From: a virus
Taxonomy: Duplodnaviria > Caudoviricetes
Virus record (IMG/VR): IMGVR_UViG_3300020020_000032
Location: 1-59,881 of that record
Length of the DNA stretch: 59,881 nucleotides
Direction: 5' to 3' (one strand)
The position numbers were made by a program, and so were the translations under genes. Numbering within the stretch: the first letter of the stretch is position 1; every line of letters begins with the position of its first letter. The notes under the pieces are model-generated. The model saw only the letters and a program-made list of their open reading frames with translations. It ran no database searches and was not told where the DNA came from. This document shows positions 1-59,881 of this stretch, in pieces.

Positions 1-540
1 AAAGGTTTGCAAGCAGAAATCCAGAGCGATAAAGAGTATCTAGCTGAACTCGACAAAGAGTATCAGCCGCTACTCCAAAGGTATGAAGGAGAATAATGGC
101 TGGACTAATTAAAATTTACGAAGTGGATACGTGGATCAGCAAGGACATCTTTGTTGACACGCCAGACAAAGGTATGACTAGGATTAGGTTTGACGAGGAA
201 CAAGCACCTGGCTTGCTCATACAACTACGTGAATGGGTGCGGCAAATCGAGGAAGTGGTGGAGGACTAATGCAAGCGGTAATGCCATACGTGGAAGTTTC
301 TAACGATGATCCAGAAGTCACGCTTATGGCTAGGGATGGCAGTTGCGTCGGAATGTCCGATAAGCTAGCTGTATGGCGTTTTGGATATCTTCCAGATTCT
401 CCTAAGGCAATCCAATCGGGTTGTTATATCATTGGACACGGTTACTTCTGGGTTCTCGCAACTCGCAAGACTGGCATGGTTAAGGAAGCCTTTTCGGGTT
501 ATGCCCTCGAACTACCAGCCAACTTTCGTAAGGTGATTGA

Positions 541-1005
541 ATGGCAACCGCACCGGAAATAACACACGCCTACGCAATCGGCAACACTCTGCTAATTGAA
601 CACGGTCTACGGGCTGTTGGTTGGATATTCCAACTAGACAATGCCAAGGAACGAATAGGTCAGTGTAACCACGATAAGAAGTTAATCACCTATTCCATAC
701 ATTATCTACGGGAGCCAGAAGAATTTATCCGTGACACTGTTTTGCATGAAATCGCTCATGCGCTGGTTGGTTACGAACACGGACATGATTATGTATGGCA
801 GCAGAAGTGCGTGGAAATCGGGGCTAAGCCAGAACGCCTAGCTAACGAGAATGAGCTAGCTACGAAGATAACGCCTAACTACGTTATCAAGTGTGAAAAC
901 TGCGGTTGGTCGGTAACTAGGCTACGTATGCGCCGAAGAAACTTTGGCAGCACGTGCCCTGAATGTCACACAGAAGTCAAAATCTATCGAATTAGGAAAG
1001 GATAA
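541..1005 (+). CDS. SprT-like zinc metallopeptidase with C-terminal Zn ribbon
   Basis: DTVLHEIAHALVG..HGHD..W (HExxH), followed by CENC...CPEC. Confidence 0.85.
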   Translation: MATAPEITHAYAIGNTLLIEHGLRAVGWIFQLDNAKERIGQCNHDKKLITYSIHYLREPEEFIRDTVLHEIAHALVGYEHGHDYVWQQKCVEIGAKPERLANENELATKITPNYVIKCENCGWSVTRLRMRRRNFGSTCPECHTEVKIYRIRKG

Positions 1006-1100
1006 CGTTACTAGGCTACGTATGCGCCGAAGAAACTTTGGCAGCATGTGCCCTGAATGTCACACAGAAGTCAAAATCTATCGAATTAGGAAAGGATAAC
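913..1100. repeat. 94-bp tandem duplication (913-1006 / 1007-1100) with 2 mismatches
   Basis: Direct comparison: copies differ at 915/1009 (A/T) and 953/1047 (C/T). Confidence 0.95.
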
Positions 1101-1358
1101 ATGAAAGCGGAGCTTAAACCACTAGACGGTAAGTACTACGGTACCGAAGTTGCTATCACCAGGGACGGCGATGATAACCGGGACTTTGGCGAAGGTTTGA
1201 TTCAGATTTGGGTGGTGGGTAACTATGAACCGTCACGTAGGGAGCTTGACGATTGGGATACCGATGAACTCGAGCTTCTAAGCGATAGCCATTACGAAAC
1301 TGAGACAAGTCTGGAAATCGCAGAACTTCTAGTTAAGGCGGTGAACAAAGCAACATGA
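1101..1358 (+). CDS. hypothetical protein
   Basis: AAGGA RBS then ATG at 1101; acidic 85-aa ORF. Confidence 0.7.
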   Translation: MKAELKPLDGKYYGTEVAITRDGDDNRDFGEGLIQIWVVGNYEPSRRELDDWDTDELELLSDSHYETETSLEIAELLVKAVNKAT

Positions 1359-1612
1359 GCGCAGACAACGGTTACATCGTTAGCAAGCTCGCTTTGGGAG
1401 AGGATCAACGCTTGTATGGTATCTTTGATTACTGCGCTAGCGTTGACGAACCACCGAGTTACTACACAGAAGCCAACGCGCTTGACTGTTTTCTTGATCC
1501 TGTCATGGCTATTCTCATGGCACATAGACGGGAGAAAGAATGGTCAACTGAGTATGGTGTCTATGTCCACGGCTCTGTTCTTGGGGATGCATTGAAGGGA
1601 TACAAACCATGA
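1355..1612 (+). CDS. hypothetical protein
   Basis: ATGA-coupled 85-aa ORF. Confidence 0.7.
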   Translation: MSADNGYIVSKLALGEDQRLYGIFDYCASVDEPPSYYTEANALDCFLDPVMAILMAHRREKEWSTEYGVYVHGSVLGDALKGYKP

Positions 1613-1896
1613 ACATCATCACTAACAATCAGCCAAGATACTTGCTCGACTTTGACGAGTTGACGGACAAGGAACAGGAAGATATCGATATTTCCGTTGA
1701 CTACTGGTCTGAGGTAGACTTTGTTAGGTACAAGGGTACTGTCTACAATCTGGATGAGTTCACGGTTCCGTCTAACGCAAGTCCTGACGTACTAAAGGCT
1801 TGGGATGGCTTCCTGTCGGACTCGTTCTTCTCGGGTATTCTAGTCAAGTGGTCTGAGGACGGAGAACAAGTAATCATGGGGAGGTACTACGATTGA
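1609..1896 (+). CDS. acidic hypothetical phage protein
   Basis: ATGA-coupled; FVRYKG...WDG..SDSFFSG.LV pattern typical of phage early genes. Confidence 0.7.
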   Translation: MNIITNNQPRYLLDFDELTDKEQEDIDISVDYWSEVDFVRYKGTVYNLDEFTVPSNASPDVLKAWDGFLSDSFFSGILVKWSEDGEQVIMGRYYD

Positions 1897-1983
1897 TAGC
1901 AATCTTAGCAGCGTGTTGTCTGATCTTTGTGATTATGATGTTCCTGCGGATAATCTTTGGGATCATAGACAGGAGGAGATTAC

Positions 1984-2244
1984 GTGGAAATTGATTGGAA
2001 TGCACACTACACAGTAGAAGGTTGGAGCGGCGGCATCGCATTCTACTTGCTTGGCCCCGCTATGATAAGGGACTCAGACTATGAATGGACAGGTATGGAA
2101 TATCCTGACCCACAAATGGTTCGCGCTGTTATGGTAGGTGACGATAAAGTCCACACTGTTGACAAGGATGATCTACGGCTCATAGCCGACGACGATTACT
2201 GTCACGAGTGTGGTCAAATTGGCTGTACAGCAGACGGGAGATAA
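1984..2244 (+). CDS. hypothetical protein with C-terminal CxxCGQIGC
   Basis: AGGAGGAG RBS upstream of GTG. Confidence 0.7.
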   Translation: MEIDWNAHYTVEGWSGGIAFYLLGPAMIRDSDYEWTGMEYPDPQMVRAVMVGDDKVHTVDKDDLRLIADDDYCHECGQIGCTADGR

Positions 2245-2388
2245 GGATGATAATCTTTGAATGCGATTACAAAAATGCGCTAGCAGTAGCATTGGAAATC
2301 TTTGCTGGCGGAGCTAGTGTAGCTCTGGTAATTTGTGCGTTTGGGTTCGCTATTTGGCTATGTGCTAAGGCGGGTATTAAACTCTAAC

Positions 2389-2634
2389 ATGCATGTAATC
2401 GGTTACACATATGAAGCTGATTACCATTGTGTTGAGTGTGCTACTAAAGCTTTTGGATTTAAGCTAACTCATCCCGAACGGGTCGGTCCAGCTATTGATA
2501 GTGAGGGCAACGAAGTTCATCCTGTTTTTAACACCGATGAATGGTATGCTAACGACATTTACGAGGGTGCTACTCATGCCACTCTTAACTGTGGTGACTG
2601 TGGTACTGAACTAGACTCTTGGGCTGCTGCTTGA
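2389..2634 (+). CDS. Zn-finger-like hypothetical protein
   Basis: HCVEC ... CGDCG; likely start ATG 2389. Confidence 0.6.
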   Translation: MHVIGYTYEADYHCVECATKAFGFKLTHPERVGPAIDSEGNEVHPVFNTDEWYANDIYEGATHATLNCGDCGTELDSWAAA

Positions 2635-2659
2635 CCTCAACGGGGATTTGTGCTATACT
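2631..2659 (+). promoter_or_regulatory. sigma70/SigA-type promoter P1
   Basis: TTGACC-17 bp (ending TGTGC)-TATACT, with extended -10 TG. Confidence 0.8.
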
Positions 2660-2867
2660 GTACCCTGTGCGGGGCTTTGAGAACCCGCGCCTAACTATGT
2701 GACGTATGTCACTAAGTGGTTAACTCGGTAATTCAACGGGAAGGGGTTAACAGACTTTATGCTGGTACCTATTCTAGCTCTGCTAGGGGTAGTTTTGGCA
2801 TTCGTCGTTTTTATCATGGTACTACCAGTAATTACGAAAGCATATAGAGAGGTGAAAGGTTACGAAG

Positions 2868-3209
2868 ATGGCAGAGCGGATTGATACAAGAGATTTGATG
2901 TTCCGTAGTGATATCGCGGCTCATGCGTTGTTTGAGGATCTACGGAAGAATTGTGAGGAAGAACCGGAAGATGGTATCCAGATGATTCCGGTGGGTGATT
3001 GGCTTGATTATGTTCAGGAGCTTATCGACGACACTTGCACTGGACTACCACCCAAGTTTGAATTCACGCGCTACGATGGTACCAGGGTGGATATCTCTGA
3101 TGAGTGGCCCTATCGGCACGTCAAGATTGATTACGAAGCGGCTGCTGAGGAGCTTAAGTCTGATTACCATGAAGTGGAGTTTGGGGGAGAAACGTACTAT
3201 GTCAAGTGA
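2868..3209 (+). CDS. acidic protein, possibly ArdA-like antirestriction/DNA mimic
   Basis: Very Asp/Glu-rich; C-terminal WPY..IDYEAAAEEL..DY..VEF.G.TYY resembles ArdA-type C-termini (from recall, not a search). Confidence 0.4.
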   Translation: MAERIDTRDLMFRSDIAAHALFEDLRKNCEEEPEDGIQMIPVGDWLDYVQELIDDTCTGLPPKFEFTRYDGTRVDISDEWPYRHVKIDYEAAAEELKSDYHEVEFGGETYYVK

Positions 3210-3912
3210 TCCACCTAAAATCACAACTCAGATGATTGATGATCTGTTCGATGAGCAGAATGCACTTCCTCTTGAACAGTTCGCTGAGAATATGCTTGGT
3301 TTGTTTGAAAACGATGAGGTTATTTATGATTTCATGGCTGAGATGCCAGCTAGGATTTTCGTAAGTGGACCTCTTGCAGTGGTTTGGTCTTGCTTCCTCT
3401 TTGGTATCAAGCTTGGCATGAAAGTCAAAGAAGCACAGTACCTCGAGGAATGGAGTAAGAATGTACGCGAAGATAACTGAGGATCATCTGTATGAACACA
3501 CCGACCACAATCCTACAGAGAGTAGAGCGGGTTGGCAGCTTTGGACTGATTACACAGATCCAGAGGTTAGACTCATTAAGTGTCGTCTGTTTGACGATGA
3601 TGGAGAGCTTTATTACGAAGCTATTGCTGATGATGAAGCTCTGGAAGATTTGTTTGATTGGGCACAGAAAGATGCTGGCGTTACGCTTTTAAAGATCAAG
3701 AATGAAAATGGTGAATGGGAGGATTGCATCGGATGAGAACTATCGTTGACGTTGCAGAAGTGAATCTTAAAGTGATTGTCCACGGCGAATTTCATATCGT
3801 GAACATTAGAGAAGCGATAGCTTCGGATGGTGCGAAGCTTATCGTTGTGACTCATACAGCACCGGATGGTAGAGCGTATGAGTTGCTAAAGCTGGAAGGT
3901 GAGGTAGTTTAG

Positions 3913-4200
3913 ATGAGGAAACGAGATATTAATAGGCAGTTGTTTAACACGGCTCACTATGAAATCATTGCTAAGCAGTTTCGCACTAAGCTCGAACCAC
4001 TGTTTACTGATGTTGAAGGTGATGCCGGTGCCAGGGCTGCTCTAGTGGATTTGGCTCTTGGTTTGACTAAGAGGTTTGCACTAGACAACGAGCTATTCAA
4101 GCCTGAGTTGTTCTTGGATCGTTGCTCGCCTGACACCGACCGATATCCACTTAGCGAGCTTTGGGAGGGTGTAAATCAAGCAGAGGAAGTGGAGGACTAG
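3913..4200 (+). CDS. hypothetical protein
   Basis: GAGGT RBS; 95 aa containing F..DN..F..E.F...C. Confidence 0.7.
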   Translation: MRKRDINRQLFNTAHYEIIAKQFRTKLEPLFTDVEGDAGARAALVDLALGLTKRFALDNELFKPELFLDRCSPDTDRYPLSELWEGVNQAEEVED

Positions 4201-5100
4201 GGTGGAAAAGCTACGGATAATCGAGTGCATCAACGATCTTGTTGGTGATGCAGTTTTTCTTGAGGATAGAGTCGTGAGGTGGTCAGTAACTACCAAAGCT
4301 GATTATGAAGCTTTGTTCAACGATCTACATAAAATCGAATACAGATTTCAAGAGCTAACAAAAACACTTAAAGATGAAGCGGAGCGAGTCGATGCTTGAC
4401 GTGGATGACAAGAATGAGTTGCTTGGTGAGCTTACCCAAGCTAAAGTGCTACTCGATCAACTGATTGAGCAATTGGTTTTTGATGCAGTCAATTTTGTAT
4501 CAATCCACAGAATTGATGACGTTGAATCCCACCTGCATAGGGCTGAAAAAGTTTGGGACAGAATTCTAGTTACGAATGGAATGTGAAAAACGATGGATAA
4601 CGAAGGTTGGCCCGCTTATGGCTGGAATCATGGTGGAGGTGTCGAGATAACGGTGATGCGTAATGGGCAAGACTATCTCAGGTGGACTTGTAGTTGTGGC
4701 TGTAGGGGTTTTTGGACACACACCAGGAATGCGACAAGAGTGTCAGAAAATGCGGAAAGACATATTAGGAGGATGCACAAGAACGATGGGTAGAAAAACA
4801 CGCAAGCAACTGCAGAAGGAAAATCCAAATGGGGACTTGTCTAAATCTGAGGCTAAGGATGAATGGCAAGGACTCAAGTCTACCAAGAATAAGAAGTCTC
4901 GTAAACGACAGCACGGCAAAAGGAGAGGGCGATGAAAAGAATTTTCGTCACGTTTAACGCACCATACAACAAAAATCTTGAGGATATGATCGAGAACACG
5001 GAATATCCTCTTTATCATAAATTGCTGGAATTGATTAGAACTTGGGGTAACGAGGGTGAAACTGCTACGGTGGCTTTCACGATTACGGAGATTGATGCAG

Positions 5101-5586
5101 ATGATTAAGAATGAAAATTGGCTCACGCCGACGAACAAGGTACTATGGATGAAAGCGTTTCGTTCACGCGCAGAGCACGTAGAGCTACGTGATGGTAGAA
5201 GGTTTCAGATCAAGTACAAAACTGCTACATTTTTTCCGAGCGATGGACCGAAGGAATACGCTTGGGTTGAGCCTAGTTTGGGAACTTTTGCACCTTCCGG
5301 TTACTTCTCCATAGAGCGGGTAACAGATCAACTATGGCTGACTGAGAGTGATAGACCTGATGTACCGGAGAGCAAGTATTCTCTGTATCTTGACGAGTTT
5401 ATCGACTCTGACGTGCAGGGTGTTCTTGTCACAAATATGTGGCCTGAGTTGAGGGGTAGGCTTCACAAAACTCTGCAACGTGCTTTCACTACAGCCAAGG
5501 CTGCGAGAGGTAAGAAGGCTGAGCATGTACTCGTCGCAACTGACGATAACAAGGTGTTCCTTCTGAAACAGGAACCGAGTGAATAA
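5101..5586 (+). CDS. hypothetical protein; C-terminal domain paralogous to 7231-7539
   Basis: GGAG RBS; manual alignment with the 7231-7539 product. Confidence 0.7.
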   Translation: MIKNENWLTPTNKVLWMKAFRSRAEHVELRDGRRFQIKYKTATFFPSDGPKEYAWVEPSLGTFAPSGYFSIERVTDQLWLTESDRPDVPESKYSLYLDEFIDSDVQGVLVTNMWPELRGRLHKTLQRAFTTAKAARGKKAEHVLVATDDNKVFLLKQEPSE

Positions 5587-6717
5587 TGTATTTCCTTATT
5601 CACGCAAAATGGCAGCTTGGTAGAGAGGAATATGAAATCATCGAAGCCAGGCATATGCTCGATGCAGCACAGAAACTAGAGAATATGTACAAAGACGGGA
5701 ACTTTCCTGTTTACGTTGAGATGATTGGTCCTCTAGGTATGAATCACTTTGGGGGAGTTACTGATGAGTGAGGTTGATACATTTTGGTTGGAGGTTGGTC
5801 AAGCTTACTTGCTAGTTGCAGCAGGCCATGAATTAGAGGTTGAAGTACAGCGTGATGGTAAGTATGCTCTTATCAATTACGATGATGCTTCTACTGACAT
5901 TTGGATTATGGTTCGTGAAGCTGATACTCACGTAGTTGAAACGTTGCCAGTACCATGAAAGGAGGTAAGTAATGCCTAGGACAGGTTTGAGGCATACGTT
6001 CAAAATGACGACTCGTAGTAAGTTTACGGACGTGGAAGCTGAGATTGGTATTACAGTTGATGGGAAAGAATTGCCTAACATGGCTGTCATCGGTGATGCA
6101 CTTGAAGCAGCAGTTGAGCTAGTGCAGAAGAAAGTTACCGAATCGTATCAGGTGGTTCCACCACGCGCCGATACTCCGATTGCTGAACCGTATGCTCCGA
6201 AAGAGGTAACACAGTGAGAGGTAACACTAACATACCGTTCAGATTCAGTCTACGAGGAATCATTGTTGGTTTGATGGTGTCTGACCATCTTGGTGATGTT
6301 CACGATGAAATCAATCACTTGCATGATCTGGTTGGTATTGATAGACCGGAGGGTAACTACGAAGACGGTTGGACTCAAGAAGATTGGGACAGGCTTGGAG
6401 TTCAGGATTGAGCCTGACTCCTGAACATATCAAGTCTCTCCTAGCTAAGCCTGAACGCAAGGGTAGAACTAAGAGTGGACCGAATACATCAGTACGGGAT
6501 CATAAAACCTGGTTTGCACTAGCACCACAGTCAAGAGAAGAGTTGAAGGATCTTAGGTGTGAGAATCCTAACTGTCTAGATCCTAGACCACCTAAGATTA
6601 GCGCACTTGGTCAGGAAATTAAGCATCAGCATGTAATTGAGGTTAATGGACAGAAGATGTGTAGATACTGTTTTCTAGGTGGCTGGCTTCTTACTGATCC
6701 TAATCAACTAACTATCA

Positions 6718-7149
6718 ATGACTGACTCAGCAATTTATGAGTATGCTTGTGAAGTCTACAAGCTGATGGAAGAACGTAGTAGTGTGAATGAGCTTGAGGA
6801 AAAGCTGTATCGTGGATTCCTTACACACCTGTTTAAAGAGGTGGGAGCGTCCACAACCTACTACACGCACATTCGCAAGCTACTTGACAGTCCACATCAC
6901 GACCCCTGCATCCTTATTTACCGACGAGGCAGTAAGAACCACCCTAGTATAGTTAGGCTAATGCATCCCCCTCCCTCGGAGTGGGGAGGAATCTCCCGGT
7001 CGGACTTGACACCGCCGGGGCTGTCTGCTACAATGCAGGAGCAGGTGAGAAAATTGCTGGCTTGGAGAGAGTCGATAGAACAGGAGGTCTCTATCGTAAA
7101 GCGTTTGGAGTCGATAGAACGTCGTCTAAGTAAGTTGGAGAGAAGGTAA
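6718..7149 (+). CDS. hypothetical protein with C-terminal coiled coil, possibly DNA-binding
   Basis: 143-aa ATGA-coupled ORF. Confidence 0.6.
   Translation: MTDSAIYEYACEVYKLMEERSSVNELEEKLYRGFLTHLFKEVGASTTYYTHIRKLLDSPHHDPCILIYRRGSKNHPSIVRLMHPPPSEWGGISRSDLTPPGLSATMQEQVRKLLAWRESIEQEVSIVKRLESIERRLSKLERR
7006..7034 (+). promoter_or_regulatory. sigma70/SigA-type promoter P2 (inside the 6718-7149 ORF)
   Basis: TTGACA-17 bp (ending TCTGC)-TACAAT. Confidence 0.75.
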
Positions 7150-7230
7150 ACGGGAATGGCAAGAAGTAGAAAGCGTAATACAGGTTCAGATAGTAATACA
7201 CAAAACACTAATGACCAGGGAGGTCATAAA

Positions 7231-7539
7231 ATGGCAGGTCTTACAGCAGCGGATATCCAGGCACTTCTCAGCAAGACTCGTACCAAGGGTCAGTATGTCG
7301 TTCGTCTTAATGAGTTCATTGAGTCGGGCGAGATGGGTATCTGCGTTAACGAGCAGTGGGTAGAGTTTGCCGACAAGAAGGCTACCACGCTCAAGCAGGG
7401 CTTCGACAACGCGCGTGATAACAAGGAAGCTAACGAGGCTTCTGAGTTCGTGAAGGTTATCTCGAACGAGGATAAGGTTTACCTCGTTAACTTGCAGGTC
7501 GCAGGTCAGGAGCTTGGCGAGGAAGCTGTCGCCGCGTAA
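7231..7539 (+). CDS. hypothetical protein, paralog of the 5101-5586 C-terminal domain
   Basis: Strong GGGAGG RBS before ATG 7231; downstream of promoter P2 and followed by hairpins. Confidence 0.8.
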   Translation: MAGLTAADIQALLSKTRTKGQYVVRLNEFIESGEMGICVNEQWVEFADKKATTLKQGFDNARDNKEANEASEFVKVISNEDKVYLVNLQVAGQELGEEAVAA

Positions 7540-7550
7540 CTAGTAACACA

Positions 7551-7633
7551 AGTAGGTCACTCGTTAAATCGGGTGGCTTACTAAGGGAGTAGGTGTCGGC
7601 AGTAGTGCCCATGATCTACTCCCTTAGTAAGCT
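7551..7633 (+). terminator. Two overlapping hairpins (terminator or processing site)
   Basis: 7551-7563 pairs with 7570-7582; perfect 17-bp inverted repeat 7576-7592/7616-7632. Confidence 0.55.
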
Positions 7634-7656
7634 AAGGAAAGGAGGGTCGCAGCCAA

Positions 7657-7827
7657 ATGACTACAATGGTTCGTAATCGGTTTGCTACTGTCCTTGTTAG
7701 GATTACTTGCGTCTGTTGCGGTTTGAAGTTTACCCGCGACATTGACGGCGATGAGGTGTATTGCGAGGATTGCGTTGATTGCTCGTTTATGCCAGATCAG
7801 TGTCCTAACGATCTCAACCGCTTCTAG
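7657..7827 (+). CDS. 56-aa Cys-rich micro-protein (not in the ORF track)
   Basis: GAAAGGAGG RBS; ...CVCCG...YCEDCVDC.....C. Confidence 0.65.
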   Translation: MTTMVRNRFATVLVRITCVCCGLKFTRDIDGDEVYCEDCVDCSFMPDQCPNDLNRF

Positions 7828-7832
7828 CACCC

Positions 7833-7861
7833 TTGACAAGCGCGGTGCATTGTGCTAGAAT
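7833..7861 (+). promoter_or_regulatory. sigma70/SigA-type promoter P3
   Basis: TTGACA-17 bp (ending TGTGC)-TAGAAT. Confidence 0.8.
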
Positions 7862-7924
7862 ATCGTTCGCCTGAGGGTTCTCCCGTTCCCACAGGTAGTA
7901 AGGGTTACGGGGGGTCGAGCGCAT

Positions 7925-8326
7925 ATGGGTAACTCTGATGCGCTCTCCCCCGTACCCGATGAATTGTGCGCCAATTGTGGTAACTGGTTTAGTGAGCTTA
8001 ACGAAGAAACGGGATGGTGTCACAACTGCTCACCGCAAGTTGAGGTACGTGTAGAAAACTACTTACGGGTAAATGCAGATGAAATAGAACATTACCTTCT
8101 ACAAGGCAAATCAGTGAATCAAGCGATTGATTTACTTCATAAAGAAAACGGGAGAGTGAAGTGTCTGGTATGCGGGAACACGATAAAGAGAGCGAAGCGC
8201 ACAGCAATCTTTTGTCGGAAAACCCCGATGTGCAGAAAAATGAGCAGGAGGTACGTTTATCTGTACCGGGAGCAGGGCCTGTCGAAAGCGCAGGCTCTAG
8301 CGGAAATCCTCAGCGATTTAACCTAA
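7925..8326 (+). CDS. double Zn-finger hypothetical protein
   Basis: CANC..CHNC and CLVC..FC....C. Confidence 0.7.
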   Translation: MGNSDALSPVPDELCANCGNWFSELNEETGWCHNCSPQVEVRVENYLRVNADEIEHYLLQGKSVNQAIDLLHKENGRVKCLVCGNTIKRAKRTAIFCRKTPMCRKMSRRYVYLYREQGLSKAQALAEILSDLT

Positions 8327-8803
8327 TCAAGATTATCAGTGGTGGTCAGGTTGGCGCTGATATCGCAGCTTTGAGAGCTGCCAAGTCTTTAGGTGTTGAA
8401 ACCGGAGGTTACATGCCTCACGGTTATAAAACAGCACAGGGCAATAAGCCTGAGTATGCTGAGTTGTATGGCATGTTTACTACTGTGTCAGAAGATTACC
8501 CTCAGCATACTCAGGCTTCGCACTTCACACAATGTGAGGAAATCCGATGGTACGCTTAGAATCGCGTACAACTTCGATAGTTATGGTGAGCGCGCAACGC
8601 TGCGCGAAATCTACAAGTGGAGTAAACCGCACTATGACGTTAATCCCAGGAACTTCTCTCAAGATGAAATCCGAAACGTCGTAGATTGGTTGCTTGACCA
8701 CGATATCAGAATTCTCAACGTGGCTGGCAACGCGAAGCCAGAGATTGAACCTTTCGTAGAGATGTTCATTGTGAGTTTGATTAGAGAAGGAAGGAGACAT
8801 TGA
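8326..8803 (+). pseudogene. SLOG-superfamily (cpYpsA / putative MoCo-carrier-like) protein, frameshifted at about 8503-8515
   Basis: KIISGGQVGADIAAL..GG.MP.G in one frame; RT..NV..SDGTL...LNVAGN in another; removing 13 nt rejoins them as DYPLRT. No ATG/GTG/TTG right at the domain start. Confidence 0.75.
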
Positions 8804-9961
8804 TTACATGAGCGGTGGTAGTTTCAACTACTTGTCCTATAAGGACATTGACGATCTTTGGTATGGTGCTGGTCCCGAATGGGATTGGATGCTTGACGAG
8901 CTTGATAAACTTTGTCCAGAAGCGGCGGTTAATATGCGTAAGATTAAAACCGATCATGACGAGTTTATCAAGCAGAACCAATCGTTATGGAATGATCTGC
9001 AACCAGTTCTTCATGCTGTAGAATGGTGGCGTTCTAACGATTGGGGTAAAGATCAAGTAGACGAAGCAATCCAGACGTATCACGAAAGAAAAACGGGATG
9101 AACTACGATAGAAATGCGCCTAATCTAGTTGCAGATGATAAGGGTAACATCATGGGTTGGGTGATTCAGTGGAACTATCATGGAGTAGGAGAAGCCATCG
9201 TGCAATTCTTCGATGGTTCTGCTGACTCAGCTTTGGTTAGAGAACTAAACTTTCCGAATGGTAGAGAGGAAGCATACGAATGGCTGAACGCCAAGGAGAG
9301 GAATTCGATAGGATGAATAAAATCAAGATAGAAGTCGATGAATTTACGGCTGAGTATGCTGGTTGCGGTTCGCACAGAATTCTACTTAGAATGGAAATGA
9401 GCGATGAAAGTGTGGCTGTTTGGCATGATAGACTTACTAGGATTATCGAAGGCAGGAAGTCTATCGAAGAGGAACGTCTGGAACAGGAAGCCAAGCTTGC
9501 ACAAGAACAAAGGGATAGAGGGCTGTTAGCATGACGGTCGATGAGCTAGTTACTAAGCTAGCAAAACCCATCATGGTATATCGTTTTGCGAAAGCACAGC
9601 ATAATCGCAAAGGTGCAAATAAACGAATGGTAAATGCCATGCGTGAAATTGATGAAATCATACGGGAGTATGCTTTTGAGCATATCGACACGGAAGGAGG
9701 TTAAATGAGTATATTCAAACAAGGGACTGTAACTTTGGGAGCGCAGAATTTAGCTCATATTCATCACGATCTTTATCAAGAATCGGAACAGACTATGTTG
9801 GACGCTCCTGTGGGAAATTGGTATTCTCTTTCCAGGCATGATAGAATGGTTCTTTCTAAAGCCATGCAATTGATGCTAGATCAGGGATTTATTGAGTTCG
9901 GTCCAAATCACAAACCAATACTTGTTAAAGCACACGCTGTAAAGCATAATTGGGAGCGAAA

Positions 9962-11579
9962 ATGACAGTGCAACGTAAGCCCATCTTGAAGAAGAAACCG
10001 AGTGGCAAGTTCAAGATGCATGACTTCCAACGGGAGGACATAGACATTCTAGCAGAGCGTGATGCCTCAGCTAACTGGTCTGAAATGGGAGCTATGAAAA
10101 CGACCACAGTTGAGTGGTTGTGGCAGAAGAAACTCAAGCACATACCCAATCCTCGAGTTTTGGTTATCACAACTAAGACAGGTAAAGGTACATACTTTGA
10201 GTCTCTAGCTGAGGTGCTCCCCGAGTGGGACGTATTCACGGTTAACACGACTAAGACTAATATGGTGATTGGGCCTAAGCCTGTTCCAATTAACGTGAAG
10301 TTGCCTGATCCTTTGTACTTTAGGCCGGTGGTAGTTGTAGCACACTATCACTGTTTCACCAACAATGCTTGCATTCCAAAGCAAGTAATGGGTGAGAATG
10401 GTTTGCCCATTCTCAGGGATGATGGTAAGTTTGAAATGACTGAGCCACCCTGTCTCAACTTGCTCTTGAGTCATTGGGATTTCATCGTTGTTGATGAAGC
10501 CCATAGAATCAAGAATCGTGATGCTCAGTGGACTCAGAACATCAAGAAGCTAAAGGCTCCAATGAAGCATATTATGACGGGAACCGGATTCGTCAACAAT
10601 CCGTCAGAAATTTGGAGTCTGTTGAATTTTCTATTCCCCGACGTTTATACATCGGAAGAAAAGTTTAGGAAGCATTACTGCGAAATTGAGAACTACTCAG
10701 GGTACGAAAAGATTGTGGGCATCAAGCCACAAGCGGAGGATGAGTTTAGGGAGTTGGTTAGAACAGTTGGTGTACGTCGAACTATGCTTGAGTGCTTTCC
10801 TGGTATTGGAGAGCCTATCGAGACTATCGTACCTGTCGATCTAAACCCAACACAGAGGCGTATGTATGTAGAGTTGGCTGAGATGCTACATACGCTTGAC
10901 CAACAGGGTGAGCCTCTGCATAGCCCGAACGTGTTGTCTATGCTCAATAGGCTCCGACAGATTTGTGTCGCAACCCCTCAGGTCATTGATGATTACTATG
11001 ATTACAAGGAGGAACGACGCATTATCAAGGTCAAGCTGGTTGAGCCTAGTTCCAAACTCGATGCTACGATGGAGATTATCGAAGGTCTAGAGTGGGATAA
11101 GGAACGTAAGGATCAAGTGGTGGTGTTCTCTAACTTCAAGGACCCACTTGCACTTCTTGAAACTCGTCTTGAGAAAGCGAAGATTCCTTATATCCGTTTG
11201 CTCTCTGAAATGAATGAACAGAAGCGTTACGAGTTGTGGCATGATGTTTGGCCTCAAAAAGAGCATCAGGTGTTCTTGAGTACCCTGGATTTGGGTAGCG
11301 AGAGAACACCTGATTAACCTAACGTCTGCTCACAGGGCTATCTTTCTAGATCAGCATTGGTCGCCAGTGAAGAACACGCAGGCTATCGGTCGTGTGTATC
11401 GTCCGGGGCAAACAGCGGTTGCACAACTTATCTACATCAGAGCAGACGGCACCACAGATAACAGGGTACTCGACAAACAAGTAACCACGAAGGGTTGGTT
11501 CAAACAAATCTTCGGTGAGCCTGACCAGGAGGATGAAGATGAGGAAGTGGATAATCAAGAAACTGATGCGACCGAGTGA
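9962..11579 (+). pseudogene. SNF2-family (SF2) helicase, frameshifted at about 11306-11312
   Basis: SEMGAMKT (motif I), VVDEAH (II), MTGT (III), VVVFSNF (IV); INLTSA..IFLD..WSP....QAIGRVYRPGQ (V/VI) lies in another frame after a net +7 nt insertion. Confidence 0.85.
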
Positions 11580-12029
11580 TTTACAGGGTGGGGATACTTG
11601 TCCCTCCTGTAACAGAACTCTACCTAAATACCTCGTTAATATGTTTGGTCCAGTAAAGGCGCCGCAAAGATGATTCGCAGGAACTATAGTCTGATTCATA
11701 GAAACGGTAGAGGCGAGGTTCATTTAGGTAATGGTAAAATTGCTGTGTGGCTAGATGAAAAGGATGCTATAGATATGGCTCATCATTATGGCCCGTCCGA
11801 TAGATTCTATGACGAATTGATGTACGCAGTTAAGCTGGCCTATCCAAAGGAAGACGAAGATGATACGAGTTCTTAGAATTCTTGAATACAAGTATGCGAG
11901 TCCTGAGCAAGCCGAAAAAGATATGGAGCATTGGACAGTTCCAGCTAATGGAACGTACGAGATGGGAGTTACTGGAAAGACTATCAAATCGGCCATAATT
12001 ATGGACTTGAACTTTGAGGAGGAAGTCGA

Positions 12030-12533
12030 ATGAGCGAGCAGCAGAAAGCAAAGCTTCTCTACGAGGAAAGCGATCTGCGTGGCTTGTATGACGCCCTCAC
12101 AGCCGCCCATGCTCAGAAGGAGGAGCTACGGGAGGCTTGGCTTGAGCGTAGACGCTCGCTTGAAGACGATATCGGGGAACTGATAGCTCGGGAGGAGGGG
12201 CTACGGAAGATGCTTTACCGGGCTGAATATGCGGCTCGTGCCCAAGAAAATCAGGGAAACGAAGGGGATGCTGACGCTATTCGTCGTGATGCGATGCGCT
12301 CGGCACTTGGCCTTGGAATAGGTGAGTCACTTCCTGCTATAGCCGACCAGGGAGCCTCACCCGTTAAGTGCCCGGACTGTTACGGCAAGGGGCTAACAGA
12401 CCAGGATGATGGCCTTGGAATTCTGCTTAACGTGGATGGCAGCACAACCGAGTGCCGTACGTGCCGAGGTTCAGGGGTGGCCTCATCCGGTAAGGACAAG
12501 GCTAAGGGTGCGATCAACGATTGGAGTTTCTAA
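12030..12533 (+). CDS. coiled-coil protein with DnaJ-type CxxCxGxG zinc finger
   Basis: CPDCYGKG ... CRTCRGSG. Confidence 0.7.
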   Translation: MSEQQKAKLLYEESDLRGLYDALTAAHAQKEELREAWLERRRSLEDDIGELIAREEGLRKMLYRAEYAARAQENQGNEGDADAIRRDAMRSALGLGIGESLPAIADQGASPVKCPDCYGKGLTDQDDGLGILLNVDGSTTECRTCRGSGVASSGKDKAKGAINDWSF

Positions 12534-13311
12534 TGACCAAGAGTATCGCACAAACACGTAGAGAAATAGTTGCTAACGATCCTCCTATTGAAGCTGGTCA
12601 GATTTGGAGAGGCTACGATAATAGAGGTAGGATTCTTAGATCAATCAGAATCCTGGGCTTATATCCTGATGGAGAAGAAGCATTACATAGCAGGGCTGAA
12701 CCCGGTAATCTGTGGCTGTATGAAGATCAAGGTAAAGGTTTGTTAAAAACTTCTGTAGGATACATCAGCGTGTGTCCAGAATTTAATCTAAGGTACGTCT
12801 TTCGCTTGAAGAAAGATTAAATTGCATACTCTAACACGAGGACAGGTTTTTACTCAGCCTGACGTAGACGACGGAAGTACAAATGATTTTGATGGTTGGT
12901 ATTGTATCAAGACTGACCCCTATCCTTGTCCTGTGTGTAATGTAGTTGTTCACTACTGTACAGTGGATCACAAGATCATTGTATTTCCTGAAAAGGACAA
13001 TCCCAAACTACTAGAGCTAGCAGCTTGGTGTCAGGGAAATAACCCGTTGGGACTTAATCGTAATCCGAAGGTAATGGAGTACGAAAAGTCAATGGGGCCT
13101 TGCATCAGTTACTACGACTTTGAATACATACGTCATTCGTGAAAGGATAACATGGAAGAACTTATGAGTCAGATTCAGGAAGCCATTGAGTTTTTGATTA
13201 ATGGTGGTGCTAATAGAATTGATACTAAGGCAGGAGCTAGGGTGTTTTGGGTTGGTTCTATGATAAGAATCGACATTGATCCCGATACTATCAGAAACTT
13301 GGGGTGAGAAA

Positions 13312-13731
13312 ATGACATCACTATGGAAAATATGGACGGCGGGAGTTGCTATTACTGTGGTTGTTCTAGCATTGGTTATGTCGTTCGTTTTTGGTACGTG
13401 GTACGTAAGCAAGGGTATTAGTCGTTATCAGAAACGAGCAGACGCTAACAACAACGTGAGAGTAAGTGAAATTCAGATTCGCAACCAGCGGCAGCGTGTT
13501 CAGATTGCCAAGCAGAGGGCCGAGATTAGATATCAGGAGGCTCTCGGTATTCGTAGATCACAGGATGCCATCGCCAGGACTCTGACACCGTTGTACGTCC
13601 AGCATGAAGCTATCGAGGCTCAGGTGGAAATGGCTAAGTCAGATAACCATTCGATTATCTGGGCACCTACAGGAGCTAATGGTGTACCACTTGTCTCTAC
13701 TTTCGATGTTCAAAGGTTCGGCCAGAAATAA
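13312..13731 (+). CDS. membrane-anchored coiled-coil protein (SPFH/band-7 C-terminal-like)
   Basis: N-terminal TM helix, coiled coil, LTPLYVQHEAIEA...IIW.PTG..GVP. Confidence 0.55.
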   Translation: MTSLWKIWTAGVAITVVVLALVMSFVFGTWYVSKGISRYQKRADANNNVRVSEIQIRNQRQRVQIAKQRAEIRYQEALGIRRSQDAIARTLTPLYVQHEAIEAQVEMAKSDNHSIIWAPTGANGVPLVSTFDVQRFGQK

Positions 13732-13744
13732 CAGGTTAAGGGAC

Positions 13745-13773
13745 TTGACAAACGCTCTCGGTTGTGCTAGAGT
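13745..13773 (+). promoter_or_regulatory. sigma70/SigA-type promoter P4
   Basis: TTGACA-17 bp (ending TGTGC)-TAGAGT. Confidence 0.8.
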
Positions 13774-13779
13774 TCCGGG

Positions 13780-14380
13780 TTCAGCGAGGGTCAAACGGGA
13801 AAGGTAGCGTGATTGTCCGTAAAGTGACAGGTCACGATAACAACAGGTTTGAGGAACGTCAGGGTTGCTACGCTGCGGCGTGGCCTGTTCTGTCCGTTCC
13901 TCAACGTGGGGAGGGAATTTCGCTTCTGTTCGCTTCCCTCGCCGGTTTCTCTCCCCATCTCCCCACATATAACGTGGTGGATAGCGTCAAGAGTGATGCA
14001 TAGCCATAATCTAACGGGTCTTGGTTATGAGTAGGTATTCGTGAGAACCTATGCTATCCACCTCCTAGTAAAGCGGGGACTTCCTAGGCAAGTTGACACA
14101 CTAAAAAGGGAAGCGGGTTTTGTTGTCTTTGCCCCGCTTGGCTCGCTTCCCACTTAAAACGTTGAGAAGACTTGCCTTCTCAACATAAGGGTTGGGGGAG
14201 TGGTGCCGCAACTGCTCCCTCAACATACTAAGTTTGTGTGTGGCGAGGCAGGAGACACTCTAACGGAACGGTTAACACACGGCTACACGGAACGGTAGTC
14301 CTAGAGTGATTCGATAGGGGAAGGCGTGGTTGAAAGCATCCGAACTAGTGTAGGGTGTGAGTAAGGTAGCCATACACAAA
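13780..14380 (+). ncRNA. Candidate large structured ncRNA or leader (~600 nt, at least 9 stems), family not recognised
   Basis: No credible ORF; stems at 13808-13836, 13849-13904, 13906-13966, 13976-14062, 14064-14088, 14108-14151, 14161-14184, 14191-14224 and 14233-14380; G-U pairs favour the + strand. Confidence 0.7.
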
Positions 14381-14387
14381 GGAGATA

Positions 14388-15713
14388 ATGGCAACTAAAC
14401 AAGCACAGTGGGTTCAACCTAAGATACCTAGTAAGTGGGATATCATACCCATTCACAGTAGCGACCGGGCCAACTTTAGACGTTGCCGTCGCTATTGGGA
14501 CTGGAGTAGTCCGTCCCGACATAATTTAACTGTTCGCGCTGATATTCACGGCGTTAGTATTCCGCTGTTTTTCGGTACAGGCATCCATCATGCGCTTGAG
14601 CAGTTTTATAACCCTATATTGCGTCGTGATCCAGTCGAAGCGTTCCAAACGTGGTTCGACGTTCAATGGCGTGGTGGTACTGTCACAAAAGAGTGGCTTG
14701 ACCGCGTTTACGATCTTAAACCACGTTCCACAGGTGAATATATCGTCGAGCAGGACAGTTGTACTTGTCCTATCGAACCTCGTAATGCCGAGCATCATGG
14801 ACATCTTCCAAAATGTCCTGCGGTTATCGGCATTTATATGGTTCGGGGGCTAGAGGACATTCTACCCGATCCTGACCACAACGAGTGGGATGAGTTGAGA
14901 GAACTCGGCGTAGAAATGATGAAGTATTACAAGACGTATGCCGAGATTAACGATGATTTTGAGGTACTCACAGCCGAACATGATTTTAGCATTCCAGTGT
15001 GGGACTATGAGAACGATTGTATTCTCAAGGCACTGGACGTTCGGGATGATTCACCGAATTGTGGTGAGATTCTTGAAGTCCATGCTCGCGGTCGTATGGA
15101 TGCTGTTGGCATTAGACCTAGTGAAAAGTATCTGTTGGTTGAGAACAAGTCAGCTACACGTTGGGGTGAAGAAGAACTTCGTAAGTTAGAGTCAGACGAA
15201 CAGTGTACGAACTATCTCTATTGTGCGGAGGTTGAGGCTACGTACTATGATCTTCCACATAAAGGTCAACCTTTGGAGGAAGTCATATACAATGTCCTGC
15301 GGAAAACTTATCCCAAACCACCAACAGAACTCAAGAACGGTATGTTCTCCACAGATCGCCAGAACGAGTCAACGACGATTGACTTGCTTGACAAGTTCAT
15401 CGCCACGAATATGCCAGGTATTCCACTCAACGAGAAACAATCGGAGTACCGCAGTTATCTACGAGAGATAGGTGATGAGAACTTTATCGTCAGAAAGCCT
15501 GTCCGTAGGAATCGGCACCAACTCAGAAATGCGGGTCGAAGGTTGTACCTAGAAAGCATGGATATGCTCTCCAAGCCTAGAATTTATCCCAACATCAGCA
15601 ATTCCTTCAAGTGCCTTAACTGCGCTTTTAGGCCACCTTGCATGGCAACTGAGGATGGTGGCGATTGGGAACAACTAATCAAGGATAACTACACTGTCAA
15701 CAAGGATCGCTAA
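14388..15713 (+). CDS. PD-(D/E)xK exonuclease, Cas4/RecB/AddB-like, with putative 4Fe-4S cysteines
   Basis: FRRCRRYW; FGTGIHHALE; GRMD...LVENKS; Q...Y; CLNC.FR..C; GGAG RBS. Confidence 0.85.
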   Translation: MATKQAQWVQPKIPSKWDIIPIHSSDRANFRRCRRYWDWSSPSRHNLTVRADIHGVSIPLFFGTGIHHALEQFYNPILRRDPVEAFQTWFDVQWRGGTVTKEWLDRVYDLKPRSTGEYIVEQDSCTCPIEPRNAEHHGHLPKCPAVIGIYMVRGLEDILPDPDHNEWDELRELGVEMMKYYKTYAEINDDFEVLTAEHDFSIPVWDYENDCILKALDVRDDSPNCGEILEVHARGRMDAVGIRPSEKYLLVENKSATRWGEEELRKLESDEQCTNYLYCAEVEATYYDLPHKGQPLEEVIYNVLRKTYPKPPTELKNGMFSTDRQNESTTIDLLDKFIATNMPGIPLNEKQSEYRSYLREIGDENFIVRKPVRRNRHQLRNAGRRLYLESMDMLSKPRIYPNISNSFKCLNCAFRPPCMATEDGGDWEQLIKDNYTVNKDR

Positions 15714-15889
15714 TGTTTCAATATACATGTGGCTGTTTGATAGGTTGGTTCATGGGATCACCTCCTAGCAAGTGTCCTGTTCACTGGATTCAAGAACAGA
15801 TACGTGAAGGCGATCATCAATTGGAAAATAGACTTTATGCAGCTAAACCACTAATTCATAGAGCGGATCTTGTCAACAAAGACCGATAA
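15713..15889 (+). CDS. 58-aa Cys-containing protein ending VNKDR (not in the ORF track)
   Basis: TAATG-coupled; MFQYTCGC...SKCPVH...DLVNKDR. Confidence 0.6.
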   Translation: MFQYTCGCLIGWFMGSPPSKCPVHWIQEQIREGDHQLENRLYAAKPLIHRADLVNKDR

Positions 15890-17722
15890 TAACCACCTAA
15901 AGATTGTCTGCGTTGATTGTGGTAAGTTGGCAAACTACAGCATTCCGTGGAGAGTATGGTGGTGTGGCTTTTGTGATAGAGAAGTCACGGATGAGTTGAT
16001 TTGCAGAACGTTCATGTTCACTGGCAATCCAATGAATTAGGAGAACGGGAGTTATGAACGAAGCAATCTTTATAGCAGGAGCAATTTTTATTCATGCAGG
16101 TTGGACTACACCATCCAGAGAAGACGATGATGTTGCCATTCCTGTTCTTATGGGTATTTTGTGTTTGTGGATAGGTATTTTGGTATGGGTATTGGAATAG
16201 GTAAACTGGTAGGTAAGGTAGTTGGGGAAACTATGGCACTTCCCGTTACGATAGTGGATGAAACGATGGAAGCGGTGGAGGAAGCCATGGACACACTTGG
16301 TAAGAGGATTGAAGGAGAGGATGAAGATGCCAAAGATCGCAGTTAGAACAGAAGATCGTGTAAGAATTGAAGTCGAGTACGATGATTATAAAGAATGGGA
16401 GCGCATTCTTGGTGATGATGCTGAGGAACACACGACGTTTGCTGATCCTGCTCACCCAAAAACCAGTGGTTGGTGGAAAACTTTGTATCTCAAGGTTGGA
16501 GAGACTGAGTATCGTTTCAGTGGCCCACTAATGCGAAGTCGTGAGGACTAATGATTGAGAAACTTTACAGCGAGGAACAAGGAAGAATTGGAACTATCGC
16601 AGAAAAGATCAATGAGATTATCGACGCAATTAATGGTTCGATGGAAAGTGATACTGGTGCTAGTGATTGGTACATCACAGGAGCACATGCTAGAAGGGCG
16701 GTTGGTTACCTGTGTGCAGTATTGGTAACGCAAGGGCATCTACCAAAGGACTTCGACTTCGCGTGGGTGGCTGATATTTGGGCAAAAGCACTTGAGGCTA
16801 CAATGTCTCATTCAGACGAAGATCCATCACCCATCGGGGTATCGAATGAAACTAGACCTTAGTGATAGTAAAGAATACTTGGAGGCTTTGAAGCTAGCTG
16901 AGAACTTCCCATCTATCTTTGATTACGCAAGTCGGGAAGATAATTGGGACGGAGATCAGCTACTTGATGAGGCTATGGAAGCCATACATAAGTGGTGTCC
17001 TCACCTCTGGCCTCAAATAGATAGATTCGTTCTAGCCTATGTCTCTGAGCATTAAGGAGGTTGAGGCCCTACTCAAACCTCAGCCAAAGAAATACCCACG
17101 CAGGGTACAGATTGGACCGTTCCATCTTATGGATGGTAACAGTCGTTGTTGTTCACGTGGTTGCGGTAGCCCTACTCAATATCAAGTCTGTGGAGTTTGG
17201 TACTGTATGGTTCATGCAGTTGAGTTGTTGAATAAGATGGTAGTGATTCTTGCCAGTGACAAAGGTTGGCACAAAGCATTTGTCAAAGCAAAGGAGAGAG
17301 CGGCATGAGGAAGCTGGTTTGTGATGGTGTTGATTGTGGTATCGCTGAGGATTCTAGCGTATCACGATCGAAGCGTGTAATTCAACGAGTCAAGTTGTCT
17401 ATCGTTATCGATGATCGAGAAAGTTGGGCAGGTAGTACGATTGATTATGAAGCTGACCTTTGTACTGATTGCCAACTTCGTGTGCTTCACAACTACTTCG
17501 GCATACCAGCACAGGGCAAAACAGTTTTGCCAGCTTTCATTGAACCACAGAGTATTAGGGCAATAAGGTAAACAATGACAAGCACAGGGTTCATCATAGT
17601 GACCATTTTGTTAGCGATTCTCGCAGTTATTATTCCCGTATCGTGGCATCATGGATATACTGCCGGTTACGCAGATGGGAAAGAAGTCGATACTGGCGTG
17701 TATGGCGATTGGAGGGACGACG

Positions 17723-18535
17723 TTGGCAGCAACTACGGTGAATAATGAACTGCGAGATAGTTTGCAAGTCAAGCCTCCGAGTGAAGCCGTAGATTGGTTG
17801 AACATTATGGTCTATGGTGATCCGGGTGTTGGCAAGACGTATCTGGCAGGTACTGCAGAAGATGATCCTCGCACTAGTCCTGTTCTGTTTTTGGATATCG
17901 AGGGTGGGGTCACTACAATTCGGAACAGGACAGGAATAGATGTCCCTCCGAACATGAAGAACATCAAAGAGATTGAGGTTTTGTACGACAAGCTGTGGAA
18001 GTCAATCGACAACAAGGGTAAGCTGTATTACAAGACAGTGGTGGTTGACTCGCTTAGCGAACTGACGGACGTTGATATGCGCTCAATCATGAAGGACGCT
18101 TATGCGAAGAACCCCGATAAAGTCGATAAAGATGTGCCAAGTCAACGTGAATGGGGTAAGGCAAGAAGTCACATGCGTACAATCGTTAGGGCGTTTCGTG
18201 ACCTTCCCTGTAACGTGATCTTTACGGCACAAGTAGCAACCCTTCAAGAAGAAGGGCAACCAACGAAGTACATGCCGGGATTCGCGGGTAAGTTGCGAAC
18301 AGAGCTTCCGGGGTTCATGGACATTGTTGGTTATATGTCGTCGGAAGTAGAACAGGGGGTGATTACTAGAAAGATACAAGTTCAGGGTACTCGTCGAGTC
18401 GTAGCAAAGGATCGTACTGCGGCTCTTGGGGATATACTGGAAAACACTTCTATCCCCGAAATGTTCGACCTCATTCATAATCACTCAGCGGTGCAGGTCA
18501 ATAGTAAGACTGCCGCTAGCAACAAGAAAGGGTAA
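17723..18535 (+). CDS. Sak4-like / AAA_24 P-loop ATPase (phage recombinase)
   Basis: YGDPGVGKT Walker A; FLDIEGG; VVVDSLSEL; NVIFTAQ; GGAGG RBS before TTG 17723. Confidence 0.85.
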   Translation: MAATTVNNELRDSLQVKPPSEAVDWLNIMVYGDPGVGKTYLAGTAEDDPRTSPVLFLDIEGGVTTIRNRTGIDVPPNMKNIKEIEVLYDKLWKSIDNKGKLYYKTVVVDSLSELTDVDMRSIMKDAYAKNPDKVDKDVPSQREWGKARSHMRTIVRAFRDLPCNVIFTAQVATLQEEGQPTKYMPGFAGKLRTELPGFMDIVGYMSSEVEQGVITRKIQVQGTRRVVAKDRTAALGDILENTSIPEMFDLIHNHSAVQVNSKTAASNKKG

Positions 18536-18537
18536 AC

Positions 18538-19035
18538 TTGACTGGTCCACTTAACCTAGCTGATGCCGATCTTAAAGGCATCGAAGCTGTAGAGCCTGGA
18601 AGGTACAACGCAGTTATCCATGAAATGAAGCTGGACGCTGTGAAGAACACGGACGGCACAGGTAAGATGCCTGCCGGTACCCCGATGATTAAGGTGCAGT
18701 TCAGGATCACCGACGATATCAACGGTTCTACGAATCGTCGTGTATTCTCTCAGTATCTAATCCCTCCAAAGGATTACGATAAGGAGAAGGCTGCAAAGAT
18801 CAAGGGTATGACAGCTAGGTTCTTCATCGCTCTCGGCGACAAGGAAGAAGATGTAGTGAGTGCCAAGTTTGATCCTGACTTTGAGGATTATCTTGGTCGT
18901 GAGTGTGTTGTCGTCGTTGGCAAGGAGCCAAAGAAGATCAATGGAGTTGTTGTCGAAGATGAGTTCAACAACCCCGTCAAGGGTGTCAAGCCAGCGGGAT
19001 CTATCGCTGCTGGTGAGGATACTGGGCTTCTGTAA
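18538..19035 (+). CDS. DUF669-like ssDNA-binding protein
   Basis: PG.YNAVI...G.PMIK..F.I; follows the Sak4-like gene; short acidic/hydrophobic tail. Confidence 0.7.
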   Translation: MTGPLNLADADLKGIEAVEPGRYNAVIHEMKLDAVKNTDGTGKMPAGTPMIKVQFRITDDINGSTNRRVFSQYLIPPKDYDKEKAAKIKGMTARFFIALGDKEEDVVSAKFDPDFEDYLGRECVVVVGKEPKKINGVVVEDEFNNPVKGVKPAGSIAAGEDTGLL

Positions 19036-19038
19036 AGA

Positions 19039-19145
19039 ACTAGCTCAATTGCGTTGCACAAGCCTTGTCGGGCGAGCCTTACCCCGAGTTAGGCAAACGT
19101 CGAAGGCGGGGAACGTAGGTAACTGCGTTCTGCGATTGAGCTAGT
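19039..19145 (+). ncRNA. Candidate ~107-nt multi-branch structured RNA
   Basis: 14-bp closing stem 19039-19052/19132-19145 enclosing 19062-19094 and the GUAA-capped hairpin 19111-19130. Confidence 0.55.
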
Positions 19146-19149
19146 ACAA

Positions 19150-19188
19150 GGAGAGAGGTACTACGAGGTTTTTGTGGTACCTCTCTCC
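19150..19188 (+). other. Strong hairpin before the primase gene
   Basis: GGAGAGAGGTAC / GTACCTCTCTCC 12-bp perfect stem with no U-tract. Confidence 0.6.
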
Positions 19189-19209
19189 ATATTAACGGGA
19201 AAGGCTTAG

Positions 19210-21378
19210 TTGTCTCAGGTTACCAAGAGCAAATCTGAAATCAGGCTTGGCTTCTTTGAGTTGCTATTTGGTGATACCGTTGGATACTTGTGCATCTTCT
19301 CAACTGATCCGAAGGCTCCTAAATCCGCGGTTAAGGAACGATTCTTCGAATGGCCTAAGGAGTCACTTAAAGTTGAGAACTATATCTTGTCAGTCGAAGC
19401 ATCGAACAATGTTTATTTCTGCGTTAATCTGCTAAGTGAGCAGCAACGTAAAAAGAAGCATTGTCTGCCCACCGATCTTATTTGGTCTGACTTAGATACG
19501 GTCAACCCCGACAGCTTAACAAGGCTTCCACCAGCAATTGTACTTCAATCGTCCCCTGGGCGTTGGCAAGCATTCTGGCGTTTGACAACTAAGGTTGAAC
19601 CCTATGACGCTGAACGCTACTCCAAGAGAATAGCTTACGCAGTAGGAGCAGATAGGTCGGGTTGGGACTTGACTCAGTTGCTCCGAGTGCCTCTAACACG
19701 AAACTTCAAGTATCACCCTGCTGCACCTGTTGCTCTTGAAAAAGCTTTAACGGTACGTGTTGAGGCTTCTGTAGTTGAGGAGGTTTTTGATCCTCCACCG
19801 GAAGAAGCACCTTTGTTGGAGCAACCACTCCCTGGTGAGCCTCTCATAGCTAACGATATCATCGCCAAATATTCTCATCACTTGGATATGACTCGTTTCA
19901 CAACTCTCTACACTTACGAACCTGCCGGGGATGAAGATTGGTCAAAGCTACTGTGGTCGTTGGAGGTTATGTGTTTTCGTTCGGGCATGACAGCCGACGA
20001 AGTTTTCACTGTAGCGAAAGAGTCTGCCTGTAACAAGTTTGCGCGTGATGGTCGTCCTATTGAACATCTTTGGCGCGATGTTCTGAAAGCTAGTGAGGCA
20101 TATGGCAACATGCCGTTTGAGAAAGAGTTGCTGGAAATGCCGAAACTGGTTGATGAGCCAGCTAGCGAGACATTCGTTGATGAGTACAAAACTTGGGCTT
20201 GCGAAGCAACAGACGCAGTACCTGAGTTTCACGAGCTTTCCTGCTTTATTGTGTTGTCATCAATCACAGCAGCTTCTCTAAGATTAGAGACTTCATACGG
20301 TCCAATAGCTCCAAACATTTGGGGCTTGATTCTAGGTGATAGCACAGTAACTCGTAAATCCACCAGCATGAAGATGGCTGTTGATTTGTTGGCTGAATTG
20401 GAGCCTGAGCTTATTCTTGCTACTGATGGTTCTGTGGAAGGTCTACTCTCTGGCATGGCGACGCGCCCAAATAAGGTTTCGGTTTTCTTTCGTGACGAGG
20501 TTAGCGGATTGTTTGATTCAATCAATCGCAAGGATTACCTCAGTTCAATGCCTGAGACACTGGCGCACTTGTATGACGTGCCACCAGTGTATTCAAGATT
20601 GCTTCGCAAAGAGGTCATTCGCATTGAATCACCGGCTTTCATTTTCTTCGGTGGAGGTATCACTGAACGAGTGTACCAAAACGTCAGTGAGAGTTGGATC
20701 GAATCGGGATTCATGCCACGATTCTTGATCGTGAGTGGTGACTTTGATAAGGAGGGTATGAGAGCTACTGGTCCTCCTAGTAAGATTGGCGTTAAACGTC
20801 GTAGCGAAATTGTTGAGAAGCTGTCAGACTTGTATGAGAACTATGCTGCGGAGGTAGCTGTGAAGATTGGTGGAAAACAAGGTGGTACGATGATGATGCC
20901 TCCGAGAATCATAGCCACCATGACTAGCGATGCCTGGGCTAGATATCAGGCTATCGAAGGCCAGTTGACTGTTTACGGTTATGAGTCTCCACTCAGGAAT
21001 ACGGCTCTGCCTACACTTGATAGGTTGGCTCGTTCCATCCTGAAAATGGGTGTGATCTTGGCAGCTACGAAACAAGAGCCTATTGACAATCATATCATGG
21101 TTGAGGAGGATGACATTGTAAATGCCGCTTGGTACGCACAGAAGTGGGGTGCTCATAGTGTTGAGCTTATCTTGAATGCTGGTAAGGCTCCACGTGAGAA
21201 GGTACTCGATAGGGTACGACTTAAGATTCAGAATAATCCTGGTGTTCTACGTTCCACGATAATGCAGCATATGCACATGACCAAACGGGAAATGGATGAA
21301 GTCATATCTACGCTGGAAGAACGATCCCAGATTCGTAAAGAACAAGCTGGTAGAGGATGGAGGTATTGGGCAACATGA
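19210..21378 (+). CDS. DNA primase (RepB-like AEP) fused to a DUF3987-type P-loop helicase domain
   Basis: WSDLD; SSPGRWQAFW; QLLRVP.TRNFKY; ILGDSTVTRKSTS; FRDEVSG; SGFMPRF. Confidence 0.85.
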   Translation: MSQVTKSKSEIRLGFFELLFGDTVGYLCIFSTDPKAPKSAVKERFFEWPKESLKVENYILSVEASNNVYFCVNLLSEQQRKKKHCLPTDLIWSDLDTVNPDSLTRLPPAIVLQSSPGRWQAFWRLTTKVEPYDAERYSKRIAYAVGADRSGWDLTQLLRVPLTRNFKYHPAAPVALEKALTVRVEASVVEEVFDPPPEEAPLLEQPLPGEPLIANDIIAKYSHHLDMTRFTTLYTYEPAGDEDWSKLLWSLEVMCFRSGMTADEVFTVAKESACNKFARDGRPIEHLWRDVLKASEAYGNMPFEKELLEMPKLVDEPASETFVDEYKTWACEATDAVPEFHELSCFIVLSSITAASLRLETSYGPIAPNIWGLILGDSTVTRKSTSMKMAVDLLAELEPELILATDGSVEGLLSGMATRPNKVSVFFRDEVSGLFDSINRKDYLSSMPETLAHLYDVPPVYSRLLRKEVIRIESPAFIFFGGGITERVYQNVSESWIESGFMPRFLIVSGDFDKEGMRATGPPSKIGVKRRSEIVEKLSDLYENYAAEVAVKIGGKQGGTMMMPPRIIATMTSDAWARYQAIEGQLTVYGYESPLRNTALPTLDRLARSILKMGVILAATKQEPIDNHIMVEEDDIVNAAWYAQKWGAHSVELILNAGKAPREKVLDRVRLKIQNNPGVLRSTIMQHMHMTKREMDEVISTLEERSQIRKEQAGRGWRYWAT

Positions 21379-21648
21379 AAGCTAAGAATACTTTTTGGTT
21401 AGACGGTGGTTATGACTTCGACAGTGTGAGAGGTTGTGCGTACCATCCTCACCACAAATGGATAACTTTTCGTGTTGGAGACTTTGTTGAGAATTGTCAC
21501 AACACAGATGAAATGATGACCATTTGTACAGGCTGCTACGTTCCCCGTTGTGGGACAACTCAAGACATTGATAGATGTACTTTGTGGCGGCATCACCAAA
21601 CTCAACACGTAATGGAATCTGGAGTGATCGAAACAGTAGGAGGATAAC

Positions 21649-22053
21649 GTGAGAATTGATGATTATCAAAATAAAACAGCAGACACAGCTGGACCTTATC
21701 TAAAGAGTTGCAGGGCAGTGTTGGATAGGGAGCGTATGACGCTTATCTTGGACCCGACCGAGCCTACACTAGGTGAGACTCTTTTGCGGTCCGCATATCT
21801 GGCAGGTAAGTTGAATGGTGAGGCAGGCGAAGTTGCGGAAGAAGTATTCAAGGCCTTGCGTGATGATCTTGGGATTTTCACAACTGAAAGGCTTGTACAG
21901 ATTATGAAAGAATTGGGTGACGTGATGTGGTACGTATCCCAATTGTGTAATGAACTTGGTTTGAGTCTTGACGATGTAATGCAGTTAAATCTGGCAAAAT
22001 TACAAGCTCGCAAGGGGTTGGGTAAACTACAGGGAAGCGGAAGTGACCGATGA
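21649..22053 (+). CDS. mazG: MazG-like nucleoside triphosphate pyrophosphohydrolase
   Basis: GEAGEVAE ... KELGDVMWY ... NLAKL..R. Confidence 0.9.
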   Translation: MRIDDYQNKTADTAGPYLKSCRAVLDRERMTLILDPTEPTLGETLLRSAYLAGKLNGEAGEVAEEVFKALRDDLGIFTTERLVQIMKELGDVMWYVSQLCNELGLSLDDVMQLNLAKLQARKGLGKLQGSGSDR

Positions 22054-22511
22054 ATAGATACGGGTACTATCAAAGAGATTTGGTATGGGTACTGGTGGTC
22101 ATCGCTATTATCGTGCTCGGCATCGTTGGTACGCTTTGGGCATACGACGGTGATCCCAAGTGTCTGATCGCTGAATGCAGGAGGTTCAAGGATTGACTGA
22201 CTTCTACGTAAGACTGGATTACCGAGAGTACAAGCATCTGGAAGATCAGATCGCTAACTACAAAGACCATGAAACTTCTCATACATCAGTAGAAGGGTTT
22301 TATCACAAAGCACTAAGACTCGAGGTTGGCAGTACAACCTTTGAATTCCAAGGTCCGACTGTAAAGGAGCCCATTGAGGATGACAGGACAATTCCCGAAG
22401 CGTCGTGAAACAGACAAACAACAGGAAAAGCGTGAGAAAAAACTAGAAGAGCGGCAGCCCGAACGTGACCCAGACAGGTTCGATCGTATTCCAAAGAAAA
22501 AGGAGAAATAG

Positions 22512-23084
22512 ATGATCCTAGGACTTAATGGATTAAAAGGGTCAGGAAAGGATACGGTGGCTGCGTATCTTATCAAAGAGTATGGCTTTGAACGTCGCGC
22601 CTTTGCTGATCCGATGAAAAAGTCAATGGCGGCTTTTCTAGGTGTTGATTTTCACATGATTGAACAGTGGAAAAATGATTTGCACATTAAGATCGTGGTT
22701 GAGGATGATAGAAATCCAAGCAAGCATATCGCGGAAAAGAATTTTAGGACTGGTATGCAAGACTACGCTGAGGATGGGCATAGGGGGGTATTTGGACAAA
22801 ATTTTTGGTTAGACTGGACACTTCCCAAGGATGCGTTTTATTCGGGACGCAAGATCGTTGTTACTGACGTAAGGTATCCCAATGAAGCTATGAGAATCCA
22901 CAACTGTGATGGTTTCGTAGTCAACATCGTGCGTCCTGATCTAACCAGCGATGACTCCCACAAATCAGAGCAACCTCTTGAGAACAGAGAAATTGATTTC
23001 AAGCTGGTAAACGATGAAACTCTGGACGTGCTGTTTCTGCGCACGGAAAACATGCTTGTCCATTTAGGAAGTTTGGTAGCATGA
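22512..23084 (+). CDS. deoxynucleoside monophosphate kinase
   Basis: GLNGLKGSGKDT; FADPMK; VVTDVRYPNEA; H.SE. Confidence 0.9.
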   Translation: MILGLNGLKGSGKDTVAAYLIKEYGFERRAFADPMKKSMAAFLGVDFHMIEQWKNDLHIKIVVEDDRNPSKHIAEKNFRTGMQDYAEDGHRGVFGQNFWLDWTLPKDAFYSGRKIVVTDVRYPNEAMRIHNCDGFVVNIVRPDLTSDDSHKSEQPLENREIDFKLVNDETLDVLFLRTENMLVHLGSLVA

Positions 23085-23344
23085 TGCAGGTAATGAGACT
23101 GAATCAGATGCTTTATTGTGATGGCTGTGGTACGATGGTAAACCCTTACGTCATTGAACGCAAGCCTGAGACAAACGTTGCTAAGGTGGAATGCCCTAAT
23201 TGCGAGCATAGCTGGAAAGAAGAACTTTCACACCATGACGATGCTGCTTGACATATTACTTGTTTTGGGCTTGATAGCATTATGCTTCGTGACGTTGCTT
23301 ATTTGTCTATCCTGTATGTGTGACGAGTGGAGTTGGTTGCGTCG

Positions 23345-23812
23345 ATGAAGAACATTGAATTTCACATCGGTGGTCGAATGTCGGGTAAGACAGATTCTAT
23401 GCTTGAGTGGTTAACTGAGGCTCCCGAAGGTGAGCATAGAGTCATAGTATCTGTCAGTAGTGCAAGAGCTATGCGGCTTTTGAGTGAAGCCAGAGCCAGA
23501 GAGCTTGAAGTTGAATCGTGGCAGTTTGTGGGAATTGACGAAGTTAAACATAGAACATGGTCGGGAGTGATAGCTGGTAGAGGTGGTCATATCGTGCTAG
23601 GACTGGATGATCTTGATATGATGCTCTATCAGCTATTCGGGTGGACAGTCGGTAGAGTGAGTGCAACGGGTGATTTGGTGCATGGAAGAAGGTCGCCTAC
23701 GAAGCTGGCTACAGCTACCATCTTGAATGGTGGAGTTGCCAAGTGCGACGATTGTGGAGAAATTTTGCTGGAAGATGAAAGACACTGGCATGAAGTAGGT
23801 ACTAATGGGTGA
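23345..23812 (+). CDS. small P-loop protein with C-terminal Zn ribbon
   Basis: GGRMSGKT; LGLDDLD; CDDCG. Confidence 0.6.
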   Translation: MKNIEFHIGGRMSGKTDSMLEWLTEAPEGEHRVIVSVSSARAMRLLSEARARELEVESWQFVGIDEVKHRTWSGVIAGRGGHIVLGLDDLDMMLYQLFGWTVGRVSATGDLVHGRRSPTKLATATILNGGVAKCDDCGEILLEDERHWHEVGTNG

Positions 23813-24212
23813 CGATACACAACTAGAGCTGGGGAACGAAGCACCTGTAGTAATGCAATTCAATGGTGGCAGGTGCGAGAAGTGTAATGGTCTGTTGAGG
23901 GAAGCACCATATGTAGGTAGCGACCACGATCCTATTGCAGAATGTACGAATTGTGGTATGGAATACGGTTGCTTTGAGTGTGATCTGGCATGAAGCCTAA
24001 AGAAGAAAGTGTGATTAAATGAATAGAGAAGATAGATACGGTAATCGTTTGACCCCAGGCACCGAAGTAAAAGATTTACGTGCTGATGGTGGTGGGAGGA
24101 TTGGTATTGTCATGGGAATCACAGAGCGAGGTATTTTAGTGAAGTGGGATGGAAACGAGGATGATTCTTTAGTTGATGGAACCGACGTAGTTATCAACGA
24201 GGTGATGTTTCA

Positions 24213-26651
24213 TTGAAGCCTAAAGCACCTCACGCGCTTTGCGATAAGTGTCCGTTTAAGGATCGTGACTTTGCTGCCACGACTGGCCCTGCCGATGCTG
24301 AGATTGCAGTTGTGAGTAGATCACCTGGGTATTACGAAGCTTTGAATGGTGAGTCGTTTGCTGGCCCTAGTGGTAAGGTACTTGACCATTTGCTGAAACT
24401 TCATGGTAAAGATAGAGAGCAGGTGTTGTGTACTAACGTGGTTCTCTGTCAGAGCGATGGTCAAGAAAACGGATTTGGGTTAGCTCAGGCTTGCTGTGCG
24501 CCCCGCCTAGACCACGAAATCGCTGACGCAGCCACGGTTATAGCCTGCGGGACAGAGGCTGTGAGGGGGCTTACAGACGCCGGTGGAATTGCATCAAATC
24601 GCGGTTACGTGCATTATCGTGACTCAGGCAACAACCACATGCAGCGCGTTATTGTATCCAACAACCCAGCTATGGTGCTTCGTGATGATGGAGTGTTTCC
24701 CGAGCTAGTTCGTGATTTCAAACTTGCCATAGATCCCCTACCTACACCAGAACTGCCGAAAGTCAAATGGACGGAGGATTTAGATGAAGCTTGTAAATGG
24801 GCATCGGACATTTACGATCAGCTTAGAGAAACTAGTGGAACTTTGTTGTCCGTGGATATTGAAGGAGGATATCCTGACCTGGCATGTATCGGGTTCTCAC
24901 TACGATCCGAAAAAGCGGTCACTATTGGTATCGATCCTTGTAAAGAAGAGGACTTCCGTAGAGAATATCTGGATAGACTACTCACTCTACCCAATGTCAG
25001 ATATCTCTGGCAGTTCGGAAAATACGACACCAAAGCCTTAAGGAGATTTGATATAAATGCACGTGTCGATGAAGATACAGGATTGCTCAGTTACGCGCTT
25101 GATGAACGTCCTGGCGATCCTGAATCGGGAGCAGGAGGCCACTCTCTTGAATGGCTGCTTAAAGATGAACTTGGTTGGTCCAAATACGAACCATCTTCTG
25201 TCAGAGATTTCAAAGCTGGACGTGGGGTATGGGCAGACTGGCCGAATCAGTCTGCTCCAAAGCGAGAGCGGATAGATCTATATGAATACAATGGTATGGA
25301 TACTGCTGGAACCCTTTCCCTCTATCATGTTCTCAAAGAACGTGCAATTAACGACAACGTATGGGAAAGGCCGTATAGATCACAACTTCTCCCACTTAAT
25401 GCGGCCCTCACGGAAGTTGAGCTTTACGGTAATCTTTGGGATGCAGATGCCGCCTGCGACATTCTAGAAGAAGAAGTTTGGCCCAGACTAGATGAATGGC
25501 GTGGGGTACTTCGTACTATTAGTAGACGACCTGAACTGAATCCTAATTCACCTAAACAGCTTAAGGAGCTAATGTATGATATATGGGGAATCGAACACGA
25601 TCTTGATAGGCCAAGGATTGAACGGCAAGGAAAGAAATCTACAGACAAATCAGTACGAGAGGTTATTCTTAGGGGTGATTATCGGAGTTCTAACACTCGG
25701 GATCGTAATGGAATTGAGGCGTTCATTAAGACGCTAGACTCGTGGAAGGAGTTGGATAAGCAACGTGGAACTTACCTTGAAGGACTCACTCTCAAGAGGT
25801 CAGAAGATGGGCGAATATATACTGACTTCAAAATTCACGGTACGGAGTCAGCACGGCTTAGTTCAGCAAAGCCGAACATGCAAAATATCACTCGACCAAA
25901 AACCGGACTCCCAAATATTAGAAGAGTTTTTGTCGCAGATCAAGGATGCCAATTTGTATCGGCTGACTTATCTCAAGCGGAGCTTAGAACAATTGCTGTT
26001 TTGTCGGAAGATACAGAACTCCAAGCCATTTATCTAGACACCAGTAGATCCCTCCACAAAGAGATTGCGGAACAGTTTTATGGAAAAGATTATACGTACG
26101 AAGAATATGTCAAGGCGAAGAACATTAACTTTGGAGTTGCTTACGGACAGAGCGCGTATACATTCCATCAGATGTATAACATGCCACAGAAAGAAGCTCA
26201 AGATTTCATAGATTTTTGGTGGCAGCGGTTTCCGCAAGTAAAGCAATGGCGTAAAGATATCGAAACACAAATGAATGAGAAGGGTGAGTTCCAATCACCC
26301 TTTGGTCACAAGCGCAGGTTCTACGTTATTCCATCAGATCAGAAAGGATATATTCATGCGGTTAACCAGGCTGTTTCTTTTCTACCACAGAATATCGCTG
26401 CAAATGTTACACTATATGCCGTTACCAAATTGGTGGAAACTTTGGATCCTCAGGAGGCACAAATCCGCATTACTGTTCACGATTCGATTGTTGCCTGCGT
26501 CAAGGAAAAATACGTCGAAGATGTCGCTACACGGATGAAAGCACAACTAGAAAATGCAGCCAAAGAATCAATTGATTGGGACTTCCCATATCTAGCTGAT
26601 CTGTCAGTAGGTCCAACATGGGGAGACTTGAAGGAGATAGAAATCAAGTGA
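24213..26651 (+). CDS. polA: Family A DNA polymerase with N-terminal family-4 UDG-like domain and 3'-5' exonuclease
   Basis: CDKCP..PG..E..F.GPSG..TNVVLC (UDG-like); DIE, KYD, YNGMD (ExoI-III); RLSS, DLSQAELR, AKNINFGVAYG, VHDS. Confidence 0.93.
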   Translation: MKPKAPHALCDKCPFKDRDFAATTGPADAEIAVVSRSPGYYEALNGESFAGPSGKVLDHLLKLHGKDREQVLCTNVVLCQSDGQENGFGLAQACCAPRLDHEIADAATVIACGTEAVRGLTDAGGIASNRGYVHYRDSGNNHMQRVIVSNNPAMVLRDDGVFPELVRDFKLAIDPLPTPELPKVKWTEDLDEACKWASDIYDQLRETSGTLLSVDIEGGYPDLACIGFSLRSEKAVTIGIDPCKEEDFRREYLDRLLTLPNVRYLWQFGKYDTKALRRFDINARVDEDTGLLSYALDERPGDPESGAGGHSLEWLLKDELGWSKYEPSSVRDFKAGRGVWADWPNQSAPKRERIDLYEYNGMDTAGTLSLYHVLKERAINDNVWERPYRSQLLPLNAALTEVELYGNLWDADAACDILEEEVWPRLDEWRGVLRTISRRPELNPNSPKQLKELMYDIWGIEHDLDRPRIERQGKKSTDKSVREVILRGDYRSSNTRDRNGIEAFIKTLDSWKELDKQRGTYLEGLTLKRSEDGRIYTDFKIHGTESARLSSAKPNMQNITRPKTGLPNIRRVFVADQGCQFVSADLSQAELRTIAVLSEDTELQAIYLDTSRSLHKEIAEQFYGKDYTYEEYVKAKNINFGVAYGQSAYTFHQMYNMPQKEAQDFIDFWWQRFPQVKQWRKDIETQMNEKGEFQSPFGHKRRFYVIPSDQKGYIHAVNQAVSFLPQNIAANVTLYAVTKLVETLDPQEAQIRITVHDSIVACVKEKYVEDVATRMKAQLENAAKESIDWDFPYLADLSVGPTWGDLKEIEIK

Positions 26652-27091
26652 GCACACCATACGATGCTGAACGGCTAGAGCAGGATAAGCCCGGAGAGAC
26701 GCTGCTTGACGTGGGCGAGCATGAGTGTGTGACGTGTCCTCGATGTGCCTGTACCTTCGCCAAGGTGCATCCAGCCTGCCCACGCTGTTCCGTGGAGGCC
26801 CAACTAGTCCAGGTAGAGCGGAAGTCGAGTGACGCGATCAACGAGCACCTAAGACTCCGCATTGCAACTATCGAAGAGCGTGACAATCTAGCTCATGTTT
26901 GGGAGCAGAGTCGAAAGACGGTCGAAAGTCAGGCGAAGCGCATAACTGAATTGGAGTCTAAAAACGAAAGACTAATAGAACTACTAAAAGAACTTAAAGC
27001 ATATGAGTATCCGGTGGGACCCAAGAGTCATCCTACCCGTAAAGGCTTTCGCTTGTGGACTAAAGTAGATAAGGAAATTGACAGCAAGTAA
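26648..27091 (+). CDS. Zn-ribbon / coiled-coil hypothetical protein
   Basis: CPRC...CPRC then heptad repeats. Confidence 0.6.
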   Translation: MSTPYDAERLEQDKPGETLLDVGEHECVTCPRCACTFAKVHPACPRCSVEAQLVQVERKSSDAINEHLRLRIATIEERDNLAHVWEQSRKTVESQAKRITELESKNERLIELLKELKAYEYPVGPKSHPTRKGFRLWTKVDKEIDSK

Positions 27092-27383
27092 CGGGAATAG
27101 TGATTCATTGGTCGTTAGGGCTGAGGATCTTAGAAAGCTGATTCAGGAAGATTTCGGTGATGACGATAGTTGGCTATGGAACATTGCTAAAATACTGGGA
27201 ACAGACAAGCGTAACGTTTATAGGAAGTTGTATGAACAGAAGCACGTCACTTGGTCTGTGGCTGACGAGTGGCTGACACAGCTTGGTATGGTCGGACAAA
27301 TTCATTACCTGGAGGCCATACCTAATCCACGTTGGAGTCAGGAAAAATGGATAAAGCACATGAAGGAGAGAGGTTGCATATGA
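27078..27383 (+). CDS. putative HTH-like DNA-binding protein
   Basis: IAKILGTDKRNVYRKL helix-turn-helix-like segment. Confidence 0.45.
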   Translation: MTASNGNSDSLVVRAEDLRKLIQEDFGDDDSWLWNIAKILGTDKRNVYRKLYEQKHVTWSVADEWLTQLGMVGQIHYLEAIPNPRWSQEKWIKHMKERGCI

Positions 27384-27692
27384 GTGATGATAGTCCATAT
27401 ATTCTAGCTCAAGAACGTCAACTCGCAGTTGTACAAAAGTGGTATAATCACTTGGATGATCCTTACAAAGCACCAGAACTTAAGGTGGGTATGCCATCTG
27501 ACGTGTTTAATGCGGTTGTGGATGTGATCGCTGAGTACAATCTTATCAAGGACGGAAGACGGCAATGAAGATGTGTGGTTACGTGTGGCAATTGAAACAC
27601 CCTGATTATGACAGTCACAAATGCGTTAGACCTGAGGGACACCCAGGTAGACACCGCTGTGATTGTGGTAAAATGAAAGAACAGGAGAACAA

Positions 27693-28226
27693 ATGAGGAT
27701 CATATCAATTGATCCAGGTGTTATGACTGGCTACTGTTACGCTGAGCTTGTAGCAACTGCTCCGGGTACTGCTAGGGCGTTGTCAGAACTTGAACAAGTC
27801 AACAAATTGAAGTACCACCCGTTTCAGGCGGCTGACGATGTTGATGACCTATGGCGACGCCTAAAAAGATTTGATCCCGAGTACATCATCATCGAAGACT
27901 TTGAATTTAGGCGTGGTAAAGCCGGGGCTGCTGGTCTTAACCTCTTTCCAAAAGAATTGATTGGTGTTACTCGTTTGTATGACCTACTCACAAACGCGCG
28001 GGTCTTTGTTCAAAAAGCAGCACAGGGTAAGTCATACTACACCAATCCGATCCTGCAAGGGCTTGGCTTGTATAGGCGTGGTATACCGCATGGGATGGAT
28101 GCTTCGCGTCACTTGCTTCAATGGTGTATGTTTGGTTTTGGCAATCAATTTATAGGCAAACAGCGAACCGAGGATTTCGCACAAATCACACAAAAACTGG
28201 AATGGTGGGCAGATGCCAACGAATAA
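27693..28226 (+). CDS. RuvC-like Holliday junction resolvase
   Basis: IISIDPG.MTG; IIIEDF; H.MDA.RH. Confidence 0.8.
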   Translation: MRIISIDPGVMTGYCYAELVATAPGTARALSELEQVNKLKYHPFQAADDVDDLWRRLKRFDPEYIIIEDFEFRRGKAGAAGLNLFPKELIGVTRLYDLLTNARVFVQKAAQGKSYYTNPILQGLGLYRRGIPHGMDASRHLLQWCMFGFGNQFIGKQRTEDFAQITQKLEWWADANE

Positions 28227-29089
28227 AGAAAAATATGGTCATTCTGAAATGAACATTTCCGAGCTTGAAGCAAGAGCGGCAGCTGATCTGTATGAGTTGT
28301 CCAATCGTTTGATAAAGAATGAAAGACACAATCTATTGGAGAATTGCATTACATGCTTATGCGCCAGTTAAGAGAGTCATTCAGAACCGCTGAACTAATC
28401 ATATCGAGGTACGAATGAAGAAAGTACCACGTTGCGAAGATTGTGGTATGCGCGTGGGGTTTTCCGATCCTCAACGATTTAGAGCATTGCATCGATCTTT
28501 TAAAGGTCCAGAACACACTGTTTGTAATAAGGAGTATAGAATGAAAGTAACTCTTGAACAAGCATCTTATTGGTTTGAGGAATATTTAGCTGCTGCTCAC
28601 GCGGGTAGTGAAACATGATTGTCACCGTCAGAGAATTGATAAGAGAACTTAGAGAGTTTCCTCCTGAGTGGGAAATTTGGATGGAAGTACGAGGACGGGA
28701 AGCTCAACTCAGAGGTATCTCCACTGAAACAGGTGGAGTCACAACTTGGGTTCTACTCTCCGATTATCCCGATAAACATGAGGAGGACAAATAATGGATG
28801 ATAAAGTTAAGCAATTGGTAGGTAGAAAATATGGTGGAGGTACTATGGTGCTTAATTGCGTATCTCATATGCAAATGTCTATCTTAGAAAGACCTACAGA
28901 CTGCAATCTTTGTAATACGGACGTAAAAAATGCTCTCGCACGTTGTCATAGAATCAACGAGTTTCTGAACGATTGGAAAGATGATGCTGTCGGAATTTTG
29001 GCGCTTAACGAAGAAGGGGGGTGAGAGATGAACACCATTAACCTAAGTTGGTGGGAGGGTCCATAAATAATCAACCAGCAGGGAGAATA

Positions 29090-29966
29090 ATGCGAAACAT
29101 TGCTTTGATGTTGATTGTTATTGCTGTCGCTGTGGTGGCCGCACTTGTACTAAGTAAGGTAACAAGTGCGGCACCCTGCGATCCAACTAAAACCGATCCA
29201 CGTAATTGTGCTATGTACGGTGACAGTCGTGATATGTGGGTGCAGGGTATGTCGTTCGGGCAAGGAGCAGGAGACATAGTGTATTATCAGGAAGGTGGCG
29301 TCGATCAGCCTGTAAATCCTGAGGTCGCTTGCTCAAATCACCATGACGATGACCTGGATAGTTTCACGGACTTTTGATAGTTTCACAGACTTCTCAGGTC
29401 ATGGCGCACCTGATCCCGGTTGTACTTCTGCAATGGATGATGATGAATACAATGGGCCACCACCACCTCCTCCACCACCGCCACCACCTCCTCCACCTCC
29501 ACCACCAGGGCCTATTTGCCCAGACCCGTCAGCTTGTCCTGATATCTCCCATACGGACGACGTTCCACTGAGCAATCCATCGGCTACTTCATGTTCAATC
29601 GAATCCACAATCGGTGTAGACTTGGTTAGACTTCCCATACGGGCTACCAAAGGAATTTCTACGGTTACCTGCGATGGTTCCATGGCAAATATCAGTACTA
29701 CTCTATGCCTGCTAAAGGCACTAGCTTTCGCTCAGGGATGGGGTGCCTGGTATCCCGTAATCTGCTCTTCGAAGCAAACCATCGGGAATCTGAGACTGTG
29801 GCACAAGATCTCGCGAATGTGTCGACCTACTCAAACAGAGTTCGTATGGCGAGCAGAACAGATCGCTGAGGGAGTAGATCCAAATGGTAGGTTCTTTATC
29901 GGCGTGTACGATAGCGGCCCAGGCTGGCCGCCAGAGAGCCAACGTGCTAATTGGCTTTGTCGTTAG
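29090..29966 (+). pseudogene. Secreted Pro-linker, Cys-rich protein split by a 19-nt tandem duplication
   Basis: Signal peptide MRNIALMLIVIAVAVVAALVL; removing one copy of 29357-29375/29376-29394 restores LDSFTDFSGH; poly-Pro linker. Confidence 0.7.
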
Positions 29967-30006
29967 CTAGAAAGATCTATGCCTTGTAAGCTACAAAGGA
30001 GTTGAT

Positions 30007-30543
30007 TTGCGTAAGCTGGCGATACTAACTACCGCCATAGCTATTGTGACGATAGGATCAACACCAGCCCAAGCGAGTGTAGCTGAACTAGTTAGATGTT
30101 CTACAAAGCACAAAGTTAGCACTCACCTTTGGTGTGCTAAAACAAACATAAGACATGGAAAACAACTTCTCAGATTTTTACGTAACAATGAAAAAGCCGG
30201 AACAGTCAAATCACGCAAATCTGTCCGGCGATCAGGGAAGTATCTAGTACGCTACGGAAGTCGTCACTTACGACTGGCCATCACAAGATCACGTCCCCCT
30301 CATTATGCGGGATGGATCTGTATACATAATCTAGAAGGAAGTTGGGACGACGACGGTGCACCATACTACGGCGGATTACAAATGTCGGAAGGATGGATGG
30401 GCGTAGTGCATCATGCCAACCACCTATCATCTATTGAACAAATGTGGCTCGCTGAAAGAGTATCGGCCAGATACGGCTTCTCGTATTCGTTCATGAAAGG
30501 TCAATGGCCTAATACGTTTCCACCATGTGCTAACTACTTCTAG
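30007..30543 (+). CDS. Secreted Rpf-like (lysozyme-fold) transglycosylase
   Basis: Signal peptide ending AQA; W.CI..LEGSW....PYYGGLQM...EQM.LAE...QWP..C; AAGGAG RBS. Confidence 0.8.
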   Translation: MRKLAILTTAIAIVTIGSTPAQASVAELVRCSTKHKVSTHLWCAKTNIRHGKQLLRFLRNNEKAGTVKSRKSVRRSGKYLVRYGSRHLRLAITRSRPPHYAGWICIHNLEGSWDDDGAPYYGGLQMSEGWMGVVHHANHLSSIEQMWLAERVSARYGFSYSFMKGQWPNTFPPCANYF

Positions 30544-30559
30544 GAAGGGAGGTGATACA

Positions 30560-30679
30560 ATGGGTGAACAACCTGCGCCAGAGATTCCACCAACAGAACC
30601 ACCGCCAAAGGACAATGATCCTGTTAATCCTACTGGCCCTGGGGATAGTGAAGAAACACCGGAGCCAGAGGACGACTAG
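30560..30679 (+). CDS. 39-aa acidic Pro-rich micro-protein (not in the ORF track)
   Basis: Strong GGAGGTGA RBS; MGEQPAPEIPPTEPPPKDND... Confidence 0.6.
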   Translation: MGEQPAPEIPPTEPPPKDNDPVNPTGPGDSEETPEPEDD

Positions 30680-30687
30680 TTAGAAAA

Positions 30688-30740
30688 CTTAGGGGGCTGA
30701 GCAAAGTGGGGAGAGAGTACCACAGCGCCAGCCCCCTAAG
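30688..30740. terminator. Bidirectional terminator between the convergent genome arms
   Basis: CTTAGGGGGCTG / CAGCCCCCTAAG 12-bp stem with T-rich tails on both strands. Confidence 0.8.
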
Positions 30741-30751
30741 ACTTTAAACGT

Positions 30752-30973
30752 TTAGGGCTTGTCTTTTGGTGCGCCCACACCGAGAGTTGGCTCTAGACTA
30801 GTAAATGTTCCCAGACCCACGTAAGACATAAACAGTGTGTATCCTGCGTTGGTAGCGATTATCAATACGTCTGTGTCAATATCAGCAACCAGTACGGCGG
30901 TCGCAAGACTCGCTATAAAACCGCCAAGACCTACGGCAAAAGCTCGTAGTCCTATTCTGAGATATGGGTTCAT
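30752..30973 (-). CDS. 2-TM membrane protein, holin-like
   Basis: Starts MNPYLRIG (30973); two hydrophobic segments. Confidence 0.5.
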   Translation of the reverse strand: MNPYLRIGLRAFAVGLGGFIASLATAVLVADIDTDVLIIATNAGYTLFMSYVGLGTFTSLEPTLGVGAPKDKP

Positions 30974-31218
30974 TAGATAACCTCGAATCCTAGATGTAGA
31001 GTTAGGTAGATTGAAGCTGGATTGATTAGTGCAATTACCAGACCAGTCCATAGCAGGACTGTGTTGGTTACACAGCGATGCTTCCACTTCCTGATGTACG
31101 ACGAATACGTCGGTGTTGTATCGTCCTCGTCGAAGGCGTTTTTGAAGTCAATAACGATGAATACTATTACTGCCGTTATGACGAACGCCCACAGTAAAGT
31201 GTAGAACAGTAGCCACAT
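30973..31218 (-). CDS. 2-TM membrane protein
   Basis: AAAGGAG RBS; two hydrophobic segments. Confidence 0.6.
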   Translation of the reverse strand: MWLLFYTLLWAFVITAVIVFIVIDFKNAFDEDDTTPTYSSYIRKWKHRCVTNTVLLWTGLVIALINPASIYLTLHLGFEVI

Positions 31219-31230
31219 GCTCTCTCCTTT

Positions 31231-31611
31231 CTAAACTACAGCTTGTGTCGCTTGCTTGCCTAGCTCCAATCGACCCTTTACCACCGTATTAATAGTTCCG
31301 TCAGCCTCTCTCACTTGAACATCGTACTGTAGCCACTTACCATCGTAGGTGTTGGTATCTGACGAAAGGAGAGTAATCTGTACTCTCCCGGCAGTAGCAG
31401 GAGCCAGGATAGTTACCTGGGTTGGGTTAGCGGTGCTATCCTTTTTAATGATGGCATCCGCGTCGTCGTCGTGGCTTGTCCTTTTTGCTGTAAACCATGC
31501 CTTACCACCCGTAAGGTCTACCTCAACGTCCAGTCCTGTTTCGGGATCGAACCTAGTGACAGGCACAATCCACGAGGCACTATCACCTTTTGTCATTTGG
31601 ATGTCTCTCAT
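31231..31611 (-). CDS. BppU N-terminal-like tail adaptor domain protein
   Basis: KGD...VDLTG...FTAK...G.V.I.L...DT...YDVQV....T..KG. Confidence 0.7.
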   Translation of the reverse strand: MRDIQMTKGDSASWIVPVTRFDPETGLDVEVDLTGGKAWFTAKRTSHDDDADAIIKKDSTANPTQVTILAPATAGRVQITLLSSDTNTYDGKWLQYDVQVREADGTINTVVKGRLELGKQATQAVV

Positions 31612-32507
31612 GGGATTTTAATCAACTCTCCTTTTGTTTCTACGATTGTGATGATGCCTCTAGCTTTAGGTCTAGCAGTAATCGTGCCGGTTACCTTTCC
31701 AGTACTGAATTTCGGCTCTCTGTCTTGCTGGTCTTCCCACTTACCCGTGTCGCTGCTGAATTTTACAACCTGATCCTCGGTAGTCTTATCACCGAAGTCA
31801 GTCCACGTACCCGTTTCTGTTGCGCTGAGTACAGCGACTAGCGTGGCTTGCTCGCTACCACTACCAGCATCACTGAGCGCGTACTTGATGCTGTAGCCTT
31901 CACTACATGAACCAGTCTGTGAGTTGGTGATGTTAACTGTTAGGGCATTTGCATCGCTACTTGAACCAGTATCGCTGGTGTTGACAGGCACCGATATCTG
32001 AGAAGTCTCACCAGTTAGTGAACCACTATCGGCACTAGTATAAACAGCTTTTAGTACGTTGTTGTCAGTTTCCGTTCCAGTATCTGAATTGCTAAGTGCG
32101 ACTACTAGTGTGGTATTTTCTGCGTCACTTCCACTATCACTTCCTGGGATAGTGGCAATTAATGTAGCTGTATCAGCACCACTTCCTGTTTCAGTTCCAT
32201 TAACTGGTACAGTGATCTGTTGATTCTCGGTGGTCGTACCATTGGTGTCTGCACTAGATAGAGCGGCGGTGAGAGTTTGGTTGTTTACTCCACTACCTGT
32301 GTCGGTCTGTGTCGGTAGAACGACTACTAGAGTAGTAGCCTCAGCACCAACACCAACATCGCTAGTTGGAATTAGGGCTACAAGTGTAGTCGTGCCTTCT
32401 GTACCGCTGCCTGTGTCGGAACTGTTCTTTTGGATCGTGGTAACAGTCTCTGCTATACCAGCATAGACCAGTACCTTCGGCTTGATTGCTCTACCTAATC
32501 TAGCCAT
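31608..32507 (-). CDS. Ser/Thr-rich repetitive tail fibre/shaft protein
   Basis: Repeats of about 18-19 aa (SDTGSG.E...L.V); N-terminus MARLGR. Confidence 0.7.
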   Translation of the reverse strand: MARLGRAIKPKVLVYAGIAETVTTIQKNSSDTGSGTEGTTTLVALIPTSDVGVGAEATTLVVVLPTQTDTGSGVNNQTLTAALSSADTNGTTTENQQITVPVNGTETGSGADTATLIATIPGSDSGSDAENTTLVVALSNSDTGTETDNNVLKAVYTSADSGSLTGETSQISVPVNTSDTGSSSDANALTVNITNSQTGSCSEGYSIKYALSDAGSGSEQATLVAVLSATETGTWTDFGDKTTEDQVVKFSSDTGKWEDQQDREPKFSTGKVTGTITARPKARGIITIVETKGELIKIP

Positions 32508-32654
32508 TTACCAACGTGACTTTCTCTGCACAGCATCGCTGTATACGTGTTGATTCTTTATAGGCTGTGCAGCAGGAGGTGGAGCAGGCTTGAAAAATCC
32601 ATGCCTGGTGATAATCAAACCAGCACGTTTCTTGCGTCCATGTCTAGCGGGCAT
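32508..32654 (-). CDS. 48-aa micro-protein MPARHGR...PPP...YSDAVQRKSRW (not in the ORF track)
   Basis: Exactly fills the gap, with TAATG coupling upstream and an abutting start downstream; shares terminal motifs with both neighbours. Confidence 0.75.
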   Translation of the reverse strand: MPARHGRKKRAGLIITRHGFFKPAPPPAAQPIKNQHVYSDAVQRKSRW

Positions 32655-33886
32655 TAGTGACGACTCGCTCTGTGGACAGCATCACTGTAAATGCGTGGTT
32701 GGGGCTTCGGTACAAAAGGTCCGGCAGTTACGGGTAAGTAAATCCAGTCAATCCTAACTTGTGCTACTGCCACAACACGAGTAGCTGCTGTGCGCTTGCC
32801 AATCTCCACTTGTGGTGAAACAGAGCGATCAGTTATAGTTGGCGATTGTATTAGAGTACGTCCATTGATCCAGTTCGTAGGCCAAGTACCGGAAGCTGCG
32901 TTGGGATCAAAGCTTGCTTCCGATGTACCTGGGTGTCCGTCACCTGTAATAATCTGATGCGTACAACTTGTAGTTGATGTGGCTGAATCGAGTCCGTGAG
33001 TAGTGATAAGCTGAGTCGCCAGAATTGTGTCGTCAGCATCGATACCGAGCGCATCGGCAGATTGTAAGTCAAAAACAACATTTTCTGTCGTTGTTGAAAT
33101 TGCGTTTTTGACCTGTCTATCAGCTACGCCCGCACCAGCGACCGGAGCAATTCCAACCGGAGGTTGATTGTCTACCGACTGGAAAAGGTTCGTTGTCGTA
33201 TCATCCGAATCTTCCCATCCAGCATCACGCGAAACATCTGAGGTTGGGAACGAAGAAACAATTTTTGGTTGGTCGAGTCTAGTGTTTAGAGGAGCAGACC
33301 CTTGATCGTCAAGAATATAAATGTCGTCAAAGTCCATATTCACCGATGTACCATAAGCAGCCTGCGGACCGAAATCCCAGTTATTTGCGAGTGCAGCTGA
33401 GTATTCTGTGGCAAGCTGCTGACCGAACGAAACACCATCCAGCCAACCTTGAATGTCCTCGGTTAGTGTCGTACTTACATTGAGCATTAATTCAATGTAG
33501 TACCATTGATTAACGGTCAGCACACCCGAAGTTCCGATGGTTACGCTGGTACGCAATTCAAGTTGTCTACTTGTGTTGACTCTAATCGTCGCGCTGCTAT
33601 TACTGAAAATATTGACAGCAGTGGTTGGACTAGCTGAAATTCTAAAAGCGCAGCCCATCCAGTACCGACGACCATCAACATGGGTAACTGAAAATCGGTT
33701 TACCGACTGAGCGTTTGCAGCAGCCCGCAAATGCCGCGTTCCAGATCGAGCACCGGAAGTTTGAATTGCGCCTGCCGTACCGAGCAAGGTCAAAGCACCT
33801 GCGTTAGCTGGCCCTCCCTCAGCCGCGTGGGAAGCTGTAACAGGCGCAGCCCCCGATTCAAACCCGCAAACGGCAAGTAAACTCAT
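32654..33886 (-). CDS. tail appendage / receptor-binding protein (ConA/LamG-like N-terminal domain)
   Basis: GFESG...NQWYYIE...W.DG...DFDDIYI.D; C-terminus YSDAVHRASRH. Confidence 0.65.
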   Translation of the reverse strand: MSLLAVCGFESGAAPVTASHAAEGGPANAGALTLLGTAGAIQTSGARSGTRHLRAAANAQSVNRFSVTHVDGRRYWMGCAFRISASPTTAVNIFSNSSATIRVNTSRQLELRTSVTIGTSGVLTVNQWYYIELMLNVSTTLTEDIQGWLDGVSFGQQLATEYSAALANNWDFGPQAAYGTSVNMDFDDIYILDDQGSAPLNTRLDQPKIVSSFPTSDVSRDAGWEDSDDTTTNLFQSVDNQPPVGIAPVAGAGVADRQVKNAISTTTENVVFDLQSADALGIDADDTILATQLITTHGLDSATSTTSCTHQIITGDGHPGTSEASFDPNAASGTWPTNWINGRTLIQSPTITDRSVSPQVEIGKRTAATRVVAVAQVRIDWIYLPVTAGPFVPKPQPRIYSDAVHRASRH

Positions 33887-33887
33887 T

Positions 33888-35123
33888 TCAGCAAGTCCCG
33901 TGTGATACGCATTGATCTAGGATATGCAGGTGTGTCCAAACACTAGAAGGCACGTTGTCCCACTTGCCGACGTAGTAGCCCTGATAGAGCGCCCAACCGT
34001 TAGCTTGTGCCCACCCAACTAGTGGATCAACACGACCAAAGCTTGTGTATGTAAGCGGTGATTCAAAGTGGATATCGAACCCTGGGCCACCCGTGTCACC
34101 CATGAAAGCTCCGTAATTATGCAACGCTTTGAGCATCACCTTTTGCCAATTGTGAATCAGCAATGCATCTATTTCTGTGTCAGTCAAATCTAGCCAAAGA
34201 TGCGAACCCATCGGTGGAGCATTGGTAGAACTGCCACAAGGCGATCCACTTTTAGTTGCTGGATAAACGAAGCTACCACTGTCACAAGAAAGAATCAAGA
34301 ATAGACCGTGACCAATGTTTTCCGAGATTACCTCTTGTGCTCGCATGATACCTGCGAGATTACCCCATTCAGCAGCGACAGCCTCACCAGTACCAAGACC
34401 GTCACCAGTGATATCTGTTCTTCCTCCCCAACCTATATTGATTGTGCCGCCACCTGCGGGAAGTGGAGTTTGTGTTTCATAGAAATCCCACTCCCAATTG
34501 TTCCACTGTTCAACCACAGTCATATGACCATCGTTACTCGTGGGTGGAGCAAGTGCAGCTTGTGGAATACGTACCTGCAATCCTTCAACTGAGCAAGTGC
34601 CCCAAGGAAGATTACAATGAACCGTATATAGAGGATCAGTCGGATCAGACCAATAGGTCGGGTGCTCGAAGTCTGCTGAGCGACCTACTCCTGCCGTCAA
34701 ATTATCAATATACGGTGAGAACTCGGTAAGGATGCGATTGACAATTCCCTCCGAATTAGCAGCGAACGCAGGATTAGCTGGAACCACTTTATTGAATGGA
34801 CTAGTTGCAGAATACGGTTTCCATGTGCCTGGTGGATAACGTCCCGCATTTGAGGAGTAGGGCCATTCGATAGGTGGGGGTGGTGGTGGTGGAGATGGTG
34901 GTGGAGGAGGTGATGGATTAGGCTCAGTTTCACAGAGAAGCCCATTGGTATTGTTAAAGGTTGTTTGGATTTGGCTCTTGTTCAACTTCCCCGGAATAAA
35001 AATCAGCGATCTAAGCTGATCGCGATTGGTTATACAAGCTGTATGAATTGGATCGTGATTAGCCATAGCCGCACCAGCTATACCCAATAATAGAATAACC
35101 ACAAATGCTGCAACTAGTTTCAC
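33888..35123 (-). CDS. Signal-peptide and poly-Pro protein, paralog of 35134-36234
   Basis: AAGGAG RBS before GTG 35123; MKLVAAFVVILLLGIAGAAMA; DGH..V...E.D; I.H.L; PP.G...L; AL..YG....DTG. Confidence 0.75.
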   Translation of the reverse strand: MKLVAAFVVILLLGIAGAAMANHDPIHTACITNRDQLRSLIFIPGKLNKSQIQTTFNNTNGLLCETEPNPSPPPPPSPPPPPPPIEWPYSSNAGRYPPGTWKPYSATSPFNKVVPANPAFAANSEGIVNRILTEFSPYIDNLTAGVGRSADFEHPTYWSDPTDPLYTVHCNLPWGTCSVEGLQVRIPQAALAPPTSNDGHMTVVEQWNNWEWDFYETQTPLPAGGGTINIGWGGRTDITGDGLGTGEAVAAEWGNLAGIMRAQEVISENIGHGLFLILSCDSGSFVYPATKSGSPCGSSTNAPPMGSHLWLDLTDTEIDALLIHNWQKVMLKALHNYGAFMGDTGGPGFDIHFESPLTYTSFGRVDPLVGWAQANGWALYQGYYVGKWDNVPSSVWTHLHILDQCVSHGTC

Positions 35124-35133
35124 AGTAGTCTCC

Positions 35134-36234
35134 TTAGTGGTTGGCTGAGTCTGTCCAATCCAGAACACGCAATTCACTAGACCATGTTACAACCGTGCGT
35201 ATGTCCCAAAGATAAATATCGTCAGTTCCATTGTAGGTCATCGCAGGACTTGTGCCAGCTGCCCAAACTCGCCAAGGATCTACACCTGTCAAAGAATATT
35301 GACTCATCCCACTCCAAGTCTTAAGACCCCATGAACCAGTACCAGTATCAAAAACGTACATACCGTATTCACGCAAGGCTGTCAGCAATACCTTGTTCCA
35401 CCAACGACCCGTAGAATTCGATACGTCAGATATGGCATCAATCTCAGACTGGCTCATATCTAATTGAAATCTAGCCCCGCAAGGAGGCGCGTTAGTGGGA
35501 TCTGTCTGGCCAGCTTGTCCAACTGCGGGAGCGACGATATTACCGTCAGTTGATTTGACTACCATAAACAAAGCATGATTGATTCTACGTGCATACATCT
35601 CACTAGGCCAAGGGCATCCGTACATCGAAGATGTGCCAGCAGCCGTAGCTGTACCACCACCTCCTAGTCTTACACCATCCGAAATCATGTGATGCTTGGA
35701 TAGACCAGTTCCGTAGAAAACACCGCCACCGCCGGGAAGCGAAGTTAAGGGTGTAGTACCAGCCTGATCCGAAAAACAATCGTAAATGAACCATTCAGTA
35801 CCGTCAGGCTGCACAACCGCAAAATGTCCATCAGCACCACCAGCAGGTTTAGCACTCTGTGGACAGCGAAAAAGTGGTCCAGCTGAGGTAGTCCAGAACG
35901 GACAAGAATTACCTCCTGTTCGCATTCTGACTTCAAAGATTGGATCAGTGTCAGAGGCGAAGTATGTTGGGTGATTGAAACTAGGAAAGGTTTGTGCGCT
36001 ACTAGAGTCTTGTGCGACAAGCAGTTGTGAGGGATTTCCCCATCCAGTCACCTTAGACACGATACTCGCAGAGTTGGCATGAATCGAGGGATTTCCAGAA
36101 GAACCATCGTGAGTACCGGGAATGGGTTTGTACATGCTTGATTGGGAGTACGGTCGCCAATTAGCCGGAGGTAGCACAAGACCACTACGTAATCTACGTA
36201 GTGGTTCCATAGTTGATCTTCTGACTGTTCTCAT
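35134..36234 (-). CDS. putative tail-associated enzyme, paralog of 33888-35123
   Basis: Same W.PYS, HPTY, DGH..VV, INHALF, NAPP.G, AL..YG...DTG motifs; no signal peptide. Confidence 0.7.
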   Translation of the reverse strand: MRTVRRSTMEPLRRLRSGLVLPPANWRPYSQSSMYKPIPGTHDGSSGNPSIHANSASIVSKVTGWGNPSQLLVAQDSSSAQTFPSFNHPTYFASDTDPIFEVRMRTGGNSCPFWTTSAGPLFRCPQSAKPAGGADGHFAVVQPDGTEWFIYDCFSDQAGTTPLTSLPGGGGVFYGTGLSKHHMISDGVRLGGGGTATAAGTSSMYGCPWPSEMYARRINHALFMVVKSTDGNIVAPAVGQAGQTDPTNAPPCGARFQLDMSQSEIDAISDVSNSTGRWWNKVLLTALREYGMYVFDTGTGSWGLKTWSGMSQYSLTGVDPWRVWAAGTSPAMTYNGTDDIYLWDIRTVVTWSSELRVLDWTDSANH

Positions 36235-36674
36235 GTGGCCAAGTAAGTGAAGGTCACTCCCTCACCGTTTGTGATGGCATCAATGTAAATCTTCTGCACG
36301 TCGTCAATTACCAGAGTTATTGACTCACCAGGAGACAGAGCTATACCTTGTCTTGTAGCCAAAGCTGCCACGACGTTAACATCACCGACTACAACTACGT
36401 TGGTGTTATCAAGTTCTGCCTGGATCGTTACCTCAAGACACGGAGTTGACGATGCCACTAGTTGTACCTCTGTACCGCTGGTTGTTACTGTCTTCCTGCC
36501 AGTACCAATTGAGCCTGCTGTGCGTCTGGTTGGGAAGGGGTTTGCTACAGAAACAGAAGTAGCCGAATCATCGGCGCCATATGCGACCTTCACCTTTTGA
36601 TAGTGAATACCGCCAACATCATCTGTAGCGACGTTTGTGCCCGATCCAGCAGTGATTGGAACATTGTCAGCCAT
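36231..36674 (-). CDS. virion appendage protein (MADNVPIT..ATDD..G..YQ.VK N-terminus plus small beta-sandwich)
   Basis: N-terminal motif typical of phage fibre adaptor proteins; GI.L.PGES. Confidence 0.6.
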   Translation of the reverse strand: MADNVPITAGSGTNVATDDVGGIHYQKVKVAYGADDSATSVSVANPFPTRRTAGSIGTGRKTVTTSGTEVQLVASSTPCLEVTIQAELDNTNVVVVGDVNVVAALATRQGIALSPGESITLVIDDVQKIYIDAITNGEGVTFTYLAT

Positions 36675-36754
36675 TACCTTCTCCTGGATCTTAGAATTCT
36701 ATTGTTGGGTGGCGGTGGGGGTTCTCCACCGCTGTTGAACAACAACAACAGCAT
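36674..36754 (-). CDS. 26-aa micro-ORF MLLLLFNSGGEPPPPPNNRILRSRRR (not in the ORF track)
   Basis: Fills the gap: starts 2 nt after the upstream stop and ends in a TAATG overlap. Confidence 0.65.
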   Translation of the reverse strand: MLLLLFNSGGEPPPPPNNRILRSRRR

Positions 36755-36756
36755 TG

Positions 36757-37236
36757 TTACACTCTTGCCCATCTTGACCAAACACGATAGTTGACAGCGG
36801 CACCACCAGAAGGAACAGTAGCCCGAATTACGAAACCTTCGGCTACTGCGAAGTCTGGTGACTCTCCTAGTGGGTGGTCTTTCTCGTAATAGAACTTGTA
36901 TGGGTCCATATCACCAGGACGCAAAACAACTAGAGCAGTAGGTTCGGCTGTCCAGTTTTTAGCGGCAGCAAACGTTTCAGCAATACGTGGGCCACTCTCC
37001 TGATCTACCGTAACGGCTGTGCTGTTTGTACCTGGCGCGTTGGTTGCAAACGTGCATGAACATAGCTCAATCAATACAGGCTTCTCGGAAGCAGTTACTC
37101 CATCCATAGCTATCATCAAGCCCAATAGATCAATGGCGTGTCCTGCATCCGCCTTAACTCCAAAGATACTTTTAGCTGTAGCAGCAGCAGCAGCCGCAAC
37201 CACACCTTCTGTATCAGCAACATAGATTGCTCTCAT
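36757..37236 (-). CDS. virion beta-sandwich adaptor-like protein
   Basis: 159 aa, Ala/Thr/Val-rich, in the appendage block. Confidence 0.6.
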   Translation of the reverse strand: MRAIYVADTEGVVAAAAAATAKSIFGVKADAGHAIDLLGLMIAMDGVTASEKPVLIELCSCTFATNAPGTNSTAVTVDQESGPRIAETFAAAKNWTAEPTALVVLRPGDMDPYKFYYEKDHPLGESPDFAVAEGFVIRATVPSGGAAVNYRVWSRWARV

Positions 37237-37413
37237 TTAGCTCCCCACCTCACCTTCGGCTTCAACAATCTTATAATGTGACTTCTTTGCACTCTTGATA
37301 TGTTCTAGATCATGATTCATCTGTGCTTCTGCTTCTTCCCTAGTCAAGTATGGAAATCGACGAGGCTCAGTAGGATCACCACTTCCTGTGTCATGCACGA
37401 GATAGTAAACCAT
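37237..37413 (-). CDS. 58-aa hypothetical protein (not in the ORF track)
   Basis: GGAG RBS; MVYYLVHDTG...; fills the gap. Confidence 0.6.
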   Translation of the reverse strand: MVYYLVHDTGSGDPTEPRRFPYLTREEAEAQMNHDLEHIKSAKKSHYKIVEAEGEVGS

Positions 37414-37422
37414 TATGCTCCC

Positions 37423-37974
37423 TTACGATAGTGTTAGCGTTCCTGTCAGAGTCCACGTTCCGGTTGCTTTCGTACCAAGCGAAGCAACCTTGCGATTGAG
37501 CATTGGCGCAACAACTGTGGTTGTGTTGGTTGAGCCGTTGTCAACTCCCCACTCGTTCCAAATGAAGTTGGCCTCACCAGAAGTGAAGTCAGACTGGAAC
37601 GTGACAACCTGCGTAGCCCTGGAGGGGAACGTAGCATTCATCAGCTTGAACTGCCTATTGCCCGCGCCTGCGGCAGCCTGTAGGTCGGTCTGTGTAGCGA
37701 CCTCAGCAGTAGCAGAGTTACCGACTCCAAGACGTGTGTTGGCGTTGTTGAATGCTTGACCACCAGCACCAATCAGTAGATCCTCTAGTCTCTGGATACC
37801 TGCGTTAAGCAGCAAGTTACCAGGAACCACCTCAATCTCCTCAGGCTTGATACCGAGGGTCAGTAGTTCAAAGGACGGCACAGGAGTAAGCTTAGGTAGC
37901 CACAACTTTTTACGCGCGAACTCACAAGCTTCCTCTGACCACTTCTCACATACCCACTCAGTGAAGTGGTGCAT
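37423..37974 (-). CDS. virion structural protein (tail fibre base / collar type)
   Basis: GNLLLNAG...LGVG...TDL...F...EANF.WNEWG...NRKV..LGTK...W. Confidence 0.7.
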   Translation of the reverse strand: MHHFTEWVCEKWSEEACEFARKKLWLPKLTPVPSFELLTLGIKPEEIEVVPGNLLLNAGIQRLEDLLIGAGGQAFNNANTRLGVGNSATAEVATQTDLQAAAGAGNRQFKLMNATFPSRATQVVTFQSDFTSGEANFIWNEWGVDNGSTNTTTVVAPMLNRKVASLGTKATGTWTLTGTLTLS

Positions 37975-38228
37975 TAGTTTGAATCACCTGCCTTTCCGTC
38001 ATCTGTCGCATTTACATGTACTTTATCATCTAGTGGATCATTAGCGGCGATGTTTTCGTAGTCTGGGTGGATAGGATCATCCATCTTGCCTATAGCCTTA
38101 GTTTTTAGTAGATGTCTAATTTGAACTTCACCCTGTCCCGCATCTTTTAATTCCTTTTCTGTAATCTTTGCTCCTGGCTCCTTCCTGTTGTCTGGTGGCA
38201 AATTGATAACTGCTAGAGCTTTGTACAT
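37974..38228 (-). CDS. hypothetical protein
   Basis: GGAGG RBS; 84 aa. Confidence 0.65.
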   Translation of the reverse strand: MYKALAVINLPPDNRKEPGAKITEKELKDAGQGEVQIRHLLKTKAIGKMDDPIHPDYENIAANDPLDDKVHVNATDDGKAGDSN

Positions 38229-38246
38229 GCTTACCTCCCTTTAGTG

Positions 38247-38858
38247 TCAATCAGTTCCAACAATCATACACAAGTATCCAGTTCCTGCTGAGGGAATTCG
38301 CACAAGTGTTATGGTACAAGGTGTGGGCCAAACAACACCAGCTGGTCCTTGCACACCCTGTAGTCCTTGTGCTCCACGTGGACCTTGTGAGCCACGTGCT
38401 CCCTGAGCACCTTGTTTACCTTGTTTGCCTTGTTTGCCTTGTTTGCCTTGCGGCCCCTGTTTTCCATTTGTGCCTCGTGCACCTTGTGAACCCCTTGGGC
38501 CTTGTGAACCTTTTGGGCCACGTGGACCACTTCTGCCCACATTACCAGACTTTCCCTTTGGTCCGATAACAGTAAGCTTAGTGAAGATGCCCTCACTAAT
38601 TTTAGCAAGTTTAGCATCAAGCCTTGCGACATTGATCCTTGGTTCTAAAATTATTCCTTTGGCCATCTTTCGACACTGATTGCGGGTACGACCTTGACTA
38701 CGACAACCGACATAAAATCGAACGTATGAAGTTCGAGCTGACGCACTGATATAGTTTTCCAGATTCCTATTGTTTCGCCAGCTGGTATAGCCGAGTAATA
38801 CCAGCATTATAGCGAGAATGGCAACGCCCATGAACTCAAGTACCCTCTTCGGGATCAT
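38247..38858 (-). CDS. membrane-anchored collagen-like protein
   Basis: N-terminal TM helix; long Gly-X-Y run; C-terminal Cys pair. Confidence 0.8.
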
Positions 38859-39097
38859 CTATTAGACACCGCCACTACTATAATTGTGACGCCCATTACA
38901 ACATTCCAGATTAGCAACACAAAAAGCAACCAATTACGATCATCCTCATGTTCACTTGAACCACCCATTCCACCTGTACCGCCAGCTCCACCTGTTTGTT
39001 CTCCTGCACCTCCTACTCCACCTGCGCCACCTGTTCCACCAGCACCCTTTCTACCAGGCTTTCCAGGCTCTCCAGGCTTTCCAGCTTCACCCCTCAT
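38855..39097 (-). CDS. Gly-rich/collagen-like protein with C-terminal TM helix
   Basis: GGAGG RBS before ATG 39097; GEAGKPGEPGKPG, GGAGG repeats; hydrophobic tail. Confidence 0.7.
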   Translation of the reverse strand: MRGEAGKPGEPGKPGRKGAGGTGGAGGVGGAGEQTGGAGGTGGMGGSSEHEDDRNWLLFVLLIWNVVMGVTIIVVAVSNR

Positions 39098-39278
39098 TGT
39101 CTTTGCCTCCATTACGACGTGTATAAAGATAGACGAGAACGCCACCGACAATCGCGGTCATTAATGCAGAGAGTGTAGGATCAACAACACGTTCCGAGTT
39201 CAAGAATGTCAACGCCACAGAAGCTGCCCACATCACTGTGACAACTACCAACACCGCAAAGGCTATTTTTCTTTCCAT
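39087..39278 (-). CDS. holin-like 2-TM protein
   Basis: Two TM helices and a basic C-terminus, just downstream of the endolysin. Confidence 0.6.
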   Translation of the reverse strand: MERKIAFAVLVVVTVMWAASVALTFLNSERVVDPTLSALMTAIVGGVLVYLYTRRNGGKDNEG

Positions 39279-39385
39279 TCACGTTTCCTATCCTGTTTGC
39301 AGAAAGCCGAATAGCTGACAATCGCACCGGTCACAAACCCGATTCCTGAGTAGGAAAACATCTCCAGTAAGTATGCTGAAATCAC
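39263..39385 (-). CDS. 40-aa single-TM micro-protein (not in the ORF track)
   Basis: GTGA overlap with the endolysin stop; hydrophobic core with basic tail. Confidence 0.45.
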   Translation of the reverse strand: MISAYLLEMFSYSGIGFVTGAIVSYSAFCKQDRKREWKEK

Positions 39386-40215
39386 TTTCCAACTCTAACA
39401 AACCGTTCTACTTGACCGATCCTGCGTGTGTCGTTGCCGTGTGGATTTTCTCCACGTCTGAACACACCACCACCATTGCTTTGTGAGCCTGTATTGTCTG
39501 GCGATGTGTTACCCTCGATCGCTTTGAAATATCCCCTGCTCTTATCTACCCATCCTTCAAAGAAGCCGATATGATCGGCAACTCCACCGTCCCAATCGTA
39601 ACAAACAAGATCGCCTTTTTTCACGTTAGCTGCGCTAACCACCTGTAGACCGTTAATACCATGAAGTGCATCATTAACGATGTACGGTACATAGGCGTAC
39701 ATTCCTGAGCCTGGATGCAGATTACCAGGAGGATTCAGTCCCTTGTGGAATGCTTTGCTGTTGATCTGTACTCCGCAGTACGATACGAACATAGCACACC
39801 ATGCACCACGAACGCCGTACCAGTCAGTAACAAAAATGTCGTTATGCCCCGTACGTTCTTTCTTACCAAGATGTTTGGTTGCCTCGTTAAGCATCTTCTC
39901 GCCGATAGTCACGTTAATCTGCTGATTTATACGTGTCGAGATACGAGTCAGCATTTGAGTCGTAAGCTCAGCTTCACCTGTTAGGTAGGCGTCGAAGGTA
40001 GGTCCATAAGTTGGGACCAAATCCTTCTCAGGATAACCAATCCAGTATTTACCTCTTACGCACGATCTTCCAGTTTCAGTACCGAATTTGTGGTCGATCA
40101 GACCACGGTGCCAATCGTTCTTGAATACATTATTACCGTTCAGAACTGATTGGGCATAGCCAACTTCGTCGCTTTCAGTAAGTGGAGAAGTAATCGCTAG
40201 TGTATAATCAATCAT
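39382..40215 (-). CDS. endolysin, CHAP domain with N-terminal PG-binding-like region
   Basis: AWCAMFVSYC; GDLV.YDW; DHIG; IEGNT. Confidence 0.88.
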   Translation of the reverse strand: MIDYTLAITSPLTESDEVGYAQSVLNGNNVFKNDWHRGLIDHKFGTETGRSCVRGKYWIGYPEKDLVPTYGPTFDAYLTGEAELTTQMLTRISTRINQQINVTIGEKMLNEATKHLGKKERTGHNDIFVTDWYGVRGAWCAMFVSYCGVQINSKAFHKGLNPPGNLHPGSGMYAYVPYIVNDALHGINGLQVVSAANVKKGDLVCYDWDGGVADHIGFFEGWVDKSRGYFKAIEGNTSPDNTGSQSNGGGVFRRGENPHGNDTRRIGQVERFVRVGK

Positions 40216-40229
40216 TTTATTTCTCTCTC

Positions 40230-40922
40230 CTAAATGTAGCTCATTCTTGCAAACATGGGACGCAAAACATTTATTCCTGAACCATTCCCTGCTTTGAATA
40301 TGGCGTCACCCGCAGTACTTCCACCGTCTGCCGCTACCCAAGCCATAATCAAATAGTTACGAGATCCAGATCCAGGAGTAAATTCTAGCTTTGCCTCTAT
40401 AGGTCTTTGATCTTTCTGATTAGCGGTATCTTTGTATATTTCTACCTCGGCCAATGTACCTCTATCAATTGTAGCTTCATAAAGTTGTACACCAGTACGG
40501 GCAACGAATCCTGTACTTGCTGTTAGCGATGGATCTAATTTGGGGCAGAAAAATTCGAGTAATACTTTTTGCCCTGTAAACGTGTTGAATCCGAAATCCA
40601 GCAAGGAGACAGGTGATGCTTGGTTATCAGCCGAATCCACAGTTTGGTTTGAAGTTACCTCCACGTAATCAATTTCTCTATTAAGTAGATTGATCCAGGC
40701 TGCACCAGTATCGTAGTGAAGCTCACCACGATCTGTGACAAAATAGTAACGACCCTGTATACCGAAAGCTGGCCTTACGGCAAACGTACCGTGACCATAC
40801 ATGGCCGAAACTTCAATGCCGTCTACGAGTCTTTTTAGATCGCCTGGAACATCAGGAGCTTCATCACGTACTGTGGGATCGGGATACGAGATGTTGTATC
40901 TAGGACTATTGATCCTTGTCAC
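40230..40922 (-). CDS. tail fibre / baseplate-attached protein
   Basis: GTFA.RPA.G..GRYY..TD....YDTG..W; follows the baseplate genes. Confidence 0.65.
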   Translation of the reverse strand: MTRINSPRYNISYPDPTVRDEAPDVPGDLKRLVDGIEVSAMYGHGTFAVRPAFGIQGRYYFVTDRGELHYDTGAAWINLLNREIDYVEVTSNQTVDSADNQASPVSLLDFGFNTFTGQKVLLEFFCPKLDPSLTASTGFVARTGVQLYEATIDRGTLAEVEIYKDTANQKDQRPIEAKLEFTPGSGSRNYLIMAWVAADGGSTAGDAIFKAGNGSGINVLRPMFARMSYI

Positions 40923-40940
40923 TTATAAATCACCGCCTTT

Positions 40941-42065
40941 CTATTGATCTTCAAGGACGTTTTGGTAGGTAGTATATGTGGTGAACACTAGTTGGTAAGT
41001 AGCGAAGCCATCCAACAACTGCTGATAATCTTGACCATCAGCAACCATGTAATTAAGCGTGATGCCAGCCGGTTTTTGAGATAGAATAGCTTTGCCCACA
41101 GGTCCACTTCCTGCCGCTCTCACAGTATCGGTATAAGGTGTAGCCGTGTCGTGGACTTCTGCCTGTGCACCATCAACAAAAATGGTCTTTCCCACAGATG
41201 GTGACGAAGCGGCGTTGATGGTGAAAGTGCCTGTAACATCGGCACTCAACAGATAGATAGCCTGAATTCTTTGCCACTGATCTCTTTTACTAAGATCGGC
41301 ATCAACGCTCGATACCAAAGTTGCACCTGCGAAAGTTCCTCCATCTCTGATGTTAATTTGTCCTCCATCCCAATCAGTAGGAACCCAAATCCAGGCAGAC
41401 AAAGCTGCATGAGTATTCGCTGTTGGAGTAATAGCGATACTGCCCAACAAGGTCGAGTTGCTATAAGTACACAACAAAGATGCCACACCGTATTTGGCTC
41501 TCGTTAGTACTCTAGCAATTGAGTTCGTACCTCCTGTTGACCAACCCGTGGTGTTCACTTCAAGACTTGGATTAGCTACAAGATTGGTTGTTTCCCAATC
41601 TTCAACAGGAGTCTCAATACGTCGAGTTTTGATCGTAAGCTTGTAAGCTCCACCATCGCGCTCACGGAAGATAACCGTCTTACCACCCGAAAGATAAAGT
41701 TGAGCAGCAGCCACAATTGCCGCTGGCGATCCTCTAGTAAACCCAGGTGTTGATCTGATATAGTCTCTTAGCTTGTTGTTATATTCCTCACCTGACCCTG
41801 GTGGCGCAACTACTCCAACGAATTGAGCAAGCCACGGTAGTGCTACATCAGGCGTTCTATCAATGTCTACCACTTGTGACCAGGGTGGATATTCTTTGCC
41901 GTCTACCGTTTGGGCAGCAGAAAGATCATTCACTAATTGAAGTTGTCCAACTATAGCTTCTGACAAAACGAGCAAAGCATAGTCATGCTGCTCGTCAGCA
42001 AAAGCCACTGGTTTGAGAATCTCATAGAGTTCCTCAGTTACCTCTGAAACAGTGGGTCTAGGCAC
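40941..42065 (-). CDS. baseplate wedge protein (P2 gpI-like) with inserted carbohydrate-binding-like module
   Basis: LPWLAQFVG; RGSPAAI; NLVANPSLEVNTTGW...VDGAQ.E insert; KPAG. Confidence 0.75.
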   Translation of the reverse strand: MPRPTVSEVTEELYEILKPVAFADEQHDYALLVLSEAIVGQLQLVNDLSAAQTVDGKEYPPWSQVVDIDRTPDVALPWLAQFVGVVAPPGSGEEYNNKLRDYIRSTPGFTRGSPAAIVAAAQLYLSGGKTVIFRERDGGAYKLTIKTRRIETPVEDWETTNLVANPSLEVNTTGWSTGGTNSIARVLTRAKYGVASLLCTYSNSTLLGSIAITPTANTHAALSAWIWVPTDWDGGQINIRDGGTFAGATLVSSVDADLSKRDQWQRIQAIYLLSADVTGTFTINAASSPSVGKTIFVDGAQAEVHDTATPYTDTVRAAGSGPVGKAILSQKPAGITLNYMVADGQDYQQLLDGFATYQLVFTTYTTYQNVLEDQ

Positions 42066-43729
42066 TAGGTTACCGTTCCTGTGATAGAACCTGGGCGTGG
42101 CAAACCAACTATTCCACCCAGATTAACGTCGAGTTGAGCATATGAGTTTGAGCCACTACGCAACGCTAAGGTGGTGACGTAATCAACTCCGATCACTTCG
42201 TTAATAGCTTGTGACAATTCTAGATATCTCACCAAAGGCTTGTTAAACCACAAGGTGCTGGATGAATCGCCAAGTGTGGAAGCTTGGGGAAAGCCCCAAT
42301 TCGCAGGAGATAGGAATTGTGTGAGTGCCTCGATAATTGCATCGTGTATGAGAGTTGTATCGTATCCCTGCAAAGCCTTAGCTACAAACTGCACGTCGAT
42401 AGTCGTGTAGAACGGATCAGCAACAAAGGTGATGAAGTTGACTTCTCTGAGACTCTCTAGGTAGTTATCAATTTCGATCTTGATTCCCGAGCTAACAGGC
42501 TCACCATCTGCATCAACAGGAAAGTCCGTTACCATTCGATCGTTGCCAGTTTCAGCAGTTCCACCAATTACCCAATCAATGCCGGGGCCACGTCGTAGTT
42601 GGATAACATCAATGTAATGCACTTCGGTGTTTGCTGGTGCAATCACTTTTGCTATAACTCTACAGGTAACAGCGTTGATGGGAGCAATCGCATTCTGCAC
42701 AGACGCCTGAACAAATGATCCTGTAACATCAGCAACCGATGTACTATCCGAATCAGAGATTGCTGATGTACCACCGGCATCACTGTACCATCTAATACAA
42801 ACCCTACAGTTGCGTCCCGTAGTAACCGCTCTGAACTGTGCTACCGCTGAATAGATATCACCGGGAACAACGGCAAAGGCCGGTGTAGTGCGAGCAGACA
42901 TATCTGCTGCGCTTGAGGCTGTAAGAGTCAGCGAAGCCACACCGTCAACCTTCTGTACTGTGCTACGTGCGACGGCACAGTTTATATCGTTCTGCCAGCC
43001 AGTAGCGTCAGTCTCGATACTTGACTGGTTAGCGGTCAACAGGTTGTGAAGCGGGTTGTATCCGTCGATGGCTGTAGCTCTGGAAACTCCATCAATGTCC
43101 AACGCAAACACCGCAAAATCTCTAGCCAAGATCGGACGCGGAGCTAGCATCTGTAGTCTGAGAACGAGCCTATTGAGGTATTCATCGTCAGTCTCGGCAT
43201 CCATTCCTCCTGTAGTATCCGCATCGAGAGTTACTGAAACGATGTAGTCCAGGGGATCAAGCAAATCAATTAGACTACTCATAGGTAGTCCCGAAGCTGC
43301 CACTCCTGCTTCGATAGCTTGAATTCCAACTAGCGTTACAGTAGTTGAACCTCCAGGAATCACAGCCTCAGCCAGAGTTTCAAAGGCAATCAACTCATTA
43401 CCGGAAGTATGGATAGATAGCTGAGTAGCGGCAGGGATCGTATAACCTGAGTTGTTGATAGCCGTGAACGTTACTGTGCTTTGGGCGTACGCTGCTTCGT
43501 GTGGAGGTACGCCAACAAGTTGACCGAAGTACCTGAAAATATCCGTAGGTACCGCACTCGCAACATCGCGGGCTTCTGCTGTCAAACGAGCATTCGCTTC
43601 AATCATCACAGTTTCTAGATTTCCATCATTAGGAACCCACTCAGGAAATCTAGACTGAATGAAGTCAAATCCCTCTTGTGCCAGAATATCTGGATCTGTC
43701 TCAATCGGGATTTCAATGTAGTTACTCAT
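42065..43729 (-). CDS. baseplate J-like protein with inserted carbohydrate-binding-like module
   Basis: GGMDAETDDEYLNR; NLLTANQSSIET...W...YID insert; V.GVDYV. Confidence 0.88.
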   Translation of the reverse strand: MSNYIEIPIETDPDILAQEGFDFIQSRFPEWVPNDGNLETVMIEANARLTAEARDVASAVPTDIFRYFGQLVGVPPHEAAYAQSTVTFTAINNSGYTIPAATQLSIHTSGNELIAFETLAEAVIPGGSTTVTLVGIQAIEAGVAASGLPMSSLIDLLDPLDYIVSVTLDADTTGGMDAETDDEYLNRLVLRLQMLAPRPILARDFAVFALDIDGVSRATAIDGYNPLHNLLTANQSSIETDATGWQNDINCAVARSTVQKVDGVASLTLTASSAADMSARTTPAFAVVPGDIYSAVAQFRAVTTGRNCRVCIRWYSDAGGTSAISDSDSTSVADVTGSFVQASVQNAIAPINAVTCRVIAKVIAPANTEVHYIDVIQLRRGPGIDWVIGGTAETGNDRMVTDFPVDADGEPVSSGIKIEIDNYLESLREVNFITFVADPFYTTIDVQFVAKALQGYDTTLIHDAIIEALTQFLSPANWGFPQASTLGDSSSTLWFNKPLVRYLELSQAINEVIGVDYVTTLALRSGSNSYAQLDVNLGGIVGLPRPGSITGTVT

Positions 43730-44045
43730 TTACCACCTCCACACTAATCTGTTGTAGCAAAGGATTCAGCTTGTCAAGAACAGCGTGACCAATATTCGTA
43801 CCGATACGTTCCTCCCAACGCGCAATTGCTTCGCGGATCAAATCTTCATCGGGAGTAGGCATAGCAAAGGTTTGATCTGGTAGACCAAATTCTGGTTTTT
43901 CTGGTCTATCACCTTCTGTGTATCTAACAATTAGCTCCACGCAGTCTCTTAGCTCATCCTCCGTATCTTGTTCAGTCACGACGAACTGTTGTAGTCCACT
44001 GTCGAATCTAAGTGGAAGTGAAAAGTGCGGGCTTTCAATTGCCAT
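43722..44045 (-). CDS. baseplate wedge gp25/gpW-like protein
   Basis: G.RPEKPEFG; I.RWE.R; GGAGG RBS. Confidence 0.8.
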   Translation of the reverse strand: MAIESPHFSLPLRFDSGLQQFVVTEQDTEDELRDCVELIVRYTEGDRPEKPEFGLPDQTFAMPTPDEDLIREAIARWEERIGTNIGHAVLDKLNPLLQQISVEVVNE

Positions 44046-44317
44046 TAAGACACACCTCCTTCCGATCCTGACCACCACGCAATAACGAATGGTTTTTGCT
44101 TCTCATCCCAAACCACTAAACATGCATCACCACGGGCAGGAAGGTCGATACCTTTTATTACCCACCTACAAGGACCAAATCTTGTTTGATTGCCACCTAG
44201 GGATGGAACAATAACCATAACTGTGGCAAAACCATTGATAGCACTCGTAGCTATAGTGCCTGACCACACACCTTCTATACCATGTTCAATCTCTGGAAGT
44301 GCATCGAAAACGCTCAT
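44045..44317 (-). CDS. short baseplate spike (gpV N-terminal OB-like) protein
   Basis: GPC.W....LP.RGD.CLV.W; position after the hub. Confidence 0.55.
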   Translation of the reverse strand: MSVFDALPEIEHGIEGVWSGTIATSAINGFATVMVIVPSLGGNQTRFGPCRWVIKGIDLPARGDACLVVWDEKQKPFVIAWWSGSEGGVS

Positions 44318-46338
44318 TCCTTTACCGCCACGTGAATATGGTCTTCGTGGTCAGCTAACGTTGAATTGTCATAAGCACCAAGAGGATAAGACAAGTGATC
44401 GACCGGACCAATCAATTCATCTATTTTGAGTAGCGTCGCACGATTGCGAATCCAGGTCATTGCATTTACGACCCTGGGTCCATCTCCTTGATAATTGCCC
44501 ATATCCACAGCCAAGCCTCGCCAGTGGTTAGACACGTTGCCACCATTCGTGAACTTGCTATGATCTGTTTTCAGCGAAGTAACCGTAATCGGGAATCCAG
44601 CATCAGTGAAGGCAAGCATGAACCTGAGCAAATTAGGCTTAATCAAACTCAGAGCAATGTCCTGTGTCTGACTACCACGAACGAACGTAATCAGAGGATT
44701 GTTGATTACGGCATCACGTAGTTCCTTACCATGCGGATACCCACTAGGTGGTCTAGGCTCGTATCCTGGTGGAGGCTCAAACTGTTTCTTGTTAGGTACG
44801 TCCAAAATACCTGAAATCTCACTCCTTTTCGGTTCGGGTAGTTTAGCTCTGGGCTTCTTGCAAGTGATGGTAGCCTTGGGATCAAACAGAGAACGCTGGA
44901 TATCTGTAACTAACCATCGACCATTGATAACACCACTATCCACTACTGCAACAGTAGAACCTGGTGGAGCAGCCCAACGTTCGACTCTAGCCGTAATATC
45001 AATTTGAGCATTCTTCTTGCCTGTGTCGTAATCGAAGTCAATCCAGTCCACACCTTCGGACTCTTCACTTAGATGTACTCTAGGAGCAGACCTGAACAAC
45101 CACGGTTCGCTGATAAAGTAGATAACACCACTAACCTCGAAACAACGCCAGTTAACCTCGTCGGCTAGACGTTGCAGGCAAGACCAGCTATCTTCTCTTT
45201 CACCCTTTGGATTGATCTTTGATTTAGGCTTGCCTCTCATGAATTGCATCTTGTCTGTGCCAGCCGCAATTTCTAGTCTACGTTGCTGGTTCGCGTCTGC
45301 TGTGTCTCCGTCATTGGAATTGTCACCACCGGCGATACCATAGGCGGTTACTAGACGTTCAGCTTCAACACGCCAAGCTGCGTAAGCCTGTGGATACGCA
45401 CTAACCTGAACTGCCTGACAAATCTCGGAGTAAGTTGCCTTCGGGTGATCCAAGCGCCAAGTCACAGCTTTGTCGTAGAACTTGCCAGAAGCATAGGTGG
45501 GATTCATACGCTGGTCAAACGTGCCCCAACTAGGCTGTTGCTGAAATAGTCCTACACTACCTCGTATCCTCAAAAACTTCGGAGCGTCCGGCCCATATAC
45601 GTCACCCCACGGATGATTGTAAGCCGTAGCTTCTTGAATGACCGTCATAACCGCACAAACTAGAATTTCCCGTTTAACCACTCTACGAGTACCTTCATCC
45701 AAAACCTGTTCTATATTGCGCAGCTGTTCAGATGTAGGTGCAATGTTTTTAATCGTGACAGGTTTGCCAGCTTGCTGCGCTCTTGCAATCGCGCTTTTCC
45801 AGTCACCGAATCCAGGCTTACGATTCTTGTGCTTCTCAGCTTGATCCCTGTCAAACCTGGTCCTGTGCAATTCAGGACAGACAAATGGGATTTGAAACTC
45901 TTTCACTTCATTGACAAGAATCTGTGCGAAACGAGAACGAGTCAACTGTCCCCACTTAGATGCCCGAAAATTCTTGTACGTGCGTAGAATAGCGACTTCA
46001 CGCGATTCAAACGTAAGAGTGATATTATGGCCTGACTTGCCAACATGCACAAGACGGAACCAAAGACCGTCGATCTTGATATCCACCTTAGCCGCAAGGC
46101 GTCCCGAATTTCTGATAAGACCATAACGATCATTGACAACTATCTCGACCGTTGATGCTCCCTCGATTGTCCTGTGAATGTTGGCACTAATGACAGCTTC
46201 CTCAAACCGGAAGTTCGGCAGATTCCTCGTGATGAAAGAGAGTGCATCCAAGTCAAGATCATCAGACAAAAGCTCAGTCTGATTTTCCAGCCTTGAAAGC
46301 TGAAGTTTCTGCCTAACGTCTTTGAGTCTCTTGGGCAT
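44314..46338 (-). CDS. baseplate hub with inserted lysozyme-like domain and C-terminal M15-like Zn peptidase domain
   Basis: E.SWSCLQRLADEVNW (hub); QE...SVGLFQQ..SWG...RMNP; SNHW.G.AVD...HEDHIHV. Confidence 0.75.
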   Translation of the reverse strand: MPKRLKDVRQKLQLSRLENQTELLSDDLDLDALSFITRNLPNFRFEEAVISANIHRTIEGASTVEIVVNDRYGLIRNSGRLAAKVDIKIDGLWFRLVHVGKSGHNITLTFESREVAILRTYKNFRASKWGQLTRSRFAQILVNEVKEFQIPFVCPELHRTRFDRDQAEKHKNRKPGFGDWKSAIARAQQAGKPVTIKNIAPTSEQLRNIEQVLDEGTRRVVKREILVCAVMTVIQEATAYNHPWGDVYGPDAPKFLRIRGSVGLFQQQPSWGTFDQRMNPTYASGKFYDKAVTWRLDHPKATYSEICQAVQVSAYPQAYAAWRVEAERLVTAYGIAGGDNSNDGDTADANQQRRLEIAAGTDKMQFMRGKPKSKINPKGEREDSWSCLQRLADEVNWRCFEVSGVIYFISEPWLFRSAPRVHLSEESEGVDWIDFDYDTGKKNAQIDITARVERWAAPPGSTVAVVDSGVINGRWLVTDIQRSLFDPKATITCKKPRAKLPEPKRSEISGILDVPNKKQFEPPPGYEPRPPSGYPHGKELRDAVINNPLITFVRGSQTQDIALSLIKPNLLRFMLAFTDAGFPITVTSLKTDHSKFTNGGNVSNHWRGLAVDMGNYQGDGPRVVNAMTWIRNRATLLKIDELIGPVDHLSYPLGAYDNSTLADHEDHIHVAVKE

Positions 46339-46847
46339 TACTTCTTGGCCTTTTTCTTCTTTCTGTTCTTCTTTAGTCTCAGACGCTTTGATGCCGTCAA
46401 TTGAATCTTGTCAGCTCTAACATCACGGATCACACTGACTAGTGCTTCCTGTCTAACTCTGTCTCCATCAGTCTGACGACGAATCATCTCTTTGAATTGA
46501 ATGTTCGTGATTCGATAGTCTAGACCTGTATGAGGAACCGCAGCACCCGAAATCTTTACGACAGGTGGATCATCGAAATCCTCACTAAACGCCATTTTCT
46601 CAAGGATCTCAACTTCCTTCTCAACAGAGTCTCCTTGATGACTTTTAGCATATCCATCGATTACAATGTCAATGTCCATTTGCAGAGGATCACGACCATT
46701 CCACTGTACTAGGCTAAGTCTTCTGGGACGTGGAACGATATCCCAACCACCATAACCACCTGTGGGTTTCACACCATCATTACCCAACCAGCAGGTAAAC
46801 GACATATTCGGATCTTTTGATTTAAATGTGATTCTACCCTCAGCCAT
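46338..46847 (-). CDS. tail tube initiator-like protein
   Basis: GGW..V.RPRR....W.G..P; LE.MA...PP.V.I.G; position after the tape measure. Confidence 0.6.
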   Translation of the reverse strand: MAEGRITFKSKDPNMSFTCWLGNDGVKPTGGYGGWDIVPRPRRLSLVQWNGRDPLQMDIDIVIDGYAKSHQGDSVEKEVEILEKMAFSEDFDDPPVVKISGAAVPHTGLDYRITNIQFKEMIRRQTDGDRVRQEALVSVIRDVRADKIQLTASKRLRLKKNRKKKKAKK

Positions 46848-48634
46848 TATCGCCTAGCCTGTCGATCCAGCCTATGTTTGAACACAACCTTTCCAATCTC
46901 ACGACCATCGATGATAACGGGAGCAGGTTCGATAACCAAAGAGAATGAACCGCCGCCTGCATTACCAGCCCCCACAGGAGTAACAGCAGAGCCGCGAGGC
47001 AAATGCACTACTTCTGGTCTTCCACCTTCACCAACCAAAAAGGCGCCAGGATTCGTAACTGTACCACCATGCTGCAAGCCTACTAGACTCAGGGCGCTCC
47101 GATTCCACCATGCTTTATCGTTACCAGGTTTAGTCCAACTACGAACCTTTTGCAACAGATGCCACGCTCTCTCAATCCAATGAGTTAGTTGTTTCCAATA
47201 TCTAATCACTACGACAATTCCCATGATTAGAGGACCGAAGATTGGAATCATGGCCAGCATGTACCAGTGATTGTAAAGGAAGCTAGCTACTCTATTTACA
47301 ATGTCGTGGAATGCTTGCCACTTTAAGTAGAGAACAATTAGTGCTATAGCTAGACCGATGGTCAAAGCAATAAGCAAGATTAGTGGAGCTTCGATGAGAT
47401 ACAGAGCGACGACAGCGACAGTCAACGCAGCATCCCAAGCCCAGGTAGCAACAGTAACAACACCCAGAGCGAGAGCCGTACCATAGAGTACAAGCTTCCA
47501 GATAATCATGAGGGCCAGAACCACACCTATGGTGATACCGAGTATCCTCATAACCACTTTCGCTGAGTCACCCTTCTCACCAAAGATACCCAGTGGTTTG
47601 AGAATTGCATTCAGAATCTTGAAGAAGATCGCAAACGTAACAACGAACCCTTGCATGATTCCAAGGAATACGTTGAACAGATTGATGATTACGTGAGTCT
47701 TAGGACTCAAAGCTTTGTCAAGAGCTTCAACCACCATGTAGATGGTAATCGGCCTATTGCCTTGAATCATTGGCAACAGGGCTTTGTCAACGTCTTGAAG
47801 TGCTTTGGTCAGACCTGAGAAAAGACCTTGCTGACTACGACCAGCAGCAAAACGCAAGATATCTTGGAACGTTGTCCAAGCACCTGTAAGCGTCTGAGTA
47901 GCTAGAGCGAAGTTCTTACCCTCATAGCCGGCTGTCTTTTGATACTCGATCAAAGCTCGCGTAGCATCACCAGCAGGCACCAAACCTTCATGGATCAATT
48001 CCATGACCCTCGCCGAAGTAACGCCATACATATGAGCTAGCATCGCTACTAGTGGAATGTTGTCTCTTGCTAGAGCATTGACTTGCTGACCTGTGACTCG
48101 ACCAAGAGCAAAGATATGAGCCATTTGTAGCGTAGCTCTAGTGAGATACTGGTTTGATGCAACACCCTGAGCGGACAGAGTGTTCGTGAGAGCTTCAACG
48201 GTGGCATTAACTTGCTGTAGATTGCTGTTGTAAGGTACCAATCTACGAGTCGCCATCAGAATGTCAGGGAAGCTGAATGGCGTGATAGCTGCCAGTCTAT
48301 AGATCTGATTCAACTCATTCTCGATAGCCTGCGCTCCAACGATGAAACCCTTGAAGCCTACTCTGGCTTCATTCATCTGACGATTGAAGTCGAATCCCCA
48401 TTTGAGGATTACAGCACCAAACGCAATGAATCCCAGAGTTAATCCGTAAGTTAATCGACGCAGGGTGAACAACGCCTGATTCATTAACCAGGTACGTCTA
48501 GTGGTAAGCGTCATTACCTTTCCGGTCGCAGTAGTAGTCGTAGCTAGGCCATGCATACCAGCCCTAGCTTGTGCTAGACCCGTAAGGAATTGACGCTTAC
48601 CAGCTAGAAGAAGGTTAACGATTACTTCACTCAT
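46847..48634 (-). CDS. tape measure protein
   Basis: A..TPFSF; TL.GAW..F.D; hydrophobic segments; position after the chaperone. Confidence 0.88.
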   Translation of the reverse strand: MSEVIVNLLLAGKRQFLTGLAQARAGMHGLATTTTATGKVMTLTTRRTWLMNQALFTLRRLTYGLTLGFIAFGAVILKWGFDFNRQMNEARVGFKGFIVGAQAIENELNQIYRLAAITPFSFPDILMATRRLVPYNSNLQQVNATVEALTNTLSAQGVASNQYLTRATLQMAHIFALGRVTGQQVNALARDNIPLVAMLAHMYGVTSARVMELIHEGLVPAGDATRALIEYQKTAGYEGKNFALATQTLTGAWTTFQDILRFAAGRSQQGLFSGLTKALQDVDKALLPMIQGNRPITIYMVVEALDKALSPKTHVIINLFNVFLGIMQGFVVTFAIFFKILNAILKPLGIFGEKGDSAKVVMRILGITIGVVLALMIIWKLVLYGTALALGVVTVATWAWDAALTVAVVALYLIEAPLILLIALTIGLAIALIVLYLKWQAFHDIVNRVASFLYNHWYMLAMIPIFGPLIMGIVVVIRYWKQLTHWIERAWHLLQKVRSWTKPGNDKAWWNRSALSLVGLQHGGTVTNPGAFLVGEGGRPEVVHLPRGSAVTPVGAGNAGGGSFSLVIEPAPVIIDGREIGKVVFKHRLDRQARR

Positions 48635-48637
48635 TTG

Positions 48638-49380
48638 TTATTTCCCACCGAACACCTTGGATATCTTTGCAGCCTGAATTTCGGCATGTTCAGTCGAGAG
48701 TTCCCTCTTTAGTTTTAGTGCCTGTCTTGCTATGCCCTGCATCAACACTCTCTCCATACCATCTTTCGTTCGCAGGAATCTCATAGCAGCTTGAAGACCG
48801 CCAAACAACGCGATTTCACCGGCTACTTCAAACTCTATGTCTCCTAGGCTAGTCCTAAAAAATCGTCATCCACCTGACGCGAGGTATTGCTCATCCACCT
48901 ACTGAGCATCATGTTGTGCTGCATGATGGCGATTTCATTATTTACGAAAACACCGAATACAACTTCCCTAGCTGTCTTAGCTTCGAAATTCAAGGCTGTA
49001 GCCAGTTGCTCGTTATAGCCCCAAATATGCTCACCTTCCAGAGTCATAGGCTTAGGCTCTCCGTCACCGTGGTCAACGTACATACCTTCACAACAAGTGA
49101 TGAAGGTGTCAACCGCCGCGAGAACCTGACGATCCCACTTGTTCTTCGTTTCCCTAGTAACCTTGTCTCCAAGCATATCCAACTCTTTACCTTCAACCAA
49201 GCGGTACTTGGCAAGGAGGATTGGAGGATCTTTGTCATACCCAGGAATGTGAATATACGTTTCCTTAGTAGCTAGGTCTGCTCGCTTTCGTTGGAGATTA
49301 TCGAGCAGACTTTCGTTCCGTTCATCTTGTACTGCGGTAATCTGCGTAACTGGAACCTCTGCTTCGTTTTCCTCACTCAT
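48638..49380 (-). CDS. tail assembly chaperone (178 aa, 48844-49380) with a -1 frameshift extension to 48638
   Basis: Slippery T TTT TTA at 48856-48862 just before the stop; the -1 frame stays open to TAA 48638. Confidence 0.8.
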
Positions 49381-49394
49381 GTTTTACCTCTCTC

Positions 49395-49841
49395 CTAAGC
49401 GATAGTTGGGAAACCATCGATTGTAACTTCGATTTCCACCTGTGCTGCTCCTGATGCGTTAGCATCGTGAGTAGGTGGCGTGACACGCTTGAGCTTGCCG
49501 TTGTAGACGAGAGGACTACCGAACACGTTACCATCAATGTCTAGCGAATGCTTGATAATCATGACCTTTGACTTACTAGCGCCAACAATCAGAGCATTCA
49601 AATGGGCGTGATCGCGTTCCAGTCTGTACAAGCGTCCTAGCGTGACGTTATCCGTAGTCTTACGACCGCCGAGAGAAACGGGATCTTCCATTCCTCCTGG
49701 GTAATACTTCGTGTCCTCAGAATCGATAGCACCACCATCCAGCTTATCCCACACACCGAAGTCTTCCATCTGATGCGTGAATGGATGCTCGACTTTGACG
49801 TTTACACGAAATGTATCTTCACGTGTTGGCCCGCCGGGCAA
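49395..49841 (-). CDS. tail tube protein
   Basis: 148 aa after the sheath; GG......KY.PGG.....LGG......VTL.R. Confidence 0.8.
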   Translation of the reverse strand: MPGGPTREDTFRVNVKVEHPFTHQMEDFGVWDKLDGGAIDSEDTKYYPGGMEDPVSLGGRKTTDNVTLGRLYRLERDHAHLNALIVGASKSKVMIIKHSLDIDGNVFGSPLVYNGKLKRVTPPTHDANASGAAQVEIEVTIDGFPTIA

Positions 49842-51287
49842 TTAGATCACCTCCAAAGCAAGCGGAGTCTTAACAATGTCGATGACAATGAACTCGGCGA
49901 ACGGAGACATTTTAACATTCAACACAGCATGTAGCTCGTTAAGTGCCAGAGTTTGCAGAGTATTGACCTGAGCACCCGTATCTACATTAAATGCATCGTC
50001 GGGGGTCGGGCCGTAAAGACCACCCTGCTGGTAATAACCTAGCAACATGCTTGTGAGCGCACCATTGAATTCACCAATGGTGTGTCCCTTACCATCGATA
50101 ACTCTGAAAACGAATGTTTCAGCAATTTGATCTGCATCAGATGCAATAGCCATGAACAGTCGGCTATTACCGAAGTTGATCCAGTTAGGATCTGTAACTG
50201 CGTTAACGAGTGAACGCCAACCGAATACCTCGATATTGGTATTCGCTCGTTTCATGATTACGTTGATGCCGTTGTCATTCAAATCCTGACGCTGAGCATC
50301 AGTGAATGCCACCTGAGACAATCCAACTGCCGTGTGCGAGATACCCTGATTGCCTGCGCTTGGTGCATTAGGACCATTCTCTAGCTCATTACCAGCAATC
50401 ATGCCAGCAATCAAAGCCGATGGAGGAATGGTTCTAATAGTTCCAGGCACAATACCCTGCACTTGTACCCAGGGTGCGAATGCCGCTCCATAACGCTGAT
50501 TGCCAACTCTTGCGTTGACCACCGACGTTTTCAGAGTAGCAACCACAGCCGTGTCAGTTAGATCAAGTAGAGCAACACGTCTATTAGCTTGTGCATGACT
50601 CAGTAGCGCGGTGTGTGCGATATCAGTAGTTCTGCCTGCGGCAGCTATCTGACCCGGCCCTAGTCCGATCCCAAACAGGACAAGTGCGTTGGTCCACTGT
50701 GTTTCTGTGATATTAGTACGATCATCTGTACCTGCTGAAAGCGCGGCAGGAGCGACAACAATCGGCTGTAGCAGGCTTGCTCCGATTGTGATACGAACAT
50801 AATCGCTGTTTAGCGACCAGTCTCTTGCGTCAGCCTGTGTGGTAAGATCGCCAGACTGTTCAAGAACATTAGTGCCATCAGTGATAACAATCTGATACGT
50901 ACCAGCTCCCGTACCAGCCACAACTCCAGCAAACAACTGTGTGTTGGAATATGCACCTGGACCGATAGCTGTAACAATTAGTGAGATAGCGGCTACGTTG
51001 TCATTCAAGTTCTTGAAGCCTGATGTTGGAGTAGGCCCAACAACTCTTGATACGTAGACACTCGACCCACCTTCACGGAAGAAGGTATCAACCCAATCCC
51101 ATAGGATACCGTAAGATACCCTTAGTCCGTAGTGACGCTCAAACTCAGAGACGCTCCTAATCTTGATTGCATGAGTAATAGGTCCCTTTTCCGAGATACC
51201 AGTAACAAACGCCGTAGTGGTATCTGTTGGAACACTTGCAGGAATAGGAGAATCCTTGAGTCTGATCTGCGTACCCGGTGCCGGCAT
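49842..51287 (-). CDS. contractile tail sheath protein
   Basis: KGP; PPSA.IAG; LN..GIN.I; WRSL; RLF; F..ID; SPFAEFI. Confidence 0.92.
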   Translation of the reverse strand: MPAPGTQIRLKDSPIPASVPTDTTTAFVTGISEKGPITHAIKIRSVSEFERHYGLRVSYGILWDWVDTFFREGGSSVYVSRVVGPTPTSGFKNLNDNVAAISLIVTAIGPGAYSNTQLFAGVVAGTGAGTYQIVITDGTNVLEQSGDLTTQADARDWSLNSDYVRITIGASLLQPIVVAPAALSAGTDDRTNITETQWTNALVLFGIGLGPGQIAAAGRTTDIAHTALLSHAQANRRVALLDLTDTAVVATLKTSVVNARVGNQRYGAAFAPWVQVQGIVPGTIRTIPPSALIAGMIAGNELENGPNAPSAGNQGISHTAVGLSQVAFTDAQRQDLNDNGINVIMKRANTNIEVFGWRSLVNAVTDPNWINFGNSRLFMAIASDADQIAETFVFRVIDGKGHTIGEFNGALTSMLLGYYQQGGLYGPTPDDAFNVDTGAQVNTLQTLALNELHAVLNVKMSPFAEFIVIDIVKTPLALEVI

Positions 51288-51290
51288 ATT

Positions 51291-51470
51291 CTAACCCTCC
51301 TTTCCTTCACTCTTGAGGCTCATCAAAACCCCTTCGTCGATCATTGACTGATTTTCCTTCACTTCATCGGGTGATAGCTTAACAGTCTCTCCTGGCTCAA
51401 CAGGACGCCCATTTTCAAGAGTATGAGCATTGAGACCAATGTACTTGTAGTCGGCTTTAGTCGCCGCCAC
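51291..51470 (-). CDS. 59-aa hypothetical protein (not in the ORF track)
   Basis: GAGGTG RBS; GTG start; L.NGRPVEPGE.V. Confidence 0.6.
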   Translation of the reverse strand: MAATKADYKYIGLNAHTLENGRPVEPGETVKLSPDEVKENQSMIDEGVLMSLKSEGKEG

Positions 51471-52025
51471 TTAAAATTCACCTCCCTCTCGGGTAACTCC
51501 TGTGAATCGTCCTCTTGGGCCTCTCATCAAAGTACCTCCGCCAAACGCGGGAATACTTGTTCTTTCAAATGGAGCCATGATGTACTCTTTGATGATATTT
51601 CTTATAGCGATTCTATTCTGAGGAGTGACAACCAGGAATGGTCTAGCAGGAATGTTTCCCGGTGCATAGCCCTTTTGCATCGTTTCAGCGTATTCTAGTG
51701 CTGAGCCAAATACCAACGAGCTTTGATTGATTTTGAGAATTTGTCCTGCTGCACCTGGACGTGTAACAGACCTCATCAAAGTGGAGCCCGTTCTTTTCAT
51801 TCTAAGAATACGTGGATCGTGTCCTGCTGCGCTCTTACGTGTAGCCCACTTAGCTGTCAATGGTGCCCAACCAGGACCTTGCTCCACGAATCGCTTTTCT
51901 GTTTGAGTCATGAGATAACCAGCGACAACTCGCATGGCTGGTTTGGTTAGATTGACTCGACTACTCATTACGTCGAGCTTTTCTATGAAAACCTGATCGC
52001 CGAATATCTCAATATCAAATATCAT
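51471..52025 (-). CDS. virion morphogenesis / tail completion protein (Mu gpG-like)
   Basis: RF..QG..WAPL; IL...G.L.RS; IPARPFL. Confidence 0.8.
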   Translation of the reverse strand: MIFDIEIFGDQVFIEKLDVMSSRVNLTKPAMRVVAGYLMTQTEKRFVEQGPGWAPLTAKWATRKSAAGHDPRILRMKRTGSTLMRSVTRPGAAGQILKINQSSLVFGSALEYAETMQKGYAPGNIPARPFLVVTPQNRIAIRNIIKEYIMAPFERTSIPAFGGGTLMRGPRGRFTGVTREGGEF

Positions 52026-52641
52026 CAGTTATTGGTATTTTCTCGATATCAGTGTCTACCGTTTCAGCCAGACTATCTATCTGTGCTAGCTCATCAGGTA
52101 CAATCGGTCCAGCCCATCTGCTAACAACGTCTTCGACATAGATAGCGAATAGAACTGCTGCACCTTTGTACAATTGGATTCTGTCTGGAATTTGTAGATC
52201 ATCGTAGGACTCGTCTAACCAAAAAACACCTACTGCATCGCTTTCCAGACTTTGGTGTTGAACCATGATTGCACGAACAGCAGCACCGTATATCTTGACC
52301 ATCTCATCGGCTTCTTCTTCTGTCTTTGCTGCTGTAGCAATTCCAACTGCCATTTGCCATGCAGCATTGTAAGCACCGTCTTGACCCTGTGGATGAGTTG
52401 GAACTTCAAACAAGCCGGGACTAATGACAACTGCCTTAGGCATTGCTTCGCCTGGTTCGATATCAAAAGTCGTTCTATGAGCGTAGCTTGCGGGAGCAGG
52501 TAGTGGTTCACCTTCCCATCCACGTTGTCGTTCGATTTCACGTAAGTAAGTGGGAAACCATTTAATCAGTAAATCTTCCACAGCATCTTCCAGATCAGAT
52601 GCAACTAGAATTTTATTGAAAACGGTTTCAGGTAACGTCAT
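52015..52641 (-). CDS. tail terminator-like protein
   Basis: Position and size. Confidence 0.55.
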   Translation of the reverse strand: MTLPETVFNKILVASDLEDAVEDLLIKWFPTYLREIERQRGWEGEPLPAPASYAHRTTFDIEPGEAMPKAVVISPGLFEVPTHPQGQDGAYNAAWQMAVGIATAAKTEEEADEMVKIYGAAVRAIMVQHQSLESDAVGVFWLDESYDDLQIPDRIQLYKGAAVLFAIYVEDVVSRWAGPIVPDELAQIDSLAETVDTDIEKIPITDDI

Positions 52642-53096
52642 AGTTCCATACCCATTGTGAATGCCCTGTCAGTGTCATCGACAGGGAACCCATCGGTCAA
52701 CTCGAGTGATGCTGTTTCGACTTCCACTTCTGGACCGAGTAGAATTGTACCCTCTAGGATACCATTCAGTATAGCCATTGCTTCATCATACCTCAACTGA
52801 GCGAAGTTTCTAACGTCGATTGTAAGGGAAGTTCTAGCAGCATAGTTAAAGTACAACTGTGCTGCTATGAACTTAGCTGCGATTACCCTGATTATCTCAG
52901 GTGTATCATCGGGTGTATCCCAACTCATCAACGTAACGGAATCTACCGCCGAGGACAAATAACCCCTAACCACGCGAGCAATACTAACCTGAATCAGATT
53001 GGTATTCTCTTCGTTCGCTTCAATTACAGGTAGGGGCGCTTCATCCTGCGACGGTAGTTCCGCGTTGATATCGTCAATTGAGGCTAGAATTTCCAC
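52638..53096 (-). CDS. head-tail adaptor (Mu gp36-like)
   Basis: TP.II..IAA...A; Y.EAM..L..I..G; F.M. Confidence 0.7.
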   Translation of the reverse strand: MEILASIDDINAELPSQDEAPLPVIEANEENTNLIQVSIARVVRGYLSSAVDSVTLMSWDTPDDTPEIIRVIAAKFIAAQLYFNYAARTSLTIDVRNFAQLRYDEAMAILNGILEGTILLGPEVEVETASLELTDGFPVDDTDRAFTMGMEL

Positions 53097-53449
53097 TACT
53101 TATCTTCTGTCTCCGCTTCAACTGCTGCTGCACTTGCAACAAGTGCAGGCTCAGCTAGACGTCCTTGACTTTCCTTGAAAGCCATAAGAGCCTTCATTTC
53201 CTTAGGAGTCATTTCAGCTCTTTCAGACGCTGCTGCTCTAAAATACTCAGCAGGAGACTGTCCAGGCTCAACAGGAGGATACTCAAGATCCCTAACTGCA
53301 CCTGCCTCGATCATGGAATCGAACTCATCCTTCTCAACCTTGAGCTTCTCAGCAGTAACTTCCTCACCAGGCTGAATTGTCTTACTAGCCTTGTTGTATT
53401 CATCAACACCAACCCGGATTGTACTCCAGGCATACATCTTATCCGCCAT
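53096..53449 (-). CDS. hypothetical protein after the capsid gene
   Basis: GGAGG RBS; PGE.V...L......I..GAV. Confidence 0.65.
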   Translation of the reverse strand: MADKMYAWSTIRVGVDEYNKASKTIQPGEEVTAEKLKVEKDEFDSMIEAGAVRDLEYPPVEPGQSPAEYFRAAASERAEMTPKEMKALMAFKESQGRLAEPALVASAAAVEAETEDK

Positions 53450-53474
53450 TTTAGATTAACCTCCCTCCTTAGGT

Positions 53475-54482
53475 TTAGAAGGCACCTGCACCAAACGCAG
53501 TTGTGATGAGGTAGCCAGCGCCAGCAGCAACAAGCTTGGTGTCCCACTTATAGGACACACGTACTAGGTCTGCCTTACGAGCTTCCTCACGCCACCTATC
53601 CGTAGGTCGAACTGTACCATCAGGATAGATCTGAGCAAACGTCTTACCAAAGGTAAACGTTTTCTGACCAGGAACAGGATCAACGATACCGATCCAAACG
53701 TCCTTACCCCAAAACGATGAGATAACAACAGTTGAATCAATGTTGTTGGCCGAGTTGTAGACGCTATCAACAGGAAGGATCGTGCCTTCGAATCCAGTGA
53801 GAATCTTGAATGCACCATCAATCGTAAGAGCAAAGTTCTTGAAACGATCAACGACACGCGGATGATTCTCGATATACTGGATTCCGAGAGCAGGAATAAC
53901 CATCGTGTTTGGATAGCGACCCGTAGCTGCATAGACAGCCCGCATAGCAGTTTGAATGTTAGCGACAGGGTTGCTTGTTGAGCTTACACCGTTCGTGTAA
54001 TCATCCCACTGCTGTGCACCTGCTAGAGTCACTTTGTTACCAGCAGCATAGTTAGCAGCGTTACGGATCAACGTGCTAACTGCTAGTTCACGATCAAGAA
54101 GCAACGACCTTGTAACTAGCTCGGTAGCATCAACTTCTGGATTGATCTGCAAAGCACCACCAAATACCGCATTTGCAAGACCACCCTGTGAAGTAAGCTG
54201 CTGCCTTTCCTCGTCCAAGATGGGAGCCTGTAGAGAACGCTCCCTAGTCTGGAATGTATCTTCCGACCACTTGCCTCCAAGAATCTCGTTAGCAACTGCA
54301 CCTGGCTCACGTGCTGATTCAAAGATCAGCCAATTACTTCTATCAAACACTCTGTACCTACCAGACTGTGTATTGACAGGAGTTTCTGGCATGATTCTAT
54401 CAGCATAAAGAGCCTGATCCTGATAACCAACTGAGAAGTTGGTTAGAATAGGATCACTGTATAGAGTACCAGGATCGTACAT
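53475..54482 (-). CDS. major capsid protein
   Basis: DPILTN.S.GY...AD.I.P..PV; PNTMV; 335 aa; strong GAGGAGGTGA RBS. Confidence 0.9.
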   Translation of the reverse strand: MYDPGTLYSDPILTNFSVGYQDQALYADRIMPETPVNTQSGRYRVFDRSNWLIFESAREPGAVANEILGGKWSEDTFQTRERSLQAPILDEERQQLTSQGGLANAVFGGALQINPEVDATELVTRSLLLDRELAVSTLIRNAANYAAGNKVTLAGAQQWDDYTNGVSSTSNPVANIQTAMRAVYAATGRYPNTMVIPALGIQYIENHPRVVDRFKNFALTIDGAFKILTGFEGTILPVDSVYNSANNIDSTVVISSFWGKDVWIGIVDPVPGQKTFTFGKTFAQIYPDGTVRPTDRWREEARKADLVRVSYKWDTKLVAAGAGYLITTAFGAGAF

Positions 54483-54506
54483 TTAAGTTATTTCACCTCC
54501 TCAATA

Positions 54507-54914
54507 TTAGAACGTGGCACCAACAGGAGTACCGGCCATATCAATCTCAAGAGCGATACGATCACCGGCATTAACAGCAGGAGCACCTACGCACCTACCA
54601 ACAACACGAGCACCGGATGAAGCAGTAGCTGTACGAACACGACCATCAGCAATTAGCTCGCAAAGAGCACCAATAGCAATGGCAGCGGATGCTTCTGCCT
54701 CTGTAATACCCATCTGACGACAAGTAACTCCCTTACCCTTAAGAATCTCACCAGCAGAAACAGGCCACTGAGCAAAACCAGCGATCTGATCTGTAATTGC
54801 GGTGACAGGAGTAACAGTTTCGGGCGCTGAGAACTTAACTGCTCGGAACTTAGTAATTGCAGCAGCAGCTCTGTAACCCTTATCTACGACAAAGTTACCA
54901 GTAGCACTCGGCAT
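54507..54914 (-). CDS. capsid decoration/cement protein (DUF2190-like)
   Basis: AAAAI..FRAV; G....EA.AAI..G....ADGR; A..AGD.I. Confidence 0.8.
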   Translation of the reverse strand: MPSATGNFVVDKGYRAAAAITKFRAVKFSAPETVTPVTAITDQIAGFAQWPVSAGEILKGKGVTCRQMGITEAEASAAIAIGALCELIADGRVRTATASSGARVVGRCVGAPAVNAGDRIALEIDMAGTPVGATF

Positions 54915-54932
54915 TTAATTGATACCTCCTCT

Positions 54933-56315
54933 CTACGCCGGTAGAGCAACCCTGGAAGCCTCAAACAAGTCAGGGTGCTTCTTAGCTGTTTCCTCAAGGA
55001 CCTTCCTGGTATCCCACTCAGGATTTTCCTTGGCTGTCCTGTCCATAACCTCAGCAAACAACTTCTTAGCACCTGCTACACCAGTAGCGGTAGAAGCGTC
55101 AACCTCAGGAATGTCATCCTCGTTACCACTGGAACCGATTTCACCGAACTGATAGATACCACCGTTCATAATGGACTTGAGACAATCCTCAAAATCCTCC
55201 ACGGTAACAGTACCCTCAGAGAACTTCTTATGAACGTCCTGCACCTTCTCAAGCGCCTGTGGGCTAAGACCCTGATTCAGGGTCTTGAGTCCATTACCCT
55301 CTGCCTTGCGAAGTGTCTTAACACTTTCACTAAAGCTAATAGCAGAGTTATCACGATCACGAGCCATCAACTTGTTATGCTCAGCCCAATACTCAGGATA
55401 CTGCTCAGCAAACTTCTTCTCCTGCTCAGTCCTATCCTGGCTCTTGCGAAGTGTCTCAAGCTCACCGAACATAAGCCTGACCTTCTCTACAACTTCATCG
55501 GGCTTAACGTCCTCAACGTCCTTATCAATGTCAAGAACCTTGAAAAGCTCACGAGTTGGCTTCTCAGCAAACGCAAATTCCATACCCACTTTAATACCTC
55601 CTTCCCTGCTTTGACTGTAACTGCCTGGAACATCTTGATCTGGTGGTGTTGATCTTCGCCAACCTCCTTCGAGTGATGGATCATCCGAACCATCTTCGTC
55701 TGTTCTTGGCTGTGGAGGACTACCTGTTCCTGGTTCAGAATGTTCCCATTCTTTCTGCTCTCCAATTACACGGAGTCCTGCCATTACTGAGAAACGCTTC
55801 TTATCTTCCTCGTCTAGTTCATCCCACATGGACTCGCTGAAATTGATAGGCATGGTCTTTTTAGCGATAGGACGGTTAGTAAGACCACCACCAACAACAA
55901 CGTCTTGATGCTTGGCACCATTGTTGTCTTCCCACTCATCCAACCAGTCTAGGGAGAAGTATTTCCACTGTTTGTCTTTTACTTCCTTCTTAGCTTCCTC
56001 AGTAAATTCAACGCGAGTAAACAAGGCCGGTGTTTCAGGATCATCAGAGCTTGGCCTAATGGCAAACTCCTTGTACCAACCAGCAGCTTTCTTACCCTTA
56101 GCACTATCGAACCCATGCTCGTAATCAATGGCAATTTCCTGACCACGAACATTTTCGTTGAAATTCCTAATCATTCGATCTAGTTTCTCGATAGTGATAG
56201 GAACTTCACCATAAACAGGTGTTTTATAGGTCCGAGCAGGCAAAGCTTCCAACCAAATCGGGCCTTCTTCGTCCAACCCCCGCACAGGGGCCTCACTGAT
56301 CGCTGATTCAAGCAA
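54933..56315 (-). CDS. Mu-like prohead protease / scaffold
   Basis: IDYEH; AAGW; W.YFS; GGLTNRP; acidic C-terminal scaffold. Confidence 0.88.
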   Translation of the reverse strand: MLESAISEAPVRGLDEEGPIWLEALPARTYKTPVYGEVPITIEKLDRMIRNFNENVRGQEIAIDYEHGFDSAKGKKAAGWYKEFAIRPSSDDPETPALFTRVEFTEEAKKEVKDKQWKYFSLDWLDEWEDNNGAKHQDVVVGGGLTNRPIAKKTMPINFSESMWDELDEEDKKRFSVMAGLRVIGEQKEWEHSEPGTGSPPQPRTDEDGSDDPSLEGGWRRSTPPDQDVPGSYSQSREGGIKVGMEFAFAEKPTRELFKVLDIDKDVEDVKPDEVVEKVRLMFGELETLRKSQDRTEQEKKFAEQYPEYWAEHNKLMARDRDNSAISFSESVKTLRKAEGNGLKTLNQGLSPQALEKVQDVHKKFSEGTVTVEDFEDCLKSIMNGGIYQFGEIGSSGNEDDIPEVDASTATGVAGAKKLFAEVMDRTAKENPEWDTRKVLEETAKKHPDLFEASRVALPA

Positions 56316-56335
56316 CTTTTAGATACACCTCCTCC

Positions 56336-56536
56336 CTAAGTTGCACTTATCTTGATGATACGTTTCTTTGCCTTGAGGAAATCATCTATCATCCAACATC
56401 TAATGTCATTGTCAGAGCAAGTTTCTATTATAATGAAATCATTCGTGATTTCTACGATGTAATACAGAGTCTTACCTGTAACAAAGTAGACTCCAGCTTT
56501 GAGATCAGGTTGCCGCCCCGTCTGGCTTACCGACAT
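56336..56536 (-). CDS. small hypothetical protein
   Basis: Fills the portal-protease gap; likely start MSVSQ. Confidence 0.5.
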   Translation of the reverse strand: MSVSQTGRQPDLKAGVYFVTGKTLYYIVEITNDFIIIETCSDNDIRCWMIDDFLKAKKRIIKISAT

Positions 56537-57914
56537 AGCCTGTTCCCTTCTCCAACTTAACGTTACCCTTTCCATTTGAGGTGCTTACTACATTATCGGG
56601 TTGAGGTTTGCCTTGTGGTTTAGTAGTATCACGCTTCGGCATATCAAATATCTGACGAAGCCACGCTTCCGTGGGTTCATCCTGAGTGATTGCGTCCTGT
56701 GCGAACAGATTGGCAATCGCAGCGGCCAGCATTTGCAAATCTCTAGTCTCACCAATGTTACGTACTTGTAGCTTGGGAAAGTTCCTGGTAGGATAGTTCC
56801 AAACCACCAACTCAGGAATGACGTACATGTTGATTTGATCTGCGATGTAGTTGGCCACAAACCGTAGAGACTTCATAAACAGATCGGATTGCGTACCTGC
56901 TGTAGCTCTACCACCACCGCTTTCAATACCCAGGCCGATGAACTGTACTAGAACGTTCATCAAGATCATCGAATTATGGTGTGAGGCTGACGCTAGAGCA
57001 TCAGGAAGTTGTCCTGAATTGCTGAGTTCAGCGAAGCCAACCTCAACCGCTGGTGTTTCAATGATGAACGATTCTTCGTTCGTTCTAAGGTTACGCAAGA
57101 GCGTATGGAGAATTGTGCGGTCTTGTTGAGTCCACCCAGGGAGTAGCTTACCTTTTGGTACGCCGATAGAATGTCGTTCTTTCTGAATGCTGTCGATCTT
57201 GTAAAAGTGAGTTTTGTAGTACCAATGTGGATATGCGGTCCGCAGGAGAGACTTGCCAGTTAGATCACCACCCTCGCGATTGAAGGTAAAGATGATGCAT
57301 CTTGCAATCTCGAGGTCAATCTCTTCAACTTTACCACCTGTGCGAATCGCATTATGCACGATTTTCTCAGGCCCACCATTATCATCGTACACAATCTCTT
57401 TGATCGTACCCGTAGGACGTGGAGCCAACTTTTTGAGCATGACGAACTGTTTGGTGTTTGCTGCGCTCTTTGTGCGCCGAGGTGCCCACTCTCGCGTCTC
57501 GTAAACTTTTTCAACTACGGTGTAACCCTTTTCATACAGATGCAGGATATCTTCGAGTGAGTTGAGGAATGGTGCGGACATACCCTCCATCAAGTTAGCT
57601 GAAATGAATTCAGCAACCTCCACGTCTAGTGGATCTTCACTAAATGGGTCAACGAAAAACTCAGCGCCAAGGATGGGAGTCTTGGCTGCTCGCATTGATA
57701 CATCAACTGATGCATCCTTCATCATCTTCCCGTAAGTCTGTTGTGCGATGAATGGTGAGATTAGTTCGGGTACAACCTCACGAATTACCGTAGGCTGTGA
57801 GCTACCAACTTCATTGTCAACTTGCGGCTTAGGAATATCAGTCAAACCTTTGGCCGTATAGCTGGTACCCTGAACAATCTTACGTGGATTGAGGGTTTTA
57901 AGTCTAGAAGCCAC
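56505..57914 (-). CDS. portal protein (DUF935 / Mu gp29-like)
   Basis: G.SLLR.AY..WY.K; ER..IGVP; GGRA; N...IP.LV..N. Confidence 0.88.
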   Translation of the reverse strand: MASRLKTLNPRKIVQGTSYTAKGLTDIPKPQVDNEVGSSQPTVIREVVPELISPFIAQQTYGKMMKDASVDVSMRAAKTPILGAEFFVDPFSEDPLDVEVAEFISANLMEGMSAPFLNSLEDILHLYEKGYTVVEKVYETREWAPRRTKSAANTKQFVMLKKLAPRPTGTIKEIVYDDNGGPEKIVHNAIRTGGKVEEIDLEIARCIIFTFNREGGDLTGKSLLRTAYPHWYYKTHFYKIDSIQKERHSIGVPKGKLLPGWTQQDRTILHTLLRNLRTNEESFIIETPAVEVGFAELSNSGQLPDALASASHHNSMILMNVLVQFIGLGIESGGGRATAGTQSDLFMKSLRFVANYIADQINMYVIPELVVWNYPTRNFPKLQVRNIGETRDLQMLAAAIANLFAQDAITQDEPTEAWLRQIFDMPKRDTTKPQGKPQPDNVVSTSNGKGNVKLEKGTGYVGKPDGAAT

Positions 57915-59319
57915 GATTGAGTGACAACTCCTGATCCAGAATGTTGGGTCTAGAACCTATCAAGCTAGTGAGCATATCTGCACTCTCACTGCCAGCGTAG
58001 TTCTCTCCGTAGATATCAGCAAGGTGGGTACCAGCACCCATAACGAAGTGAGGACCAACGAAGTAACGTAGTGCATCACAACAGTGGTCGTCCACTTTAT
58101 GCTGAATATTACCGTCGCCACCTTGTTCTTGCAAGTCTTGTTGAGTGTTGCGGCCTAGTGGCTTAACATGCAACTGAGGCATTTCCCGAGTTAGGTTGGT
58201 ACATGATGGATCAACGACCAAACGCTTTTGCTTCAAAAGGCGCTTGATTTCCTCTTTGCCTAGTTTCCAGGGCACGTCCATGAAACCAACGTAACCCAGG
58301 ATCACGGCAAGAGTAGCTGCCTCATCTGCGCCACGTGGGTCACCCCACATAGCTGTCACATTGTATCCCCGTGGGTTATCCCTGTCGCGCAATTCGATAC
58401 CGTGTTGCATTGTGGACTGATACTTCCCGTAGTATTCTCTCCACACGTAAACGGTATCATTGGGGGCTACCTGTATGTCGAGGGCGACGAATGGATTAAT
58501 GAAACCATAGTCAAAAGCCAAATAGTTAGGCAAATTCGGATTGTAGGCGCAGGGCTGAACATGAATGGCATCATTCCACTCCTCGTATATAGCGCCGCTT
58601 ATAGCTGTGAATGATGCACCGTATTCCTGGTCGAACCAAACTTTGCTTACCAGAGCGCGAATACGCTGGATTTCTTCATTCTCGAAACCACCAGGATAAC
58701 GTAGCGTATTAGTCCAAGTAGGCTGTGACCAACTTCTGTAATCTTTGTGGTGTCCCTGCCCTAATACGTGTAGTGCATGGTACCAATTGAAACCCTTGGG
58801 AGTGGATGGAAAATCGGCACTACCCAACAAGTCAGAAAGAGCTGGCTCGATGTACTGCTCCCACGTACTTCTAGAGTGTTGAGCGGCCTCTGACATAACA
58901 GCATGTGATAGACCCTCCCCTAGCAGAGATGATTGCTTTTCTGCGGATACCACCTCAAGGACGGACTTCCAGGGAGTGCGGATTTCCATCTGACCCTGTT
59001 TAACGTTAAAAGACTTCTTACAGTGACGCAAGAGGCCCAACTTCTCAAAGTCATTCCAAACCACCCTAAACTCTTTTTCACCGAGTTTGTATGTAGGACC
59101 CACAATCCAATTGTAGGATTCTGGGATGAACATCTTGTAGGTGGTTCTATGACCTGTGGGCTGAGTTTTACCCCAACGTCGTCCACAACAGGGAACGTTG
59201 AAACGAGTGTTACTATACGTGTATTCTGACTGAGCCTCGGAATGGGGCTTAAACCCCAACTTCTCGTTGAGCGTCTTTTGATCGATACCTGGTTCAGCCT
59301 GTGGTTTTGCTTGGGCTAT
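57904..59319 (-). CDS. terL: terminase large subunit (start uncertain: TTG 59259 or ATA 59319)
   Basis: CGRRWGKT; STPKG.NW; F.QEYGA.F; FDYG; DDHCCDALRY. Confidence 0.92.
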   Translation of the reverse strand: MAQAKPQAEPGIDQKTLNEKLGFKPHSEAQSEYTYSNTRFNVPCCGRRWGKTQPTGHRTTYKMFIPESYNWIVGPTYKLGEKEFRVVWNDFEKLGLLRHCKKSFNVKQGQMEIRTPWKSVLEVVSAEKQSSLLGEGLSHAVMSEAAQHSRSTWEQYIEPALSDLLGSADFPSTPKGFNWYHALHVLGQGHHKDYRSWSQPTWTNTLRYPGGFENEEIQRIRALVSKVWFDQEYGASFTAISGAIYEEWNDAIHVQPCAYNPNLPNYLAFDYGFINPFVALDIQVAPNDTVYVWREYYGKYQSTMQHGIELRDRDNPRGYNVTAMWGDPRGADEAATLAVILGYVGFMDVPWKLGKEEIKRLLKQKRLVVDPSCTNLTREMPQLHVKPLGRNTQQDLQEQGGDGNIQHKVDDHCCDALRYFVGPHFVMGAGTHLADIYGENYAGSESADMLTSLIGSRPNILDQELSLNRGF

Positions 59320-59659
59320 TTTGGAGACTCCTTAGCAGTTCCTTAATGGGATCACCATCTGCTCGGCCTTCTGCCAAAGCTGCCTCAACCACGTACTTTG
59401 CGGCATTCAGTTTAGTTGACTCTTTGCTGGCATTTCCTGCAAGCCACACGATTTGTGCAGCAGCCATGTGAATGTTCTTTTTGAAGAAGTCCCGCGTGTA
59501 TTCCTCGATATTCTCGGGAGCTACTTCGGTCTTGGTTTCATACTCTTGCTGCAACGCCAGAGAATACTGGTTCAACTTCTCCTGCAAGCTTTCATCCGTA
59601 AGTTCGCCATTCTCCGCTTGCGCGTTCAACTCGTCAAAATTCAAATCGTCGGTAGCCAT
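59294..59659 (-). CDS. terS: putative terminase small subunit
   Basis: Helical 121-aa ORF directly upstream of terL. Confidence 0.55.
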   Translation of the reverse strand: MATDDLNFDELNAQAENGELTDESLQEKLNQYSLALQQEYETKTEVAPENIEEYTRDFFKKNIHMAAAQIVWLAGNASKESTKLNAAKYVVEAALAEGRADGDPIKELLRSLQNSPSKTTG

Positions 59660-59881
59660 AGTAACCCCCTTCCGGGTTGGTGCGGGAATTGTAGCAACGT
59701 TACTCAGTCGTCACCCTTAAATCACATCTAACAATATTCCAAAAACTATTTTTCGCTTCGCAGTTACTGAGTGATATCCATCCGCTTCGTTGCGTTTGAG
59801 ACATACAATCCTTTACATATTCTTTACACGGTGAGCGGGCATCGCTGTCATACTTAGACTACAGCGACAGAGAGAGGATTA

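Follow-up and report, generated by a model that had tools for sequence, protein, structure and literature searches.

What occupies the longest interruption between genes in this phage genome, and does it act on the gene that follows it? The window that we analysed is a complete virus record of 59,881 bp from a soil phage, and the initial annotation had described the stretch at 13745-14387 as a structured RNA of about 600 nt with its own promoter. That RNA was proposed to be either a new class of large non-coding RNA or a precursor of small RNAs, and possibly a partner or guide for the nuclease encoded directly downstream. Greedy tiling of open reading frames confirmed that this is the largest gap in a densely packed genome, leaving 13732-14387 (656 nt) as its largest gene-poor stretch, which shrinks to 384 nt when a 79-codon ORF at 13764-14003 is counted. 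From 14004 on, codon scores ran from -0.26 to -0.70 in all three + frames, that is, without a coding signal, and the conclusion that the region is non-coding at least from 14004 onward, and promoter-driven, is supported. The replication/recombination module of the phage lies on the + strand within the first 30 kb of the window, and the features to which the gap has to be related are as follows.

9950-11317, + strand: SNF2 helicase of the replication/recombination module
13745-13773, + strand: sigma-70-type promoter TTGACA-17-TAGAGT with a TG extension, matching the consensus at 10 of 12 positions
14388-15713, + strand: gene for a four-cysteine, Cas4-like PD-(D/E)XK exonuclease (PF12705, E 3.5e-9; phrog_1218, E 2.4e-31)
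17651-18535, + strand: Sak4-like annealase of the replication/recombination module
19210-21378, + strand: RepB-type primase of the same module
24213-26651, + strand: family A polymerase of the same module, with a UDG domain at its N-terminus

The product of 14388-15713 has both the fold and the cysteine pattern of a Cas4/AddB-type PD-(D/E)XK nuclease. Its cysteines C33, C409, C412 and C418 (one N-terminal and three C-terminal) were invariant in four homologues, and presumably they hold an Fe-S cluster. Because the gene is located in the replication/recombination module together with a Sak4-like annealase, we regard its product, judging from sequence and position, as the usual exonuclease partner of a phage annealase and not as a CRISPR component. 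Relatives of the nuclease numbered 3 in IMG/VR and 87 in metagenomes, and 80 were kept.

The near-consensus promoter reported at the start of the gap was confirmed, and it belongs to a recurring, phage-specific type, TTGAC-N15-TGCTA. The pattern TTGAC-N13-17-TGCTA occurs at 7 sites in the window against 0.70 expected, a number reached in none of 100 shuffles, and 13 of the 80 metagenome relatives have it 77-171 nt 5' of the nuclease match. In the nearest relative, as judged by the N-terminal identity of the nuclease, this promoter lies about 90 nt upstream of the nuclease. Since the distance from promoter to gene in the relatives is only about 80-170 nt, the window phage carries some 550 additional nt between the two. 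A separate gap, at 2625-3000, stands behind another promoter of this type and is unstructured (z -0.11). The sequencing runs listed as containing the region were five soil DNA runs and no RNA run, and among the four compared the sole informative variant of the gap was a 9-nt deletion in an 8-nt tandem repeat, seen in one contig within the hairpin at 13906-13966.

The additional sequence folds far better than expected by chance. On the + strand the whole gap reached -243.9 kcal/mol (z -5.03), and none of 20 shuffled controls was equally stable, as opposed to -201.3 kcal/mol and z -2.66 on the - strand. This difference, together with the G-U pairs that make up 24 of the 171 pairs in the minimum free energy (MFE) structure, agrees with the earlier claim of structure at the RNA level on the + strand. 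When 13775-14235 was folded alone, both strands were more stable than all 100 of their shuffles (z -5.00 on the + strand and -4.26 on the - strand), and the + strand was 24 kcal/mol more stable than the - strand, through G-U pairs. A strand comparison of nine modules found the + strand more stable in six, equal in two and less stable in one. We then compared each stem of the initial annotation with 100 dinucleotide shuffles of its sequence; the results for those upstream of 14236 are given below, with the one candidate ORF that overlaps them.

13808-13836, + strand: hairpin (z -3.2; 0/100 shuffles as stable)
13809-14003, + strand: candidate orphan ORF of 64 codons with a GTG start, overlapping the first hairpins, suggested by codon score and start context
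13849-13904, + strand: long hairpin TTGAGGAACG.../...CGTTCCTCAA (z -5.4; 0/100)
13906-13966, + strand: marginal hairpin (z -1.8; 7/100), its 3' arm made of two tandem copies of the 8-nt TCTCCCCA (13950-13965)
13976-14062, + strand: four-way junction in the shape of a cloverleaf, closed by 10 bp and distinct from a tRNA (z -5.0 / -5.1)
14064-14088, + strand: claimed stem at chance level (z +0.2)
14108-14151, + strand: hairpin with a 12-bp stem that includes G-U pairs (z -3.0; 1/100)
14161-14184, + strand: hairpin GTTGAGAAG/CTTCTCAAC, followed by ATA (z -5.4)
14191-14224, + strand: 14-bp hairpin that includes 3 G-U pairs and precedes ATA (z -5.6)

The description of a gap tiled with nine stems thus held for six, which beat 99-100 of their 100 shuffles, and failed for 14064-14088; two were marginal, the second being the terminal domain at 14236-14377 (z -2.1; 3/100), the support for which comes from covariation instead. 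The hairpins at 14161 and 14191 do share the reported repeat, which reads GTTG...TCAACATA in the sequence, and the latter is 10.6 kcal/mol weaker on the - strand (-11.9 against -22.5 kcal/mol). In a genome-wide scan of 200-nt windows the gap ranked within the top 15 on the + strand, and not first: 19001-19300, 7451-7750 and 8351-8550 outscored it, the spacer before the primase gene (19030-19215) had a z of -6.98, and 7535-7930 scored higher than or similar to the gap. A crude count of stems of at least 9 pairs, in which the gap was enriched merely 1.8-fold, was left unused.

Conservation divided this structured sequence into two unequal parts. Comparison of the gap with the first 83 loci by blastn and nhmmer gave matches confined to query positions 577-648, and no homologue of 13745-14235 was found in about 170 related or pattern-derived loci; likewise, 13700-14420 had no blastn match in the phage GenBank collection. 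We conclude from these sequence comparisons that the 5' ~490 nt are lineage-specific hairpins. The 3' part, by contrast with the unit first proposed, is conserved on its own as a three-way-junction module.

14236-14377, + strand: conserved three-way-junction RNA module of 142 nt (model R2, 76 bits; model R3, 93 bits; E ~1e-18 to 1e-21)
14236-14244 paired with 14369-14377, + strand: P1, the covarying closing stem
14245-14248, + strand: GAGG junction strand
~14256-14308, + strand: variable P2
14319-14329, + strand: junction GGAAGGCGUGG
14330-14364, + strand: P3, with a purine-rich internal loop
14365-14368, + strand: GGUA
14378-14387, + strand: spacer with the ribosome-binding site of the nuclease, AAAGGAGAUA, immediately after P1

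We built covariance models (R1, R2 and R3) from copies of the module, and members were added by two pattern scans of IMG/VR and one scan of species genomes. A first strict DNA pattern, taken from two copies, returned the known contig alone and two chance coding matches (L006 and L007). The pattern GGAAGGNGTGGTT...AGGTAG returned 27 stretches, 25 of them new; R2 matched six of these at E <=1, and only L107 was accepted, with L097/L103 and L114/L118 rejected as lacking P1 pairing (L098 was unread). The pattern GGAAGGGTGGTT...AGGTAG returned 53 stretches, and R3, applied to the 52 other than the known L088, gave 20 matches, of which 13 were accepted (E <=5.4e-4). The remaining seven (E 0.029-0.36) were rejected; those that were read, L133, L125 and L158, were AT-rich and apparently coding (L150, L162, L130 and L135 were unread). 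The collection of genomes contributed one match, a phage-like contig binned in a 16-Mb metagenome-assembled genome (MAG), and among the 151 genomes of the family of this MAG the motif occurred in the MAG itself alone. In 24 phage-like contigs the resulting family is represented by 17 distinct full-length sequences, together with a further copy truncated where its contig stops. Outside the window the motif measures 100-167 nt; its G+C is 0.48-0.69, and in other phages the module stands without the 5' stretch of the window.

All members share the core P1-(G)AGG-P2-GGRAGGnGUGGUU-P3-AGGUAG-P1'; read along the RNA, a terminal stem leads to GAGG and a hairpin domain that varies, after which come GGAAGGnGUGGUU, another long arm and AGGUAG leading into P1'. 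The sequence of the terminal stem varies among copies and always pairs, with P1 covarying over a length of 8-11 bp, and P2 is variable in length; the P2 of the window is nearly identical to those of L107 and L119, with few changes that keep the pairing. P3 is a long arm with a GAAAG/(G)AGUA purine loop, and it takes two forms. In seven members, including the window, GAAAGC faces G(U/G)GAGUA next to the junction and the two enclose a hairpin, while the remaining members begin P3 with an ordinary helix and carry these strands at the tip of the arm. In L044 and L008 Watson-Crick pairs replace the purine loop. The facing GAA/AGUA strands may resemble a loop E or sarcin-ricin-type motif.

The check for covariation among homologous loci that the initial annotation called for gave a strong signal in this module. 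In the 17-sequence alignment, the 19 modelled pairs were formed in 92.4% of cells and 17 of the 19 changed on both sides. Their covariation score of 0.897 was reached by none of 500 shuffles (0.228 +/- 0.029), and slid partners scored at most 0.185; smaller alignments gave the same picture. P1 accounted for 9 pairs (98.7% of cells paired, 8 changing on both sides); the other 10 belong to the two helices of P3, where 83-95% of cells were paired and 9 pairs changed on both sides. These counts were taken from model-fitted alignments; the covariation of P1 was already evident in plain, unfitted MAFFT alignments. The alignment contains 17 invariant columns, all of which the window has (14246-48, 14320-30 and 14364-69). 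DNA patterns in which the core was required retrieved nine of the 17 sequences, and similarity to the copy in the window retrieved the rest; the invariance of the core is partly built in for this reason.

The module did not correspond to any RNA that we could name. No model of Rfam 15 (4227 models) matched the window at the gathering threshold, and at E values up to 10 the sole match in 13500-14600 was sau-63 on the - strand (E 8.7). At the loci of the other copies, Rfam models gave tRNAs and weak unrelated matches, none on the motif. ARAGORN detected 0 tRNA or tmRNA genes in the window and 0 in 13700-14400 (default and -ps85), with meaningless intron calls at -ps75. The claims that the region lacks tRNA and tmRNA hallmarks, and that it holds something new, thus stand, the novelty being that of 14236-14377. 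A search of the literature on phage RNA motifs and on the core strings, with supplementary files and subscription journals outside its scope, returned no description. Identities as a CsrA sponge or as an SRP-like, RNase P-like or phi29 pRNA-like RNA were weighed by eye and dropped, with nothing in their support. We therefore describe the module, as predicted from comparative sequence data, as an RNA family absent from Rfam 15 and undescribed in the literature searched.

The surroundings of the module varied from phage to phage. It was always intergenic, and the downstream ORFs, where found (12 of 17 copies), were on the same strand. In six of the 17 copies (the window, L091, L148, L122, L149 and L123) a start codon followed within 10-36 nt, and in three (L001, L107 and L142) a tRNA gene lay 6-126 nt away: 126 nt before the module in L001, 37 nt after it in L142, and 6 nt after it in L107, where a tRNA-Leu(UAA) is followed by a primase gene. 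With respect to the nuclease gene, the module was upstream in the window, L001, L044 and L008 and downstream in L029, L027, L015 and L002. In L140 a TTGACT-17-TAGGAT promoter ends 9 nt upstream of the module and a canonical terminator follows 13 nt downstream, and in L119 the module comes after a gene and ahead of a promoter of the type seen in the window phage, away from the nuclease on its contig. We found no nuclease homologue in the MAG that holds the L091 copy. The downstream genes were unrelated, and none of the seven tested had a Pfam family.

Because the module occurs in such varied places (before start codons, by tRNAs, before a primase gene, or standing alone), we conclude that it is not tied to the nuclease. 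This disagrees with the suggestion of a partner or guide for that enzyme: copies also lie downstream of the nuclease and in a MAG where no homologue of it was found. Neither constant linkage to the nuclease nor a repeat-spacer or guide architecture was seen in the contigs examined (the other seven were unexamined for the nuclease). Besides tRNAs and pieces resembling them, the spacers of related contigs contained at least two further structured modules that are conserved, and L044 carries 1 kb of non-coding sequence made of such modules ahead of its nuclease gene. These arrangements show, at the level of sequence, RNA modules exchanged as a mosaic among related phages.

Taken together, the gap is probably the transcribed leader of the nuclease/Sak4 operon, built as a chain of separately folding RNA modules. 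Transcription would start at the promoter at 13745, pass through the private 5' hairpins and the conserved module at 14236-14377, and continue into the nuclease/Sak4 recombination genes. For the module itself we tentatively propose a self-contained, stable small RNA that would be excised from longer transcripts and act in trans. Its recurrence in many contexts suggests that it works as a self-contained unit. The module would be co-transcribed with neighbouring genes, host RNases would release it in the way that they release phage tRNAs, and once freed it would act on a protein or the ribosome via its exposed purine-rich junction. The 5' hairpins may serve this lineage as stems for processing or stabilisation, or they may be additional RNA modules private to it. 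We favour a stable trans-acting RNA over a cis-regulator or a ribozyme because it agrees best with the varied contexts, with the stem that closes the module and with the tRNA genes found nearby. Of the two options offered initially, a precursor of separate small RNAs is the closer to this reading: the modular build stood up, and the processing would still be a step of the model.

The 5' part leaves room for other accounts. It is possible, if doubtful, that 13809-14003 encodes an orphan protein of 64 residues, so that only 14004-14387 would be truly non-coding. The GTG at 13809 is preceded by AACGGGAAAGG, the same start context as that of the primase at 19210, the ORF begins about 30 nt past the expected start of the transcript, and its codon score of 0.154 exceeds those of all 71 shadow ORFs (maximum 0.142). 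That score nevertheless falls within the lowest 10% of true in-frame pieces, and the ORF had no Pfam or PHROG family, no relative in a word-indexed protein library and, against 1.84 billion representatives, one weak repetitive match (4 stretches of a 599-residue protein, E 1.4e-4). It was also unconserved at the loci of related contigs, its start codon lies inside the hairpin at 13808-13836, and most of it is in very stable hairpins. Such a gene would be compatible with our explanation of the 3' part; the possibility of a real small gene and the good folding of the - strand do count against our reading of the 5' part as RNA. The same - strand value (z -4.26), along with a location inside the replication/recombination module, might instead point to a role of the 5' part as DNA, for example as an origin of replication or a site of recombination or protein binding. 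We consider this quite improbable, since the sequence has a slightly higher G+C content than the genome and shows neither iterons nor an AT-rich tract, its + strand is the more stable by virtue of G-U pairs, a conserved promoter stands upstream of it, and relatives with the same genes lack it. Least probable of all is the original proposal that 13745-14387 forms one large RNA of ~600 nt and of a new class, to which we now give hardly any credence. A single promoter, the lack of an internal terminator, the continuous hairpins and the overall z of -5 would suit a ROOL/GOLLD-like molecule, but the region is not conserved as a unit, with relatives for the last 142 nt alone and the 5' 490 nt lacking a homologue in the ~170 loci. 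Moreover, its modules fold independently, long-range pairs appear in the single-sequence MFE structure only, and relatives mix different modules in the same spacers.

For the module, the closest competitor of the trans-acting RNA is a leader element that acts in cis. It would be an aptamer of the riboswitch kind or an operator bound by a protein, and it would control translation or termination of the next gene, here the nuclease. The invariant nucleotides around a P1-closed three-way junction give the module an aptamer-like look, and the six copies that abut a ribosome-binding site, with P1 ending 10-36 nt before the start codon (3 nt before the AAGGAG site in the window), fit this reading as well as they fit ours. 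In L140 the promoter is followed by the module, the terminator and then a ribosome-binding site. There the 3' strand of P1 (GCCUCC) has the same sequence as the 3' half of the terminator stem, and the two might compete; in L001 a hairpin after the module appears by eye to bury the start region of the next gene. We nevertheless judge a cis-acting role rather unlikely. Neither a constant 5'-leader position nor a consistent class of regulated gene was found, the downstream genes being all different, three copies abut tRNA genes, and one ends a transcription unit ahead of a promoter; in the window, no alternative pairing was seen that would hide the ribosome-binding site. An improbable third reading would make the module a new self-cleaving ribozyme, or a signal dedicated to RNase processing, by which polycistronic early transcripts and tRNA precursors are cut. 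Most small ribozyme classes are found in phage genomes, and a small junction with about 17 invariant nucleotides, placed between genes on the coding strand and adjoining tRNAs, would be in keeping with one, but no Rfam ribozyme model matches the module and we could name no hallmark of a cleavage site. More broadly, and as an unlikely, speculative reading, the module could be a new functional RNA class with its own biochemistry, either a self-cleaving ribozyme for early or tRNA transcripts or an aptamer that senses a host metabolite or signal and times the early genes.

Phage non-coding RNAs are poorly catalogued, and what had been an anonymous hairpin-rich gap is now represented by a compactly folded RNA that covaries strongly, has an invariant junction rich in purines and is shared by uncultured phages. 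RNAs so small and so conserved are usually ribozymes, aptamers or specific binders of proteins or the ribosome, and for this reason the module is a good candidate for bench work. In this group of phages, the hairpin-tiled gaps are mosaics of exchangeable RNA cassettes (tRNAs and tRNA-like pieces included) behind conserved promoters, and not giant RNAs.

Several known systems invite comparison. Purine and TPP riboswitch-type aptamers are P1-closed three-way junctions. Orphan riboswitch candidates resemble the module in having a P1-closed junction with invariant junction nucleotides and variable arms, often in a 5' leader before a ribosome-binding site; the module differs from riboswitches in having no Rfam riboswitch match, no consistent class of downstream gene and some copies outside 5' leaders. 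In phage T7, early transcripts carry RNase III processing hairpins that are long, stable and intergenic and lack U-tracts. The 5' hairpins of the window are similar intergenic stems without U-tracts and, by analogy, might have such a role; however, their stems of 9-14 bp are shorter than classic RNase III sites, and they have no sequence link to T7. The large RNAs GOLLD and ROOL are sometimes found near tRNAs. Like the module, they are phage-borne, non-coding and of unknown function, as described in Rfam and in a recent preprint (bioRxiv 10.1101/2024.12.08.627333). Each is a single conserved RNA of 400-800 nt, whereas here a module of 100-167 nt is conserved and the rest is private, and their Rfam models gave no match.

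The RNAs of the phage T4 tRNA cluster, rnaC (species 1) and rnaD (species 2), are likewise phage-encoded and structured, of ~120-140 nt, and their function is unknown. A search of an 8-kb T4 region with R3 gave nothing at rnaC or rnaD (the best match, at E 5.3, was elsewhere), and the two systems differ in that most copies of our motif are not beside tRNAs and in that its processing belongs to our model. According to the T4 annotation, rnaC and rnaD lie among tRNA genes and are co-transcribed with them, just as our motif abuts tRNA genes in 3 of its 17 copies, and these T4 RNAs would therefore offer the closest functional analogy to the module.

The hairpin at window 13906-13966, a marginally stable element of the hairpin-rich gap ahead of the Cas4-like nuclease gene, contains an 8-nt tandem duplication, TCTCCCCA x2, at 13950-13965. 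The two copies are alternative 3' arms for this hairpin, and 9 nt are absent at this position in one soil-run contig.

A phage-specific promoter-like motif, TTGAC-N13-17-TGCTA, occurred at seven window sites, compared with 0.70 expected, and at least one match was present in 30 of the 92 loci. The spacing was N15 at four of the window sites, all of which lie on the + strand in the early region. The sites, together with the other features discussed here (L numbers are contig loci, either nuclease relatives or pattern-derived; z is folding energy relative to shuffled sequence), are as follows:

TTGAC-N13-17-TGCTA sites: window 2631, 7006, 7833, 13745 (+), 33576 (+), 43755 (-), 46646 (-)
Second conserved structured module, ~150 nt: L008 ~75-215; L065 ~2165-2350; L044 ~2748-2902
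Third conserved module: L029 ~1385-1500; L027 ~4652-4768; L088 ~2614-2700
76-nt tRNA (ARAGORN; Rfam tRNA 50.6 bits): L001 2870-2945; L065 1864-1939
tRNA-like elements: L086 ~150-235; L044 ~2484-2595
Structured spacer before the primase gene: window 19030-19215, z -6.98
Structured spacer: window 7535-7930, z -3.56

The second module, common to three related contigs and absent from the window, is closed by TTGGGAGAG/CTCTCCCAA and has GAGGACAGTTAGGCGATAA inside. The third is closed by GGTGTC.../...GACACC, and in all three of its contigs the conserved GGRAGG-GUGGUU three-way-junction motif lies directly downstream. Neither module matched Rfam. In L027, what seems to be the beginning of a second tandem copy of the conserved motif (GGATACTCC GAGG ... 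GGGGAGGGCGTGGTT, ~4905-5006) follows 3' of the first and is ended by the contig end, and in L127 five tandem TAAGTCC repeats (~690-730) stand directly 5' of the motif copy.

The 76-nt tRNA is located in the RNA island of its two contigs, which are related, and was labeled by ARAGORN as tRNA-Stop with anticodon UUA; it may act as an ochre suppressor, or its anticodon loop may be unusual. The tRNA-like elements have perfect T arms (GGTTCGATTCC) and abnormal bodies. Both went undetected by ARAGORN at default settings, and that of L086 was called as tRNA-Leu only at -ps85.

Elsewhere in the window, a single reading frame (24213-26651) encodes a family A DNA polymerase that has a uracil-DNA-glycosylase-superfamily domain (PF03167, E 2.2e-14) at its N terminus. 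The spacer preceding the primase gene, which exceeds the gap ahead of the nuclease gene in structure, contains a Y-shaped element with a 14-bp closing stem as well as a 17-bp hairpin, and the equivalent place in L107 is taken by the conserved motif and a tRNA-Leu. The spacer at 7535-7930 holds a 19-bp hairpin (~7576-7633) and the N15 promoter-like site at 7833; the equivalent locus in L119, matched by flanking homology, has the conserved motif.
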